In this document: one piece after another, positions 1-64,000 of the stretch
How the letters are laid out: every line of letters begins with the position of its first letter
Position numbering within the stretch: position 1 is the stretch's first letter
DNA from: a virus
Strand: one strand, 5' to 3'
Virus record (IMG/VR): IMGVR_UViG_3300030090_003481
Span: 31,092-95,091 of that record
Length of the DNA stretch: 64,000 bases
Notes under the pieces: model-generated
Seen by the model: only the letters and a program-made list of their open reading frames with translations
Told to the model about the DNA's origin: nothing
Databases searched by the model: none
Program-made: the position numbers and the translations under genes

Positions 1-458
1 TAGATTCAAGTGAAGGAGCTGCTCTTGTTTGGGTTTGTTCTATGGATGCATGGAATGTCGCAAACTTAACAATGACTGCTTCTAGTTCTCAAAACTTTTT
101 TAAGACTTCGGGAACAGGTGGAAAATTATGGAGTGTAAAAGTAGGAGGTACGTCTAAAACAGTTACTATGTCTAGTAGTGCTTTAACAAATGGACAAGCC
201 TATGTTTTTATTTTTAACTTTAGAGTACAAGACAGTAATACATATTTAACATCTTATACAAATGGTGTTCAAGGAGAAGACCAAGATTACGGTAGTGTTG
301 ATGTAGATTTTGTACTTGATGAGATAGGTTTTAAAAGTACAGGTCTTGCACAAGGTATGAATGGTAAATTTTATGAGTTGTTAGCTTATAACAAACAATT
401 AACAGATACAGAAATAATAGATCTTAATGCTTACTTAATGGCTAAGCATAGTTTATAA
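1..458 (+). CDS. C-terminal part of a LamG/concanavalin-like jelly-roll virion protein (5' truncated by window)
   Basis: Frame is open from nt 3 (DSSEGAALVWVCSMDAW...). It ends in GKFYELLAYNKQLTDTEIIDLNAYLMAKHSL, a typical LamG-like C-terminus. Confidence 0.6.
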   Translation, partial: DSSEGAALVWVCSMDAWNVANLTMTASSSQNFFKTSGTGGKLWSVKVGGTSKTVTMSSSALTNGQAYVFIFNFRVQDSNTYLTSYTNGVQGEDQDYGSVDVDFVLDEIGFKSTGLAQGMNGKFYELLAYNKQLTDTEIIDLNAYLMAKHSL

Positions 459-502
459 TTTCTGAAATTAAATAAATATTAACTTAAATAAATAAATAAA
501 TT

Positions 503-1063
503 ATGTCAAAGTATAGAAGTCCAATTGGAGGTAGTGGCAAAAGAACTACTAACCATTTTTACAGATCAGGGATAAGTTCCCTATTAAGCAGAATTGAAAA
601 ATTAGAACATCAAATCTTTTGTTGTAGTGATGATACAGATGCTGTTGTTGATGTAACAACTGCAACGTATACAGCTAGCGCTAAAACAGAAGACGGAGCT
701 TTCTTCACACTTAATAGAGCAGGTGGAATTACATTTAACTTACCAGAAGCTACTGCAGCTAATGTAGGTTGGAATTGTACACTTGCAATTGAAACTACTT
801 TTACAGGAACATTTACATTAGCTTGTGGAAGCACTAGTGATTTGTTTACTGGTGGTGTTACTATTCAAGCAGATGATGCTCAAGATGAAAGTTTCTTAGC
901 AATACCAGATGTATCGGATGATGATCAGTTAGTTGCTAATGCTGATACTAAAGGTAGATTAGTAGGAGGTACTCTTCATGTTAAAATTATAGATGCTAAT
1001 AGAGTACACATTAGCGGAACATTGCACGGAGCTGGTGCTACATTAGCTACACCGTTTGCATAA
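503..1063 (+). CDS. Putative virion structural protein (beta-rich, Thr/Ala/Gly-rich)
   Basis: 186 aa in the structural block, with the ITFNLPEAT...G pattern seen in phage fibre/decoration proteins; ends ATPFA. Confidence 0.45.
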   Translation: MSKYRSPIGGSGKRTTNHFYRSGISSLLSRIEKLEHQIFCCSDDTDAVVDVTTATYTASAKTEDGAFFTLNRAGGITFNLPEATAANVGWNCTLAIETTFTGTFTLACGSTSDLFTGGVTIQADDAQDESFLAIPDVSDDDQLVANADTKGRLVGGTLHVKIIDANRVHISGTLHGAGATLATPFA

Positions 1064-1065
1064 GA

Positions 1066-1096
1066 TTTGCAATTCTGGATTATTTTATTATCTTTG
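1066..1096 (+). promoter_or_regulatory. Bacteroidota sigma70-type promoter
   Basis: TTTG (1066-1069), 19-nt spacer, TATCTTTG (1089-1096) matches the -33/-7 consensus, 25 nt before ATG 1122. Confidence 0.75.
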
Positions 1097-1121
1097 TGCA
1101 ATTTAACTAATTAAAAATCAC

Positions 1122-2393
1122 ATGGATAACATAAAAAAATTAAGAGAGCATCTACTCACGAAGGGTAGAAACAAAAGTTACAATGAGTTGGCCGAGCTTT
1201 ATCAGATTAAAGATAAGGCTGGGCACATCTCAGGAGAAAGAGTAAGAGGAATATGGAGACGATTAAAAGTTTCTAGAGATCCACAATCAGATAAGAACCT
1301 TCCAAAGGTTACTAATGAGAATGGAAAACAATTTATCGATTACTCAGGATCTGAAATTACAACCTTAGAAGACTTGGTTGATACTGTTGGTGTTAACCTT
1401 GACTTCTGGGATGTTAAAAGTTTTAGGGCTTCGACCTGGCAAGACTTTAACGGAGATACTAAGTATGCGGTAAAAGCATCCTTTAATCAAAGTAAAGGCG
1501 CTAGGGATCAAATACGTGAAGAGTTTATAGAACATGCTAAAAAGCATGCTCCTAAATACAAAGCCGTAAAGTACCCTAAAGCTAAAAGTAAAGAGAAGGT
1601 TGCTTATGAAGTTAACTTACCAGATCTACATTTAGGTAAGTTAGGTTGGGGAAAAGAAGTAGGACATAGTTATGATGTTAACATAGCTAAAGCTATTTTT
1701 GTTCAAGCAGTTGATAAGTTATTAGCTTATTCTAATAACTTCCATATTGATAAGATAATCTTTCCTATAGGAAATGATTTACTTAACTCGGAAGGGTTAC
1801 ATATGGCAACTACAAAAGGAACACCTCAACATGATGATGTAAGATGGCAGCGGTCTTTTACTTTATGTAGAGAAATGCTTGTAGAAGTAATTGACAACTT
1901 AAGACTAATAGCACCTGTAGAGGTAATAATAGTTCCAGGTAATCATGACTACGAGCGTATGTTTTACATAGGTGATGTCATATATGCATGGTATCATAAC
2001 TGTAAGGAAGTTGAAGTAGACAATAGTCCTTCACCAAGAAAGTATACAACATATGGTGTAAACTTAATTGGACTTACACATGGTTCTAGTGAGAAGCAAG
2101 CTGATCTACCATTGATCATGGCTTCAGAAAGACCAGAGTTATGGGCAAAAGCTAAACATACTGAATGGCATATAGGTCACTTGCATAAAGCCAAATCTAT
2201 GAATTGGGTAGATATAGATGAAAGATTTGGTACAATAATAAGGATATTACCTTCCTTATCTGGAACAGATGCTTGGCATCATGAGAAGGGTTATGTAGGT
2301 AATACTAGGGCCGCTCAAGCTTATGCTTGGGGAAAGGATACTGGATACAAAGGCCATTTCCAGGTAAATATGAACGAACTTAAAATAAAATAA
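1122..2393 (+). CDS. Calcineurin-like metallophosphoesterase with N-terminal extension
   Basis: All five motifs are present: PDLHLG, GNDLLN, PGNHD, THG, GHLH. Confidence 0.85.
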   Translation: MDNIKKLREHLLTKGRNKSYNELAELYQIKDKAGHISGERVRGIWRRLKVSRDPQSDKNLPKVTNENGKQFIDYSGSEITTLEDLVDTVGVNLDFWDVKSFRASTWQDFNGDTKYAVKASFNQSKGARDQIREEFIEHAKKHAPKYKAVKYPKAKSKEKVAYEVNLPDLHLGKLGWGKEVGHSYDVNIAKAIFVQAVDKLLAYSNNFHIDKIIFPIGNDLLNSEGLHMATTKGTPQHDDVRWQRSFTLCREMLVEVIDNLRLIAPVEVIIVPGNHDYERMFYIGDVIYAWYHNCKEVEVDNSPSPRKYTTYGVNLIGLTHGSSEKQADLPLIMASERPELWAKAKHTEWHIGHLHKAKSMNWVDIDERFGTIIRILPSLSGTDAWHHEKGYVGNTRAAQAYAWGKDTGYKGHFQVNMNELKIK

Positions 2394-2394
2394 A

Positions 2395-2832
2395 ATGGCA
2401 AAAAGTAGCAAAGTAACATTAGGTCTCACGATAAAAAGTGCAGATATTGTTCCTGGTGGAATGAACCGTTCTATTTCTCATACAGCTACAGCAAGTGACG
2501 ATACTTCTGAATTTGGTAAAATGACTGTTGGTACTAGTTATGAAAGAATAGACAAAAGTACTATAGCAGACAGAGCTTATGTATATATTAAAAATACTAG
2601 TTCAACTTCTACAGTAGTTATCTATGTAGCTATGAGTGAAGCTAGTAATGCTTCTACAAACTCACATGCTCCAGGTACTCATAATGGGCCTAGGTATGCT
2701 GAGATCGCAGTAGGAGAATTTATGCTTCTACCTTTTAAAGATCTTGATGGTACTGATAGTACAACTAAAGGGGTTCACGTTAAGGGAAGCGCTGCAGGAG
2801 AAATAGAGTATCTTATATTTGAGATGGATTAA
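2395..2832 (+). CDS. Small beta-sandwich virion protein, paralog family A copy 1
   Basis: RAYVYIKN...IAVGEFMLLPF...EYLIFE pattern shared with 2857, 6723 and 57152. Confidence 0.55.
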   Translation: MAKSSKVTLGLTIKSADIVPGGMNRSISHTATASDDTSEFGKMTVGTSYERIDKSTIADRAYVYIKNTSSTSTVVIYVAMSEASNASTNSHAPGTHNGPRYAEIAVGEFMLLPFKDLDGTDSTTKGVHVKGSAAGEIEYLIFEMD

Positions 2833-2856
2833 TAATAATAATTAAAAAGAAATAAA

Positions 2857-3294
2857 ATGGCAGTAACAAAAAGATTTACAGCTAACTTATCTTTTACTAC
2901 TACAAATGTATTTCCAAATGCATTGTCTTTAAGTGAAGGTATGACTGTAACAATAGATGGAGATTCGGCAACTACTGGTTCTTTAAAAGTAACAAGTAGT
3001 GATCATATCGCAGTATGTACTTCAGATGCAAGTGCAGGTGATGATGGGGATGGGCTAGATTCTGATGCTAGAGCATTTCTATTAGTTAAGAATGTAGGTT
3101 CTAATACTGATGGGGATATAGAAGTAGAAGATAATGCAGAAGCTAGAATAGCACATCTTAAAGCAGGTGAATGGATGTTCTTTCCTTTTAGACATAGTGC
3201 TTCAGCAGATGCTTCTGTTAAGATTAGCGGAGCTAGTGCAACAGCTGGGTATTGTGAATATGTGGTGATAGAAACATCAATTACAGATTACTAA
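2857..3294 (+). CDS. Small beta-sandwich virion protein, paralog family A copy 2
   Basis: RAFLLVKN...LKAGEWMFFPF...EYVVIE. Confidence 0.55.
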   Translation: MAVTKRFTANLSFTTTNVFPNALSLSEGMTVTIDGDSATTGSLKVTSSDHIAVCTSDASAGDDGDGLDSDARAFLLVKNVGSNTDGDIEVEDNAEARIAHLKAGEWMFFPFRHSASADASVKISGASATAGYCEYVVIETSITDY

Positions 3295-3297
3295 GAT

Positions 3298-3546
3298 ATG
3301 GCTAAATGTATATGTGGTAATGACATAGAGACTTGTGCTATATGTCATAGAAATAGAACTATAGAACAATTTGGTGGTCATCATAGTGGTGCAGTTAGTA
3401 CTAGTAAACAAGGTGGTGGTTTAACTAAATTATATATGGAAGACTATTGTTCTGAATGTGAAGAGGAGTCTAACGAGGAGTTAATGAAAGAATATGTTTT
3501 AAATAGCTTTACAACTAAGTACGAAAGCGAAGAAGAAGATGAGTAA
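3298..3546 (+). CDS. Small Cys-rich acidic hypothetical protein
   Basis: CICG...CAICH...CSEC; acidic C-terminus; in operon. Confidence 0.5.
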   Translation: MAKCICGNDIETCAICHRNRTIEQFGGHHSGAVSTSKQGGGLTKLYMEDYCSECEEESNEELMKEYVLNSFTTKYESEEEDE

Positions 3547-4621
3547 ATTTATTAGATTATATGATAGCAAGTATACTCCTATTACAGGAGATATGTTTAC
3601 ACTGGAAGCTATTAATTATAGTGAAGATCCTGATATTACTTGCGCGTGGTCTGGTAATACTACTACTTCTGGGACTTGTGCTAGTTATATAAGTACAGAA
3701 AAGAGTCAAGAGTTAGTAGCAAGTTTCCAAGCTAGAGGTAGAACTATGGTCGATAATGGAGCAGAGATAGGATCATCGTCTAGAACACCTGATTTATATC
3801 CTAGGCAGTTCTATATAAAGAATGATCAAAGTGGATCTGTTGATAGTGAGTTTACTACTGAGTTATCTTTTGGAGATGAAATAGTTCTTGTTGATAGATC
3901 AGATGGCAAAACAATACATTCTTTTAATGTATTATCTACTGATTGTGCTAATTGTACTGATGATATAGTTAAAGTAGAAAGTAAAGATATTTTAAATGAA
4001 GACGGTAATTGGGTAAAATACGAAGTAGATGCTTTAGCTAAAGAGCTATTAATTGTACCAACTACATATCCTTATACTCCAGCTACTCAAACTGTTAATA
4101 ATCATGCAATTAAAGCTGTAAAGAAAAGTAGAGAAGACACATATGTAGATGTAGATATAGATACTATTGCAGCTTATAAAGAAAATCCTGATTATAGAGC
4201 AGAGATGATAGTTTTATTTAAAGAAGGTATTTATCCTAAAGGGAGTTATACAGTATTAAAAGACATAGTACATACTGGAGATCTAAATGATATAGTTATA
4301 GATGCTTCAGGTTATACAGGAGATGAGATAGAAGTAAAAATAGAGATAGACAGTACAACTGTTCCAGAAACATTTAAATGGAGAGCAGGTGAATATATAT
4401 CATCTACTACTCCTGCTAGTGCTTATGGAGAAACACAAAGAGGTTTGTCATTACAGTTTGTACCTTTAAATTTAGGTGATGGAAATATAAAAGTAAAATG
4501 GTTAGCTACTACAGGACACTCAACTGATACTTGGACATTTAAAGTATATCCTAATAATAAAAGAATATATAGAAATCAAGTAAAAGAATTAAATAAAATA
4601 TTTAAAGATATAACATATTAA
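3539..4621 (+). CDS. Putative virion structural protein
   Basis: 360 aa, beta-rich, overlaps the upstream gene within the tail block. Confidence 0.45.
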   Translation: MSKFIRLYDSKYTPITGDMFTLEAINYSEDPDITCAWSGNTTTSGTCASYISTEKSQELVASFQARGRTMVDNGAEIGSSSRTPDLYPRQFYIKNDQSGSVDSEFTTELSFGDEIVLVDRSDGKTIHSFNVLSTDCANCTDDIVKVESKDILNEDGNWVKYEVDALAKELLIVPTTYPYTPATQTVNNHAIKAVKKSREDTYVDVDIDTIAAYKENPDYRAEMIVLFKEGIYPKGSYTVLKDIVHTGDLNDIVIDASGYTGDEIEVKIEIDSTTVPETFKWRAGEYISSTTPASAYGETQRGLSLQFVPLNLGDGNIKVKWLATTGHSTDTWTFKVYPNNKRIYRNQVKELNKIFKDITY

Positions 4622-4623
4622 TA

Positions 4624-5361
4624 ATGGTAAAGACAAGGCGTATAGATATAATTAGTCGTATACAGGCTATGTATAGTAAAGGAGCAGCTAGCGATGACTC
4701 TCGTTTATCAGCTAGACATATATATTCTAAAATGAAAACATCTAGATCTTTTCTTTTAAAAAGAGAATTAGATAGACGTAAAAATGCTCAAGCGATTTCA
4801 GAATGGAACATACAAACTATACCTTGTGTATCTATGGTGTTAGTGCCTCCACATGAATGTCCATGTGCTCCACCTGTAGGATGTAAGATATTAAGATCAG
4901 AGTGCCCTATTCCTAAACCTATACAAAGTAATTTTACTGGTCCTTATTTAACTGACGTTACTTCTTTAGACGGTAGTATTATATTTACAGCTACTACTTG
5001 GTCTAGAAAAAAATATAGAAGTGCAGATAAATATACTGCAAATAAACCAGATTATTTTTTAAGAGATGAGTATTTATATATAACAGTAAATACTGATTTA
5101 GAAGCAGTTTCTTTAAGTGGTATATTTGAAGATCCTGATCAAGCAGACTTATTTATAGAAGAGTGTACTTGTGCTGAAGATTGTGTAAATCCTGAGATAA
5201 GCTGTCAACCATACTATGATAAATTTTTAGATATGGATGAATATTTAGTAGAACCTTTAATAGAATTAGTGATGAAAGAATTATTAATGTTAGCACAAAT
5301 TCCTTCTGATCAAACTAACAACGCAGTAGATGATAGAACAGGGCAAGGACAACAAAAGTAA
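4624..5361 (+). CDS. crAss-like tail ring protein (ring protein 2-like)
   Basis: SDDSRLSARHIY, QTIPCVSM, GIFEDP and PSDQTNNA motifs; lies before the IHF-like, tubular and muzzle genes as in crAss-like gene order. Confidence 0.65.
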   Translation: MVKTRRIDIISRIQAMYSKGAASDDSRLSARHIYSKMKTSRSFLLKRELDRRKNAQAISEWNIQTIPCVSMVLVPPHECPCAPPVGCKILRSECPIPKPIQSNFTGPYLTDVTSLDGSIIFTATTWSRKKYRSADKYTANKPDYFLRDEYLYITVNTDLEAVSLSGIFEDPDQADLFIEECTCAEDCVNPEISCQPYYDKFLDMDEYLVEPLIELVMKELLMLAQIPSDQTNNAVDDRTGQGQQK

Positions 5362-5767
5362 AACACTAGTAGATTCTTATAAAGAATTTGAAAAGTCTGG
5401 TGATAATATCTATAATGTAGATAAAGAAACATATAGAAATATATGTATAGATTTTAATGAAATGTTAATTGATTTAATTGTATCAGATGCAGAAGAAGTT
5501 TCTTTACCTTGTAGGTTAGGAACTTTAAGGATTAAAAAGATAAAGAGCAAAGAAAGAAAGATGGTTGATTGGAAGTTAACTAAAGAATACGGTAAACTAA
5601 TATACCATTTAAATATGCATACAGATGGGTATTATTATAAATGGCATTGGAAGAAACAAAATGCTTTGTTTACCAATAAATCTGTTTACTCTTTTAAGCC
5701 TTTGCGTAAATATAAAAGAGGTATGGCAAAGTTATTAAAAGAAAATAAAGTAGATTATTTTATATAA
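5330..5767 (+). CDS. IHF/HU-like DNA-binding protein (crAss tail-block type)
   Basis: LPCRLGTLRIKK, VDWKLTKE, IYHLNMHTDGYYYKWHW; basic; conserved position in the crAss tail block. Confidence 0.7.
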   Translation: MIEQGKDNKSKTLVDSYKEFEKSGDNIYNVDKETYRNICIDFNEMLIDLIVSDAEEVSLPCRLGTLRIKKIKSKERKMVDWKLTKEYGKLIYHLNMHTDGYYYKWHWKKQNALFTNKSVYSFKPLRKYKRGMAKLLKENKVDYFI

Positions 5768-5778
5768 ACATTTAAGTT

Positions 5779-6711
5779 ATGAGTGAATATGCAATGGTAA
5801 GTATTGAAAGAGTTATCTCAGGTGTATACCGAGATCTTAGACCTAAAACACAATTAGAAGAAAACGATTTAATTGAATGGGCAGCAGAAGCTTTAGAGCA
5901 AATAGGCGCTTATACTCAATACACTGAAGCAGTAGAGTATATCCCAGTAGTTGATTATAAAGCAATGATACCTTGTGGTTTTCATCAATTAGTTAGAATT
6001 GCATATAAATATACTCCAGGGGATCCTTGTGGTTGTGCATTTAAAATACAAAGTAGTAGTGATGGTGAATCATCATGTAGTTGTACAAGTTGTTCTGGAT
6101 GTTCTGCAGATCCTTGTGCTAGTTTATCTACTACATCAGAGTCTACATTAGTTACTCAAACTAAACAACTTATCGATTATCATCTAACGTATAGATTTAC
6201 AAGAGGTAGTGGTTATTATAAAGAATGGAAACCAATGAGATTAGCTACAAGTAATTATGCTAAAGCTAAGACAGCACATTGTGAGAATTGTATTAATATA
6301 AGTAATACATGTGATGCAGAATATAGTATAGACCATCCTTATATAAATACTAGTTTTCAAAAAGGACACATATGTATAGCTTATCTTAAACAACCTTTAG
6401 ATGATCGGAATATACCTATGGTGCCTGATCAAGTATCTTATATAGAAGCTATAAAGAAATATCTGATTATGAAAATATCATATGCAGATTTTATTAAAGG
6501 AGCAATCAATCCTAATATATTTGCTAAGCTAGAAGATGATTGGCATTGGTATTGTGCGCAAGCAAGAAATAAAGCTAACATGCCTGATACAGTAGACAAG
6601 TTACAAAATATGTTAGATAGACATGTAAGACTTATACCATACAGAAGTGGCTACTATGGCTTCTTTGGTAATATGAACTCAAGAGAACAACTAAGATTTG
6701 GAAATGAATAA
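5779..6711 (+). CDS. Tail tubular / ring protein 1 (P22 gp4-like)
   Basis: DLIEWAAEALEQIG, INTSFQKGHICIAY..PLDD..IPMVPD and WHWYCAQAR motifs; directly upstream of the muzzle region. Confidence 0.7.
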   Translation: MSEYAMVSIERVISGVYRDLRPKTQLEENDLIEWAAEALEQIGAYTQYTEAVEYIPVVDYKAMIPCGFHQLVRIAYKYTPGDPCGCAFKIQSSSDGESSCSCTSCSGCSADPCASLSTTSESTLVTQTKQLIDYHLTYRFTRGSGYYKEWKPMRLATSNYAKAKTAHCENCINISNTCDAEYSIDHPYINTSFQKGHICIAYLKQPLDDRNIPMVPDQVSYIEAIKKYLIMKISYADFIKGAINPNIFAKLEDDWHWYCAQARNKANMPDTVDKLQNMLDRHVRLIPYRSGYYGFFGNMNSREQLRFGNE

Positions 6712-6722
6712 ATAAATAAAAA

Positions 6723-7115
6723 ATGGCAAGAAATTTAACAACAACATTAGCTTTAACTTTAGCTAGCGCGATTGGAGATTCTAATACACATCAAGTAGAT
6801 GTTAGCGAAACATTATCTATGGCAGATGAAAAAGCAGTTGTCAATACTTTTAATGTAGGTACTTCTAGTGCTGTAGATATATCTTTAGCAGATATAACTA
6901 GAGCATTTGTATATGTTAGAAATATAGAAACTACTGGTACTCATACTGTAAAAATTATAGACCATGCGGGTAGTATCGTATTAACAATACTTAAAAAACA
7001 AGAGTGGGCTGTGTTTCCATACACACCTTCTACATCTGCTGGTACTGCTGTACTTAAAGCACAGGCAGTTGGAGGTGCTCAAAAAATAGAATACGCGATT
7101 ATAGAATACGCATAA
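6723..7115 (+). CDS. Small beta-sandwich virion protein, paralog family A copy 3
   Basis: RAFVYVRN...LKKQEWAVFPY...EYAIIE. Confidence 0.55.
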   Translation: MARNLTTTLALTLASAIGDSNTHQVDVSETLSMADEKAVVNTFNVGTSSAVDISLADITRAFVYVRNIETTGTHTVKIIDHAGSIVLTILKKQEWAVFPYTPSTSAGTAVLKAQAVGGAQKIEYAIIEYA

Positions 7116-7125
7116 AACAAGATAA

Positions 7126-10100
7126 ATGGCTGAAGAAGAAAAAGAACAATCGGCATCTTTAAAAAGCTCGTTAACTAGTTCTCCAGGTAAAGGGTTAAAT
7201 ACAGACACTAGTCCTGAAGCACAACCTGAACGTAGTTATAGATTTGCTCTTAATGCAATGAATGAATCTCAAGAAGGAGATCAAGGGTTTCTAATTAACG
7301 AACAAGGTAATTATGAATGTGGTAGTTTAAATACTAGTGATTGGCTAGTAATAGGACATGTATATACTACTGAAGATACTGCTATTGTATTTCTAGCTCC
7401 TAGAGGTGCTGGTGATATTGGTATGGGTAAGATAGTAGAAATTACTGATTCTTGTAAGTCTACTACTATCATGACATCAGACTGCTTAAATTTTAGTGCA
7501 GAGTATCCAGTTCAAGCTGTTTATAGAATAAGACGTGGTTGTGAAAGACATATTTATTTTACTGATAATAATAATACAGTTAGAGTTTTAAATCTTGATT
7601 CATTAAGAGATTACTTAAAAGAAGGATTAGAAGATTTTATAATAGACAATCCTGATTCTTATCAAGAATCTCCTAGTATATGGGATTGTGAAAAAATGGG
7701 AATGTTTCCTAACATGACAATTCCTGATATATTTATAGAATCTATAATAGATGGAGGGGGTACTTTAAAAGTAGGAGCATATCAATTTGCTGTAGCTTAT
7801 CAAGATGAAGATTTAAATTCTACTAACTTTTTTGATATTTCAAATCCTATTCCTATTACAAAAGATCCTATTGGTAGCCCATTAAATGAAGCAGATGCTT
7901 TTGATATACAAGGATCAGAACCTGGGGAGACTACTGAAAAAACGATAAACTTAAGGTTTGATAATGTAGATACTTCGTTTACATTTCTTAGATTAGTTTG
8001 TTTACCAAGTACAAGTGGTACAGGTAATATAGATGGAGATGTATGGGAAATAGCTAATATACCAATTTCATCAGAAACAGTTGAATTTGCTTTTTCAGGA
8101 TGGGATGAAACAGCTACACCTAAGCTAGGATTAGATGATTTATTAATACCTAGTTTAGTATTTGAAAGAGCTAAAACTTTAGAACAAATAGATAATAGAT
8201 TAGTTCTTGGTAATATAGGAAATTCTGTAACTAACTGGTCTAAATTTCAACAAGCGGCTAATGATATAGCTATTAAGTATTATACAACTCCTTTGTATGC
8301 ATATTCTACTCATCATGGTGGACCTACATCTTATAGATACTATTCAGACTATAGAACATTTATGAGAGATGAAGTATATGCTTTAGGAATAGTTTGGATA
8401 TTTAGAAACGGACAAGAGTCGCCTGTATTCCATATACCAGGTAGAAAAGCTAATAGAGATCCGTTTGGAACTCCTTATGCTTTTAATGGTATACCAGGAG
8501 CTGATCCTAATAATCCAGAGTCTGTTGATCATAGTTCAGCAGCTAGAGCTCATTATAATGGAATGATTAGAGCAGAACATAATAGAAGACCTATTGAAAA
8601 TGGATTTAGTAATAGCGATCCTGATAAAGGTGGGTGGGATACTGATCCTGTTGCTACTAGTTTAGGTGATAAAAGTGTGTCTGATGGTGATACTAATCAT
8701 ATAAACGCTATGTCACGTGATTGTAATACTGAACATTTAGTAGGCTATTCTTCTGCTCAAGACGGTAATGTAGCTAGAACTCAAAGATGGAATGTTTGGA
8801 ATACAGCAATAAGAGATAAATATTATTGGTTAGATGAAGATGGTAACAGATCTACTAGATCTGAAGATTCTACGACTCTTATTACTGAAGGTCATATGGG
8901 ATATTACGAATGTAGAGATAAAGCATATCCTGATAAAAAAGATTGTTCTGGTGCTAGAGTATTTCCAGACGGTAATATAAGACACCATAGAATGCCTGAT
9001 ACTACACTAGAGCCACATTATTATGGAGATCCTTATAGAAGAGTTAGAGATAATTCTGGTACTGCACAATATTGTACAAATACAAATCCTTATTGTATAA
9101 ACGATACTTGGGTAGATCCTTCTACAAAATATTTTCTTACAGGTAATAATGATTATGGAGCTGGATGGGGAATGGGTGATGGCGCAGGACCAGCAGAACC
9201 AGCAAATGATGATTCTTATTTACTAGAAAGAATTATAAGTTTAGGAATAAAAGCTTTAAATGTTAATATACCTGCAGGTTTTGAAGATAGATTACAAGGT
9301 TTTAAAATAGTTAGAGGTATTAGAACTGATCAAGATAGATCTGTTTTAGATAAAGGTATAACTATGTATAATAACTGGGGTAGTATTGCAGGTCGTTGTG
9401 AACCAGAAACAGGTGTAGGCAATGCTGGAGCTTATGTAAATGGTTGGCAACCTGCTGTATCATCTGCAAGTAGTTGGGAACAGTGTGGTGGGTTAACAAA
9501 AGGATTTAGACATGGAGAAAACTCAAGCGGTTGGGGTAATAAAAACGATTGGCGTCAATGTGTTAATGATGAAGTAACTACTTTATTAAGGCCTTATGGT
9601 AATTATCCTGAGAATTGTAATAGTAATGTTGCAAATAATAGATGTATGCCTTGGTGGGCTGAAAATGATTGTGGTCCTGATCATAGTTGTATAGAAGGAA
9701 CAGGTAGTAACGGAGGTTGTGGTTATGTAGAGCATAAACCTTTTGTAGGTTATCCTCATGCAAATATGCCTTGTTCTAGAGTAACTACTTCTGGTAGTGG
9801 CTGGGGAAGACATACTCAAATATTTAGTGGTGGTTTATTTAATATAGCTTATCATGGTCCTTTAGGTAAATTTAGTACTTCTAATATAAATGCAGAATAT
9901 GTAAAATATGAAAGAATACTTGTAGGTAGAGTTAATGTTACAAGACATAATTCTCATGAAGGTTGTGACGATTGTGGTTACAGACCAGCTAGTTGGACTT
10001 TTCAATACTGTGATTTTAGTATGAGTTTTATACCTACACATGATCAAGGAAGATTATTTAGAGGGGGAGCTTATGATGGAGGTGATGATCAAGGAGGTAG

Positions 10101-12699
10101 TTATGATAGTTATGTTGGTCATGAATATTATGACAAACCTTTAGTTAATAGACGTATTGTTGCACAAGCTTATGCAGCAGCTAAAGGAGGATCTGTTAAA
10201 GCTACTTTTAGTAGCGATGATTTTAAAAATGGTTATTTCCAACAAGAGTGTTACGTATATGAAATAATGAATAGTATTTATGACTATGATCATTATGAAG
10301 ATATGGAAAGTGCAGGAGATAGAAATGGTATGATGAAAGTAGGAGTTCCTTATCCGTATCACAGATCTTATAGTAATGGTTGTAGTAGAGATCAAGATGT
10401 CCCTCGAAATAGATTTATGCAACCTCCTGCAGATAATAGCTGTTATCAACTAGATGATTCAAATAGCGGTATGGATCATTCAAAAGGTTATAGTGGTAAG
10501 GGTAAAGTACAAGCTAGTGCTTATTATGTTTCTCTTAAACAAAATGCTCCTAATGCATTTGGTAATTTATCAAATATTGATTATGTACAAACAGGTAATA
10601 AAATAAATAGATTAGGAAAAGATTATCCTGGTGTTGGATTAGTAGATGATCCTACTGATAATGGTTTTATTATGTTTGGAGGGGATGCTTTTATATCTAA
10701 ATTCGCATTTAGAAAAACTAACCATAATGTACTATGTTATAATTGTGATGGTGGAATTACAGGAGGAGAATTCTCTAGATTTGGAGGTATGTTCCATAAT
10801 AGTATTGTACATTACTATGTAGAGTCATATATAAATTGTGAATATAGGCATAGTCAATGTACAGCATCACCTGGTACATCTACATCTTTATCTGGTTTAA
10901 GCACAAATGATTATGATTCTCATTATCCTTATTGTACACTAGGAAATATTAATGATGGTTTTGGTTTACATGGTGGAGGGTTTTTAGATTCAGAAGATAA
11001 ATACGGAATATCTGACGGTACAAAAAGTACAGAAAAAATACCTGGCAATAAAATACATATCAATAAATATAATTTAAATTATGATTTTATAAAATCTAAT
11101 ACAGAAAAAAGATATAGAGGATTACCTATGACTTATGATTACTGTAGCGGATGTTATGAAAACTATCCAACAAGAATTGTTTATTCACAACAATCATTTA
11201 AAGAAGAAGTATCAGATAACTATAGAGTATTTTTTGCTGAAAATTATTCTGATATACCTGGTCATACAGGAGATATTACAAATCTATTTACTATAGGTAA
11301 TACAATATACGCACACTGTTCTGAATCTTTATGGAGATTATTTAAATCAAGACAAGAAGTAAAAACAGATAATGTTAGTCTTAGAATAGGTACAGGCGCT
11401 TTCTTAGCAGAACCACCACAACAAATGACTGAAGCAGAGTTTGGTTATCTAGGATCACAATCTCAGTGGGCTACAATAGTAACTGAAAATGGTACATTCT
11501 TTGTTGATTCTAGGCAAGGAAGAGTATATTTATTACAAGGAGATAAACCTGTAGATTTATCTAATGTTAGTATGAGAAATTTCTTTGAGAATAATCTAAC
11601 TTTAGAAATTAATGAACAGTATGAAAGATTAACGGGTGATAAATTTCCTTTAGGTGATCATCCACATCACCCTGAAGGATCAGGATTTATAGCTGCATAT
11701 GATTCTAGGCACACTAGATATATACTAACTAAAAGAAGTTATGTATGTTTAGATGAAGATGCTTTATTAAATGGTTATAGAAAAGTAGAAGGTACTCGTG
11801 ATTTTGATCCTGATAAACCATACTTATGGTTAAAACAATACGGTACATCAGATAGTGGTTGGAAAAGATGGGTATACAAAGCAAACAAAACAGCTAGTAT
11901 GCAGTTTGTAAATAATAGTCCAGCGTTTTTTAGAGACACAAGTTATACAGTAAGTTTTAATTTTAGTTTAGGAGCATGGGCATCATTTCATAGTTACAAG
12001 CCTAATGCATATGTAATATTTAAAAACTCTTTCTTTAGTAAAGAAAATAGTTGGAATGTTGATAACTCAGATACTTTATATAAACATGGCGTATCTCCTG
12101 AAGGAAATAATTATACTTGTTTTTATTCATCAAATCCATCACCATTTGCTGTAGATTTTATTGTAACTCAAAATGGATTAACAACTTTTGAATATAACAA
12201 TATACATTGGATAACACATGCTTCTGTATATAACCCAACTACTAGAACATATACTGATCAAAGATATTTTACATTTGACCATGTATTATTTTATAATAGT
12301 TATCAATCTAGTGGCCTTATTAATTTAATAAATAAAGATGGTGTTCCAACAGCCTTAACAACAATATCTAATTTTGATTCACTACATGTAGGACAAACTA
12401 CTATAGCTAGAAAAGAACGTACTTTTTCTATGAATGCTTTACGAGATGCTGTTATAGATAGAACACAACCTTTGTTTACAAAAGACTGGAATGATAATAA
12501 TTATCAATTTGCTCATAACCAAGGTTATTTAGATGCTATTAACTCAAATGCAGTTGGTGTTAAGCCTTGGTTCCAAGCTGAGAGATTTAGAGATAAATAC
12601 TTGGGAATTAGGTTAATTTTTAGTAACTTTGTAGGTACAGATAATTGTAAACTGATCTTTAATTATTTGTATACACAACAAACATTTACAGCTAGGTAA
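7126..12699 (+). CDS. Tail stabilization / muzzle protein (P22 gp10-like) with large Cys/Gly-rich insertions
   Basis: N-terminal KGLNTD..P...YRFALNA, YFTDNNNTVRVLN, GAYQFAVAY, AKTLEQIDNRLVLGN, FMRDEVYALGIV; C-terminal GYLGSQSQW, WASFHSYKP, RFRDKY. These are typical of crAss-like muzzle proteins. Confidence 0.8.
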   Translation: MAEEEKEQSASLKSSLTSSPGKGLNTDTSPEAQPERSYRFALNAMNESQEGDQGFLINEQGNYECGSLNTSDWLVIGHVYTTEDTAIVFLAPRGAGDIGMGKIVEITDSCKSTTIMTSDCLNFSAEYPVQAVYRIRRGCERHIYFTDNNNTVRVLNLDSLRDYLKEGLEDFIIDNPDSYQESPSIWDCEKMGMFPNMTIPDIFIESIIDGGGTLKVGAYQFAVAYQDEDLNSTNFFDISNPIPITKDPIGSPLNEADAFDIQGSEPGETTEKTINLRFDNVDTSFTFLRLVCLPSTSGTGNIDGDVWEIANIPISSETVEFAFSGWDETATPKLGLDDLLIPSLVFERAKTLEQIDNRLVLGNIGNSVTNWSKFQQAANDIAIKYYTTPLYAYSTHHGGPTSYRYYSDYRTFMRDEVYALGIVWIFRNGQESPVFHIPGRKANRDPFGTPYAFNGIPGADPNNPESVDHSSAARAHYNGMIRAEHNRRPIENGFSNSDPDKGGWDTDPVATSLGDKSVSDGDTNHINAMSRDCNTEHLVGYSSAQDGNVARTQRWNVWNTAIRDKYYWLDEDGNRSTRSEDSTTLITEGHMGYYECRDKAYPDKKDCSGARVFPDGNIRHHRMPDTTLEPHYYGDPYRRVRDNSGTAQYCTNTNPYCINDTWVDPSTKYFLTGNNDYGAGWGMGDGAGPAEPANDDSYLLERIISLGIKALNVNIPAGFEDRLQGFKIVRGIRTDQDRSVLDKGITMYNNWGSIAGRCEPETGVGNAGAYVNGWQPAVSSASSWEQCGGLTKGFRHGENSSGWGNKNDWRQCVNDEVTTLLRPYGNYPENCNSNVANNRCMPWWAENDCGPDHSCIEGTGSNGGCGYVEHKPFVGYPHANMPCSRVTTSGSGWGRHTQIFSGGLFNIAYHGPLGKFSTSNINAEYVKYERILVGRVNVTRHNSHEGCDDCGYRPASWTFQYCDFSMSFIPTHDQGRLFRGGAYDGGDDQGGSYDSYVGHEYYDKPLVNRRIVAQAYAAAKGGSVKATFSSDDFKNGYFQQECYVYEIMNSIYDYDHYEDMESAGDRNGMMKVGVPYPYHRSYSNGCSRDQDVPRNRFMQPPADNSCYQLDDSNSGMDHSKGYSGKGKVQASAYYVSLKQNAPNAFGNLSNIDYVQTGNKINRLGKDYPGVGLVDDPTDNGFIMFGGDAFISKFAFRKTNHNVLCYNCDGGITGGEFSRFGGMFHNSIVHYYVESYINCEYRHSQCTASPGTSTSLSGLSTNDYDSHYPYCTLGNINDGFGLHGGGFLDSEDKYGISDGTKSTEKIPGNKIHINKYNLNYDFIKSNTEKRYRGLPMTYDYCSGCYENYPTRIVYSQQSFKEEVSDNYRVFFAENYSDIPGHTGDITNLFTIGNTIYAHCSESLWRLFKSRQEVKTDNVSLRIGTGAFLAEPPQQMTEAEFGYLGSQSQWATIVTENGTFFVDSRQGRVYLLQGDKPVDLSNVSMRNFFENNLTLEINEQYERLTGDKFPLGDHPHHPEGSGFIAAYDSRHTRYILTKRSYVCLDEDALLNGYRKVEGTRDFDPDKPYLWLKQYGTSDSGWKRWVYKANKTASMQFVNNSPAFFRDTSYTVSFNFSLGAWASFHSYKPNAYVIFKNSFFSKENSWNVDNSDTLYKHGVSPEGNNYTCFYSSNPSPFAVDFIVTQNGLTTFEYNNIHWITHASVYNPTTRTYTDQRYFTFDHVLFYNSYQSSGLINLINKDGVPTALTTISNFDSLHVGQTTIARKERTFSMNALRDAVIDRTQPLFTKDWNDNNYQFAHNQGYLDAINSNAVGVKPWFQAERFRDKYLGIRLIFSNFVGTDNCKLIFNYLYTQQTFTAR
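12601..12631 (+). promoter_or_regulatory. Bacteroidota-type promoter inside the muzzle 3' end, upstream of the cargo genes
   Basis: TTG 12601-12603, 20-nt spacer, TAACTTTG 12624-12631. Confidence 0.5.
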
Positions 12700-15467
12700 T
12701 GAAATATAGAAATAAATATCAAGCACAAGGAAGTGTAGGAGCATCATTCGGAAGAAACAATGCGCCACCTCCACCACCAGGCAAACCAAGATTAATGGAT
12801 CATGTTATTGATGTTGGGGAGTTTGCTTTAAATCAAGTGTTAACTCCTTTTGAAACAATAACAGGAACTAACTTTTATGACCCTAAGTTTGAAAGTGATT
12901 TTATGCAAAATACTAGTGATATAAGTTCAGCTATTATAGGAGCTGGTACAGATATAGCTGGTACTATGGTAGCAGGCCCTTTATATCATGCAGGTAAATT
13001 TGGACTAACTAAAGGTAGTCAAGCTTTAGGATTAAAAGATAATACACATTCAGATCATAATGCATGGGCTGAAAAGACAGCTTCTACTATTGGTTTTGTA
13101 GGAGATGCTGCAGGTGTTTTAGCTGGAGGAGTTGCTGAGCACGGTGGTAAAATTAAAAAACACCAAACTACAGGATCTGTATTTAATACTAATTTAGGTC
13201 TTGGTGGTTATGATTTAAATAATTTAGGTATAGGTATGAATATGTTTAATAATAATGCAGGTTCATTACAATTTCCTGAATTAGCTGGAAACTATCAAAA
13301 TATGATGAGTACTGATTTATCAGCTTCTACTTTTCAACCTAGTAATATGGGCTTTAATGTTACTCCAAGTAATTTTGGGGATCCAGGTACATGGGGTCAA
13401 AATACAGTACCAACTGAATTTGGAGGAGGAACATATTCTACAACAAGTAATTACTGGAGACCATTTACAACTGAGAAAGGTAATCTATATAGAGGTCTAG
13501 AAGGAGGTCAACATCTTACTAATAAAGATATAACTTTATTAACTCCAGACTCTAATGTTACTCAATTTGATCCAAATCTAAATTCATATGTAGATGCAGC
13601 AGGAAATCCAACAGAATATTCTGCGTCATTCACACCGAATAACTACAATATGTTTAATAGATTTAGTGATAAATTTATAAAACCATTTGCTAATCAAACT
13701 GCAGTAGGAGCTCAACAATATGGTGATGCAATGGGAAGTAATTTTAAAACTTTATTTGGAAAAGGTCAGGGTAATCTAACAACAAGAATAGGTAATCTAG
13801 ATGCTAAAAGTTTAGGACAAACAGTAGGATTAGCATCTGCAGCTGCAGGTATATATAATACTTGGAAGCCAGGCGCAAGAACTCAATCTCAACTAGTAGG
13901 TGATGCAGAAGCAGCATTAGAAGCTAGTAATCAACAAAAGCTTCTTGATGAAGGATGGATGGGTGGTGGTAATACAGGGTTCTTTAGAGCAGCAGAAAGA
14001 GGAGGTAATATCGGTGAATGTAAAGAATGTAATAAGATGAGAAAACATATGATGAAATACTACAAAGGAGGCTCTGTCAAACCTCAAAAAATGGAGATGG
14101 GGACCAATCCTGATATAATGTCTTACTTAAGTAATTTAAAAGTAGGTGATAAATTTAGTAACTTATTAAATACTGCTACAGATAAATTTGGGGAACTAAA
14201 AAGTTATTTTAATCCTAGCGATGAAATGCCTTATGGTTTAAAGAATGTTACTTATAGAGGTAATAAATTTACTAGAAACCAAAATATGGATGAGTTTGCA
14301 AGACTTGGTAAAAACACAGTAGTAGGACAAGATAGAACATATGATGATTCAGCTAGACAAAATAATGCAGGAATAGGTTATGATAAAAAAGGTATACTTT
14401 CTAACTTAGGGCCTAACCATAGTAAATATAAAATGATGCAACAGCATTTAATGGCTGAGCGTGGCGGTAATATTCCTAAAGCACAATATGGTACTAGTAG
14501 TTTTATGAGCGCACAACCAAGATTTAGCACTCAGTATAATCTTCTAGGAGAAAATAAAGGGTTAACTACTTTAGGTTTTGGCGCAGATTTAAGAAATTGT
14601 TGGGGAGGTACTTGTAGAGATATAGGCGGAGGACAATTTCTTCCAGGCTTCTTTGGTAACTTTACTCCTTATAAAGGTATGGTTCAATCTAATTTTTATA
14701 ATCCTACTACAGGTGAACGAGATAGTGAAATGGTTGAAAAATTGAATATGAAAGGTAATATAGGAGCTAGAGGAAGACTTAATTTAGATTTATATTCATT
14801 AGGATCACCTTCAGGTGTATTTGCAGAAGGGTTTGGTGGTATTAATATGGATTCAGATTTTAATAAATTTTATGGAGGTAAAGCTGGGTTACAATTTAAA
14901 TCTACAAGACCTCAAAAATTACCTACTTTCGGTAATTATAGAGCAAAATCACATGCAGACTTTATGCCTCAATGGCAACTAGATTTATATGGTAAATACG
15001 CTTCAGATAAAGGTAAATCACTTGGCGCAGATTTTAGATATGGTGTATTAGGAGGAGGTATTGAACATAACTTAGATACAAAACAAACTAATATTATGGG
15101 AGGTCTAAGATGGAATCTTGAAAAAGGTGGTGGTGTCAATAACCCAGGATTTAAAGCATTACCTGGTTATGTACAAACTAAGATATTAAGTAATATGGAG
15201 ATGGGTGGTAATGTAGATCCTAATTCTTCAGGAGATGTAGAGATAGAAGTAGAAGGTGGAGAGACTATAAAAACTATTGATGGACAAAATAAAGAATTTT
15301 TTGGACCATCACATGATCAAGGAGGTATTATTACAAAAGCTAATGATGGTGATTTCGTATATCCTAAAGGAACTTGGTCAAAAAGGCATATAAAAAGAAC
15401 TGAAAGACAAGCCGCAATTCTAGCTAAGTTAGAAGAGGCAGGTATTAACACTGAAGGACTAGTATAA
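12699..15467 (+). CDS. Internal virion (cargo/ejection) protein 1, modular
   Basis: Follows the muzzle (TAATG coupling). Has Gly-rich hydrophobic helices, repeated xExGGx(V/I) motifs and a C-terminal EVEGGE...GPSHDQGGI motif. Confidence 0.65.
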   Translation: MKYRNKYQAQGSVGASFGRNNAPPPPPGKPRLMDHVIDVGEFALNQVLTPFETITGTNFYDPKFESDFMQNTSDISSAIIGAGTDIAGTMVAGPLYHAGKFGLTKGSQALGLKDNTHSDHNAWAEKTASTIGFVGDAAGVLAGGVAEHGGKIKKHQTTGSVFNTNLGLGGYDLNNLGIGMNMFNNNAGSLQFPELAGNYQNMMSTDLSASTFQPSNMGFNVTPSNFGDPGTWGQNTVPTEFGGGTYSTTSNYWRPFTTEKGNLYRGLEGGQHLTNKDITLLTPDSNVTQFDPNLNSYVDAAGNPTEYSASFTPNNYNMFNRFSDKFIKPFANQTAVGAQQYGDAMGSNFKTLFGKGQGNLTTRIGNLDAKSLGQTVGLASAAAGIYNTWKPGARTQSQLVGDAEAALEASNQQKLLDEGWMGGGNTGFFRAAERGGNIGECKECNKMRKHMMKYYKGGSVKPQKMEMGTNPDIMSYLSNLKVGDKFSNLLNTATDKFGELKSYFNPSDEMPYGLKNVTYRGNKFTRNQNMDEFARLGKNTVVGQDRTYDDSARQNNAGIGYDKKGILSNLGPNHSKYKMMQQHLMAERGGNIPKAQYGTSSFMSAQPRFSTQYNLLGENKGLTTLGFGADLRNCWGGTCRDIGGGQFLPGFFGNFTPYKGMVQSNFYNPTTGERDSEMVEKLNMKGNIGARGRLNLDLYSLGSPSGVFAEGFGGINMDSDFNKFYGGKAGLQFKSTRPQKLPTFGNYRAKSHADFMPQWQLDLYGKYASDKGKSLGADFRYGVLGGGIEHNLDTKQTNIMGGLRWNLEKGGGVNNPGFKALPGYVQTKILSNMEMGGNVDPNSSGDVEIEVEGGETIKTIDGQNKEFFGPSHDQGGIITKANDGDFVYPKGTWSKRHIKRTERQAAILAKLEEAGINTEGLV

Positions 15468-18013
15468 TGAAGAAAAAAAATAACATACCACTTACTGAAG
15501 AAGAGATTAACTCTTTAATGAAAGAACTCAAAAATATTGAGATCGAAGATATGGCAGATCGTGCTAAAATAATAGAGCGATCTGAGAAATTAGAAATGCA
15601 AGATAAAGCTGATTTAACTGCATTAATGGAGAGAGGAGGTAAAGTTAGTCACAAAAAAGGAGGAGGGTTTACCTATAAGATGGGTGGTAAGGTTAAGACT
15701 ATGTCTGAGTACATGAAAGATTTAATGGGAGGTAGAGAGTTTCTTGAAAACAATTTCCAAGGAGGAGGTTCAGTGCGAGACATTATGCTAATGAATGCGC
15801 AAATGACTAATATGCAACAACCACCTATGATGCAGACTAGAGGAAATGTTGAGGATGATGGTTTTGAAACTAAACCTAAACAGAAAGATTATAAAGATGA
15901 AAGAGGTAGGTGGAAGCCAGAAGGATTTATGGATTATAATAATGCATTAATGGATTGGAATGCTATATATCATCCAGAAAGAAATAATCCAGATAATATA
16001 ACAATTACAACTGAGCCTTCAGAAGGAAGTCGGACTGCTGAAATGATAAAAAGTATAGATGAAAAGTCAGTTACTAATCCACCTGTAGTTACATATACAG
16101 ACGATGCTACAATAAATAATGTAGAGACACAAAATGATTTTTCATTTGAAGATCTTATGAGAACTCCTACAATACCTATGGAAGGAGCGCCTAATACGCC
16201 TCCTCCTCGTACAGGTCCTCCATATACAGCTGATAATCCTAATCCTAACCCTAACTCTGGTGCAGAAATAGACGATGATTATGTTGTAACTTTAGATGAT
16301 GTAGATCCTAATGCAACTAATGTAACAGATCCTAATGCAATAGATTATAACAACTTAGGAGAAATAGATTATACTGTAGACCCTGATACAGGTGAGCCTT
16401 TAACAGACCCAAGAGATCCTAGAAGAGATCCATTGACTGCAGAAATACTAGATACATCTGAATTAAATCAACCAGTAGAGTCAACTGTATCTACTAATCC
16501 TTTACCTACATATAAAGAATCTGTGCTACAAGAGCATGCAGATATGTATGGAGTAAAGCCAGAGGATATGGAGTGGTATGATAATAAACAACAATGGTTT
16601 CCTAAAGATGGTGCTGAAAGTATTTATGGAGATACTTGGATTAAAGATGTAGAAGGTGATGATCCTGAAGGACCAGTAGGTGCATGGGCAGATGATGCTA
16701 GAAATTATGAATTTGATGCAGAAGGTAATCCAATAAGAGAAGTACCTGCTAATAAGACTATGGATAGGCTAAGAGGTGAGTATGAAAATTTAGGCCGTAC
16801 ACCTTCATATGAAGAATATGATCTTGCATGGCAAATGGAAAACCCAAACGCACCAGATAACCAACGGCCTAGTTTTGAAGATTATCAAGCATTGTTTGGT
16901 ACTCCAGATCCTTCTCAATTACCTATAGATGATCCTTTACATCCTGACTATTTAAAAAATAAATACCCTACAGTAGAAGGAGGTCCACCAAATGTAGGAG
17001 AGATTGATAGGAATAATAATGGTATGCCTGATTATTTAGAAAGACAAGCAGAAATACCTACACTACCTATTCAAGAAATACCTAGTATTACTGATCCGAA
17101 TGCATTACAACTTCCAGAACTATCAACTGCTGACCCTATAGATGTGACTACTAGTGGAGGAGATTTACAAGAAGAAGCTGCAAAAAGATATGGGTTTACA
17201 ATGGATGAAGATGAAAATAGTCCTACATTTGGAGAGTACTTTAAAGGAGATGATCAGTTAATGTGGGATGATAATATGGAAATGTGGGTACCTGGTAGTA
17301 TGATGAATTTACCACCTGCTAACAATGTAGCTAAACCTAGACAAACGATTAAAGAGCTGCTTGAAGGAATGAACATTAAAAAGAATTTACCTGATATATT
17401 AGGAGGAGCAGGTTCAGCTATATCAGGTTTTGGTCCATTAGCGACAACACTTAAAGCTGGAATGGATACAGATGAAATAAATTACTTTGAAGATATAGAA
17501 AATGCTGCTATTGCAGATCAAGAAAAAGCTTTAAATGTATTTGATGATGGAAAAGAAAGTGCAAGAAGAGTAATAGATAGACAAAGAAGACAAGGAATAA
17601 ATAGGCTAGATGATTATGTAATGAGTGCTGGACAAAGAAGAGCAGGTGCACGAGCATTAGATGTAGCAGCTATGGAACAGATGCCTTTATCTGATTTAAG
17701 ATTTGATACACAAAAATCTCAACTATATAATCAAATAGCGCAAACAAGATTCCAAGGTGATATAGCAGATGCTACTGGAGCTACAGCAAGAGATGATAAA
17801 TTAGATCAAAATAGAGATAATTATTATAGTAATTTGTCAGAAAATTTAAGTAACTTGGGCACCCAAACACAGAACTTTGCAAAACAGATGGGTCAAAAAA
17901 GAACAAATCAATTACAAGAGTTAGCTTATTTAAACAATATGTCTAGAGGAGAAATGGATCCTTTTATTATTGTAGATGGTCAAATTGTACCAAATCCTAA
18001 TTATGTAGGGTAA
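15467..18013 (+). CDS. Internal virion (cargo/ejection) protein 2
   Basis: N-terminal GG motifs, long Pro/Asp-rich low-complexity middle, then a hydrophobic GGAGSAISGFGPL segment and a coiled-coil C-terminus. Confidence 0.6.
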   Translation: MKKKNNIPLTEEEINSLMKELKNIEIEDMADRAKIIERSEKLEMQDKADLTALMERGGKVSHKKGGGFTYKMGGKVKTMSEYMKDLMGGREFLENNFQGGGSVRDIMLMNAQMTNMQQPPMMQTRGNVEDDGFETKPKQKDYKDERGRWKPEGFMDYNNALMDWNAIYHPERNNPDNITITTEPSEGSRTAEMIKSIDEKSVTNPPVVTYTDDATINNVETQNDFSFEDLMRTPTIPMEGAPNTPPPRTGPPYTADNPNPNPNSGAEIDDDYVVTLDDVDPNATNVTDPNAIDYNNLGEIDYTVDPDTGEPLTDPRDPRRDPLTAEILDTSELNQPVESTVSTNPLPTYKESVLQEHADMYGVKPEDMEWYDNKQQWFPKDGAESIYGDTWIKDVEGDDPEGPVGAWADDARNYEFDAEGNPIREVPANKTMDRLRGEYENLGRTPSYEEYDLAWQMENPNAPDNQRPSFEDYQALFGTPDPSQLPIDDPLHPDYLKNKYPTVEGGPPNVGEIDRNNNGMPDYLERQAEIPTLPIQEIPSITDPNALQLPELSTADPIDVTTSGGDLQEEAAKRYGFTMDEDENSPTFGEYFKGDDQLMWDDNMEMWVPGSMMNLPPANNVAKPRQTIKELLEGMNIKKNLPDILGGAGSAISGFGPLATTLKAGMDTDEINYFEDIENAAIADQEKALNVFDDGKESARRVIDRQRRQGINRLDDYVMSAGQRRAGARALDVAAMEQMPLSDLRFDTQKSQLYNQIAQTRFQGDIADATGATARDDKLDQNRDNYYSNLSENLSNLGTQTQNFAKQMGQKRTNQLQELAYLNNMSRGEMDPFIIVDGQIVPNPNYVG

Positions 18014-18023
18014 ATTATAAATT

Positions 18024-21000
18024 ATGAGTAGATATTATAAAACATCAAAGTCAGCACCTATAGTAGACTATGTACAAGAATATCCTTTTGAAGAGTTATT
18101 CAAAGCTACTAAATATAGAAATGAGCTGCAAGATACAAGAATAGATAAACTTAACCAAGCATATGATGATGTGCTTGGATTAAATTTTATACCTGGTACT
18201 ACAGATGCTAATGGGGTATATCAACCTAGTCCATCTGAATTATATGTAAAACAAAAAAGACAAGATGCCGAAGATTTAATAAATAAATATAGTAATGTAG
18301 ATCTAACTAAAAGTGCTTGGGGTAATATTAATAGAGATATTACAACAATAACTAATGATCCTAACCTTGCTGATATACAAACTAGTTATAATAACTATAT
18401 CAAAAACATAGCGCATCAACGTGAACTTGATAAAGCAGGTAGACTTCCACAAAATCCATGGGGAGTTTCAGGTGATCCTACAAAACAAATGTGGGATGTA
18501 CAAACTCAAGGAATATACCCATTTAATCCTGTAGCAGGATATGATGATCCATCAGTATTATTAGAAAGATATTATAAAGATATGAATGTTGATGAGCGAT
18601 TAGATCCTAGTACTGGTCTTATTCTTAAAGATGTTACTAAAGAAGATATTAGTAGAGTAGCTGCAGGTATGGATGAAACATTTATGAATACTCCTGCAGG
18701 TAAAGACGCTATAGCAGACTATAGAATGAATAATGATGGGGCTCCTAATATGACAGATACAGATATAGCTAGACAAATAATATATGACTATGGTCAAAAA
18801 TATTTAGGTAGAGATATTCAAGGAGGTACTAAAAGTAATACAAATAATAATACTAATAAAAATAATTCTAATACTACTGTATTAGATGATTTAGATCGTG
18901 CGTTTTTACCTGGTACAGCTTGGGCTACATCTAATGAAACTACTACAACTCCTGAGATAATGAATAAAATAGCTACTAATTTAGGAGACGGTATTTATAC
19001 TTTAGAGAGTGGTACAAAAGTATATCTTAATCCTGTACAAATAAAAAGAGATGGTAGTACAAATGATATTATATCTGCTCACAATATATCTATTGCAAAA
19101 AGTTTTATGGATACATATGGTGAAAAAATTAGAGAATTACAATTTGATTATGGTATTTGGGAAGATGGTGAATTTGTAGGATGGAGAAATTTAGGTGGTG
19201 ACTTAGATGCAATAAGAAAGCAACGTGGTATAGGAGAAGATTGGATGTCTGCTAGTGAAAGAAGCAGCTATAATAGTAAGGTAAGACAATGGAAAAAAAC
19301 ACTAAGAGATTTTGATAAAGATAATGATGGTAAAATCACTGAAGCAGATTATAATATACTGACAAATAACGGAAAGAATAGTAAATTTTCAAGTTTTGAA
19401 CAGTGGCAAACAAACCAACAGCTCATAATGAAAGATCCTGAGTGGTATAAAAATTGGGTAACAAGCGAAAATAAACAAAAAGCATCACCAGGCGGTGTTT
19501 GGAATGTTATATCTAAAACTGAAATTGAAGACAGAGATCGACTACAAAATGAAATAGATGTAGCAGTTGCAGATTATGTTACTAAGTATGGTGTAGATGT
19601 AATGAATCCTGAGTTACAAGAAATGCTTAAAAACTATCAAGCAGGTACTGCAAAAGATATGGAAGATTTAGATCTTGATAAAGACGATATGCATGCTTTA
19701 ATGGCTGTAGAGCTAAGTGAGTTAGCAGGATCTGGAGGAGTATGGATGCATATACCTAATGCGCCTACTAAAACTATGGTTATAGGCCAAGAAGGTGGTA
19801 TGCCTGTTACTGGTAAATTTGTACAAGGTAATATGCTATTTACTGAAGGACAATTAGATGAATATTTCCAAAGAAAAGGATATGACCAAGCTAGTGATTG
19901 GTTTGGTGATTGGGATGATGAATTTGTTGGTGAAAATAGTAGATATAATATGTTTAGTGTGTATACCCCATCACCTGCTAGTGAACTATATATAGACAAA
20001 GATAATAATGGAGAAGCTGATGTTAATTATTTCCAATTAAATGGCGCATGGAGACAAGTGAATGATGATTGGGCAGTAGCAAATAATATTAACGAAGGTT
20101 TCTATGGTACAGGTAAGGCTGGTAATCAAGAAAGATTATTACAACAAGAATTATATAACCAAACAAGAAATGAAAATAGAAATGATGCAATTTTTGGTCA
20201 AGCTATATTCCAAAACCAAACACGTAACTTTATAAATGCTAAACGATTGTATTCTGATAATATGCCATCTGGTACAGTAAATCATAGAAAGAAAATAGCT
20301 AATAATATAAATGACTTTATAGAATCTGAAATTAATTCAGGTGATGCTGATAGAATAGATGCTGCAAATAGACTAGAAACATATTTAGTTGATAATGATT
20401 TATGGCAAGATGGATACTCAACTAATGGTACTTTTGGAACTGGTAGCTTTAAGAAAAAACGTATCTATGATACTGATGAAATACCAGAAGGAACAATGCC
20501 TTGGGAGTATGAAGACAACAAAGATGCTATGTTAGGGGCTCAATTTGTAGATTTATTTAATACACCTATTGATTCTGAAGAAAAAAGAAATCTGATATAT
20601 GAGCACATAGCTCCTTGGGGAGGCGGAGGCTCTTATAATGGAGTACAGTATATTAAAGATAATAAGTTTATAAATACAGAAGCGTCTATTAATGCTTATA
20701 AAACAGTAGCATCAAAAAGAGCTGAAGGTCTTGGATTAAATAAAGTATCTGAAGATTTATATAGTGACTTAAGATTCCTTGAAAGTGTATATGCTCCATA
20801 TGTAACTAATACTACAAAAGCGGTAATGGTTAGTATTAATGATATTGCTAAAAGTTTAGGTGAAGAATTTGTTATAACTGGGTTATATAGAACTCCAGAA
20901 TATAATAAGACTGTAGGCGGTCAACATGGTTCTACACATACAAAAGGTATGGGTATTGATGTGAGGTTAAATGAAAAATTTAGCGATTGGTTAAACACAA

Positions 21001-21128
21001 GTCCAGCGGCTAAGAAAACAAAAGATACTAGTCTAGGTCCAAAATATACAGTATATTCTATGACAGGTCAACCTATATTTACAGTTCTAGTAGAAGACGA
21101 TCATTTCCATATTGAAAGTTTTAAATAA
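18024..21128 (+). CDS. Internal virion protein with C-terminal peptidase M15 (peptidoglycan hydrolase) domain
   Basis: C-terminal ITGLYRTPEYNKTVGG..GSTHTKGMGIDV...DHFHIE carries the M15 Zn ligands H, D, H. Position before vRNAP. Confidence 0.7.
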   Translation: MSRYYKTSKSAPIVDYVQEYPFEELFKATKYRNELQDTRIDKLNQAYDDVLGLNFIPGTTDANGVYQPSPSELYVKQKRQDAEDLINKYSNVDLTKSAWGNINRDITTITNDPNLADIQTSYNNYIKNIAHQRELDKAGRLPQNPWGVSGDPTKQMWDVQTQGIYPFNPVAGYDDPSVLLERYYKDMNVDERLDPSTGLILKDVTKEDISRVAAGMDETFMNTPAGKDAIADYRMNNDGAPNMTDTDIARQIIYDYGQKYLGRDIQGGTKSNTNNNTNKNNSNTTVLDDLDRAFLPGTAWATSNETTTTPEIMNKIATNLGDGIYTLESGTKVYLNPVQIKRDGSTNDIISAHNISIAKSFMDTYGEKIRELQFDYGIWEDGEFVGWRNLGGDLDAIRKQRGIGEDWMSASERSSYNSKVRQWKKTLRDFDKDNDGKITEADYNILTNNGKNSKFSSFEQWQTNQQLIMKDPEWYKNWVTSENKQKASPGGVWNVISKTEIEDRDRLQNEIDVAVADYVTKYGVDVMNPELQEMLKNYQAGTAKDMEDLDLDKDDMHALMAVELSELAGSGGVWMHIPNAPTKTMVIGQEGGMPVTGKFVQGNMLFTEGQLDEYFQRKGYDQASDWFGDWDDEFVGENSRYNMFSVYTPSPASELYIDKDNNGEADVNYFQLNGAWRQVNDDWAVANNINEGFYGTGKAGNQERLLQQELYNQTRNENRNDAIFGQAIFQNQTRNFINAKRLYSDNMPSGTVNHRKKIANNINDFIESEINSGDADRIDAANRLETYLVDNDLWQDGYSTNGTFGTGSFKKKRIYDTDEIPEGTMPWEYEDNKDAMLGAQFVDLFNTPIDSEEKRNLIYEHIAPWGGGGSYNGVQYIKDNKFINTEASINAYKTVASKRAEGLGLNKVSEDLYSDLRFLESVYAPYVTNTTKAVMVSINDIAKSLGEEFVITGLYRTPEYNKTVGGQHGSTHTKGMGIDVRLNEKFSDWLNTSPAAKKTKDTSLGPKYTVYSMTGQPIFTVLVEDDHFHIESFK

Positions 21129-21136
21129 AAAGTATT

Positions 21137-24100
21137 ATGAGTAACGGTGACGAAAACACTAACAAACCTATAGATTTATATAATGTACAATTTGAAGATC
21201 CTACAATAACTGAGCAAGATGATCTTCAAGATTTATTACAAAGTCTACAACCTCCAGGATTTACGGCTCCTATAATCAATGATTATAAGCCTAAAATACA
21301 ATTAACAGAATCTTTATTAAGACAAAGAAGAACTAATGCAATTGATACTGCTCCAAGAATTACTGAAGCTTTTCCTGGATTTAGTGTAGAACCTGAGTAT
21401 GTTGAAAATAATTTACAAAGCGATAGTAAAAACTGGTGGAATACTTTATATGCACAAATAGATCAAATACAATTATCTAAATATAAAGGTAGAAAGTTAA
21501 TGCACCAAACTCGTATTGATGAGCTTAAACAAGAATTAGATACTAATCCTGAATTAAGTCCTGAAGATATAGAAGTATATACAAGAGAAATAAAAAAGCT
21601 AGAATCTGAGATACAAGATATTGAAATCGATATTGCAGAAGAAGAAGATGAATTATCTAGAAATCCTATTTCAGATTATTACAAAGAAGCTACAGCTGCA
21701 CAACAACAAGAAGAAGCAAGTAATTGGTGGTCTTATTTAGGTAGTGGAGAAGCAGCGCAAGATATAGGAGGATCTATGTCTGAAGCTATGTCTATGGCAA
21801 AAGCTATTGTTGGTCCACAACTTATTAAAAATGTAGGAATGAGATTAGCTGCTGCATGGGCAGGTACTAATGTAGCAAATGTTAATCCTTGGGTAGCTGC
21901 AGGTACTACAATTGCTGGTATAGGTTATGGATTATATGAAACCTGGAATATGCGAGATGCTGAATCTAATGCAGAAGCGTGGGATGCATATGAAACTAGA
22001 GTAAAAGAAGATATAGCTCTTTGGGAATCTAGAAATAGATCAAAAGCGCCTAAAGAATTAATAGAAGTAATTAAAAAAAGAGCTGCTAAAGGTGTAAGAG
22101 AAGTGTACCAACAAAACATGTTATTAGGTTTTGGTGATGTAGCTCAGGTAGGAGCAGGTATTTTCATGCCATGGGGTAAATTAACACGTAATTTATTAGG
22201 TACTAGTAGAGCATCTAAAGTACTTGGTTACGGAGTAGGTATGAGCTTTCAAGGTGGTATAGAAGGTATGGAAGAAGGATACCAGTTTTTAACTAAACAA
22301 GATTATTTAGAAGGTACATATGATAAAGGAAGTTCAGGAGGTACTTATGGTTTTGGATCAACGTTTGATGTTGGATTTTTAGATAGAGTATCAAGAGGTT
22401 TTAGTTTAGGTTTAGAAACAGGTCAAGCTATGATGGGTATGCTTAGCGGAGATTATGTAGGAGGCAGAACAAACAATCCAGAATTTAGAAATTCTGTAAG
22501 AGCAGGAGCTATATTAGGTGCTGGTATGGGTGCCACTATAGAGCTAGGACAAAATATATTTACTAAAGGATATAAAGAAGGACTTAACACTGTATATAAT
22601 AAAGCTAATAAAAAACATATAAATGATGTTATAGATAGTTATGGTAGAGAAGAACAAGTTCTTTATAGAGCAGGTAGTTATTATGATATGTTTTCAAAAG
22701 GTAAAACTGTAGAAGATATTACAAAAATAATAAATAAATTACCTGAAGATAACTTTATTCAGCTTACAAAAGATGAAGCTTTAGCAGATCTTAATGTAAT
22801 GAGAGGTATCTACGATAAATTACAACAACCTGGATATAAAAATTTATCAGCAGATGAAAAGAAAGTAGTTATGGCTACTATGATGAAGTCTAAAGATAAA
22901 GCTAAAATTGCTAGAAATATAGCAGCAGAAACAGAAAATACTATACAATCTATTTATGAAGCAGACTCAGGTATTGAAAGAAGGGACGGCTTTAAAGAAA
23001 TGAATAGAGTAAAAAACAGTTTAAAAGCTGTTGATAAAGCTATAACAGATATTAATAGTATATTAAAAGATAAAAATAAAGCAGTTAACCCAAAGAAAGT
23101 TAACGAAAGAGTACTTAGAGATACTCTAGAACAACTTGAAAATAAAAGAAAAGAATTATTAGGTAAAGTTGATGAAGCAATAGAAACATATGGAGGATAC
23201 TCTGAAGCATCTTTTAGCCAAGATGATAAATTAGTAGATTTAGAAAGTAAAAAAATAATTGCAGAGTTAGAAGCTGAGAGACATAATAATTATTATCTTG
23301 AGATGGAAAAACTTGATGGTGAAAATATTAAATATTTTGAACCATATGCTGAAGAGCTTAAGTCTTTTGTTGAAAACAAAAAAGAAGGCCAAAAGAAAGC
23401 AGCTAAAGCAGAAGAAGTTAAACAAAAGATAAAAGATCCTGATGGGGATATAAATGAAAATGATTTAGTATACTATAAAGGAAATGAAGGAACTGTATTA
23501 AAACGTAATTCTGATGGTACTCTTGATGTAAAAATAAAGTCTACAGGTATAACAGAAAAAATACCTGAAGACCAACTTGATAAATTAGAAACATTTGAAG
23601 GTGTTAAAGATAAATTATCAGAGACTAGAAAAAAGATAGAAGCTGGTGGATTATATGCTGACCAAGACCTTAATGAAGAAGGCGCTATAATACCAGATGA
23701 TATATTAGATGAAACTCTTAGCTTAGCTGAAGTATTAGAAGGAGAACATAAAGGACGTAATGAAGGGTCTAATAGACAAGGTACTGTTGTAGGTAGTCAT
23801 AAAAATGCTCAAATAAAAGGAACTAATCCAGATAATTTAGAAAACACAGGAGATGAAATAACTGCTGAACAAGCACAAAGAGATGCTAAAGAAGATGATA
23901 TTAGATTAAAAAAAGAACCAAGACCTAGATTTGTATTTTTAAGAAGAGTATCAGGAACTAGTTCTTATGCATCAATGGAACCACAAACTTCTTATTTTTT
24001 ATCTCAAACTCCTGAGAAAGAAATTATAGAAAACCATGATGTAATATACAGAATAAATTCTGCTGGATTTAGCCAAAGATTAATAGATAATCTTGGAGAA

Positions 24101-27100
24101 GGTGTAGTAAATTTATTTAAAAATCCTAAACCTATAACTCCAGGAATAGCAAAAGAATTAAATACTAATGTAGAAGATCTTACAAAAAAATTAATTAGTT
24201 TGCCAATAGAAATGGTGCTAGTTAATAAAAAAACTGGACAAATAGTAAAATCTAGAACAGAAGAAAGAGCTAAAGAACGTGAGGTAAGAGGTGTGTTGTA
24301 TGATAATGCAATGATAGCAGAAACTAAAAACAACCTAATTAAATTAAAAACACAAATATATAATATACTAGCACTTAATCAAACTCCTATAGGTAGTATA
24401 GAAGATATATATGGTTATCAAAGAATTAAATATGGAGAAGAACAAAATGATCCAAGACAAGTATTTGGTGATACATTAGGTAGAGTTGCTATTGGAGATA
24501 AGAATGAACAAGCACTACGTGAAAATAAAACTAGTAGTGAATATATACATCCTCATTTTAAATGGCAAGATAAATTTAATGGTTGGGTATTTTTAGAAAT
24601 AAATAGACCTAACAGTGTTACTCCTGTTAAAGCAAATAATAGAAATATAAATACACAAGAAGCTAAAGTTATATTAAATATATATAAATCTTTTCTTAGT
24701 AAAAAGGCTAGTCCTAAAACTCCTTATGCTAATTCAGGATTGACTTATGGGCAAATGTTAAATCTATTAGTATATGAAGGACCAGGTGCTAGTACATCTA
24801 AAATAGATAATAAATTATATGTCGACCTTACTAACAAACGTATACATTATGGTAGTAATAAAACAGGTAAAGGTAAGTTAACACCACAAGAAGAAGAGGC
24901 TTTTATAAATCATATAAAACAACATAAAAAACGTAGGATTGATCTACAATACACAAATAGAAGTATATTTTCTGGAGAGCTTGAGGCGCTAGAAAAAATA
25001 AATTTCTTAGGAACTGAGATTGAGAAAGGAAAAAATGATGATTATAATACAATCTTAATGGACCAAGGAGTTATAACTGTTAATACAGATATACAAACTA
25101 ATCCTTTTATGGATCCTAATATATTTTTAAGTAATGAAGTAAATGCTAAAGAGAAACCTCAAGTAATAAAAAAAGAAACTGAAACTACATTATCTAAACA
25201 AGATCAAGCTTTAGTAAATTGGCTATCAACATCAGAAGGTAGTTTAGATAATCAAACTGCTGCAGAGTCTGCAACAAAACTTGGTATAAAATTTACTCAA
25301 GCTAGAGATCAAGCTAGAAATGCTGGTAAAACTCGGGAAGAGATAGAACAATTTATGAAAGAAAATCTTGGACAAGAAATGTGGGCAGCTGCTGCTATAG
25401 GACTTAGAGCTGCTGAATTAGCTCCAAGATTAGAACAATTGTATAAAAAGTTTGGAAAAGATATAATTAAACTGAAAGATACTACAAAAAAATTAGATTT
25501 TGGTAATGAGGATATGGGTATGTTTTCTGAGGTTACACCAGAAACTTTAGGTAGCCCTATTATAGATGAAGCAGAAGCTAGAGCGTATTGGGAAAAAAGA
25601 ACAGATTTTCCTTTAGAATTTATAGATGATTTTATATCTATAGGAAATGAATTAGGTTCTTATGCTCAAGGTATGTTCCAAGCAACAGGTGTTAAATTAT
25701 CTAGACAAGCGGCAACAGGTGTAGAATACCATGAATTATATCATGCTATTGAAGAAACTATGTTAACTAATGAAGAGATTCAAGAGTTAAATAACGAGAC
25801 TATGAAGATAGTAGGATTACCTAGTGTTGCAGATTTATATAAATATAAAACAAGATGGGGTAATAAAATTAGTACTAAAGCTGTTAATGAATTAGGTTTT
25901 AAAACTAAAGATGATTACTATAGACATTTATATTTATCAGAGCATAGAGCAAATAATTATCAAAACTATGCAGCATCAGACGGTAAAACTAGATTTGGTA
26001 AGAAAGAAACTAATTTCTTTAAAAGATTATGGAACTGGATTAAAGGATTATTTGGCAAGCCTAAAACAACAGTTGATTCTTTATTTAAAAATATTCATGA
26101 AGGTTATTATAAAGGTAAAAATCCTAGACCAGAAAGAATGAAAGCTCTATCTGAAGCTGGAATAATATCTTATTCTGAAATAGCTGAAAGAGTATTTAAT
26201 GAAGATCAAATTGGTGATATAAGTTTATCTTTACTTAGACATGCAGTTGATAACTCAGGGGGTATTAGAACTTTACTTGAGAAAGATGAAATAATTGTTG
26301 ATATAGAAAATACATTTAATAATATTAAAGAACAAATAGCAAAAGACCCGAGTAAGCAATGGTTAAATAAAATTGTAGATCACGAAGAGTTCTTTAAAAA
26401 CGAACTAAGAAGCCATTTATTATTTATTAATGGTAAAGATACTACTGTAGAAACTGAGGTTGAAAATGCTATTGATGAGAATAATACAGAAATACTAGAA
26501 GCAACAAGACCTGCTTATGAAATATCTAATAGAGATAAAGCTAGGCCTGCTATAAAATTATTAGTATTACTTACACCAGAACTAAACTCTCTTAAATTAA
26601 AAGAAGGTAGTTATGATGTTAAGATTAGCCCATATACTAATTTAGTAAAACCTGCAGATGGTAATAATTTATTTTCTATACTAGAAAACGAACTATCTGA
26701 TATAGTTAGTGACTATATAGGTGATGAATTTGTTACTTCAGAAAAACAAATGCTAGATAAATTAAAAAAATTAGAATCTACAGATCCTAGTTTTAGATAT
26801 ATCTATGATGCTATTAATAAAATACCAGGATTAAAAACTAAATTCCATGCTGCATTTAATTTAAGATCTATGAATTTCTTAAATGCAAATCACAGAGGAA
26901 AGCCTGGCGCAGTTAAATTTAATTTATATGATCCAGGAGAATTTTCTAGAAGGTCTAAAGTAGTAAACCAATGGTTAGAGAATTTCCAAGATTTAAATTT
27001 ATTTGAAACTAAAGAAGGTGAGATAGTTGGAAACAAAGAAAATATAACACCTATTCTAACTGAATGGAAAACATTAAAAAACAACAGGCCGAATAATCCA

Positions 27101-30100
27101 GGGCTTAAGGCAAGATTTATAGCAAATAACAGTATATTAACAGATAGTTTAGGTAAAGAAATATCAGATATATTAGCTAAAGTAGGTATAAATACATCTA
27201 CAAAAGAATTACGAGATGCTTATCAATCTTTAAATGGTAAAGATAATTTACAAAAATTTATGAGACTTGTATCAGGTATCAATAAATTATTTTTAGGGTC
27301 AGGATACTCTCTACAAAAAATGGGAGAAGGTAAAAGTATTGACTTTAATGATAATAACTTTTTTAAAGATGAAAAAATAATAAGAACGTTAGCTAATTCT
27401 ACAGCTAAGTATTTAAATCATTACGGAGAATCTGTTATACGTACAGCAAATAATAAATCACATTGGCTATTTGCTCCTTATAACTATATGACAAATATAG
27501 CTAGGATAGTAAAAAATGGTAGTTTAAATAATAATAAACATGTAAATGATTTACTAGCTTCTCCTTTTAATAGAACATCAAGATATTTAAATAGTCTAAA
27601 ACAAAGCGAAGATACCAGAGTAGAACTAGAAGTTAAAACTATGGGCGCATTAAGAGGAGGAGAAACTATAGGACAATCATTTAAAAATTTAAAAAAGATT
27701 GATGAAGTAGCTATGAGAATGGCTCTTGAATTAAATGGTTATAGTTTACCTATGACATATGCAAGTAAATCTGTATTTCAGTTTTTTAAAGGATTACCTA
27801 AAATAGATTTAGGAGCAGGTTTTCATTGGGAAAATGATGCTATTAGATTTTCTGATGGTATCAAAGGTATGTTTGCAGATAAAGTATTAGCAGAGTATAA
27901 TAGAATGTCACAAGTTGCTGGTCATATTGCAGGAGGATTAGCAGTAAAAGATATGATTGTTGATTATCATTATAGTATAGATAAACAAGGCAAAAAAGAT
28001 TTTAGTAAAGCTAAAGGATTACAATTTTTAAATTTTCCTACATTAAACATAGACCAAAAACTAGCGCCTTTATTCTTTAAAAACGATGGTACACTTGTAG
28101 AAACATTAGATAAAGATACAGCTACTAAACTATATCCTTATATAGAAAAAGTGTTAGAAGAAAGAGTAAAAGAACAATATCTAGAATCTGTAAAAATAGG
28201 ATTAATAAAAAGAGATAATGATATACTTATAAATAAAGGTATTGATTTAAATATAATAAAAAAATACGAAAAAAAGTATTCTGAAACAAGAACACAAGCT
28301 ATAAAAAGAGCAATTGCTGAGTATACTATAAATAGTATGATGAATAATCTTGAGATGCAGCATATGTTTTTAGGTGATCCTGCATTTTATAAAGGTACAA
28401 GTATAGAAAAAAGACCTCCTTCTTTATTAGCTACAGGAGATTTAATTGGAGAAATTAAAGATGAATATGGTAATATAAAAACTCATTATACAGCTGCAGT
28501 AATTAATGATATTATTAAAAATTCTGATATACATCCACAATTAGGTAGAATTACAAGTAGTGATGGAAATGCTTATATAACAGCACAACATTATAAAGAT
28601 ATTGTAACAGGATTAGAAGGTTGGAGTAAGGACAAAGAAGAAGCTCACCAAAGATTAATCAGGGGAACTGCAAAAGAAAAAGATATAGAATTGATAATAG
28701 CACAGCCTATTAAAGGAATGCATTATCAGTTAAGAAATACAAAAGGAATGTCTATACCTACATATCTTAAATACTCACAAGTACCATTGTATCCACATTT
28801 TACAGAAGGTACTAAACTAGATGAGTTAAGAGTAGCTATGGAAGATAATACAAATCCAATAGATGTTATAGTACATATGTCTGCTGTAAAAGCAGGAGCA
28901 CAAAATCCTATTAATATATTAGATGAGCAAGGTAATATAAAAGACCCTAATCTTTTGAGCCAAGAGTTAACTCCAATGAGATTAGAATTTAGACATTGGA
29001 AATTACAACAAAAAAGCCCAGTAAAAAAAGGTGATCAGTTAATCGGATCACAACCTAAAAAACAAATTGTAGGGGCTCTTGAGGTTTTAAATCCTGATAA
29101 ACCTAGACATAGAGAAATAGCTAAAGAATTAAATGATATATATGCAGCACAATCTAATAAACAAACAGAAGAATTAAAAAAGAAATATGGTATAGATTTA
29201 ATTAATGAGGGTGTTAATGATAATAATTATATGTATAGTAATCTAAATAAATTATCTGATGATATTAAAGATAATATGTCTAGAACTACAAATATATCAC
29301 GTCATTTAAGAAAGCATTTAGATGTAGTCGATAATGATTTTGTAAATGAATTGTCTGCTAGCCCAATAAGACGTAAAGTACAACAGATAGTAGCATCAAT
29401 GTATACAAAAGCAGCTGTTAAAGTTAAGGGTCCAGGTGGAGGTAAGATTTTAATTAATGCTAGTTTATACGAACCTGTCACTAAATTTAGCGAGCTAAGC
29501 CCTATAGAACAAGATATGTTGAGAAAGAGCGCTTTTGTAAATCCTGAAGAATTAAAACCTACATATATAAAAAATGGTAAAGTAATACCAGGACATGTTT
29601 GGTTGCCACATTGGATGGGTAAAATTATACCAAGCGGTAAATTATCTATGAATGAAGTTAAACAATACTTAACAGATCCTAGATTGCGTAAGTTAATTAG
29701 TTATAGAATACCAACACAATTCCTATCTTCTATTGATCAGAATGAAGTTGTAGGATTTTTACCACAATCTATGGGTAATTCTGTAATTGCTTATAATGAA
29801 ATGGTACCTAAAACAGGACATGATTTTGATTTTGATAAGCTATATACTATACTACCTTATTTCACATATAATAAAAAAACAAAAGAAATTGAATACATAG
29901 AATTTGATAAGTCTAAGCCAGCTGGCGAGCAGAGTAAAAAAGCGTTACATAATAGAATGATAGAATTATATACAGAGATTTTATCAGATGTTGATGTACA
30001 TAAAAGATCTATGAAACCAATTGAAACACTAGATGATAGATATTTTGCTGCTAGAATTAGAGCCAAAGAAAATATTTCTAGATTATCTCAAGGAGATAAA

Positions 30101-32146
30101 GCTTCATTAACTAAACTAAGACGTAATAAAGAAGAGTACATAGATAAAGTAAATGATTTATTAAGTATTAGAAAAGATTTAGAATGGGCAAGTCCAATGT
30201 ATCAATTAGGTTTAAAAAGAATTTTCCAAGTAGGAGCAGCAGGTACAGGCCAATTTTCATTACATACTTCAGATCATGGTATATCATCCTATAATACACT
30301 AGATGAAATATTTGGTGTAGAATCTATGTCGATAGGACATGAAGATAATGCATTAGGTATAACAGATCTAAGACAGATGTTTGATGTAGAAGGTAATCTT
30401 ATAGCAGATACATTATCTTCACAAGTAAATATAAATGTAGATATAGAAGGAGATCCAGAAACAGCGCAAGGATTAAATTTAAGTGCGGCTACTAATAATC
30501 ACAGGGCTTTATTAATTAGAGCTGGGGCTCCAAAAGAATGGATTGCTTATTTTATGGCGCAACCTATTATAAAAGATTTGATTACTACTATGGATAATAA
30601 CGAAGGTAATCTATCAGAAAAACAATATGACAAAGAAGGATTAATACCTGCACAAGAACTTGTATTAACAAAATATGCTAAAATAGGAGGATATAAATAT
30701 AATAAAGAAGATAATGAATTAATTTCAACAGAAGGTAAAACTTTAAATAAATTAATAGACTCTAGAGAAGTAACAAGAGTAATACCTGCATCAAAATTAT
30801 ATGAAATGATAGGCCAGGGAGTATCTTTTCCTAAAGAGCAATTACAAATATTACAATATTTTAAAGATATTTCAGGTAGAGCAAAGTCACTAAATAGCCA
30901 AATGGCAGCAATGTCTGCAGATGTATCAGGAACAGGTGGTAGTATAGCAGCATCATTAATTACTTTAGATAGAATGAATAATGCCATGAATGATGAAGTT
31001 TTATATGGTATAGAAGGTAAAATGAAAGGAACTGCTATTGAAGCATATACTGAAAATGCTCCTAAACTATTTATAAATAGTACTGAAAAAATGTTTTTAG
31101 AATCAAGTAATGCATTTGTTGGCGCGCTTAATGTATTTGCAGTACAATCAGGTAGAGATTTAAGTGATTTTAGTGTAGAAACAATTAATCTAATAGTAGA
31201 TCATTTATATGCTTCTATGTATATGGCTATAGATAATACTAGTAAAGCAGAATTAAAAAATATGTTTTATGGTGAAAATTCTACTGCAAATAAATTATGG
31301 AATTATAAACACGGTAAAAATAAATTACAAAATGTAGCAATAATAGATTTTCTTACACCTTTAAAATCTAGAGAAGGAGGTATAGGGTACATAAAAGGTA
31401 ACACATCTGCTATTAAAGATTCTGCAACTAGTGATAGACTAGTAAACAGCTGGTCAAGCAGAACTGAAGAATTTTTTACAAAAGAATTACCTAAATATGC
31501 ATTATATGCTTCAGCATGGAGAACTAATTTATTTTCTTTCCATGAATTAACGCCACAAGACTCAAGTCTATCTATTAAAATTAATGAAAGTTTTAAGAAT
31601 TTAAAAAATCCAGAATTAAAAACAGAGAGAAATCTATTAAGTTTAAATGATTCTGAATATTTCATGGATGTAATTAATCAAGTATACAGACACTTACATC
31701 ATAATAAAATTTTAGTGCCAAATGCGCGTAAAAATGATATTGTAAAGAAAAGTGTGAAAAGACATGAAAAGAAAAAAACAGGAGTTGCTATAGAATTTAA
31801 AACTGAGTCAAGTAAATTTAAATTAGATGATACAAACTATAAACCTTTTATTACTTTTGAAAATAACTTATATAAATTTACTGAAGTAAATAGTAAAGGA
31901 GAAGGCGTGTATAAAATAACTCATAAATTAGGATTAAGAGATGCAAATAATCGTTATATTTACGAGTATTCTAAATCAGACGGAGATAGATCGTTTGTAC
32001 CAGATAATAATTTAAATAATATTCTGAAACAATCAGAAGAAGAAGGATTTAGTTTTATAGAAGAAGATGATATAGAAACTTTTGAAGGTGGAATATATGA
32101 CTCTACTGAAAATGATGAATTAGATACTAATATAGAATGTCCATAA
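21137..32146 (+). CDS. Giant virion-packaged RNA polymerase (crAss-type) fused to N-terminal domains including a zincin-like HExxH module
   Basis: YRIPTQ followed by GHDFDFDKL (DxDxD catalytic loop, ~29822-29839); YHELYHA at ~25727; size and position match crAss/phi14:2 vRNAP. Confidence 0.85.
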   Translation: MSNGDENTNKPIDLYNVQFEDPTITEQDDLQDLLQSLQPPGFTAPIINDYKPKIQLTESLLRQRRTNAIDTAPRITEAFPGFSVEPEYVENNLQSDSKNWWNTLYAQIDQIQLSKYKGRKLMHQTRIDELKQELDTNPELSPEDIEVYTREIKKLESEIQDIEIDIAEEEDELSRNPISDYYKEATAAQQQEEASNWWSYLGSGEAAQDIGGSMSEAMSMAKAIVGPQLIKNVGMRLAAAWAGTNVANVNPWVAAGTTIAGIGYGLYETWNMRDAESNAEAWDAYETRVKEDIALWESRNRSKAPKELIEVIKKRAAKGVREVYQQNMLLGFGDVAQVGAGIFMPWGKLTRNLLGTSRASKVLGYGVGMSFQGGIEGMEEGYQFLTKQDYLEGTYDKGSSGGTYGFGSTFDVGFLDRVSRGFSLGLETGQAMMGMLSGDYVGGRTNNPEFRNSVRAGAILGAGMGATIELGQNIFTKGYKEGLNTVYNKANKKHINDVIDSYGREEQVLYRAGSYYDMFSKGKTVEDITKIINKLPEDNFIQLTKDEALADLNVMRGIYDKLQQPGYKNLSADEKKVVMATMMKSKDKAKIARNIAAETENTIQSIYEADSGIERRDGFKEMNRVKNSLKAVDKAITDINSILKDKNKAVNPKKVNERVLRDTLEQLENKRKELLGKVDEAIETYGGYSEASFSQDDKLVDLESKKIIAELEAERHNNYYLEMEKLDGENIKYFEPYAEELKSFVENKKEGQKKAAKAEEVKQKIKDPDGDINENDLVYYKGNEGTVLKRNSDGTLDVKIKSTGITEKIPEDQLDKLETFEGVKDKLSETRKKIEAGGLYADQDLNEEGAIIPDDILDETLSLAEVLEGEHKGRNEGSNRQGTVVGSHKNAQIKGTNPDNLENTGDEITAEQAQRDAKEDDIRLKKEPRPRFVFLRRVSGTSSYASMEPQTSYFLSQTPEKEIIENHDVIYRINSAGFSQRLIDNLGEGVVNLFKNPKPITPGIAKELNTNVEDLTKKLISLPIEMVLVNKKTGQIVKSRTEERAKEREVRGVLYDNAMIAETKNNLIKLKTQIYNILALNQTPIGSIEDIYGYQRIKYGEEQNDPRQVFGDTLGRVAIGDKNEQALRENKTSSEYIHPHFKWQDKFNGWVFLEINRPNSVTPVKANNRNINTQEAKVILNIYKSFLSKKASPKTPYANSGLTYGQMLNLLVYEGPGASTSKIDNKLYVDLTNKRIHYGSNKTGKGKLTPQEEEAFINHIKQHKKRRIDLQYTNRSIFSGELEALEKINFLGTEIEKGKNDDYNTILMDQGVITVNTDIQTNPFMDPNIFLSNEVNAKEKPQVIKKETETTLSKQDQALVNWLSTSEGSLDNQTAAESATKLGIKFTQARDQARNAGKTREEIEQFMKENLGQEMWAAAAIGLRAAELAPRLEQLYKKFGKDIIKLKDTTKKLDFGNEDMGMFSEVTPETLGSPIIDEAEARAYWEKRTDFPLEFIDDFISIGNELGSYAQGMFQATGVKLSRQAATGVEYHELYHAIEETMLTNEEIQELNNETMKIVGLPSVADLYKYKTRWGNKISTKAVNELGFKTKDDYYRHLYLSEHRANNYQNYAASDGKTRFGKKETNFFKRLWNWIKGLFGKPKTTVDSLFKNIHEGYYKGKNPRPERMKALSEAGIISYSEIAERVFNEDQIGDISLSLLRHAVDNSGGIRTLLEKDEIIVDIENTFNNIKEQIAKDPSKQWLNKIVDHEEFFKNELRSHLLFINGKDTTVETEVENAIDENNTEILEATRPAYEISNRDKARPAIKLLVLLTPELNSLKLKEGSYDVKISPYTNLVKPADGNNLFSILENELSDIVSDYIGDEFVTSEKQMLDKLKKLESTDPSFRYIYDAINKIPGLKTKFHAAFNLRSMNFLNANHRGKPGAVKFNLYDPGEFSRRSKVVNQWLENFQDLNLFETKEGEIVGNKENITPILTEWKTLKNNRPNNPGLKARFIANNSILTDSLGKEISDILAKVGINTSTKELRDAYQSLNGKDNLQKFMRLVSGINKLFLGSGYSLQKMGEGKSIDFNDNNFFKDEKIIRTLANSTAKYLNHYGESVIRTANNKSHWLFAPYNYMTNIARIVKNGSLNNNKHVNDLLASPFNRTSRYLNSLKQSEDTRVELEVKTMGALRGGETIGQSFKNLKKIDEVAMRMALELNGYSLPMTYASKSVFQFFKGLPKIDLGAGFHWENDAIRFSDGIKGMFADKVLAEYNRMSQVAGHIAGGLAVKDMIVDYHYSIDKQGKKDFSKAKGLQFLNFPTLNIDQKLAPLFFKNDGTLVETLDKDTATKLYPYIEKVLEERVKEQYLESVKIGLIKRDNDILINKGIDLNIIKKYEKKYSETRTQAIKRAIAEYTINSMMNNLEMQHMFLGDPAFYKGTSIEKRPPSLLATGDLIGEIKDEYGNIKTHYTAAVINDIIKNSDIHPQLGRITSSDGNAYITAQHYKDIVTGLEGWSKDKEEAHQRLIRGTAKEKDIELIIAQPIKGMHYQLRNTKGMSIPTYLKYSQVPLYPHFTEGTKLDELRVAMEDNTNPIDVIVHMSAVKAGAQNPINILDEQGNIKDPNLLSQELTPMRLEFRHWKLQQKSPVKKGDQLIGSQPKKQIVGALEVLNPDKPRHREIAKELNDIYAAQSNKQTEELKKKYGIDLINEGVNDNNYMYSNLNKLSDDIKDNMSRTTNISRHLRKHLDVVDNDFVNELSASPIRRKVQQIVASMYTKAAVKVKGPGGGKILINASLYEPVTKFSELSPIEQDMLRKSAFVNPEELKPTYIKNGKVIPGHVWLPHWMGKIIPSGKLSMNEVKQYLTDPRLRKLISYRIPTQFLSSIDQNEVVGFLPQSMGNSVIAYNEMVPKTGHDFDFDKLYTILPYFTYNKKTKEIEYIEFDKSKPAGEQSKKALHNRMIELYTEILSDVDVHKRSMKPIETLDDRYFAARIRAKENISRLSQGDKASLTKLRRNKEEYIDKVNDLLSIRKDLEWASPMYQLGLKRIFQVGAAGTGQFSLHTSDHGISSYNTLDEIFGVESMSIGHEDNALGITDLRQMFDVEGNLIADTLSSQVNINVDIEGDPETAQGLNLSAATNNHRALLIRAGAPKEWIAYFMAQPIIKDLITTMDNNEGNLSEKQYDKEGLIPAQELVLTKYAKIGGYKYNKEDNELISTEGKTLNKLIDSREVTRVIPASKLYEMIGQGVSFPKEQLQILQYFKDISGRAKSLNSQMAAMSADVSGTGGSIAASLITLDRMNNAMNDEVLYGIEGKMKGTAIEAYTENAPKLFINSTEKMFLESSNAFVGALNVFAVQSGRDLSDFSVETINLIVDHLYASMYMAIDNTSKAELKNMFYGENSTANKLWNYKHGKNKLQNVAIIDFLTPLKSREGGIGYIKGNTSAIKDSATSDRLVNSWSSRTEEFFTKELPKYALYASAWRTNLFSFHELTPQDSSLSIKINESFKNLKNPELKTERNLLSLNDSEYFMDVINQVYRHLHHNKILVPNARKNDIVKKSVKRHEKKKTGVAIEFKTESSKFKLDDTNYKPFITFENNLYKFTEVNSKGEGVYKITHKLGLRDANNRYIYEYSKSDGDRSFVPDNNLNNILKQSEEEGFSFIEEDDIETFEGGIYDSTENDELDTNIECP

Positions 32147-32168
32147 CATTCGCAAAACATATAAAAAA

Positions 32169-32273
32169 ATGATGAAAAAAAGAAAAAGTTATAAAAGAGG
32201 AACTGCAGTAAAAGCATATGGAAAAGGTGGACCAGTTAAAAAAAGAAAAGGATATGGCAGAAAGAAAAAGTAA
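32169..32273 (+). CDS. Unannotated 34-aa highly basic peptide
   Basis: MMKKRKSYKRGTAVKAYGKGGPVKKRKGYGRKKK; A-rich leader; below the ORF-track cutoff. Confidence 0.55.
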   Translation: MMKKRKSYKRGTAVKAYGKGGPVKKRKGYGRKKK

Positions 32274-32376
32274 TAAGAAAAAAGGAGCCGATGGTAAAGC
32301 ATGTTGGAAAGGTTATAGATATGCTGGAACTAAGAACGGTAAAGATAAGTGCGTAAAAGTTAAGAAAAGAAAATAA
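32254..32376 (+). CDS. Unannotated 40-aa basic peptide with CWKGY...C motif
   Basis: MAERKSNKKKGADGKACWKGYRYAGTKNGKDKCVKVKKRK; its TAA overlaps the ATG of the next gene (TAATG at 32374-32378). Confidence 0.65.
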   Translation: MAERKSNKKKGADGKACWKGYRYAGTKNGKDKCVKVKKRK

Positions 32377-35300
32377 TGGCTAGAAAACCTTGTAAAATTA
32401 AAGTAACGTTACCTACTGGTAAACAAGTATATCCTACTTTAGGTAAAGAATTATCTGAAAAATTTGGGACTAATAAAGGTGATGAGATATTACAATCTGT
32501 ATTGAGTAAAGAATTTTTTCAATACTTTGGTAATTTTATTGCTAATCCAAAAAGTGAATTTTTTGAAGGTAAGCTTGATAAGCAAGGTATGCCTTTATTA
32601 GAACATGTTTTAGATTTTAAACAAAAAGTACTAGATCAGAAAAAAGAAAATCTAAAAGAAAAATATTTAGGTAAAAAAACTAAAGAAGTAACTGATTTAA
32701 AACTTAAGTATATACAACAATCTATTGATACTTTAAATGTACAAATAAAAGAATTTAACAGGACTAAAGGTGCTGAATTATATATAGATAATTTAAAAGA
32801 GATTGAAAAACTTCTAGAAAGTTATACTGAGGCAGAAAACAAAAAAGCTTTTATTACATTTTTAGACAATGCCGCTGATCAAGCAGCTAAAATTTTACAA
32901 CAGTTAGATAATATTGGTAAAATAAGTCAAGTCGAGTGGCAAAATAAAAAAGTTAGGGACCAAAAAGCTAAGCTAGTACAAGATATGTACAAGTATATAA
33001 AAGGTTATGGTGATTTAGCTGATGGTATACTAAATGATTATAACTCAAAAGCAGAGGAGGCAGAAGGATTAGATGTAATAACAGAAGACGAGCTTGAAGT
33101 TTTAGAAGAATTACAAGTAGCAGGAAATAGAATTGAAAATAAATATAAAATAGCAGCGGCTAATATACTAGCACATGAATATGCACCACATTTTACTACA
33201 GTTAAACAAAAAGTATATGTAGAAAAATATAGAAAAGATTTTCAAGAGAAAAATCCTATAGAAGGATGGTTATCTACTCGTAAATTAGATGGGGAAAAAG
33301 TCTCACAAGAAAAATATGAAGCTGCTAGAGATGAGTATGTATGGGAACAACTAGAAAAAGATAAAAGTGAAATATATACTGAATCAGTTAATTGGTTAAA
33401 AGATATTTTTCATACATCTACTGGAGATATTAGCAGGTGGGACCAGTTTATGGTTGCATTAGGAAGACAAAAAGATAGTGTTGCGCAATTACTTTCTGAA
33501 AAGTTTGATGTAACAGATGATAAGATTCGTCAAGAATTATTAATAAAAGTTACAGAATTATATGGTTTAACTAAAGCATATGAAGAGCATAGAAAAAAAG
33601 AAATAGGAGCACTAGCTACAGAAAGTTCTGAATTATATGCACCGTTTTTAGAATTAGATGATGATGGATTACGTACAGGTCATTTTGTAGAAAAATATAA
33701 AAGTGAAGTATATAGAGAAAAAAAGAAAATACTAGAAGAGTCTTTTGCTGAGAATATTAGTGAAAAAGAAGGTAAAGAAATGCGTAGACAGTGGTTCAAA
33801 GAAAATTGGTCAACTGATAAAAAATACTCAAGGCTAATAGCATCTAAAAAAGTAGAAGAAGCTAGACAATATCAAAAAGAACAAGCAGCTAAAGGTATTG
33901 CAGTAAGTAGACCAAAAGCTAAATGGGAAAATCCTCAGTATAATGAATTACTAAAAAGTGATGAGGCTGTTTTAAATTTGTATAAATATTTAATGGATTT
34001 ACAAAGAGGAGCAGATTTAATAGTACCAGGGCACTATAAACTAGGATCTAAAATTTACCAAATACGTAAATTAGCTAAAGAAAGAATTCTAACAGATAGT
34101 AAAGATGCAAAAACTGCAGGTATATCTATGTGGGATTCTTTTAAAGAATATGTAAGAGAAGCATGGCTTGTTCAAGAAGATGATGAAATAAGAGGAGAAG
34201 AAAAAAGATTGGATCAAGAAGAAACAGATCCTACAATAGAAGGAATAGACCAGTTATTAGAAGAACAAGAAGGTCAAGAAGTATATGCAGATGTACAAGG
34301 AGATGTTAGAAGATATATACCTATACACGGTAGATCAGATGTAGGAATAGAAAATATGTCTTTTAACGTAGTAGATTTAGTTTTAAAAAATTATGCTACA
34401 GCTTTACATTTTCATGAATATAATAATATACTACCTGAAGTACAAATGATAGAATACTTTATGAAAAAAAGACAAGTACCTATAAAAGAAGGATACGATA
34501 ATGTCTATAATAAAGCTAAAAAGTATTTTACGCAAATGTTTAAACAAGGACAAGGAGAAGGAAAAGAGGGAACAAGTAATGCTTACCAGTTAATTAGAGA
34601 GCACATAGATCAACGAGTTTTTCAAATAAATGCGCAAGGTTGGATGGGTAAGTCGACTAAAATAGGTAAAGATATGGTTGTTGTTGATCCAGGTGATGGT
34701 AAATTAGTAATCAAAAAAGCAAAAGAAATTTCTAATGCAAAGATTATAAACAATCTTGGTACATATGCAGGAGCATTATTACTACAGTTTAACTGGATAG
34801 CAACTGGAGCTAATTATAATTATGGTCAAACTATGTCTATAATAGAATCTATAGGAGGTTATCACTGGAATGGTAAAAATTTAATGACAGCATATTATAA
34901 ATTTATAAATGGTACACCTGGTATATTAAATGATATAGGTAAACGTAAACCACAATCTTTTGTAGGACTTATATTAGAAAAATATGATGCAATGAATAAT
35001 TTTAGTATAAGAGGATATAATTTTGCAGATACTCATCGATTTACACAATTAGCAAAAGGTGATTCTTTATGGGCTACGATTAGTTTACCTGAATATTTTA
35101 ACCACGGTGTCCCTGCTATGGCATTTTTAGATAATATAAAAGTATTTGATAAAGATGGTAACTATCTTACTAAAGGAGGCACAACTAAAGATATTAAAAA
35201 AGCAATGAGTTTGTTAGATGCTCATGAAAGAGTAGAAGATGAAAACGGTGTGTTTTCTTTAAAACTAGATGATAGGGTAGCAAGTACAAGTATAGATGGT

Positions 35301-36116
35301 AAATCTGATCCTAATAAAACTGCTTTTGTATCTAAACATATAGTTAGACCATTACAATTAATAAATGGTTATCTTCAGGGTCACTATGCAAAAAATAATA
35401 AAAATGCAGCTGAGTTTAAATGGTGGGGTACTTTAATGTTTTCTATGAGAAGATTTATGATTCCTGGATTTGCTAAAAGATGGAGAAATATTTCTAAAAT
35501 TTGGTCTGAAAAAGCTAATATGCCTAATCTACAGAATTACCAAATGGGTCTTAATACCGAAATGGATGGAGACTATGTAACAACTATTAGATTTTTTAAA
35601 AATGTATTAAAAGATTTACATAGATTTAGATTTAAATTAGCAGGTATGTCTCAAAGAGAATGGAATACTTTAAATTCATATGAAAAAGCACAAATAAGAA
35701 GAACTATTGGAGAAGTAGGCTCTATGGTTGTTACTGGAGTATTAGGAAGTGTGCTTGCAGCATCTGCAGATGAAGAAGATGATCCATTATACTATGCAAT
35801 GGCTCTTTGGGCAAATAGATTAAACTCAGAGTTAATGCAGTATACAGATCCAAGAGAATTCTTAAGAATATTAGGTTCTCCAGCTGTAAGTATAACATTA
35901 ATAGAGAGAATACTAAGATTAGGTGATCAGTTTATTGATGATAATTTAGGATTTGGTCCTTATGAAGTTTATCAAACAGGTAAGAGAAAAGGAGAAACTA
36001 AAATGAAATATAGATTTAGAGATGTAGTACCGTGGTGGAAACAATTAGAAAAACATAAAGATTTAAAAGAAGCTATGGAATACTACACTAGAGGTAATGC
36101 TAAATTTGGAAGATAA
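32376..36116 (+). CDS. Large virion/ejection protein associated with vRNAP
   Basis: 1246 aa, helical, last gene of the RNAP block; C-terminal hydrophobic helices (VGSMVVTGVLGSVLAA; YYAMALWA). Confidence 0.6.
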   Translation: MARKPCKIKVTLPTGKQVYPTLGKELSEKFGTNKGDEILQSVLSKEFFQYFGNFIANPKSEFFEGKLDKQGMPLLEHVLDFKQKVLDQKKENLKEKYLGKKTKEVTDLKLKYIQQSIDTLNVQIKEFNRTKGAELYIDNLKEIEKLLESYTEAENKKAFITFLDNAADQAAKILQQLDNIGKISQVEWQNKKVRDQKAKLVQDMYKYIKGYGDLADGILNDYNSKAEEAEGLDVITEDELEVLEELQVAGNRIENKYKIAAANILAHEYAPHFTTVKQKVYVEKYRKDFQEKNPIEGWLSTRKLDGEKVSQEKYEAARDEYVWEQLEKDKSEIYTESVNWLKDIFHTSTGDISRWDQFMVALGRQKDSVAQLLSEKFDVTDDKIRQELLIKVTELYGLTKAYEEHRKKEIGALATESSELYAPFLELDDDGLRTGHFVEKYKSEVYREKKKILEESFAENISEKEGKEMRRQWFKENWSTDKKYSRLIASKKVEEARQYQKEQAAKGIAVSRPKAKWENPQYNELLKSDEAVLNLYKYLMDLQRGADLIVPGHYKLGSKIYQIRKLAKERILTDSKDAKTAGISMWDSFKEYVREAWLVQEDDEIRGEEKRLDQEETDPTIEGIDQLLEEQEGQEVYADVQGDVRRYIPIHGRSDVGIENMSFNVVDLVLKNYATALHFHEYNNILPEVQMIEYFMKKRQVPIKEGYDNVYNKAKKYFTQMFKQGQGEGKEGTSNAYQLIREHIDQRVFQINAQGWMGKSTKIGKDMVVVDPGDGKLVIKKAKEISNAKIINNLGTYAGALLLQFNWIATGANYNYGQTMSIIESIGGYHWNGKNLMTAYYKFINGTPGILNDIGKRKPQSFVGLILEKYDAMNNFSIRGYNFADTHRFTQLAKGDSLWATISLPEYFNHGVPAMAFLDNIKVFDKDGNYLTKGGTTKDIKKAMSLLDAHERVEDENGVFSLKLDDRVASTSIDGKSDPNKTAFVSKHIVRPLQLINGYLQGHYAKNNKNAAEFKWWGTLMFSMRRFMIPGFAKRWRNISKIWSEKANMPNLQNYQMGLNTEMDGDYVTTIRFFKNVLKDLHRFRFKLAGMSQREWNTLNSYEKAQIRRTIGEVGSMVVTGVLGSVLAASADEEDDPLYYAMALWANRLNSELMQYTDPREFLRILGSPAVSITLIERILRLGDQFIDDNLGFGPYEVYQTGKRKGETKMKYRFRDVVPWWKQLEKHKDLKEAMEYYTRGNAKFGR

Positions 36117-36121
36117 AGTCT

Positions 36122-36155
36122 AAAAAAAAGGAGAACAATTAAGTTCTCCTTCTTT
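36122..36155. terminator. Bidirectional intrinsic terminator at the convergence of the + and - blocks
   Basis: Perfect 9-bp stem AAGGAGAAC (36128-36136) / GTTCTCCTT (36143-36151), with an A-run on the left and a T-rich run on the right. Confidence 0.8.
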
Positions 36156-37014
36156 AAAATATATACCTAATTTTATTCCAAGGTATGATACTATCATGTA
36201 ATTCTATAAACTTATTTATATACTTACGTTTAAGACCAGCCCTATATCTAATATTTTTACCACCATATTGAGAAGTTTTTACTTCCTGGATTTTTGGAAC
36301 CCATAATTGTTTTTCTGTCTCAGGGTGATTTTCCATATTAGTTAAATGTTTGTCTTCATTATGTGTAAGAAAAATTACTTCTGCAAGAACATCCTTTTTG
36401 TAAGGACCGTCTACGTAATCATCTAACATATGAAACAAATCAGCATAATCTTCTAACCAGTTTTTGTAAAGTATAACAGGACTAAAATTAACATGTACAT
36501 CATAACCTGCTTCTATAAATGCATTGATAGCTTTTATTCTATCAATAATTTTAGATGTGTGCGGCTCATGTAAATTAGCAATTTTTTGCGGCATCAAACT
36601 AAATCTAATACGAATTTTCTGTTTAGGATCAAACGTAGTTAATATAGGATTAACGCGTTTAGTAGCAAAACTACCCATGGCAATGGGGTGATCTCTGAAG
36701 AACTCAAAGATCTTTTCCCATTCATGGTGCTTTGCATGTAATGCAAAATCCTCATTACAACTTATATCATATGTTGTATAAGTTGCATGAGTTTGATTAG
36801 GTTTATCTACAGCAGTGAAAAATGCATGATTATTAATCGCAGTTAATATATCACCAGTGTTGCTAGCTATAGTTAAACCTTCTGGCTTGCTACGTTTCAT
36901 ATAACAATATGAACAATTATACAAGCAACCGTGGCCGAAGCTAGGAGAAATAAAATCGGTAGACCTAAATGAAGGTCTAATAATCATTGATTTTCTAACT
37001 ATTTCTTTTAGCAT
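36154..37014 (-). CDS. splB: Spore photoproduct lyase-family radical SAM enzyme
   Basis: GCLYNCSYCYM (CxxxCxxC), YDISCNED (H-donor Cys position), FATK, RIRFSL, EPHTS..DRIKA, AGY, QYGG..IRY, ending IRYIF. This is colinear with Bacillus SplB as I recall it. Confidence 0.85.
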   Translation of the reverse strand: MLKEIVRKSMIIRPSFRSTDFISPSFGHGCLYNCSYCYMKRSKPEGLTIASNTGDILTAINNHAFFTAVDKPNQTHATYTTYDISCNEDFALHAKHHEWEKIFEFFRDHPIAMGSFATKRVNPILTTFDPKQKIRIRFSLMPQKIANLHEPHTSKIIDRIKAINAFIEAGYDVHVNFSPVILYKNWLEDYADLFHMLDDYVDGPYKKDVLAEVIFLTHNEDKHLTNMENHPETEKQLWVPKIQEVKTSQYGGKNIRYRAGLKRKYINKFIELHDSIIPWNKIRYIF

Positions 37015-38255
37015 ACTACATAATTATCTTTAACTTTACCTTTAGTAAAAGGAGTAGGTAAGTGTGGATTATAAAATAATACTTGACCTCTTTTACCATA
37101 TTCAAGAAAACTTTCACTTAGATGACTCATATAAATAGCAACTATGTAAAGTTTAGGATTATGCTTAAGATCTTTTTCTAAGTAATCATTACCATCAGTA
37201 ATAAGTAAAGCAGGTCTACCTGTTTTAAGAGATTGTCTAATACATTGACTTAAATTAGTACCACCATCTATTTTAGCAGTAAATATCTCTTCAGGTGGTA
37301 TTTTAAATAATTCACCTTTACAAGCAAATATCCAAGTATCCTTAACTAATTTAGAAGCATACATTTGAAATGCAACCATTCTAGCAATAGTCCTAAGTTC
37401 TACACGTTTGTTTGCTAAATTAACTCTAGTGCCCATTGAACCAGAGTCATCTATAAAAAGATCAAAATTTAAAATATATCTATTTTCTTTAACAGAAAGA
37501 TCATCTAATAATGCTACATGAGCAAAATTCTCAATATTAGCTATATCTTCTAGATCGTCCGATTCAAAAATAGATTCTTCTACGGTATATCTTTTACCAC
37601 CTACATTACTAACAGCTTTATCAATTATATGATTAACTACTTTACTTAATTCAGAAGCATTAACTTTAATCTTTTTTAGAAGACTAGGATCATCTAATAT
37701 TTTAGCTTGCTCTAAAGTTTTACCAAAAGATTTACCACAGCCGAAATTGGCTGCGGTATCTTGTAAATCCTGTATAGCTTTTTTAGCTTTGTTAATAGCA
37801 GATTTAGCTGCTTTGTCTAACTCTTCAGATGCAGATCCATTAGTTACCTTTTGATTCTCTTCGTCTATATAATCAGGATCTTGTTTCCTTAAATAATTAA
37901 ACAAAGCTTCCATAATTGCTTTAGAAGCAATGTGACTATATCCCATATTTTCATTAGTAACCATAGATAAAATATGATTGTCACATTTACGTAAGAAATG
38001 ATGAAACCAATACATACTAGGTTTTACTACAACTTTCTTATCTTTATTGTAATAATTTTTAAAACCATCTAGTATCATTTCTTGTGTAATATTTACACTA
38101 GCATATGCACTAAGATCATATGTATTTAAAATACTATTAGCAGTAAGTGAATCTATATTAGGATGTATAATACAACTTCTTTGATCTACACTTCCAAAAT
38201 CTATTTCTTGATTGTTATAGTATTGAGATCTATATCCGTAATATTTACTCTGCAT
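37008..38255 (-). CDS. von Willebrand factor A (MIDAS) domain protein, ViaA-like
   Basis: IDDSGSM, DGGTN and LITDG MIDAS motifs in the C-terminal part; helical N-terminal half. Confidence 0.8.
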   Translation of the reverse strand: MQSKYYGYRSQYYNNQEIDFGSVDQRSCIIHPNIDSLTANSILNTYDLSAYASVNITQEMILDGFKNYYNKDKKVVVKPSMYWFHHFLRKCDNHILSMVTNENMGYSHIASKAIMEALFNYLRKQDPDYIDEENQKVTNGSASEELDKAAKSAINKAKKAIQDLQDTAANFGCGKSFGKTLEQAKILDDPSLLKKIKVNASELSKVVNHIIDKAVSNVGGKRYTVEESIFESDDLEDIANIENFAHVALLDDLSVKENRYILNFDLFIDDSGSMGTRVNLANKRVELRTIARMVAFQMYASKLVKDTWIFACKGELFKIPPEEIFTAKIDGGTNLSQCIRQSLKTGRPALLITDGNDYLEKDLKHNPKLYIVAIYMSHLSESFLEYGKRGQVLFYNPHLPTPFTKGKVKDNYVVC

Positions 38256-39336
38256 GGCTATATGTATTAGTATTTGATACTATATTATTAGACATTTTTT
38301 TAAACTCTTTCTTTAAATCGTCTTGATCATAATTAAAGTCTATATTGTCTATAACGTTATCTAATTCTTCTTGCAATTCTTCAGCTTTACGTCTATGATT
38401 AGTAATATCATGCATTTCTTGCAATTCTTCACAAAGTTGCTTCATATATAATTTAGTATATACATCATCACCGCCTTCAAATACACCTATAAGATTTTGT
38501 ATTTGTGTTCTTACAGAGTTTTCTCGAGTACTCTCAAGTTTACTTGAAACAACACTAATTCTATCAGGAGCTATTAAACTACAACATTTCATAATAGCTT
38601 CTGTATCTTCTAAAGCATATATTAATTTGATAGCGTTAACCATTTTAGGTATATAACTAGCAGTTCTATCAGATATTTTATCATAAACAGCTTTGATAAA
38701 TCTTTTAGTTTTATGTATATCTACTTTCTCTGTCATATTTTTTATATCTTTAGCAGTAGGTATAGATATTTCTAATTCAGTTGTTGTACCTTTAAATGTT
38801 TTAAATATTGTATCAACACCTACTCTATCTACATTAAGTGTTAATACAAAACGATCCCAGAAAGGATTGTCTTCTTCACTACCATTTATTTGATTACATG
38901 ATCCAACAAAACTTTGCCATTTACATTTTTTAACTTCATCACCGTAAAATATAGCTTTCTCCCGCATAACAGATAACATAGTGTTTCTAATTGCAGAATT
39001 ACCTTTGTCAACCTCATTAATCATAACAAATTCAGCATCAGCAATAGGCGCATCAATTTTATATTCTTTATTTTCTAATAAAGATTTCATATTAACACGG
39101 CCCTTTATTTCTGATGTCTTGGTACCTTCATCTAATTCTATAACAAATGTGTTATTTCTAACAGCATTTCTATCGTAGTTATACTTAGATGCAGCATAGT
39201 CTAATAATGCTTGAGTTTTACCAGTACCAGGTTCTCCTAATAATAAAACAGGTAATTGTAATGCTTCACCTAAAGCTAATGCATTAAATACCTCTTCTTT
39301 TCCTATTAATTTTGTTTTTATTCTTCTATTTTCCAT
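38245..39336 (-). CDS. MoxR/RavA-family AAA+ ATPase
   Basis: GEPGTGKT, TKTSEIKG, VMINEVDKGNSAIRNTMLSVMRE, GSCN, PFWDRF. Confidence 0.85.
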   Translation of the reverse strand: MENRRIKTKLIGKEEVFNALALGEALQLPVLLLGEPGTGKTQALLDYAASKYNYDRNAVRNNTFVIELDEGTKTSEIKGRVNMKSLLENKEYKIDAPIADAEFVMINEVDKGNSAIRNTMLSVMREKAIFYGDEVKKCKWQSFVGSCNQINGSEEDNPFWDRFVLTLNVDRVGVDTIFKTFKGTTTELEISIPTAKDIKNMTEKVDIHKTKRFIKAVYDKISDRTASYIPKMVNAIKLIYALEDTEAIMKCCSLIAPDRISVVSSKLESTRENSVRTQIQNLIGVFEGGDDVYTKLYMKQLCEELQEMHDITNHRRKAEELQEELDNVIDNIDFNYDQDDLKKEFKKMSNNIVSNTNTYSHAE

Positions 39337-39878
39337 AAATCTTTTAATAATTTAAAATCGTTGTTATTATATCTAAAAATCTCTTTTTCCATATTTGGTT
39401 TAGCCATTAATTCACTGTTATCTAGATTAACTTTTAACTCTTTTTCCCAATGAGCTTTTAATCTAGGGTCACGGTGAACTACTCTATAGATATTAGTGCC
39501 AGGCTTAAATCTATGTTTATATACTAAACTAAATTTAGAGTAATCTCCCTTTAAAAATTTCTTATAATCTTCCATGTGTCTGCCAGATACACTAAAAACT
39601 ATCATTAAATGATCTGTAACGTCTTGTATAATTTCTGCATTAAAACGTTTTATACCATATAATTCTTGAAATCGTGGATGTTTTTTAAGTTTACTAATAA
39701 ATTTATCAAATTGTATAGTAAATCTTGGTTTATATAACGCATATATTGCGTTTTCATGTTGTATGTCGTGTCGTAGATCTCCTACATATAAATTAATAAG
39801 CCCAAAACGTCTTCTAGATCTTAAAACTTCAGAAGGTAGCATTGGGCTTAAAAAGCGTGTACTATATGTTTTTGTCAT
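39318..39878 (-). CDS. Hypothetical protein
   Basis: 186-aa ORF overlapping its neighbours; contains F..G.YSKFS. Confidence 0.5.
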   Translation of the reverse strand: MTKTYSTRFLSPMLPSEVLRSRRRFGLINLYVGDLRHDIQHENAIYALYKPRFTIQFDKFISKLKKHPRFQELYGIKRFNAEIIQDVTDHLMIVFSVSGRHMEDYKKFLKGDYSKFSLVYKHRFKPGTNIYRVVHRDPRLKAHWEKELKVNLDNSELMAKPNMEKEIFRYNNNDFKLLKDLWKIEE

Positions 39879-40903
39879 TCAAATATATCCATTAATACTT
39901 CGCCATTTGCTTCTTGAACTTCTTTTGTATATCTCCAATCACGTGTTTTTTGATAATACTCAAGTTCATCTACTAATTCATCAAATCCTTTAAGTTTATT
40001 TATACCTTTAGGTAAATAACCACCGTGTTTACCTATGAATAAATCTTTCTCACTACATACATAAACAAGAGGGAATTCGTTTAAATTAGAATCTACTACT
40101 ATAAACCTAAAAGGTTCTATAGTCCAAGCTTCAGGATCTTTTATTTCCGAAATATGAAACAACCAATATCGTATAGCATCGTTATAAAAACTACACTGAC
40201 GAAAATAACCGTAGCGAATATAAGATTGTATAAAATTAGAAATACCTTTACTGGTAGTTTTAATATCGATCGGGATAATTCGTTTCTCATTATGATCTAC
40301 TAATACTTTATCTAGTATACTTTTGCATTCAAAATCTTTATATTTCCAGGTAATAGACAATTGATTTATATCATCTATTAGAGGATTTGAAGGCAAATCT
40401 ACTAAATATTTTTTAGTAAACTCATTATTTAACAACATTTCTTTCATACCTGAAGCAGATAAATGTTCCATAGGGGATAATATAGTTTTACCTTTACTAT
40501 CTCTTATAAATTTAATATACTTTTGTATATCATCTGCTTCAAACTTTTTAATTACAGCTTCAAATTTAATTTTAAAACCAGATGCTTTGTATGCCATTTG
40601 TCTTATTTCGTCTTCTATATAAGAATCTTCAGCACATTCTTTATCTACAGCAGCTAGTTTATATGTAATATAATGTCTTACAAATTCACCCATCATTCCG
40701 CCAGGAGGGTCCATTGTTGCAACAGCATATCTATTATTAAATTCTTCAGGTTCTGTTAGCATGCAATCTAACGCACTACCTTTTCTAAGTGCTTCACTTT
40801 CCTCATCTCGAGGATCTTCTATGTATTTTTTATAAGCTCTAGGGCTCTTACCTAAAAGGTTTAAACCTGAGATACTTATTCTATGATTATATAAATCTTT
40901 CAT
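39875..40903 (-). CDS. PD-(D/E)XK exonuclease (RecE/ExoVIII, DUF3799-like)
   Basis: ISISGL, GSALDCMLTEP, CKSILDK...IDIKTT, YGYFRQCSFY. Confidence 0.8.
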   Translation of the reverse strand: MKDLYNHRISISGLNLLGKSPRAYKKYIEDPRDEESEALRKGSALDCMLTEPEEFNNRYAVATMDPPGGMMGEFVRHYITYKLAAVDKECAEDSYIEDEIRQMAYKASGFKIKFEAVIKKFEADDIQKYIKFIRDSKGKTILSPMEHLSASGMKEMLLNNEFTKKYLVDLPSNPLIDDINQLSITWKYKDFECKSILDKVLVDHNEKRIIPIDIKTTSKGISNFIQSYIRYGYFRQCSFYNDAIRYWLFHISEIKDPEAWTIEPFRFIVVDSNLNEFPLVYVCSEKDLFIGKHGGYLPKGINKLKGFDELVDELEYYQKTRDWRYTKEVQEANGEVLMDIFE

Positions 40904-41484
40904 TATATTATTGTTATATTAAATACTAATTTACGCTCATCAGATGGTATATATGTAACTTGTCCTGAACTACGAACTATTTGTATACTATCATCAGGTA
41001 TTTTACCTAGTTCTACGCATGTATCCAATAACCATTTTGTCCATGGCCATTGATTATCACAATCCCAATTTTGAACTTGTAATGGTTTATACATATCTAC
41101 CCAGACTCTTAAATATTCACCATCTTGTAATTTAATTACAGGTAAATCTTCTATAAATTGTCTTAGATATTCATGCATCCATTTTGTTATTTTTGCTCTA
41201 GCAGTATAATGTAGTGTACCATCATACATACGTTGACCATTAATAGTCCAATATTTAGGAGTTCCTGCAGAAATAGGATTAGACAGAACTCTATTTTTAC
41301 TTTGATCTATCAGATAACCTTGTTTATCATATTTATATATACCATTTTTAATACCATCAGTATATTTTTTAGCTATATTAGGTTTAGATAAATCTTTTCT
41401 TTTATAATATTTAGCTCTACGTCTTTTTGAAATAGGTACTTTATCTATATAATTAGGAATTACTATTTTCCATACTTTACTCAT
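40903..41484 (-). CDS. rusA: RusA-like Holliday junction resolvase
   Basis: WDCDN...K..LD..V..G.IPDDS matches the RusA DxDN..K..D..DD pattern. Confidence 0.65.
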   Translation of the reverse strand: MSKVWKIVIPNYIDKVPISKRRRAKYYKRKDLSKPNIAKKYTDGIKNGIYKYDKQGYLIDQSKNRVLSNPISAGTPKYWTINGQRMYDGTLHYTARAKITKWMHEYLRQFIEDLPVIKLQDGEYLRVWVDMYKPLQVQNWDCDNQWPWTKWLLDTCVELGKIPDDSIQIVRSSGQVTYIPSDERKLVFNITII

Positions 41485-42472
41485 TTGTTAATTTTTTTAT
41501 TAATTCATGTGCTATATTTAATCCATGCTTTTTCATTACATCAGTAAAATCTTTACAATTAAACTCTTCCATAGAAATAAAAATCATTTGACTTCCAGGT
41601 ATTTTTTTATGTAATGATTCAGCACCGAATATTCCAGCAGGATCATTGTCAAATAAGATATAAATATTTTTATATTTTTTAATAATACATTCTAAAACTT
41701 CTAAATCTAAATGAGTTGTTTCAGCTTGTGGCGCAATTGCTTCATAGCCTAATTCCCACAAAGCCATAACATCTTTTAAAGATTTAGTTATAATTAATGT
41801 ATCTTTTTCATATCTTAATTGATCATAACCCTGAACAGTATTCATTTTAGCATTTGATAACCATTTATATACACCTTTAGGTTGTAAAGGTCTATATACT
41901 TTTACTTTATCCCCAAATTTATAACAATATATAGGACTATTATTATTATATTTAAACAATAGTTGTTTGTTTAAAAATACAAATTTAGCACTATATACAT
42001 TAAAATGTTTTAAAGTATTTACTGATATACCATAATTATTCCAATATTTTATATCTAGATCAGTAAATTGTTGAGGTTTAAATTGTATAAGACATTTTTT
42101 ATCTATAATCTCCGCTTTAAAATCTTTATAGGATACTTTTCTTTTATTATTCTTACCTGCCAGGCATAATCCTAATTTATCATTTATATCTAATAAAGCA
42201 TTATAGAAATTACAATTGTTCATTAGCATTACTAAGTCAAAACAAGTGCCTTGACTACCATTGAAATCTTTGAACCTAAGTTCTTGATATTCAGAGTAAT
42301 ACACATTAAATGAAGGTACATTATCATCTCTAAACGGGCTATTATACATACGACCTATTCTAAAATCGAATCCTAAATAATGTCTCATTATTTCTTCTTC
42401 TGATGTTTCTTTAAGGATGTTTTCCTTAGAGAGTTTCTTATACTCTATTATTTTATTTGAATCGTATTTCAT
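41477..42472 (-). CDS. dnaG: DNA primase (DnaG/TOPRIM, crAss-type)
   Basis: SPFRDDNVPSF...FKDF..GTCFDLV N-terminal domain; IITKSLKDVM and FDNDPAG TOPRIM motifs; KDFTD. Confidence 0.85.
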   Translation of the reverse strand: MKYDSNKIIEYKKLSKENILKETSEEEIMRHYLGFDFRIGRMYNSPFRDDNVPSFNVYYSEYQELRFKDFNGSQGTCFDLVMLMNNCNFYNALLDINDKLGLCLAGKNNKRKVSYKDFKAEIIDKKCLIQFKPQQFTDLDIKYWNNYGISVNTLKHFNVYSAKFVFLNKQLLFKYNNNSPIYCYKFGDKVKVYRPLQPKGVYKWLSNAKMNTVQGYDQLRYEKDTLIITKSLKDVMALWELGYEAIAPQAETTHLDLEVLECIIKKYKNIYILFDNDPAGIFGAESLHKKIPGSQMIFISMEEFNCKDFTDVMKKHGLNIAHELIKKLTNE

Positions 42473-42481
42473 AATTTATAA

Positions 42482-42668
42482 TAAATAAAGATAAAGGAGG
42501 AAGGATCACATATGATCATTTATAAACTAATTGTAATTTGAATCACCGAATTATTAATTAATTTAATTGTTGTTTATCAGTCACATATATGATCCCACGT
42601 AATTACACCCAAAGTATAACCGCCATTATTAAATTAAATTAAATTACAACCTCCTTATCTTTACTTAA
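42482..42668 (-). ncRNA. Candidate structured RNA in the primase 5' leader
   Basis: Long-range helix 42486-42500/42650-42663 encloses helix 42503-42514/42584-42595. The mismatches become G-U pairs on the - strand. Confidence 0.4.
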
Positions 42669-42677
42669 TTACCACAA

Positions 42678-43259
42678 CTAAAATGGTAAGTCTGCTTCGT
42701 CAGTACTATTAACCTGAGATTCTACAGCTGCTGTAGATTTCTCCATTTTATCATACTTAGGATTAATCTTTAAACCGCTTGGATCTTTAGCCATATCCTC
42801 AACAAAAGGCGCAAAATTAGGCAAAGAGCAATAGTCATTATAACTATATACAACTTTAAGTCTTAATTTTTTACCTGTGAATGTATTAGGAGCTAATAGT
42901 CTAACAATACTATCAACTAGCTCTCCAAAGTTATTACCTTGAACAACAAACTGATTGTCTGGTATAAATTTAGTAGCAATATGCTTTATTCTAACAAGCA
43001 TTTGATTTATTCTTCTAGTAACACACTCATCTACAGACTCACCTGGTTTAGGAGTTACTCTTGCTGGATCTACATCCCACTCCATGTGTTTTAACTCAGA
43101 ACCATTAGCGTCTTTGAATAAGAATCCTAGATAGTCACTACCATTACTAGCAGTATATCTTCCAACACTTACTAATTCACAATTATCATTTATTCCTACA
43201 GGTATTGTAGATTTTAAAGCTACTTCTTGTACTTGTGTACTTTGATCGATTTTATACAT
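42678..43259 (-). CDS. Single-stranded DNA-binding protein (OB-fold, crAss-type)
   Basis: Beta-rich, C-terminal acidic tail ending DEADLPF, in the replication block. Confidence 0.65.
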   Translation of the reverse strand: MYKIDQSTQVQEVALKSTIPVGINDNCELVSVGRYTASNGSDYLGFLFKDANGSELKHMEWDVDPARVTPKPGESVDECVTRRINQMLVRIKHIATKFIPDNQFVVQGNNFGELVDSIVRLLAPNTFTGKKLRLKVVYSYNDYCSLPNFAPFVEDMAKDPSGLKINPKYDKMEKSTAAVESQVNSTDEADLPF

Positions 43260-43283
43260 TTTTTATTATTTTAATTATTAAAC

Positions 43284-43829
43284 TTAACCCCAAATATCTA
43301 TGGCGTCTTCTTCATTTTCTTCTTGTTCTTGCTTATTTAAACTTGTTGCAAGAGCTTCTGTTGAATTTGGATAATCATCTCCAGATTCTTCAGTTACTGG
43401 TACTTCTTCCTCTTTTTCTTCCCATTCATGGTCAGTTGTCTCTTCAACTGTTTCTGCTGTTTTTATTACTTTATAGAATGTCATGCCAGGATATTCATCA
43501 AAAGTTAGATTAGCCTCGGCAACATATACTTCAGTGTCACCCGTTCCAGGAAGTTCTAAATAAGATCTTATGTCTCTACTATGTGGAAGATTTTTGATAT
43601 AACCTTGTTTATTTACAGCTACACCATCACCATCAGTTGCATTATATACAACTACAGACTCTTCATTACTTTCAGGATAACCAAATCCTATTTTATTATT
43701 AGCAGCGTCTATTTTTAATCTAGACATAAGTGCAGGAGATAATCTCATTATACCTTCATCTCCTAGTTTGATGACTAAATTGTCACCGAATTGATTTAAT
43801 CTTTCTATTCTCTTTCCAATTAATTTCAT
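43284..43829 (-). CDS. Hypothetical protein with long acidic C-terminal tail
   Basis: 181 aa, Glu-rich tail ending DAIDIWG. Confidence 0.55.
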   Translation of the reverse strand: MKLIGKRIERLNQFGDNLVIKLGDEGIMRLSPALMSRLKIDAANNKIGFGYPESNEESVVVYNATDGDGVAVNKQGYIKNLPHSRDIRSYLELPGTGDTEVYVAEANLTFDEYPGMTFYKVIKTAETVEETTDHEWEEKEEEVPVTEESGDDYPNSTEALATSLNKQEQEENEEDAIDIWG

Positions 43830-43835
43830 TTTTAA

Positions 43836-44519
43836 TTATTTATTATATTCATTTACTTTATTAATAACATCTTTAATGTCATTAGGTATCTTTAAGTCTG
43901 TAAACATACCTCTAGGACTTTTTGCAGTAGTAGTGCCATCAGATTGAGTTATAAAATTATAACTAGTTTTACCTTCAGCATCTAGACCTACATCAGTAAA
44001 TAATACTACAGTAAACATACCTTCCATAGTAATTACATTATCAACTAATTTACCGACAGTTTTGAATTTTAATCTTCTATTGCCTTGTAAATCAAGTGAT
44101 TGCTCTGCGTGACCTATCATAACAAATGTAATACCTTCACGCAGATTTTTGCCAGCATTTGCTACTTCCCATGCATGTAAACCAATGTCAGTAAACTTAT
44201 CAAAGCCACGTTCATTTGCTCTACGCATGTATTCATTTGCCATTAGATATTGAAAGTCATCTATAACTACAGTAGTTACATCAGGCATATTATCATTTAT
44301 ATGCTTTAGTGTAGCAACTATAGTAGAATGATTGTCACTTTCTATATAATTACCTTTAGGATTCTCTTTAGATAATTTAGTATAGTTAGTTCTCCAACCT
44401 CTAAAAGGCATTGGTTTTTTTGCAACATTAATTATAAATGTTTTAGTAGGGTCTAAGTTTTCTAAACTAGTGGATTTCCCCGAACCACTCTCACCGATTA
44501 TTAAAATTTCTTGTGCCAT
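43836..44519 (-). CDS. AAA_24 / Sak4-like P-loop ATPase
   Basis: IIGESGSGKSTS, VVIDDFQYLM, KTVGKLVD, EGMFTVVL, TAKSPRGMF. Confidence 0.8.
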   Translation of the reverse strand: MAQEILIIGESGSGKSTSLENLDPTKTFIINVAKKPMPFRGWRTNYTKLSKENPKGNYIESDNHSTIVATLKHINDNMPDVTTVVIDDFQYLMANEYMRRANERGFDKFTDIGLHAWEVANAGKNLREGITFVMIGHAEQSLDLQGNRRLKFKTVGKLVDNVITMEGMFTVVLFTDVGLDAEGKTSYNFITQSDGTTTAKSPRGMFTDLKIPNDIKDVINKVNEYNK

Positions 44520-44529
44520 TGTTTATTTT

Positions 44530-44685
44530 TTATTCGTAAAAATCATAAAAATCATCATGATAATCTTGACGATCTTCATCTTTAATATTATATTTTTGGT
44601 TTATTTTTTCCTCAATTTGAGACATAGCATATGCACCTATAACGATGCCTGTAAATAATACTATAACTAAAACTAGGATTTCCAT
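44530..44685 (-). CDS. Unannotated 51-aa single-pass membrane protein, acidic tail
   Basis: MEILVLVIVLFTGIVIGAYAMSQIEEKINQKYNIKDEDRQDYHDDFYDFYE; fills the gap in the operon. Confidence 0.6.
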   Translation of the reverse strand: MEILVLVIVLFTGIVIGAYAMSQIEEKINQKYNIKDEDRQDYHDDFYDFYE

Positions 44686-44828
44686 TTTTTATCAAATTTT
44701 TTCATATTTTCCATAAATTTTTTATGTGATTTTTTGTTTTCTATGCTTGAAATTATAGTGCTTAGTACTATATATATAAAAGTTAATATAAGTACGCCCC
44801 ATAATATAGCAATAAATGTTTCGTTCAT
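44673..44828 (-). CDS. Unannotated 51-aa single-pass membrane protein, basic tail
   Basis: MNETFIAILWGVLILTFIYIVLSTIISSIENKKSHKKFMENMKKFDKKWKS; starts 4 nt after the dnaB stop. Confidence 0.6.
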   Translation of the reverse strand: MNETFIAILWGVLILTFIYIVLSTIISSIENKKSHKKFMENMKKFDKKWKS

Positions 44829-44832
44829 TTTT

Positions 44833-45828
44833 TTAATTATTTAAATCTAACTCGCCAGGTTTATAAAATTCGTCAACAGCATTATATTTTAAATTATCTA
44901 ACATACTTAATATTAAACCACTTTCACCATCTCTATTTTTAATCAAATGCCAATAAATCATTGCTTGTTGACTATTCATAGGATTCATAATTGGTAAATT
45001 GTTTGGTCCGTATGTTTGTAAATTTAACATAAAAGGTTTGTGACTAATTAATACATAATCAGAACCATGAAATACAGCATCACTACCAAATATATCTTTC
45101 TTCATAGGATAATGAAGTAAAGGATTTGATAATCTTTCTGATGATTCTAGATTCCTATTTAATTGACTAAGTACAATTATAATACATTTCATTTGTTTTT
45201 TAACTGCCATAAACATTTTATATAAATGAGCTAATATTTCACGCTCACTATTACCTTGTCTACCTTTAGTTAATAAAGTATGATCTAATATAATAACAGT
45301 ACCTAATTCAGGATTATTATGCATTCTTTCTCTATGAAATCCTAATATAGTTTCATAAATTTGTTCTACCGTGCCAGGGGAATCAACATAATTTATATCG
45401 TAATTACTAGAAATTTCTTGTGCAGCAGATTCTACAGCAGTAAAATCATCATCAGATAATGATTCTTTACTTGAATATAAATCTCCTACAGTTTTCTTTA
45501 GTTTAGCAGAAATCTTTCTACCAACTTGTTTCATTGCTATCATCTCAAAGTTAAATGAAAGTACAGCAAAATTTTCATCAGGATTACTATCAAACAAACT
45601 AGTTTCTAGTTCATTAGCAATAGATGATTTACCTGATCCAGACATACCACCTATTGTTATGATAGTATTCCAATCTAACCCACCCATACAATAATTGTTT
45701 AATTTACTCCATCTAGTTCTTAGAGATTTATCATCTCCATCTTTTCTAGATTTAATATATTCTACAATTTCATCAGCGGCATGAGTAATTGGTCTATATT
45801 TTAGACCTCTATATAAGTTTTCCGCCAT
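44833..45828 (-). CDS. dnaB: DnaB-like replicative helicase
   Basis: GGMSGSGKS, FNFEM, ILDH, LSQLNR, KNRDG. Confidence 0.9.
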   Translation of the reverse strand: MAENLYRGLKYRPITHAADEIVEYIKSRKDGDDKSLRTRWSKLNNYCMGGLDWNTIITIGGMSGSGKSSIANELETSLFDSNPDENFAVLSFNFEMIAMKQVGRKISAKLKKTVGDLYSSKESLSDDDFTAVESAAQEISSNYDINYVDSPGTVEQIYETILGFHRERMHNNPELGTVIILDHTLLTKGRQGNSEREILAHLYKMFMAVKKQMKCIIIVLSQLNRNLESSERLSNPLLHYPMKKDIFGSDAVFHGSDYVLISHKPFMLNLQTYGPNNLPIMNPMNSQQAMIYWHLIKNRDGESGLILSMLDNLKYNAVDEFYKPGELDLNN

Positions 45829-46456
45829 AATCTATATCGTTGTTGTTATCATCCATATTCATTTTTTCTAAAACATCTCTCCATGTTTCTTCTTTTAGAA
45901 AGTTACGCATAGTTTTTATATATGCCATATCACCACCTTTCTTTTTCTCTTCTAGATAAAATAATAAACATTTTTGTAAATTGCTAGCACTAATTTTTTT
46001 ATCTTTTAGTGTTTGTATAAATAGTTCTTTACATTGTTTTTTATTTTCACGTAAACTAGATTTAAAGCCATTAGTTCTAATTGTTGTAACTGGATAAGTT
46101 TCATGAAATAAATTAAATTCATCTTTATATATATCATCAATAAGATCAAACATCTCATCATCATCTGATAATATATTCTCAGCTTTAACATCAGCATAAC
46201 TATCTACTAAGTCTTTTATATATGATATACATTTCATAGTAGGTGTTATGTTTTGTAGTTTACCACCATTAGGTGCTTCTAAATATCCACGGTCTATAAG
46301 AGATCTAACATGTATAATATCGTCTCTGTTTTTTTTAAAATATGTTTCTAATAGATTAACTTTATTATATGCATAGCAATATAGTACACAATATTGAGTT
46401 AAATTTAACTCGTCTTTATCTAATAATTCTATAAAAGGTGTACCTATTGCTATCAT
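45809..46456 (-). CDS. Putative replication initiator / replisome organizer
   Basis: N-terminal wHTH-like part; F..F.ETYP...K..C...YIK.M.NFL...W C-terminal pattern; directly upstream of dnaB. Confidence 0.55.
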   Translation of the reverse strand: MIAIGTPFIELLDKDELNLTQYCVLYCYAYNKVNLLETYFKKNRDDIIHVRSLIDRGYLEAPNGGKLQNITPTMKCISYIKDLVDSYADVKAENILSDDDEMFDLIDDIYKDEFNLFHETYPVTTIRTNGFKSSLRENKKQCKELFIQTLKDKKISASNLQKCLLFYLEEKKKGGDMAYIKTMRNFLKEETWRDVLEKMNMDDNNNDIDYGGKLI

Positions 46457-46689
46457 TTGCCTCGTTTTATGTCGTTTTGTAATTCCATTTGTAACTCAGC
46501 CATTGCTTCAAACTCTTCTACACTCATTGTGTCATTTAAAAAAGCAACATGTTTTCTATCGCAATCTTCAAGATGTTCTTGTTGATGCTCTAGAAAAATT
46601 TGTTTAGATCTTTTATAAGGTTTATACTCTACACCATTTACTATAATGGATGTAGAGGTTTCTTTAATTTTGTCTTTAATTTTTGCCAT
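46453..46689 (-). CDS. Hypothetical protein
   Basis: 78-aa ORF coupled in the operon. Confidence 0.5.
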   Translation of the reverse strand: MAKIKDKIKETSTSIIVNGVEYKPYKRSKQIFLEHQQEHLEDCDRKHVAFLNDTMSVEEFEAMAELQMELQNDIKRGK

Positions 46690-46691
46690 AT

Positions 46692-47888
46692 TTAAGGTTT
46701 TATTTGATCAATACTATCTACCCATTGTGTTTGGTAGTCCTTTTTAGTACGTTTGCGGACCCATTTTAATTCTTGAGATCCTTTAACATACATATTTATA
46801 TATATAGCTACTTTACCTTCCATTAGACGTAACGTTCTACCAGTTCTTTGTACGTTATCTAACGCCTTAGAACTACCAGCACAACATATACCTAACGAAC
46901 ATTCAGGGACATTAAAGCCAGCATTTAATGCTTTTACTGATGATATAACTCTCTTTTTCGTACGACCATCATCAAAAGTTTTAAGCGCAGCTTTTCTTTC
47001 TTTGGCGGTCATTTTAGAATGAAATGTTACACATTCATCTCCTAAAACTTCTTGTAACTCTTCTGCAAATATAATACTTTCACTGAAAACTAAAGTCTTT
47101 CTGTCAGAAAATTTATCAATAATTTCTTTAGTTAATTTAATTTTATTAACCGCATTAAAACAAATTTTCTTACGTTTTTGCATCATTACATAGAATATAT
47201 TAGCCCATTTACGTTTATCAGGATCATTCTTATCATTTCTGTATTTTGTAGCATTCTCAAATGCATTAAATATACCACCTAGATTAGCTTGTGCTGCAGT
47301 AAATAATTTATTTGCTTTGTTGTAATCAATCATTTCTTGAGGCGTAAATTCAACAGCTAAATTATATACTTTATAAGGAGAAACTAATCCTAAACTAAGC
47401 GCTTTATTTATATCTGTTGTTCTTACTATTGGTGCTATACTTTTTAAATACTTACGATACTCATCATTTTCTGGTGCCGTAGCTGTTAAACAATAAAGCT
47501 GGTACCATTGGTTGTTTTCATAGAACTTTCTATATTCAGGAGATAATGTAGTATGTACCTCATCAACTACAATAATATCCCAATAGTGACTTGTTAATTT
47601 ATAAGCTGATTGTATACACATAAATTGTACTCGTGATAATAAATGTGTTACATTCCAATTTTTAAACTCATCAAGCCATTCTCTATCTCTAAGATTTTCA
47701 GTTGGTACAATAACTAATGCAGATCTATCAGGATCATCTTCTAATAAATTTATTATTGCTAATAAACCCATACGAGTTTTACCTAAACCTGTTGCTGCTA
47801 TAGATGTACCTCTACAACCTTTTGATTTCCATGCTTTTAAATGTTCTTGTTGTTCTATATCTTTTTTCCTATTTAATTTATCTCCCAT
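46692..47888 (-). CDS. Superfamily 2 DExH helicase
   Basis: ATGLGKT, DEVH, TAT, NAGFNVP, QRTGRTLR. Confidence 0.9.
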   Translation of the reverse strand: MGDKLNRKKDIEQQEHLKAWKSKGCRGTSIAATGLGKTRMGLLAIINLLEDDPDRSALVIVPTENLRDREWLDEFKNWNVTHLLSRVQFMCIQSAYKLTSHYWDIIVVDEVHTTLSPEYRKFYENNQWYQLYCLTATAPENDEYRKYLKSIAPIVRTTDINKALSLGLVSPYKVYNLAVEFTPQEMIDYNKANKLFTAAQANLGGIFNAFENATKYRNDKNDPDKRKWANIFYVMMQKRKKICFNAVNKIKLTKEIIDKFSDRKTLVFSESIIFAEELQEVLGDECVTFHSKMTAKERKAALKTFDDGRTKKRVISSVKALNAGFNVPECSLGICCAGSSKALDNVQRTGRTLRLMEGKVAIYINMYVKGSQELKWVRKRTKKDYQTQWVDSIDQIKP

Positions 47889-48055
47889 TTTTCTATTTTT
47901 TTATATTTTACTACTATGTGTATATAATCTTTTTCTCTTTTTATAGGTAAAGCTAGCGGATAATGATCTTTTTCCATCATATCTACTAATCCTTCCGCGA
48001 TTCCCTCTATGTTAGAAGATTTAACAGCTGAAAATGATTGTACGTTATTAAACAC
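47873..48055 (-). CDS. Hypothetical protein
   Basis: 60-aa ORF overlapping both neighbours. Confidence 0.4.
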   Translation of the reverse strand: MFNNVQSFSAVKSSNIEGIAEGLVDMMEKDHYPLALPIKREKDYIHIVVKYKKIEKWEIN

Positions 48056-48341
48056 TTTTATTTTGCTCTAGCGCTATAATTAATAACATAAGATAACCTG
48101 TTAGATCTTGTAAAGAATCTTCTGTTTTATCGTATATTCCTTTATTTTTTAATCTATATATTTTATCATCTATTCTACAACATATACCAAATTGTTTTGC
48201 AGTCAATGTTTGTTTGTTTTGTTCTGTTGCGAATATTGCTTCTCCTTGTGTGGCAGAGTCACCATATGCTTCATTCTTTTCAAGCAATAAATTAGTCAGC
48301 TTCTCGCCAACTTGTTTAATTAAATAAGATGTCTTCATCAT
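48048..48341 (-). CDS. Nucleotide modification-associated domain (DUF1599/Nmad1-like, all-alpha)
   Basis: LLEKNEAYGDS...RIDDKIYRL...EDSLQDLTGY. Confidence 0.7.
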   Translation of the reverse strand: MMKTSYLIKQVGEKLTNLLLEKNEAYGDSATQGEAIFATEQNKQTLTAKQFGICCRIDDKIYRLKNKGIYDKTEDSLQDLTGYLMLLIIALEQNKSV

Positions 48342-48369
48342 TTATTCTTTATGGATTAAGTTAGTAATT

Positions 48370-48447
48370 AGAACTCGCCCAGGCGTGGTGGGGTATTAAG
48401 TACACTTGTGTCATAATACACACTTTACGCTCACTGGGGTCTGTTCT
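48370..48447 (-). ncRNA. GC-rich long imperfect hairpin downstream of polA
   Basis: Nested pairs AGAAC/GTTCT, CCCAG/CTGGG, GCGT/ACGC, GTATTA/TAATAC. Confidence 0.4.
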
Positions 48448-48453
48448 CTGTTA

Positions 48454-50352
48454 TTATTTACTCCATTTATCAGTTACAGAATAGTCGACAATCATGTCTA
48501 CAGATTTACATATTTCTGCACCTGCTTCCATCATTAAAGATTGTTGTATGTTTACCCACTCATCTATAAAATCTTCTTTAACTTCACAACCTATTTCATC
48601 ATGTACTTGTGTAACTAAACGTACTTTATCATGTAGATTGTCTTTGTTAATCTTTTTGAGTAGTAACGACAACGCTAATTTAATCATATCAGCACCGCTA
48701 CCCTGTATTGGAGTATTCTTAGAAGCTCGTTCTATTTCACCGAGTCTTTGGAATTTATGTTTTCTATCAAGAGTACTTAAATTTTTATGATCCTCAAACC
48801 ATCTAATTCTTCTAAAAGGTTTAAATGTTTTAATATGACCATATTTCTTGCCATAGTTACCTAATGCAGTAAGAAAAGATTTAATTTTAGGCAAAGCATT
48901 AAAGTATTTATCAATAAATTCTTTTGCTTTCTCTTCTGGTATGTCTAATGTATCAGCTAATTTAAAATAACTCATACCATATGCTAACCCAAAGTTTATA
49001 GTCTTAGCTACATCCCTATAAGATTTACCTTTTAAGAATTTAGGTTTACTTTTAACTTTAGATATATCTACATCAAATACCATAGAAGCTACTTTACCAT
49101 GTACATCTTCACCATTTCTAAATGCATTAAGCCACACAGGATCTTGTGATCCTTCAGCTATAAGCCTTAATTCCTGGCCTGAATAATCCATAGTGATTAT
49201 CTTCCAACCAGGTTCAGCCTGAAAACAATTACGATATTCCTCTCTTGCAGGTATATTTTGCATGTTAGGATAATCTTGATAAGAATATCTACCTTTCATT
49301 CCAGAAGATACACGGCCTGTGTTTAGTATTTGCCAAAACACAGTATGTACACGTTGTGTATGTTTATTTACATATCGTAAGAAATCTAAACCATATGTTG
49401 TAACTAGCTTAGCTTCTTTACGATAGTTTATAACAGTATCTATAATAGGATGTTGATTTCTCCTTTTATATAACTCACGTACACTTGTATCTGTTAATGT
49501 AGAGTCTAGCTCTTGTAATACATTCTTTACTTGAGCAAAGCTACTCCATTTAACATTTACTTCACGTTCTTTGCCGCCAAATAGATCTTTTTGTATACCA
49601 GGTAATTTAAATTTATGTAATTTAATATCATTGATAACTAATTGATCTAGTTCTTCTTCTTTTTCTACGGTAGAATTTACAGCGTTAATTGCTAGTTTAC
49701 GCCATTCTTCTTGATTTAAATATAAGCCATTATACTCGATCTCAGCAAATGCCAGTGTTGCTTTGTTCTCAAGTTGTATAACTTTTTCTAAATCTAGTTC
49801 TTTGATAATATCTTGCTGACATTTCATTATACGTACTAAATACTCAACGTCTTTAGCGCCATATAATATTTGTTCATTAGTATATGGTTCTCCACTTTGT
49901 AGTTTAGTAAATTGACTACGTGTCTCTTTATTTAATTCTACATGTAGATAACGTTTAACAGTATCTAATAAACTATAACCAGGTTTGATCTTACCACAAT
50001 GGATGACACACTCTGCAAGCATAGTATCCCATACGTTTCTTAGGCGTATACCAAAGTTTGAAAGCAGGAACTTATAATCAAACTTTATATTATGTCCTAG
50101 CAAAAGGTGGGTTTCAGACTCTAATATATGCTTCAGTGGGATTATGCTCACATAGCGTGTGTCTATTACAAATTGATTGTGTTCATCACCAATTTGTACC
50201 ATTATAACTTTATCTCCATTGTAATCAACTCCCGAAGTCTCAGTGTCAATTCCAATGAATTTTTTATTTTGACAGTAATTAATAACATCATCTATTGATG
50301 CAGGTTTACAATCACAATCAATAAGAGGAGAATTACCTACGAAGTAAATCAT
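48454..50352 (-). CDS. polA: Family A DNA polymerase with 3'-5' exonuclease
   Basis: ExoI DTET, ExoII HNIKFD, ExoIII YGAKD; motif A DYSGQELR, motif B RDVAKTINFGLAYG, motif C VHDE. Confidence 0.95.
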   Translation of the reverse strand: MIYFVGNSPLIDCDCKPASIDDVINYCQNKKFIGIDTETSGVDYNGDKVIMVQIGDEHNQFVIDTRYVSIIPLKHILESETHLLLGHNIKFDYKFLLSNFGIRLRNVWDTMLAECVIHCGKIKPGYSLLDTVKRYLHVELNKETRSQFTKLQSGEPYTNEQILYGAKDVEYLVRIMKCQQDIIKELDLEKVIQLENKATLAFAEIEYNGLYLNQEEWRKLAINAVNSTVEKEEELDQLVINDIKLHKFKLPGIQKDLFGGKEREVNVKWSSFAQVKNVLQELDSTLTDTSVRELYKRRNQHPIIDTVINYRKEAKLVTTYGLDFLRYVNKHTQRVHTVFWQILNTGRVSSGMKGRYSYQDYPNMQNIPAREEYRNCFQAEPGWKIITMDYSGQELRLIAEGSQDPVWLNAFRNGEDVHGKVASMVFDVDISKVKSKPKFLKGKSYRDVAKTINFGLAYGMSYFKLADTLDIPEEKAKEFIDKYFNALPKIKSFLTALGNYGKKYGHIKTFKPFRRIRWFEDHKNLSTLDRKHKFQRLGEIERASKNTPIQGSGADMIKLALSLLLKKINKDNLHDKVRLVTQVHDEIGCEVKEDFIDEWVNIQQSLMMEAGAEICKSVDMIVDYSVTDKWSK

Positions 50353-50533
50353 CAGTTGTTCTATTATACATATCTAAATAACTAACAATAGCTTTCGCTT
50401 TGTCTAATTCTATCTCTTGTCCTCTATACTGTATAGATTCTTTCTGATTTTTATCAGCTTTATCCACTATTTTAGCGAATAGTTTATCATCACCAAGTAT
50501 TGATACTTGGTATACAAATTTCATCCATGCCAT
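50333..50533 (-). CDS. Hypothetical protein
   Basis: 66-aa ORF in operon. Confidence 0.5.
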   Translation of the reverse strand: MAWMKFVYQVSILGDDKLFAKIVDKADKNQKESIQYRGQEIELDKAKAIVSYLDMYNRTTDDLLRR

Positions 50534-50535
50534 AT

Positions 50536-51069
50536 TTATATATTATAAAAGTTAGTAAATGTACCCTCCATTCTAGCTTTTTTCAACTCATCTTTGCTTG
50601 GTGAAAAAGTATTGTCAGGTGTTATTTTCCATGTACGCTTTTCTGCATTATATTCTTTAATAAAACAGATAGCATATTGATCTACTTTGTAACCTTCAAA
50701 ACATAAAAATAAAACTTCTTTTCTTTGGTCTGGTGGTAACTGTGATGGTCTAGGTAAATTATCAGGATCTACGTTCATTGCGTCTGCTGATGCTGCATAA
50801 CCTTCTGTTATAAAACACATTACAGATGCTTCTGACATTTCAATCATGTCTCTACATATTTCTGCTGCCAAATCTTTTCCTTTTTGGCTACTAAATAGTT
50901 CACTTGGTAATGGTACTATTTTATTTGTTTTATTAAACGCTTTCAGAAATAATGTAGGCCCGAAACAATACTCAGCATCATGCTTACCATGTTCTTTTAT
51001 GTTGTTTGTTACAAAATTTATTACTCTCAATTTAAATTCATCATATTCTTCTTGTGTTATTTTATTCAT
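50536..51069 (-). CDS. Hypothetical protein
   Basis: 177 aa; FITEGY...PS..P..RKEVL pattern. Confidence 0.55.
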   Translation of the reverse strand: MNKITQEEYDEFKLRVINFVTNNIKEHGKHDAEYCFGPTLFLKAFNKTNKIVPLPSELFSSQKGKDLAAEICRDMIEMSEASVMCFITEGYAASADAMNVDPDNLPRPSQLPPDQRKEVLFLCFEGYKVDQYAICFIKEYNAEKRTWKITPDNTFSPSKDELKKARMEGTFTNFYNI

Positions 51070-51088
51070 TTTTTATTTTATTACATAG

Positions 51089-51385
51089 TTAAACATCAGA
51101 TTCAGAGTTGTTGTCTGAATCCATTTTATTTTGTTTAGCTGCATGTTCTCGTAATTTATCATATATTTCATTTTCTCTCCCTTTATATTCTTTTAAATAT
51201 CTACCTAATATACCACTATGCCAGATTACTTTACCTTTTAACTTCTGTTTTTCTAAAGCTTTGAGTAATTTACGTCTTTCTTTATACTCTTCAAAATCTT
51301 CGCCTTCAAGGCGTGCAGGTGAGCCAGAAAATCTGAATTCTTTCTTTATAGGTTCTTCTTGTTTATCTTCTTTCTTTTTTGCCAT
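51089..51385 (-). CDS. Hypothetical basic protein
   Basis: PARLEGEDFEEYKERRK motif. Confidence 0.55.
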   Translation of the reverse strand: MAKKKEDKQEEPIKKEFRFSGSPARLEGEDFEEYKERRKLLKALEKQKLKGKVIWHSGILGRYLKEYKGRENEIYDKLREHAAKQNKMDSDNNSESDV

Positions 51386-51680
51386 TTTGTGTTTTTAAAA
51401 TTTCAAATAAATATTCATTATTATTATGAGATAAACTAGGGTATATTCCTAATATTTTAACTTTACCAAAGTCAGATAATGTTATATATGATCCAATTGC
51501 TACTGTAGGACCGCAACTAAATTGAACAGAGTTAATGTACAGTTCTTTATTTTCTTTTTTGGTTCCTAATATTATATCACATTCATCACATGACATAGAT
51601 ATTATATTACCTTCATTAAGTAATTTTAATAAACGTGTGTCACCACATTTATTCTTTAATTTCCTTATTCTTTTGTACAT
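51363..51680 (-). CDS. Hypothetical protein
   Basis: 105-aa ORF overlapping its neighbours. Confidence 0.45.
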   Translation of the reverse strand: MYKRIRKLKNKCGDTRLLKLLNEGNIISMSCDECDIILGTKKENKELYINSVQFSCGPTVAIGSYITLSDFGKVKILGIYPSLSHNNNEYLFEILKTQNGKKERR

Positions 51681-51870
51681 TTTTTACTCTTTGTGCATTC
51701 TTAAATCTTCTATCTAGTTCTTCTTCTATTGTTAAACGAATAGTAGAGTCTGTGACTCCAAATTTCTCTCGCATATGTTTATAGCCATTAGCATGAGGAT
51801 TATTAAAATAATAATCTATTATATACGGTTTTATTTCCGCTATTTCTTTTGCTCTTTTTGTCTGTCCCAT
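51649..51870 (-). CDS. Small putative HTH protein
   Basis: GYKHMREKFGVTDSTIRLTI is HTH-like. Confidence 0.45.
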   Translation of the reverse strand: MGQTKRAKEIAEIKPYIIDYYFNNPHANGYKHMREKFGVTDSTIRLTIEEELDRRFKNAQRVKNVQKNKEIKE

Positions 51871-51882
51871 AATTATGCAATT

Positions 51883-52227
51883 TTAAACAATATAATTTGA
51901 ATTACCAAATAAATTATCAAAATCTTTACCATTGTTGATATTTTTTGATATTGTAGATGCTTTCTTTTGTCTTTTATTGTAAGACTTACCTCTAAGTTCA
52001 GGATGTTCTTCCTGTAATTTACGTTTAGCACGTGTAGCACTGTCCCATGATGTTAATTTATTATTCTTCAGTAATGTCAGTGGGTTTACTTGTACACCAC
52101 CAGCATTTATAATAAATTTATCAAGTTCATGTTGCCAAATAATACTCATTAATGCTTCGTTACTGTCCTGAGTTTCAGGATGACTCATTAAATATAATTT
52201 TATTCTATCTTTTAACTTGCTAGCCAT
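51883..52227 (-). CDS. Hypothetical protein
   Basis: P..QDSNE.L...IW; SATRAKRKLQEEHPELRG. Confidence 0.55.
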   Translation of the reverse strand: MASKLKDRIKLYLMSHPETQDSNEALMSIIWQHELDKFIINAGGVQVNPLTLLKNNKLTSWDSATRAKRKLQEEHPELRGKSYNKRQKKASTISKNINNGKDFDNLFGNSNYIV

Positions 52228-52436
52228 GCTCTTACTTCGTCTCTATGTGTTATTACTATTTCATTTGAACCACCAGTAGGATCTTCAACAGTACGAACAT
52301 TAACTTTTGTACCTATAATTCTGCCAGTTTCTTCATTATAGTTCTTAACTTTAACATTCATAACAGTATGCCTACCCTCAGTATCTTTATCAGATACAAT
52401 TTGGACTATTTGTCCTATTTCTACATTCTTTCGCAT
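52212..52436 (-). CDS. Hypothetical protein (SH3/KOW-like beta pattern)
   Basis: VEIGQIVQIV... 74 aa. Confidence 0.4.
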   Translation of the reverse strand: MRKNVEIGQIVQIVSDKDTEGRHTVMNVKVKNYNEETGRIIGTKVNVRTVEDPTGGSNEIVITHRDEVRAWLAS

Positions 52437-52882
52437 ATCTTTTTTGCTTTAATGTCCAATTTAGATTTAAACTCTTTTACTACTTCTATTATACGTGATA
52501 ATAATGTAATAAATGCTTCATTATCTAGATCATCTAGTTTAACAAATAGTTCTTCCCATTCTTTTTCATTTTCTCTATTCTCTTCTATTTTATCTTGTAT
52601 ACTATCTAGATTACGAGCAAACTCATCAGGTGTGCCAGAACTTGTGAGTAAATCTAATAAATCTCTTGGATTGTTATTAATTCTTTTAGTTGCTATTTTC
52701 TTTTTAACTCTAAACTCTATTTTAGTGCTTGCCAGAACATTTTCATCGTTTAAAGCTGCCAGTGCCATAGTAGATAGTTTCTTAATATATCTATTATATG
52801 CTTTGTTTTTATCACTGTGCTCTTTTAGCACGTCTATTATTTTATCTATTTTGAGATAATTATCATTCTTATTGTTATTCAT
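52421..52882 (-). CDS. Hypothetical helical protein
   Basis: 153 aa, coiled-coil-like. Confidence 0.5.
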   Translation of the reverse strand: MNNNKNDNYLKIDKIIDVLKEHSDKNKAYNRYIKKLSTMALAALNDENVLASTKIEFRVKKKIATKRINNNPRDLLDLLTSSGTPDEFARNLDSIQDKIEENRENEKEWEELFVKLDDLDNEAFITLLSRIIEVVKEFKSKLDIKAKKICERM

Positions 52883-52908
52883 AATACTGTGGATTATTAA
52901 ATTATAAT

Positions 52909-53160
52909 TTATCTATTTAATATTAATGCTTTATTAGCATAATAATGCTCAGATTTTTCAAGTGACGTCTTTAATTTATTGTCTCTTACATCATCAAAAG
53001 ATATTCTTTTATATATTTCTACATATGATTTGTCATCATATAAACATTTACCCACTTTATTATATGTATACTTAAGTCCATCTTTAGTATAAGCTACATT
53101 TAATAATCTCTTTGTCTTCTTATCTCTTAACGAATATAAATTAGAAGTCATGTTTTCCAT
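52909..53160 (-). CDS. Hypothetical protein
   Basis: 83-aa ORF in the early block. Confidence 0.45.
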   Translation of the reverse strand: MENMTSNLYSLRDKKTKRLLNVAYTKDGLKYTYNKVGKCLYDDKSYVEIYKRISFDDVRDNKLKTSLEKSEHYYANKALILNR

Positions 53161-53530
53161 CTTTCATTGTTCGCATAAATCCTTCTATATTAATACCAGT
53201 TTTAGTTGACTTACCTTCTTTTACTAATGATTTAAGACGATCTAGATCTTTATCTATTTGATCTTCACTATGTTGTTCGTTTAGTGTATCTCTTTTGTCT
53301 AAATAATCACACACTCCCCATGCCATACCTAATAAAAAACTTTCTTCTAATGTTAAACCACCTAATTCATTTTGCAATGCATCAATTGCTTGTGTTTTCT
53401 TTAATGTAAGTTTACTCCTGTGATGTTTATAAACTGCATCTCTCATTTGTATAAATCTTTCTGAAGATACATTGAAACAATCACAAAATGCTCTTCCATC
53501 GTGATTTAATTGTAATTTGTATTTTGCCAT
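53141..53530 (-). CDS. Hypothetical protein
   Basis: 129-aa ORF with A-rich leader. Confidence 0.5.
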   Translation of the reverse strand: MAKYKLQLNHDGRAFCDCFNVSSERFIQMRDAVYKHHRSKLTLKKTQAIDALQNELGGLTLEESFLLGMAWGVCDYLDKRDTLNEQHSEDQIDKDLDRLKSLVKEGKSTKTGINIEGFMRTMKDGKHDF

Positions 53531-53583
53531 ATTTTATTGTTTTTAAATATAATTAAATTTATTCAATTTACCAAATAAAGTAT

Positions 53584-53632
53584 AAAAAAATGAAGAAGAA
53601 TAAGATATAGATTGACTATATCTTAAACTTCA
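53584..53632 (-). terminator. Intrinsic terminator after 53664-54158
   Basis: 10-bp stem TAAGATATAG/CTATATCTTA, extended by TGAAG/CTTCA, followed on the - strand by a U-run (A-run 53584-53590). Confidence 0.55.
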
Positions 53633-53663
53633 ACATTTTAACATACGATTATGGTCGTTTTGT

Positions 53664-54158
53664 TTATTGTACTGGTACTTCAGGTGCTTCGTCAGTCACA
53701 GGAGCATCAATGGTGTTTACCTCGTCAACATACTCTTCCTCAGTTTCCATTAAATCGTGCCCTTGTTGTCTGAATACAGTTGTAACACTTTCACCTTTCA
53801 ATACTACACATGAATAGATATTTACATTGTTATCTCCTACTTGATATTCCTCTACCTCTCTTGTAACTATCTCTCCTGGTATTTCTTTACCTATCCATTT
53901 ATTTAACTTGGATGGTCTACCTGATTTCCATACTGGATTACCAGTTGAGTCCATAGATTGTGATACAACTCTATATCTCTCAGTTCCAAATGGGTTATCA
54001 GGATCATTGAATACAGCGATGTAATATTTTCTACCGTCTTCTGATACATTTATTTTACCGTTGATACCTTGTGGGTAATCTTCTACTGTTGCGTCTGGAT
54101 TACCAGACAATCTCATGTCTTCTAGTAAGACTTTTGAGTTAGGATTAATTAAATTCAT
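53664..54158 (-). CDS. Candidate ssDNA/RNA-binding OB-fold protein with acidic tail
   Basis: Beta-rich with aromatic residues (DGRKYYIAVF, IPGEIVTREV..Y, YSCVVL); acidic C-terminal tail. Confidence 0.45.
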   Translation of the reverse strand: MNLINPNSKVLLEDMRLSGNPDATVEDYPQGINGKINVSEDGRKYYIAVFNDPDNPFGTERYRVVSQSMDSTGNPVWKSGRPSKLNKWIGKEIPGEIVTREVEEYQVGDNNVNIYSCVVLKGESVTTVFRQQGHDLMETEEEYVDEVNTIDAPVTDEAPEVPVQ

Positions 54159-54198
54159 TTCTTTAATTTTAAATTGTTAAACATTTTAGTTGTGTTGT

Positions 54199-54240
54199 TG
54201 ACTGTTATTGCCAGAATCAACCCACAGTCAGATTGGGTTG
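54199..54240 (-). promoter_or_regulatory. H-type RNA pseudoknot in the 5' leader of 53664-54158
   Basis: - strand CAACCCA-AUC-UGACUG-U-GGGUUG-12nt-ACAGUCA gives two crossing 6-7 bp Watson-Crick stems. Confidence 0.55.
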
Positions 54241-54242
54241 TT

Positions 54243-54503
54243 TTATTGTGTGTCAGAGTTGTCTGTTACTTGCTGTAACTTAGTCTCGACAGTGTTCAAA
54301 TCCTCTTTGAGGACTTCAATTGTATTGAAACAGTGATATACTGTCTCTATGATATGTTCACGGGTCATTTTAACCAGTTTCATACCATGTGGAGAATAAT
54401 CGTTAGTGTAGAATGACCTCCACTTTCTTGTTTCTCCCAGTTCTTGACCAATCTCTTCTTTGAGTTTGATCGATTCATGAAAATCTAAATTGTCTTCATT
54501 CAT
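54243..54503 (-). CDS. Hypothetical protein
   Basis: 86-aa ORF. Confidence 0.5.
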   Translation of the reverse strand: MNEDNLDFHESIKLKEEIGQELGETRKWRSFYTNDYSPHGMKLVKMTREHIIETVYHCFNTIEVLKEDLNTVETKLQQVTDNSDTQ

Positions 54504-54517
54504 ATCTTTAATAATAA

Positions 54518-54546
54518 TGAACAGTTTGAATACATGTTCAGGTATT
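54518..54546 (-). promoter_or_regulatory. Compact H-type pseudoknot upstream of 54243-54503
   Basis: - strand AAUAC-C-UGAACA-U-GUAUU-CAAAC-UGUUCA. Confidence 0.5.
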
Positions 54547-54551
54547 GTGTT

Positions 54552-54836
54552 TTAATCTCTTGGAAAGACTTTAACTGTTAATTCTTTCCCACCTTTTGGT
54601 AAAGGTTGAGAATGATAAACATGATAAGGACCTTGTCCAACATATCTTTTTAGTTTATCAGTGTAATGTTTTAATTCATCTAGTTTCTCAGATGTACATG
54701 GAGCTTTATCTCCTTGTTTATGACATGCATCTACTAGTTGTAATATATCATCTATTGTATCTAAATGAAATCCAACATGATCAAAATCAGTTGGTCCTTC
54801 TGTATCAAATGATGTAAATTGTTTTTCTTTGGTCAT
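54552..54836 (-). CDS. Hypothetical protein
   Basis: 94-aa ORF. Confidence 0.45.
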   Translation of the reverse strand: MTKEKQFTSFDTEGPTDFDHVGFHLDTIDDILQLVDACHKQGDKAPCTSEKLDELKHYTDKLKRYVGQGPYHVYHSQPLPKGGKELTVKVFPRD

Positions 54837-54982
54837 TTGTTTACCTAATTGGTATTTAAATTAATTATTCAATTTAGTTTTATTATACCAAGACCACGAC
54901 ACAGACTATCTCTAGTCTGGTCGTAATACTTGTTGTTAGTCTTGGTCTCCCACTCATCCACAGTGTACAACAGAAGTTGTGT

Positions 54983-55429
54983 CTAATCTTCCCATAATCT
55001 TTGTTGTTTCTTTAACATTTGGAATGTTTGTTCTCCCTCATTTAAAGATTTTTGTTCTCCTTCTAGTTGTAGTGCTTTGAGTCGTCTTGTCAATATCATA
55101 CACTCTTGCTTTAATTGTGTAAATATTGATCGTTGTAAACTATAAAAGTTAATTACATTAGAATACTTAATCCTATGTGTCATATTAATGTAACATTGAC
55201 CTTTACTATTTCTAAACTGATGACACCAAGTGTTCTGAGACTCTTGTTTTTCTGTAATTAGTTTAGATGATTTACGACAATTCGTTACGTTATCGAATAA
55301 ATTAGATGGTATTCTAATTGTATAACCAAATACAATAGAGTTCTCATCAAATTTCAAATCCAGTGCCTTTTGTTTTACGTGGATAGGCCCTGATATTTCT
55401 TCTCTCCACAGTTTACTGTTTGTTGACAT
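54983..55429 (-). CDS. Hypothetical protein
   Basis: 148-aa ORF in the early block. Confidence 0.45.
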   Translation of the reverse strand: MSTNSKLWREEISGPIHVKQKALDLKFDENSIVFGYTIRIPSNLFDNVTNCRKSSKLITEKQESQNTWCHQFRNSKGQCYINMTHRIKYSNVINFYSLQRSIFTQLKQECMILTRRLKALQLEGEQKSLNEGEQTFQMLKKQQRLWED

Positions 55430-55996
55430 TTTATTATAAAGTTTGATTAGTACAAAACAAGTAAGAACTCAAACAGTATCAAATCTTATACCTTAACTTA
55501 GTTACGACAATAAATAAATAGTATTATAAGACTTGACACTGAATATGGATGAGTTCATACATTTGTCTACATTTACTAACAAACTTGTGACTTAGGTCGA
55601 CATCTCTTACCCTGTACTATAAAGTAAATGTAGATGACGGTAACTAATTAATCTCAGACTGACCTGGCACTCAATCTGTGCTTAGTCTATCCTTATATCA
55701 TTCGTTACATTCTGTGATCCGTTGGATGTTGGGTTGGATGTGGATACAATAAGTTTTTCGACTTTTGCTATATTGTATAATGTAGGACATAATGTAGTCA
55801 TAGTCATATGTGTACAAAACATGGGTTTGTAGATACCCTTGTGTTCACACACATAAATCATGACAAGTTCTGATTGGGGCGTTTTATTTTGTGTAAGAAT
55901 GGACTTATCTTGTGTAAGAATAAGGCTAGACTTGACTAGAATTGTCCTCTACAGTCCTGTGTAATCGTAGAATTGTCTTGACTTGTCCAGACTTTT

Positions 55997-56045
55997 AAAA
56001 AAAGGAGTAGACTGGTGTCTTCGAATCACCTTAATGTCTACTCCT
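55997..56045 (-). terminator. Intrinsic terminator after the first leftward gene
   Basis: 10-bp stem AGGAGTAGAC (56003-56012) / GTCTACTCCT (56036-56045), inner GGTG/CACC, then a U-run on the - strand. Confidence 0.65.
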
Positions 56046-56073
56046 ATGTGTTGACTAGTGTACTACTAAGTTA

Positions 56074-56310
56074 CTACTTAGAAGATACACGGATCGTCTT
56101 CCCTGTTGATAGAGTGTTTAGTTTCTCAGCAGTAGCAAAGACAGAGTATGCCTCACCATCTGAGAAATCTTCTACACCTTCATCACACTTCTCGTTGAGT
56201 ATTACAACAGTGTATGAACGACCATCTGATGCAGTCTGAACCACAGGTGACTCACATCTTTCTTGGTCTTCATTAACGAAGGAAGAAATCGTTCCAATAA
56301 CATATCCCAT
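56074..56310 (-). CDS. Small hypothetical protein, first gene of the leftward block (likely start ATG 56310)
   Basis: MGYVIGTISSF...ASDGRSYTVVIL...; has its own terminator. Confidence 0.55.
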   Translation of the reverse strand: MGYVIGTISSFVNEDQERCESPVVQTASDGRSYTVVILNEKCDEGVEDFSDGEAYSVFATAEKLNTLSTGKTIRVSSK

Positions 56311-56493
56311 AATCGTATAGTTATTAGTCCCCAATATTGAATGTTCTCACACTACATGAGGTTACATTTTTTGGTACGGGGGGATGTTCCGTCCAAAGTT
56401 TTGACGGGGAGTTATTTTCTGTGTGGGTCATGACCTCGAACACATTTTTATTTTTTTTATTTTAAAAAATTTTTTTATATTATTTTTTTTATT

Positions 56494-56501
56494 TATCTTT
56501 G
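56494..56501 (+). promoter_or_regulatory. Bacteroidota -7 element (TATCTTTG) upstream of ncRNA candidate
   Basis: Exact TAnnTTTG in a very AT-rich context; no canonical -33 TTG. Confidence 0.45.
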
Positions 56502-56508
56502 CATATCA

Positions 56509-56715
56509 TTAGTTATATACTAAGACACATCGCCAAGAGAATAAAGGATATGAAGCGGTGCAACTACGTCCTATGGTATATACAATACATACTATATACC
56601 AACACTGTTCTTAATTGAGCAGCTACAAAAGATCTTAGGTGATCTCTTCATTGAAGTTCTGGGAAAATTCAAACGACACAAAAATTTGGGGAGGGGAATA
56701 AGGTGTCGTGACTAA
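56509..56715 (+). ncRNA. Candidate ~200-nt multi-helix non-coding RNA
   Basis: A closing helix plus five internal hairpins. All non-WC pairs are G-U on the + strand. It starts just after a -7 promoter element, and no plausible ORF covers it. Confidence 0.5.
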
Positions 56716-56730
56716 AAAATCTAAAAATAG

Positions 56731-56761
56731 TTGTATAATTGAAATAAAAGTTATATCTTTG
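56731..56761 (+). promoter_or_regulatory. Bacteroidota-type promoter for the packaging block
   Basis: TTG 56731-56733, 20-nt spacer, TATCTTTG 56754-56761. Confidence 0.7.
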
Positions 56762-56792
56762 TACCATTGAATATGTATAGATATATGATATT

Positions 56793-57152
56793 TTGAAAAG
56801 AGTAAAAGCGGATACACTAGATAGAAAAGAATTCTATCCTAAGTATCTGAAATTGGTTAATGTAATATTACCAAAACCACTAACAACAAAGGAGATTGAG
56901 ATATTATCTGCTTTTATGGAGTTACAGGGTGATGCTATCGAAGATGATAGGTTTGGTACACAAGCTCGTAAGTTAGTGAGAGCAAAGTTTGGGTTTAAGA
57001 CTTACTCTAATATAGACAACTATATTAAGTTTTTTAAAAACAAGGGGGTTTTAATTAAGGAAGGTGATAAATTAAAAATTAACAGGAGGATTTTTATACC
57101 CAAAACTGAGAAAGAAGTAGAATTAACGTTTAAATTTAAATTAACAGACTAA
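56793..57152 (+). CDS. Winged-helix DNA-binding protein (TTG start)
   Basis: LTTKEIEILSAF...RKLVRAKFG..SNIDNYIKFFKNKGVL. Confidence 0.6.
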   Translation: MKRVKADTLDRKEFYPKYLKLVNVILPKPLTTKEIEILSAFMELQGDAIEDDRFGTQARKLVRAKFGFKTYSNIDNYIKFFKNKGVLIKEGDKLKINRRIFIPKTEKEVELTFKFKLTD

Positions 57153-57601
57153 TGGCTGGAAAAAATAACTCAGACTTAAAAGCAACAATAGCTTTAAAAA
57201 GTACTAAACTAGAACAAGGAGAGGGGTCTTTAGTGTTTCCTGGTGTAGATATAGATTTTTCTTTAGAAAGAACTTTTTCTATTGATGGAGATCATATATC
57301 ATGGGTAAACATGGATGTAGATAATACAGCTGCTAACAATATATTAACACAAAGAGTAGCTGCTACTGTAGACGCAGAGTCTAGACAGCTATTTTTTGGA
57401 TATAATGCTGGAGACACTGATGTAGTTATAGGTATGTATGATAATAGTGAAACTACTAATCATCCTATTTTATATTTAAAGCCTGGTGAGTGGGCTTTTT
57501 GTCCTTTTAAGTTTGGTCAAGCAACCGATTACTTAAGCGCAAGTGTAGCGTCAGGTACTGGATCTATACAATATGCAATATTTGAATTAGGAGTAAGTTA
57601 G
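57152..57601 (+). CDS. Small beta-sandwich protein, paralog family A copy 4
   Basis: LFFGYN...LYLKPGEWAFCPF...IQYAIFE. Confidence 0.55.
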   Translation: MAGKNNSDLKATIALKSTKLEQGEGSLVFPGVDIDFSLERTFSIDGDHISWVNMDVDNTAANNILTQRVAATVDAESRQLFFGYNAGDTDVVIGMYDNSETTNHPILYLKPGEWAFCPFKFGQATDYLSASVASGTGSIQYAIFELGVS

Positions 57602-57609
57602 AATAGATT

Positions 57610-57834
57610 ATGGAATTATTAGGTGTATCAATGGTAGAAACAATTTCTAAGTTGAGAAAAGAATTTGTTACTAATACTGGTAGTAAACCAACATATCTTG
57701 TATTGAATGCTTATACATCATCTACTTTAAGAGAAGAATTAGGGTATGATGATCTATATGATTTAAAGACGTATAAAGGATTAGAAATTGTTTATACGCT
57801 ATCAGAAGATGAAGGATCTATCCGACTTATATAA
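57610..57834 (+). CDS. Hypothetical protein
   Basis: 74 aa; P.YLVLN...L...YKGLEIV. Confidence 0.5.
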   Translation: MELLGVSMVETISKLRKEFVTNTGSKPTYLVLNAYTSSTLREELGYDDLYDLKTYKGLEIVYTLSEDEGSIRLI

Positions 57835-58111
57835 CAAATTAAGTAAAAAATATAACCTCCCCCCATTCGTAATTCAAGGAATTATAACAGATCAATATAG
57901 ATTTATTAAAAAAAACTTGCAGGATTCAAAATTTCCTAATATATTTGTCCACGGATTGGGAAGATTCCAAGTCAAAGACGGCAGATTAGATTGGATGATT
58001 CGTCTTTTGATTGACAGAGTTAAAAACAATCGCATGGATAGAGAAGAAGGTAAAAAAGAAATTTATAAATTATTACAAATTAGACGAAAAAGAAAATATG
58101 GCTCTAAGTAA
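57809..58111 (+). CDS. IHF/HU-like DNA-binding protein (likely start ATG 57809)
   Basis: KLSKKYNLPPFVIQGII...NIFVHGLGRFQVK, the HU/IHF GxGxF motif. Confidence 0.65.
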   Translation: MKDLSDLYNKLSKKYNLPPFVIQGIITDQYRFIKKNLQDSKFPNIFVHGLGRFQVKDGRLDWMIRLLIDRVKNNRMDREEGKKEIYKLLQIRRKRKYGSK

Positions 58112-58313
58112 AGAAAAATTAATTATAGCAATCGACTATTGGAAACTAGAAAAGCTAAAACATATGGAAGCTTTAGAAGATATAATAGAAGAATCTGTAG
58201 ACGAAGAGCCTAATCTTAGTCGTATAAATGAAATGACATCTATATCTAAAAGTTTAGATGATATAGATCTTGTAATAAGTAGAATAAATCAATTATTAAT
58301 TAATACTAAATAA
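58098..58313 (+). CDS. Hypothetical protein (likely start ATG 58098)
   Basis: MALSKEK... helical; avoids a long overlap with the previous gene. Confidence 0.5.
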   Translation: MALSKEKLIIAIDYWKLEKLKHMEALEDIIEESVDEEPNLSRINEMTSISKSLDDIDLVISRINQLLINTK

Positions 58314-58315
58314 AA

Positions 58316-58561
58316 ATGGCAGACGAAAAAGTGATCAACATGGATCCAAACATGATGGCTCAAGGACCTTCAAAAGAAGAAATTGAGTTACAAAAAAAAG
58401 TATGGTTAACAGACCATCAAATGAGAAAAGCTGATATTATAACTAGAGCTTTATCTGTAGGAACGCATAAAGATGCATCTGATGATATGAAACTATTTTC
58501 AGAAGATCAGCGTAATGAATTAGAAGGAAAAGTATTTGATATATTAAACAATTTAGACTAA
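58316..58561 (+). CDS. Hypothetical protein
   Basis: 81-aa ORF. Confidence 0.5.
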   Translation: MADEKVINMDPNMMAQGPSKEEIELQKKVWLTDHQMRKADIITRALSVGTHKDASDDMKLFSEDQRNELEGKVFDILNNLD

Positions 58562-58779
58562 TGTCAAAACTAAAATCAGATATTACTAGTGAATATATAA
58601 ATATGACGTTTTGCGCTACTTGTAAAAAATGTCCAGCTATTCATATTGCTAAAGATAATGATATTATTACTATTGGAGGCGAAGAAGAAGGCTATACAAA
58701 ATTTACAAAAGAGCAATTTTTATTATTTATTGAGCAAATTAAAAAAGGAACATTCGATGGGTATATTAAAAAACATTAA
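58561..58779 (+). CDS. Small CxxCxxC protein, DUF397-like C-terminus
   Basis: FCATCKKCP...FTKEQFLLFIEQIKKGTFD. Confidence 0.45.
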   Translation: MSKLKSDITSEYINMTFCATCKKCPAIHIAKDNDIITIGGEEEGYTKFTKEQFLLFIEQIKKGTFDGYIKKH

Positions 58780-59107
58780 AGATGGTTGGGGTAACTATAT
58801 AAAATCCCAATCACCAGAAGGATTACCAGAAGAGATAGAAAGATTAGCTGAAGGACGTGCTAATATATGTGCATCTTGTCCTGAGTTAACAGAATCTGAA
58901 CTTTTTAGATGGGTAGATCGTGTTGTTAACAACAATGGAAGCGAAATGTTGCGAAGAGTAAAAGAAGCTTACCGTAAAGAAGAAGATATTCCAGAATCTT
59001 TGAAAGATGAGAACTGGGAAAAGAGATATAAATGCGGTCAATGTGGATGTGCTTTTCCAGCTAATGTTTATGCACCTAAAAAGAAGTGTCCTTTAGGTAA
59101 ATGGTAA
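58757..59107 (+). CDS. Cys-rich Zn-binding phage protein (likely start ATG 58757)
   Basis: R..ICASCP...CGQCGC...CPLGKW. Confidence 0.65.
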   Translation: MGILKNIKDGWGNYIKSQSPEGLPEEIERLAEGRANICASCPELTESELFRWVDRVVNNNGSEMLRRVKEAYRKEEDIPESLKDENWEKRYKCGQCGCAFPANVYAPKKKCPLGKW

Positions 59108-59114
59108 TAAGAAA

Positions 59115-59666
59115 TTGAAATATTTATTTGATTTAAAAGATCGTAAAGTTACATTCTCTCCCCAAGCTCTGATGATACCAGAGTTAAAAACGATTTGGGA
59201 TGCTGATAAAACAAAAGAAAAAGTAGAAGCAGTCAAAAAACTCTCTTATATTTACTTCTTGTGTGACTACAAATCTCCTTATGTTTTATCAGTACCTCCT
59301 GAATTGGTAGGAGCTACTGTTGCTCGTGATTTTTTAAAAGATGAGGAATATCTTCCTTGTCCAATGGTTTCTGCAGCTATTGATAAATATAGAGAGTTAC
59401 AACAAACTCCTTCTATGGGATTATTAGAAGCAGCAACAATTACAATTCACAAATTATCTTCTTATTTACGTTCAGTTGATTTATCAGAAAGAGATAAAGC
59501 TGGAAAACCTGTATATAAACCATCAGATGTTACAAATTCTCTTAAAAGTATAGGAGGAATTGTAGAATCTATGGCTAAAGTTAAAGATCAAATAGAAAAA
59601 GAAACTGTAGCACAGGGTAAATTAAGAGGACAAAGAAAAAAGGGTAATAGAGAAGATCCAAGATAA
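59115..59666 (+). CDS. Conserved crAss-like packaging-region protein (possible terminase small subunit)
   Basis: IWDADKTKEK..A.K.LSYIYFLCDYKSPY; helical; basic RG C-terminus; upstream of terL. Confidence 0.45.
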   Translation: MKYLFDLKDRKVTFSPQALMIPELKTIWDADKTKEKVEAVKKLSYIYFLCDYKSPYVLSVPPELVGATVARDFLKDEEYLPCPMVSAAIDKYRELQQTPSMGLLEAATITIHKLSSYLRSVDLSERDKAGKPVYKPSDVTNSLKSIGGIVESMAKVKDQIEKETVAQGKLRGQRKKGNREDPR

Positions 59667-59846
59667 ATGGCCTTTATAAGACGATTGAATAGTGCTATAC
59701 AGAGATTAGGTTTTTGTTTAAGAAAGTTTAAAACAACTTCTTTTGCAAAAAAAATTCACTATCTTTGTAAAAAAATACGTATGATGCGGAAGGTTGATGG
59801 TGTCCGCAGAAGCAAATATTGGTACGACTACGACAGAAATAAGTAG
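59667..59846 (+). CDS. Unannotated 59-aa basic ORF (or 21-aa ORF from ATG 59781)
   Basis: ATG directly after the previous TAA; MAFIRRLN...MMRKVDGVRRSKYWYDYDRNK. Confidence 0.45.
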   Translation: MAFIRRLNSAIQRLGFCLRKFKTTSFAKKIHYLCKKIRMMRKVDGVRRSKYWYDYDRNK

Positions 59847-59939
59847 TACAGAAAGAGAGAAAAACGTCTTATAGGGGAGGCCTGAGAGAATGTTTAGGGT
59901 TTTGGATCCACTCTCTTTTTCTGAAATAAAAATAAGAAT

Positions 59940-60413
59940 ATGAAAAAAATAAGTGAACATATAAGTTATAAAGAAGCAACTACAAGTGCAACAGGTCTTA
60001 GATTAGGACTAGATAATACTCCTAATGCAGAGCAATTAAAATGCATGCATGAAATAGCAGAGTTTTTATTTGAACCTTTAAGAGAATGGGTAGGCGGTCC
60101 TATAAAAATCACTAGCATGTTTAGAGGAAGACCTGTAAACACAGCTATAGGTGGTTCTAAAAATTCACAACATATGAAAGGTCAAGCTTTAGACTTAGAT
60201 GACACTTTTGGATATAAGACAAATGCAGAAATGTATCATTATATAAAAGATAATCTAGACTTTGATCAGTTAATATGGGAATTTGGTGATGATGAAAACC
60301 CTAATTGGATACATGTTAGTTATGTAACTCATAGACCTAATAGAAAAAAATTAACAATTGCCTATAGAGATTCTAAAGGTAAAACTAAGTATAAACATGA
60401 AGAACATAAATAA
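59940..60413 (+). CDS. Peptidase M15 family endolysin
   Basis: ISEHISYKE, DNTP, ITSMFR...IGGSKNSQHMKGQALD, FDQLIWE, WIHVSY. Confidence 0.85.
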   Translation: MKKISEHISYKEATTSATGLRLGLDNTPNAEQLKCMHEIAEFLFEPLREWVGGPIKITSMFRGRPVNTAIGGSKNSQHMKGQALDLDDTFGYKTNAEMYHYIKDNLDFDQLIWEFGDDENPNWIHVSYVTHRPNRKKLTIAYRDSKGKTKYKHEEHK

Positions 60414-60414
60414 T

Positions 60415-60699
60415 ATGACTGAATCAGAAAGGTTTATCGCAGATCAAGAAATTGCGGATAAAGCACTTAATAATGCATATCAATTAATAATAGGTACAGT
60501 AACCTTAGAAGATTTATTTTTAAAAGCAGAAAAAGGAAGTAAACTTGATGCTGAAGTCTATTTACCTTTTGATCCGTACCACGGAATACCACATGATTGT
60601 ATAGATATACTTATGGATCATTTTATCTATACAGAAGAATATGAAAAATGCGCTGAATTATTAAAAGTAAAAAAAGAATTAGAAGGTGAGAAAAGTTAA
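60415..60699 (+). CDS. Hypothetical protein with UVR-like C-terminal motif (likely start ATG 60415)
   Basis: HFIYTEEYEKCAELLK. Confidence 0.55.
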   Translation: MTESERFIADQEIADKALNNAYQLIIGTVTLEDLFLKAEKGSKLDAEVYLPFDPYHGIPHDCIDILMDHFIYTEEYEKCAELLKVKKELEGEKS

Positions 60700-60817
60700 C
60701 GTACCTGTACTTAAAACTACACGTAAAAAAAGACCAGGAGTACATGCCAAAACAAGAACGAGTAATAGCAAACAATCAAAATTCTATATTAAAAAGTACC
60801 GAGGACAAGGGAAGTAA
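60686..60817 (+). CDS. Unannotated 43-aa very basic peptide overlapping the terminase 5' end (GTG start)
   Basis: MRKVNVPVLKTTRKKRPGVHAKTRTSNSKQSKFYIKKYRGQGK. Confidence 0.55.
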   Translation: MRKVNVPVLKTTRKKRPGVHAKTRTSNSKQSKFYIKKYRGQGK

Positions 60818-62855
60818 TATAGTAATAGCTAAGCCCTGGGAAAAAATAGATAAATTTAAAGATAATCCTGTAAGACATACAGGTCAAAAGTACTTAAAGT
60901 TTCTAAATACAGAAGTATTTTCAGAATCTTGTAAGCATTATCTTAGACATGGTTATTATACAAACGCTCCAGAAGGTACATCTGAGTATATAGAGTTTTG
61001 GGATGAAGAAGAAAGAAGATGTAAAGAAGGATATACTGTTGGAGGTGTACGTATAACTGGTGAACATTATGCATATCTTAATTATGGTCGTATTCTAGCG
61101 ACTGTTGACGATGGTAAACGTCAAAGAAAAATAGACACATTTCCTAAATTTTTAGACATGGACTATTATTGGTACCATGAGCTTGAACAAGCAGAAGAAA
61201 ATGGTGAAGGAATGATAGTTGTAAAAGCCAGACGTAAAGGTTATTCCTATAAAAATGCCTTCGGCATGGTGTGGAGATACAATTGGTTCCCTTCTTCTGT
61301 GTGTATTCTTGCAGCTTATGAAAAAACATTCTGGGCTAATACAATGGAAATGGCTAAAAATATGATTAACTTCATAAACGAAAATACTGATTGGGCTAAA
61401 GGCTTCTTGATAGACAGACAGGATCACATTAAATCTGGATACGTTGAGAAAGATCCTATATCTGGTATTAATATACAGAAAGGATTTAAAACTGAAATGC
61501 TTGCACTATCATTCAAAGATTCTCCTCAAAAGTCTGTTGGACGTACAGCTGAACGAATGCTTTTTGAAGAAGCAGGAGATTGGCCAGGTCTTATGCAAGC
61601 ATATCAACGTTCCTATCCTCTATTTAAAGATGGTAATATCATGATTGGTATACCTATTTTATATGGAACAGGGGGTAATAATAAAAATGGAACTAACGCA
61701 GATTTTGAAGAAATGTTTTATAACCCTTCTGCTTATGGCTTACGCGCGTATGAGAATATATACGATGAAGCAGCAGTAGGTGAGGCAGGTTGGTTTATAG
61801 ATGATGCTTGGTATAGAGAGCCTTTCGTAGACAAACACGGTAATGCACTAAGAGAAGATGCTATCGTAGATATAGATTTAGAAAGAGAACAAAAGAAAAT
61901 AGCAGATAAAAAAGCATATAATATGATGGTTACCCAGCACCCTCATACACCAAAAGAAGCTTTTTTAAGAAACGAAGGAGCTGTATTCCCAGCAATAGAA
62001 TTATACAATGTTCTTAATAAATTAAAGTCAAATGATAAGTATAGAAAAATAGGAACACCTGGTACGCTATTTGAAGAAGAAAACGAAGTAAGATTTAGAC
62101 CAGATCTTGAAAAAAAGTTAGATCCTATTATGAAATTTCCTGTAGACCAGCATCAGTCAATAGAAGGATGTCCTGTAATATATCAACATCCTCCTGATGA
62201 CATTCCGCATGGTATGTATAAGATAGGATTAGACCCTGTGGCATTTGACAAGTCGGGTGGTAAATCTTTAAACTGTGCAATAGTTTATAAATCTTATCAA
62301 AAGTTTGACTTTGGTTATGATGAAATAGTAGCTGAATACACAGGTAGACCAGAAAATATAGAAATTTATAACAGAAATCTTGAACTATTATCTGAATATT
62401 TTGGAGGAGCAACAATTATGTTTGAGAATGATCGAGGTGAGGTTTTATCTTACTTTAAACGTAGAGGTAAAATGCACTTACTAGCAGATCAACCAGATAA
62501 TGTTATTTCAAAAGTTATAAAAGACTCAAAAGTTTCTAGAATAAAAGGATGTCACATGAACGAACGTATGAAAGACGCAGGGGAAAAGTTTATATTACGT
62601 TGGCTATGGACTGAAAGAGGTACTAATGAAGATAATAGTAAAGTTTACAATATGGATCTATTACCATCTGTACCATTAATTGAAGAACTAATTGCTTATC
62701 ATAGAGAAGGAAACTTTGACCGAGTTATGGCTATGATGCAATTAATGTTTATGATAGAAGAAACATATGAAACTGAGTATGTAAAAGAAGCTCCAAAGAA
62801 TAAACCAGCAGAATTCTTAATAAACCAACTAGACAAAATGTTTATAAAGAAATAA
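60744..62855 (+). CDS. terL: Terminase large subunit
   Basis: ITGEHYAYLNY, Walker A KARRKGYSY, Walker B FEEAG, GTGG coupling motif, nuclease GLDPV and NFDRVMA. Confidence 0.9.
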   Translation: MPKQERVIANNQNSILKSTEDKGSNIVIAKPWEKIDKFKDNPVRHTGQKYLKFLNTEVFSESCKHYLRHGYYTNAPEGTSEYIEFWDEEERRCKEGYTVGGVRITGEHYAYLNYGRILATVDDGKRQRKIDTFPKFLDMDYYWYHELEQAEENGEGMIVVKARRKGYSYKNAFGMVWRYNWFPSSVCILAAYEKTFWANTMEMAKNMINFINENTDWAKGFLIDRQDHIKSGYVEKDPISGINIQKGFKTEMLALSFKDSPQKSVGRTAERMLFEEAGDWPGLMQAYQRSYPLFKDGNIMIGIPILYGTGGNNKNGTNADFEEMFYNPSAYGLRAYENIYDEAAVGEAGWFIDDAWYREPFVDKHGNALREDAIVDIDLEREQKKIADKKAYNMMVTQHPHTPKEAFLRNEGAVFPAIELYNVLNKLKSNDKYRKIGTPGTLFEEENEVRFRPDLEKKLDPIMKFPVDQHQSIEGCPVIYQHPPDDIPHGMYKIGLDPVAFDKSGGKSLNCAIVYKSYQKFDFGYDEIVAEYTGRPENIEIYNRNLELLSEYFGGATIMFENDRGEVLSYFKRRGKMHLLADQPDNVISKVIKDSKVSRIKGCHMNERMKDAGEKFILRWLWTERGTNEDNSKVYNMDLLPSVPLIEELIAYHREGNFDRVMAMMQLMFMIEETYETEYVKEAPKNKPAEFLINQLDKMFIKK

Positions 62856-62886
62856 TTGGATATTATGAATTAATTTAGTATATTTG
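62856..62886 (+). promoter_or_regulatory. Bacteroidota-type promoter for portal
   Basis: TTG 62856-62858, 20-nt spacer, TATATTTG 62879-62886. Confidence 0.65.
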
Positions 62887-62914
62887 TAAGTTAGGATATT
62901 ATAATATTAGAGAT

Positions 62915-64000
62915 ATGGCATATACGTTTCCACAACAACGATTAAGCAAGAAGAATAAAATCAAAAATAACTTTGCTTGGGCAAAAAGTGTAATAGATGA
63001 AATAGAAAGACAATCTGCTGATAACAGAATAGATAAAAGTTCTACTTCAAGCTCACTAGATAGAAAAAAAATTAACTACGATTTATTTAACGGTAAGTTA
63101 GATAAAGACGATTTTGAATATGTATGTAAGCCATATGGTATGGATGTAGGTGAAATGCCTGCAGAATTACGTCATTATGATATTATGTCTCCTAAACTAA
63201 GAGTTCTTTTTGGAGAAGAAATTAAACGTCCTTTTAATTATAAAGTTGTTTCAACAAATCCTGAATCTATTACTGATAAAGAAAGAGAAAAAGCTGATTT
63301 ATTAAGACAATATATAAATGAGCAGATTCAAATGAAAGTTCAACAAACTCTAATGATGCAAATGCAACAAGCAGGACCAGAGATACAACAGAATCCTGAG
63401 GCTATGCAGCAAATGCAACAACAAGCTACTGAAGCTATGACTCCACCAGAGATACAAGAGTACATGAAAAGAACTTATCAAGATGGAAAAGAAATACAAG
63501 CACAACAAATACTAAATTATTTAGAGAAAAAAGAAAGACTTAGAGACAAGTTTAATAAAGGATGGAAACATGCTTTAATAGCAGGTGAAGAAGTTTATTG
63601 GGCAGGTATAGTAAATGGAGAACCTATTTTACGAACTGTTAATCCTGTATACTTTGATTACGACAAAGATCCAGATCTTGATTATATACAAAATGGTCAA
63701 TGGGCTAAATATACTATGAGAATGACTCCGTCATCTGTTGTAGATAATTTTGGTGAATACATGACTGAACAAGAAATTAAAGATCTGTATGCTGATAGTT
63801 ACGCGGGCGATACGGGCGGGCACCCGCTAGGAAGCAAAACATTTAATTATGATGATGGTACTTTATTTGATCCTTATATGGGATTTGATGATAATGATGA
63901 TGCTCAAAGAAGTTCATATATTAAAGTAACACATGTTGAATGGAAATCACTTAGAAAAATAGGATTTCTTATTTTTATGGATGAATCAGGAATGCCTCAA
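62915..64000 (+). CDS. Portal protein (3' truncated by window)
   Basis: MAYTFPQQRLSKKNK...INYDLFNG...HYDIMSPKLRVLFGEEIKRPF...FNKGWKHALIAGEEVY; follows terL as in crAss-like phages. Confidence 0.85.
   Translation, partial: MAYTFPQQRLSKKNKIKNNFAWAKSVIDEIERQSADNRIDKSSTSSSLDRKKINYDLFNGKLDKDDFEYVCKPYGMDVGEMPAELRHYDIMSPKLRVLFGEEIKRPFNYKVVSTNPESITDKEREKADLLRQYINEQIQMKVQQTLMMQMQQAGPEIQQNPEAMQQMQQQATEAMTPPEIQEYMKRTYQDGKEIQAQQILNYLEKKERLRDKFNKGWKHALIAGEEVYWAGIVNGEPILRTVNPVYFDYDKDPDLDYIQNGQWAKYTMRMTPSSVVDNFGEYMTEQEIKDLYADSYAGDTGGHPLGSKTFNYDDGTLFDPYMGFDDNDDAQRSSYIKVTHVEWKSLRKIGFLIFMDESGMPQ

Follow-up and report, generated by a model that had tools for sequence, protein, structure and literature searches.

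The window analysed here, a stretch of 64,000 nucleotides, forms the end of a viral record of 95,091 bp. The large terminase encoded in it shares 25-37% identity with Crassvirales terminases, among them those of Flavobacterium phage FpV4, gut crAss-like phages and Cellulophaga phage phi14:2, and judged by this comparison the source phage is crAss-like. Neither an integrase gene nor a bS21 gene was found in the phage. The genes are organised into two arms: a leftward arm reaching from ~56310 down to 36154, and rightward genes that begin at 56793, continue up to the last position of the window and also occupy positions 1-36116. The element described here occupies the gap between the two divergent arms and forms the first unit of the long rightward arm with the terminase, portal and virion genes, the terminase and portal lying 4 kb downstream. 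On the 5' side of its promoter the sequence is AT-rich (56440-56493, + strand); this tract also keeps the two divergent arms apart, and a similar A/T run precedes the -7 box of the homologues.

The gene following the element (56793-57152, + strand; 119 aa) has a TTG start and belongs to phrog_16323, whose function is unassigned, although a gut crAss-like homologue carries the annotation 'transcriptional regulator'. It has many marine homologues; the TTG start is seemingly real in the window and in one relative (L005), and other relatives have ATG at the same codon. In one phage group (L011, L016, L033), the element is separated from this next gene, the wHTH gene, by an additional short ORF that encodes a small hydrophobic peptide. 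On the other side, the divergent leftward arm opens with a gene at 56074-56310 (- strand); it appears in the ORF list as an 86-aa ORF, for which the ATG at 56310 rather than the listed TTG at 56334 is the likely start, as the start region is conserved in the relative L002. The leader of this gene contains a hairpin, GGTACGG...CCGTCC (56380-56402), which in the closest relative reads GGTAGGG...CCCTACC, the stem being preserved by two-sided changes. Additionally, ~640 bases between this first leftward gene and a 148-aa gene (55430-56073) lack a credible ORF, keep 70-78% identity in close relatives and may represent another non-coding RNA on the - strand.

A preliminary description of this locus had proposed that the block with terminase and portal is headed by a promoter-driven, structured non-coding RNA of the + strand, and this core proposal is upheld by the upstream -7 box, the bias towards G-U pairs and the covariation set out below. 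On comparative sequence evidence, positions 56506-56710 of the + strand are the gene for a structured non-coding RNA of ~205 nt, consisting of seven consecutive hairpins (P0-P6) and belonging to a family that is not catalogued in Rfam. The 5' end of the RNA was inferred from the promoter and its 3' end placed at the end of P6. Both promoter sites named in the preliminary description are present. The first is a -7 box, TATCTTTG, of the Bacteroidota sigma-A type (56494-56501, + strand), which matches TAnnTTTG. Since this consensus spans -12 to -5 in Flavobacterium (PMC9723704), transcription is predicted to start near 56505-56506. A strict TAnnTTTG box stands directly upstream of the element in 64 of the 78 distinct homologues and a loose TAnnTTG-type box in 8 more; in most of the 64 carriers, the strict box ends 0-10 nt before the element. 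Four groups (L072, L016, L158 and L045) instead have a TAnnTTGC box upstream of the RNA, a shape shared with the SM5 motif, which was grouped in the F. psychrophilum transcriptome with motifs most likely under alternative sigma factors (PMC9723704). The second, promoter-like site lies before the next gene (56732-56761, + strand) and is composed in sequence of a TTG, a spacer and a further TATCTTTG box at 56754-56761.

From a lone genome, a chance fold would be hard to set aside, because folding of the single sequence was not significant (z = -1.85 on both strands). Support for the fold comes from its homologues. Through homologues of the downstream 119-aa gene, 29 viral loci were gathered, of which 24 contained the element upstream according to a motif search, and one more copy (L018) was added later by covariance model. 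Further copies came from pattern scans of viral contigs, metagenomes and genomes, and the viral and metagenome tallies given here are lower bounds. A covariance model (R1) that used 15 close copies as input and took the seven hairpins as its structure scored the element of the window at 225.9 bits and identified at least 81 copies in the fetched loci, 78 of them distinct, with scores of 38-247 bits. The model E-values are rough, and covariance scores of ~30 bits are untrustworthy, because one match of 30 bits, in the genome G055, proved false and was rejected: the matched stretch is protein-coding, and its translation reads as that of a probable dihydropteroate synthase.

In the R1 alignment of the 78 distinct homologues, 95.1% of the cells are standard pairs, compared with 30-47% when the partners are slid by 1-3 columns, and compensatory double changes occur at 39 of the 42 pairs; none of 500 shuffles attained the observed pairing and covariation values. 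As an alignment derived from a covariance model leans towards its own model, the count was repeated on a plain MAFFT alignment of 22 sequences, where 74% of the cells are paired against 34-50% in slid controls, P1 is 100% paired and 5/6 P1 pairs covary. RNAalifold independently recovers P0-P5, and already the closest single relative carries double changes in P1, P2 and P3. The collection of homologues, proposed earlier as a check, has thus yielded strong covariation, also on the MAFFT-only alignment. The proposed comparison with Rfam matched no family: with Rfam 15 (4227 models) at the gathering threshold, there were no matches in the whole window, and at E values up to 10 only three chance-level matches appeared in 55300-57000, all outside the element. 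Group I introns, known ribozymes, 6S, EAR and others gave no Rfam signal. ARAGORN finds no tRNA or tmRNA in the window, in agreement with the earlier impression, and we found no published description of the RNA in the literature. Like other orphan structured RNAs, the family is carried by phages and further mobile elements; what sets it apart is that lytic marine crAss-like phages and integrated islands of Bacteroidota have it in common.

All seven hairpins lie on the + strand. P0 (UUAGU/ACUAA, 56509-13/56519-23) covaries at 5/5 pairs and is kept in the relative L002 with changes in the loop only. P1 (56528-33/56555-60) has a 6-bp stem, CAUCGC/GCGGUG, which is 100% paired in the 78 homologues with 5/6 pairs covarying, and carries a purine-rich, almost invariant loop of 21 nt, CAAGARAA..AUGAA. 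A nearly invariant linker containing ACUACGUC (56561-56573), found in all homologues, leads to two variable, peripheral hairpins that both covary, P2 (9 bp, UGGUAUAUA/UAUAUACCA, 56574-82/56593-601) and P3 (6 bp, CUGUUC/GAGCAG, 56605-10/56617-22), which are both missing in the L045 and L048 groups. P4 (AGAUC/GAUCU, loop UUAGGU, 56630-34/56641-45) abuts P5 (CUUC/GAAG, 56646-49/56653-56); together, these two covary at 9/9 pairs and are 96-99% paired. The linker UUCUGGGAAAAUUCAA (56657-56672), conserved across groups, connects them to P6 (ACGACAC/GUGUCGU, 7 bp, 56673-79/56703-09), where 5/7 pairs covary and where the loop shows a conserved G-run, GGGGAGGGG in the window (56688-56696), followed by AUAAG. 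Across the family, the stems vary by compensatory substitution and the loops and linkers are near-invariant, namely CAAGARAA..AUGAA in P1, ACUACGUC, UGGGAA..UUCAA and the G-run with AUAAG in P6. The assignment to the + strand follows from the upstream -7 box and from the excess of G-U over A-C mismatches, which number 25 against 0 in P1 and 9 against 1 in P6.

On these alignments the RNA is built as seven successive hairpins, whose purine-rich loops are invariant, and not as the closed multi-branch structure first suggested. The five inner helices of that structure (P1, P2, P3, P4 and P6) and the GGGGAGGGG run in its last loop are present, and the helices covary in the 78 homologues. Its closing helix, UUAGUUA/UGACUAA, pairs at 7/7 positions in the window only, at 5/7 in relatives of 90-94% identity and at 1-4/7 in the others, and its 5' half everywhere forms the local hairpin P0 instead. 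P0 and P5 had both been missed. Pseudoknots had also been suggested for the first loop. Pairing of the P1 loop with the UCUCUU or UUUCU tracts showed no covariation by inspection; a contact of the P4 loop with the linker that follows ACGUC is compatible with several groups and fails in the large GUCCAA group; and the one long-range contact from RNAalifold, UCU:GGA, was no better than slid controls. We regard such contacts as unsupported; a purine loop and a pyrimidine tract can be paired in whatever register. A small protein was likewise rejected as the product of the locus, since no conserved frame starts at the AUG of the P1 loop and stops follow in several groups, where AUGAAG in this loop is followed by UAG.

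The transcription unit differs between carriers. In the window phage, no terminator was found following the RNA, which lends no support there to the free-standing RNA of the earlier description. Among 68 distinct copies, only 9 have a terminator-like feature after the RNA, mostly inside downstream genes, and because a terminator is missing in the other 59, transcription from the first promoter in the phages probably runs on into the virion arm. A TAnnTTTG box occurs <=140 nt after the RNA in 51 of the 68 copies, and in some relatives the next promoter begins ~10 nt after P6. A scan covering intrinsic terminators found no strong one in the whole + strand block of the window; the sole strong intrinsic terminator of the scan lies at 36128-36151 on the - strand, in the gap of the converging arms (36116/36154). 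A terminator-like hairpin with a T-run at 57478-57498 is situated inside a 149-aa ORF ~770 nt after the RNA, and one such feature is the chance expectation. In a GC-rich soil variant from a metagenome (L225), a terminator is located 3 nt after the RNA.

In 12 of the 13 phage loci with long flanks, the RNA is located where the coding strand switches and is directed into the rightward arm. The models did not find it in the cultured crAss-like phages FpV4, cr4_1, cr115_1, phi14:2 and PhiCrAssBcn17, and a broader model (R2) found nothing in the crAss001-like phage OQ221552.1, even at E up to 10. The family also extends to cellular genomes. In two small Flavobacteriales genomes, the RNA follows a tyrosine integrase gene and an HTH_17 excisionase-like gene. 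In one of these, a 1.5-Mb genome (G001), these two genes adjoin tRNA-Asp and the RNA starts 18 nt after the HTH_17 stop, within an island of 19.2 kb (G001:C1:670197-689500; L315 8198-10404) whose limits are marked by 15 nt repeated from the 3' end of the tRNA. The island consists, in this order, of the integrase, HTH_17, the RNA and ~17 kb of same-strand cargo encoding secreted and surface proteins only, with Fib_succ_major and laminin-G domains, collagen repeats and T9SS sorting tails. The RNA recurs in a third Flavobacteriales genome (G003), where the 2.5-kb contig is too short for context, and the tRNA-Asp site seen in G001 is again occupied in a fourth genome (G040), by a partial copy of weak score (27 bits). 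The island copies have no strict promoter. Further, the cultured Chitinophaga sp. CF118 carries a diverged but full-length copy (56.6 bits with R2; record NZ_FOMK01000009.1, ~2557-2787 of the locus L289) between two serine recombinase genes, with its own TAnnTTTG box and a terminator composed of a hairpin and a U-run, and with convergent genes downstream.

The RNA is rare: sampling of 151 genomes from the order to which G001 belongs yielded 3 carriers, and a sample of 151 Bacteroidota genomes yielded a single true case (Chitinophaga). For this reason it is not a housekeeping RNA. No protein of the phage neighbourhood was found in the island loci, and the wHTH gene product is unrelated to the island proteins. 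Since no neighbouring protein is common to the phages, the islands and the Chitinophaga element, we consider the RNA to be an independent module.

The reading that we favour, with a probability of roughly 40%, is that of a stable RNA that binds or decoys a conserved host factor. Under this reading, the RNA would be made from the start of infection, while the host polymerase stays active, and would persist in its folded form, either as a terminated species (in Chitinophaga and in the soil variant) or, in the phages, within a read-through transcript whose 5' part it makes up. Its displayed purine-rich loops would bind or titrate the host factor, and the RNA would act alone on a conserved host machine, with RNA polymerase and the ribosome as prime candidates, and not together with a phage protein. 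A conserved host machine is the most likely partner, because the module moves without a protein and its unpaired nucleotides are constant across host classes. A discrete RNA is possible because the Chitinophaga copy, with promoter and terminator, and the soil variant, with its terminator, form units of their own. The stable-RNA reading also draws on a precedent from the crAss-like phage phi14:2, whose early intergenic regions (g004-g006) produce very abundant and persistent non-coding RNAs of unknown function (bioRxiv 10.1101/2020.03.07.982082). The phi14:2 RNAs are among the nearest analogues of the family. There, too, a crAss-like phage, in that case of a marine flavobacterium, has gene-free stretches at one arm end; however, our models find no homology in phi14:2, its regions measure ~1.7 kb compared with 0.2 kb here, and no structure has been described for its RNAs.

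Several observations speak against a stable RNA. With 59 of 68 phage copies lacking a terminator and the island copies lacking a strict promoter, the RNA may never be free in these elements. Sites complementary to the G-rich loop were not enriched over a control pattern in three carrier genomes. The constant orientation into a one-directional block, seen in the 12 of 13 phage loci and in the 19-kb island, is better explained by an element acting in cis. Such an operon-head RNA, acting while nascent on its own polymerase or transcript to secure expression of the downstream block, is a serious contender, if on balance an unlikely one. It could take the form of processive antitermination or of a ligand-sensing leader. 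HK022 put and Bacillus EAR are protein-independent RNAs at or near the head of a long phage or surface-polymer operon, and the RNA described here is likewise placed in cis at the head of a long operon, both in the phage loci with long flanks and in the Flavobacteriales island, where it stands between the integrase and excisionase-like genes and the ~17 kb of cargo. No terminator separates it from the downstream genes in the phages, a conserved host polymerase as partner would fit the absence of a common protein, and the terminators right after the RNA in Chitinophaga and in the soil variant could be read-through or regulated sites. Yet the RNA is 2-3 times larger than put or EAR, shows no homology to them and has no Rfam match; a second promoter stands between it and the genes in 51 of the 68 phage copies; no strong intrinsic terminator, on which antitermination could act, was found in the + strand block downstream; and in Chitinophaga the downstream genes are convergent. 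As regards a ligand-sensing leader, there is no conserved closing helix of the riboswitch-aptamer kind, and a terminator directly after the RNA is seen in two lineages, with a promoter in its place in the phages.

The invariant unpaired nucleotides between variable helices could alternatively belong to a new ribozyme, for example one that excises itself from the read-through transcript. This would need no partner protein and would give the phage copies, which have no terminator, another origin for their 3' end. Against it stand the failure to match any ribozyme family even at E up to 10, the lack of a supported tertiary pairing from which a catalytic core could be built, and a size above that of known self-cleavers, and we hold it to be improbable. 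The position of the element next to a ~60-nt, almost pure A/T tract, where the replication and virion arms diverge, suggests another role, in which the transcript would open or prime an origin at the AT-rich switch through an RNA-DNA hybrid at the G-run, following the logic of ColE1 RNA II or mitochondrial CSB II. The cumulative GC skew turns at the site, the conserved G-run is near the 3' end and the phages have no terminator there; but the skew follows gene orientation, no replication genes were seen in the RNA-carrying islands and the conservation of the loops far exceeds the needs of a primer, which makes such a replication element highly improbable.

The preliminary description had also raised a packaging RNA, a protein sponge and a 6S-like decoy. 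The first of these, taken together with a DNA-level site for packaging, recombination or single-strand functions that would mimic an RNA gene, finds some encouragement in the terminase and portal genes 4 kb downstream, and in the occurrence of the element in both phages and islands; phi29 pRNA is likewise a phage RNA of ~170-200 nt encoded near packaging genes. The packaging reading is nevertheless scarcely credible: no terminase or capsid family was found among the scanned island ORFs and no packaging genes were seen in the Chitinophaga element, the RNA does not match phi29 pRNA in Rfam, crAss-like phages have an ordinary TerL, and the strand-specific G-U pairs in P1 and P6 and a promoter pointing into the element argue for RNA rather than a DNA site. 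Sponges of the CsrB/RsmZ type are likewise strings of hairpins whose loops and linkers contain GG(A), whereas only two GG motifs are invariant here, and CsrA (PF02599) was absent from the phage, the two Flavobacteriales genomes and Chitinophaga (G000, G001, G002 and G004) in a search that detected its controls; a CsrA-type sponge was rejected. Nor does the RNA resemble 6S RNA, including 6S-Flavo, which forms a long rod with a central bubble resembling an open promoter; the RNA described here has seven separate hairpins and matched no 6S or 6S-Flavo model. ROOL and GOLLD are likewise orphan structured RNAs of phages and prophages with well-supported folds and unknown function, but they are 3-4 times larger and form RNA-only cages (PMC12286853), and nothing here points to self-assembly.

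A more far-reaching reading would make the family a protein-independent effector, used by lytic phages and islands alike, that reprograms a machine common to the Bacteroidota, either the sigma-A RNA polymerase or the ribosome, or else a new ribozyme. We rate this reading as distinctly unlikely. In this regard, the anti-Shine-Dalgarno end of the ribosomal RNA is normally hidden in Bacteroidota, and only 5 of 47 starts of the phage's own genes have Shine-Dalgarno-like sites. An invariant GGGAGGGG loop is conspicuous in a genome whose own genes lack such sites, which we offer as a lead only.

The crAss-like phages rank with the most abundant viruses known, and their one well-studied marine representative makes non-coding RNAs that await explanation. 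The present data define an RNA family with a well-supported fold that spans lytic phages, tRNA-integrated islands and a cultured Chitinophaga, an unusual spread, and its travel without a partner protein narrows the search for its function to host machinery that is conserved. Because one copy resides in a cultured bacterium, this function is accessible to bench experiments. Should its target be the polymerase or ribosome of the Bacteroidota, the RNA would represent a novel way of taking over the host and a new tool for this phylum, in which the signals for transcription and translation are unusual; should it prove to be a protein-independent effector, it would found a functional class of its own among the RNAs of mobile elements, or be a new ribozyme.
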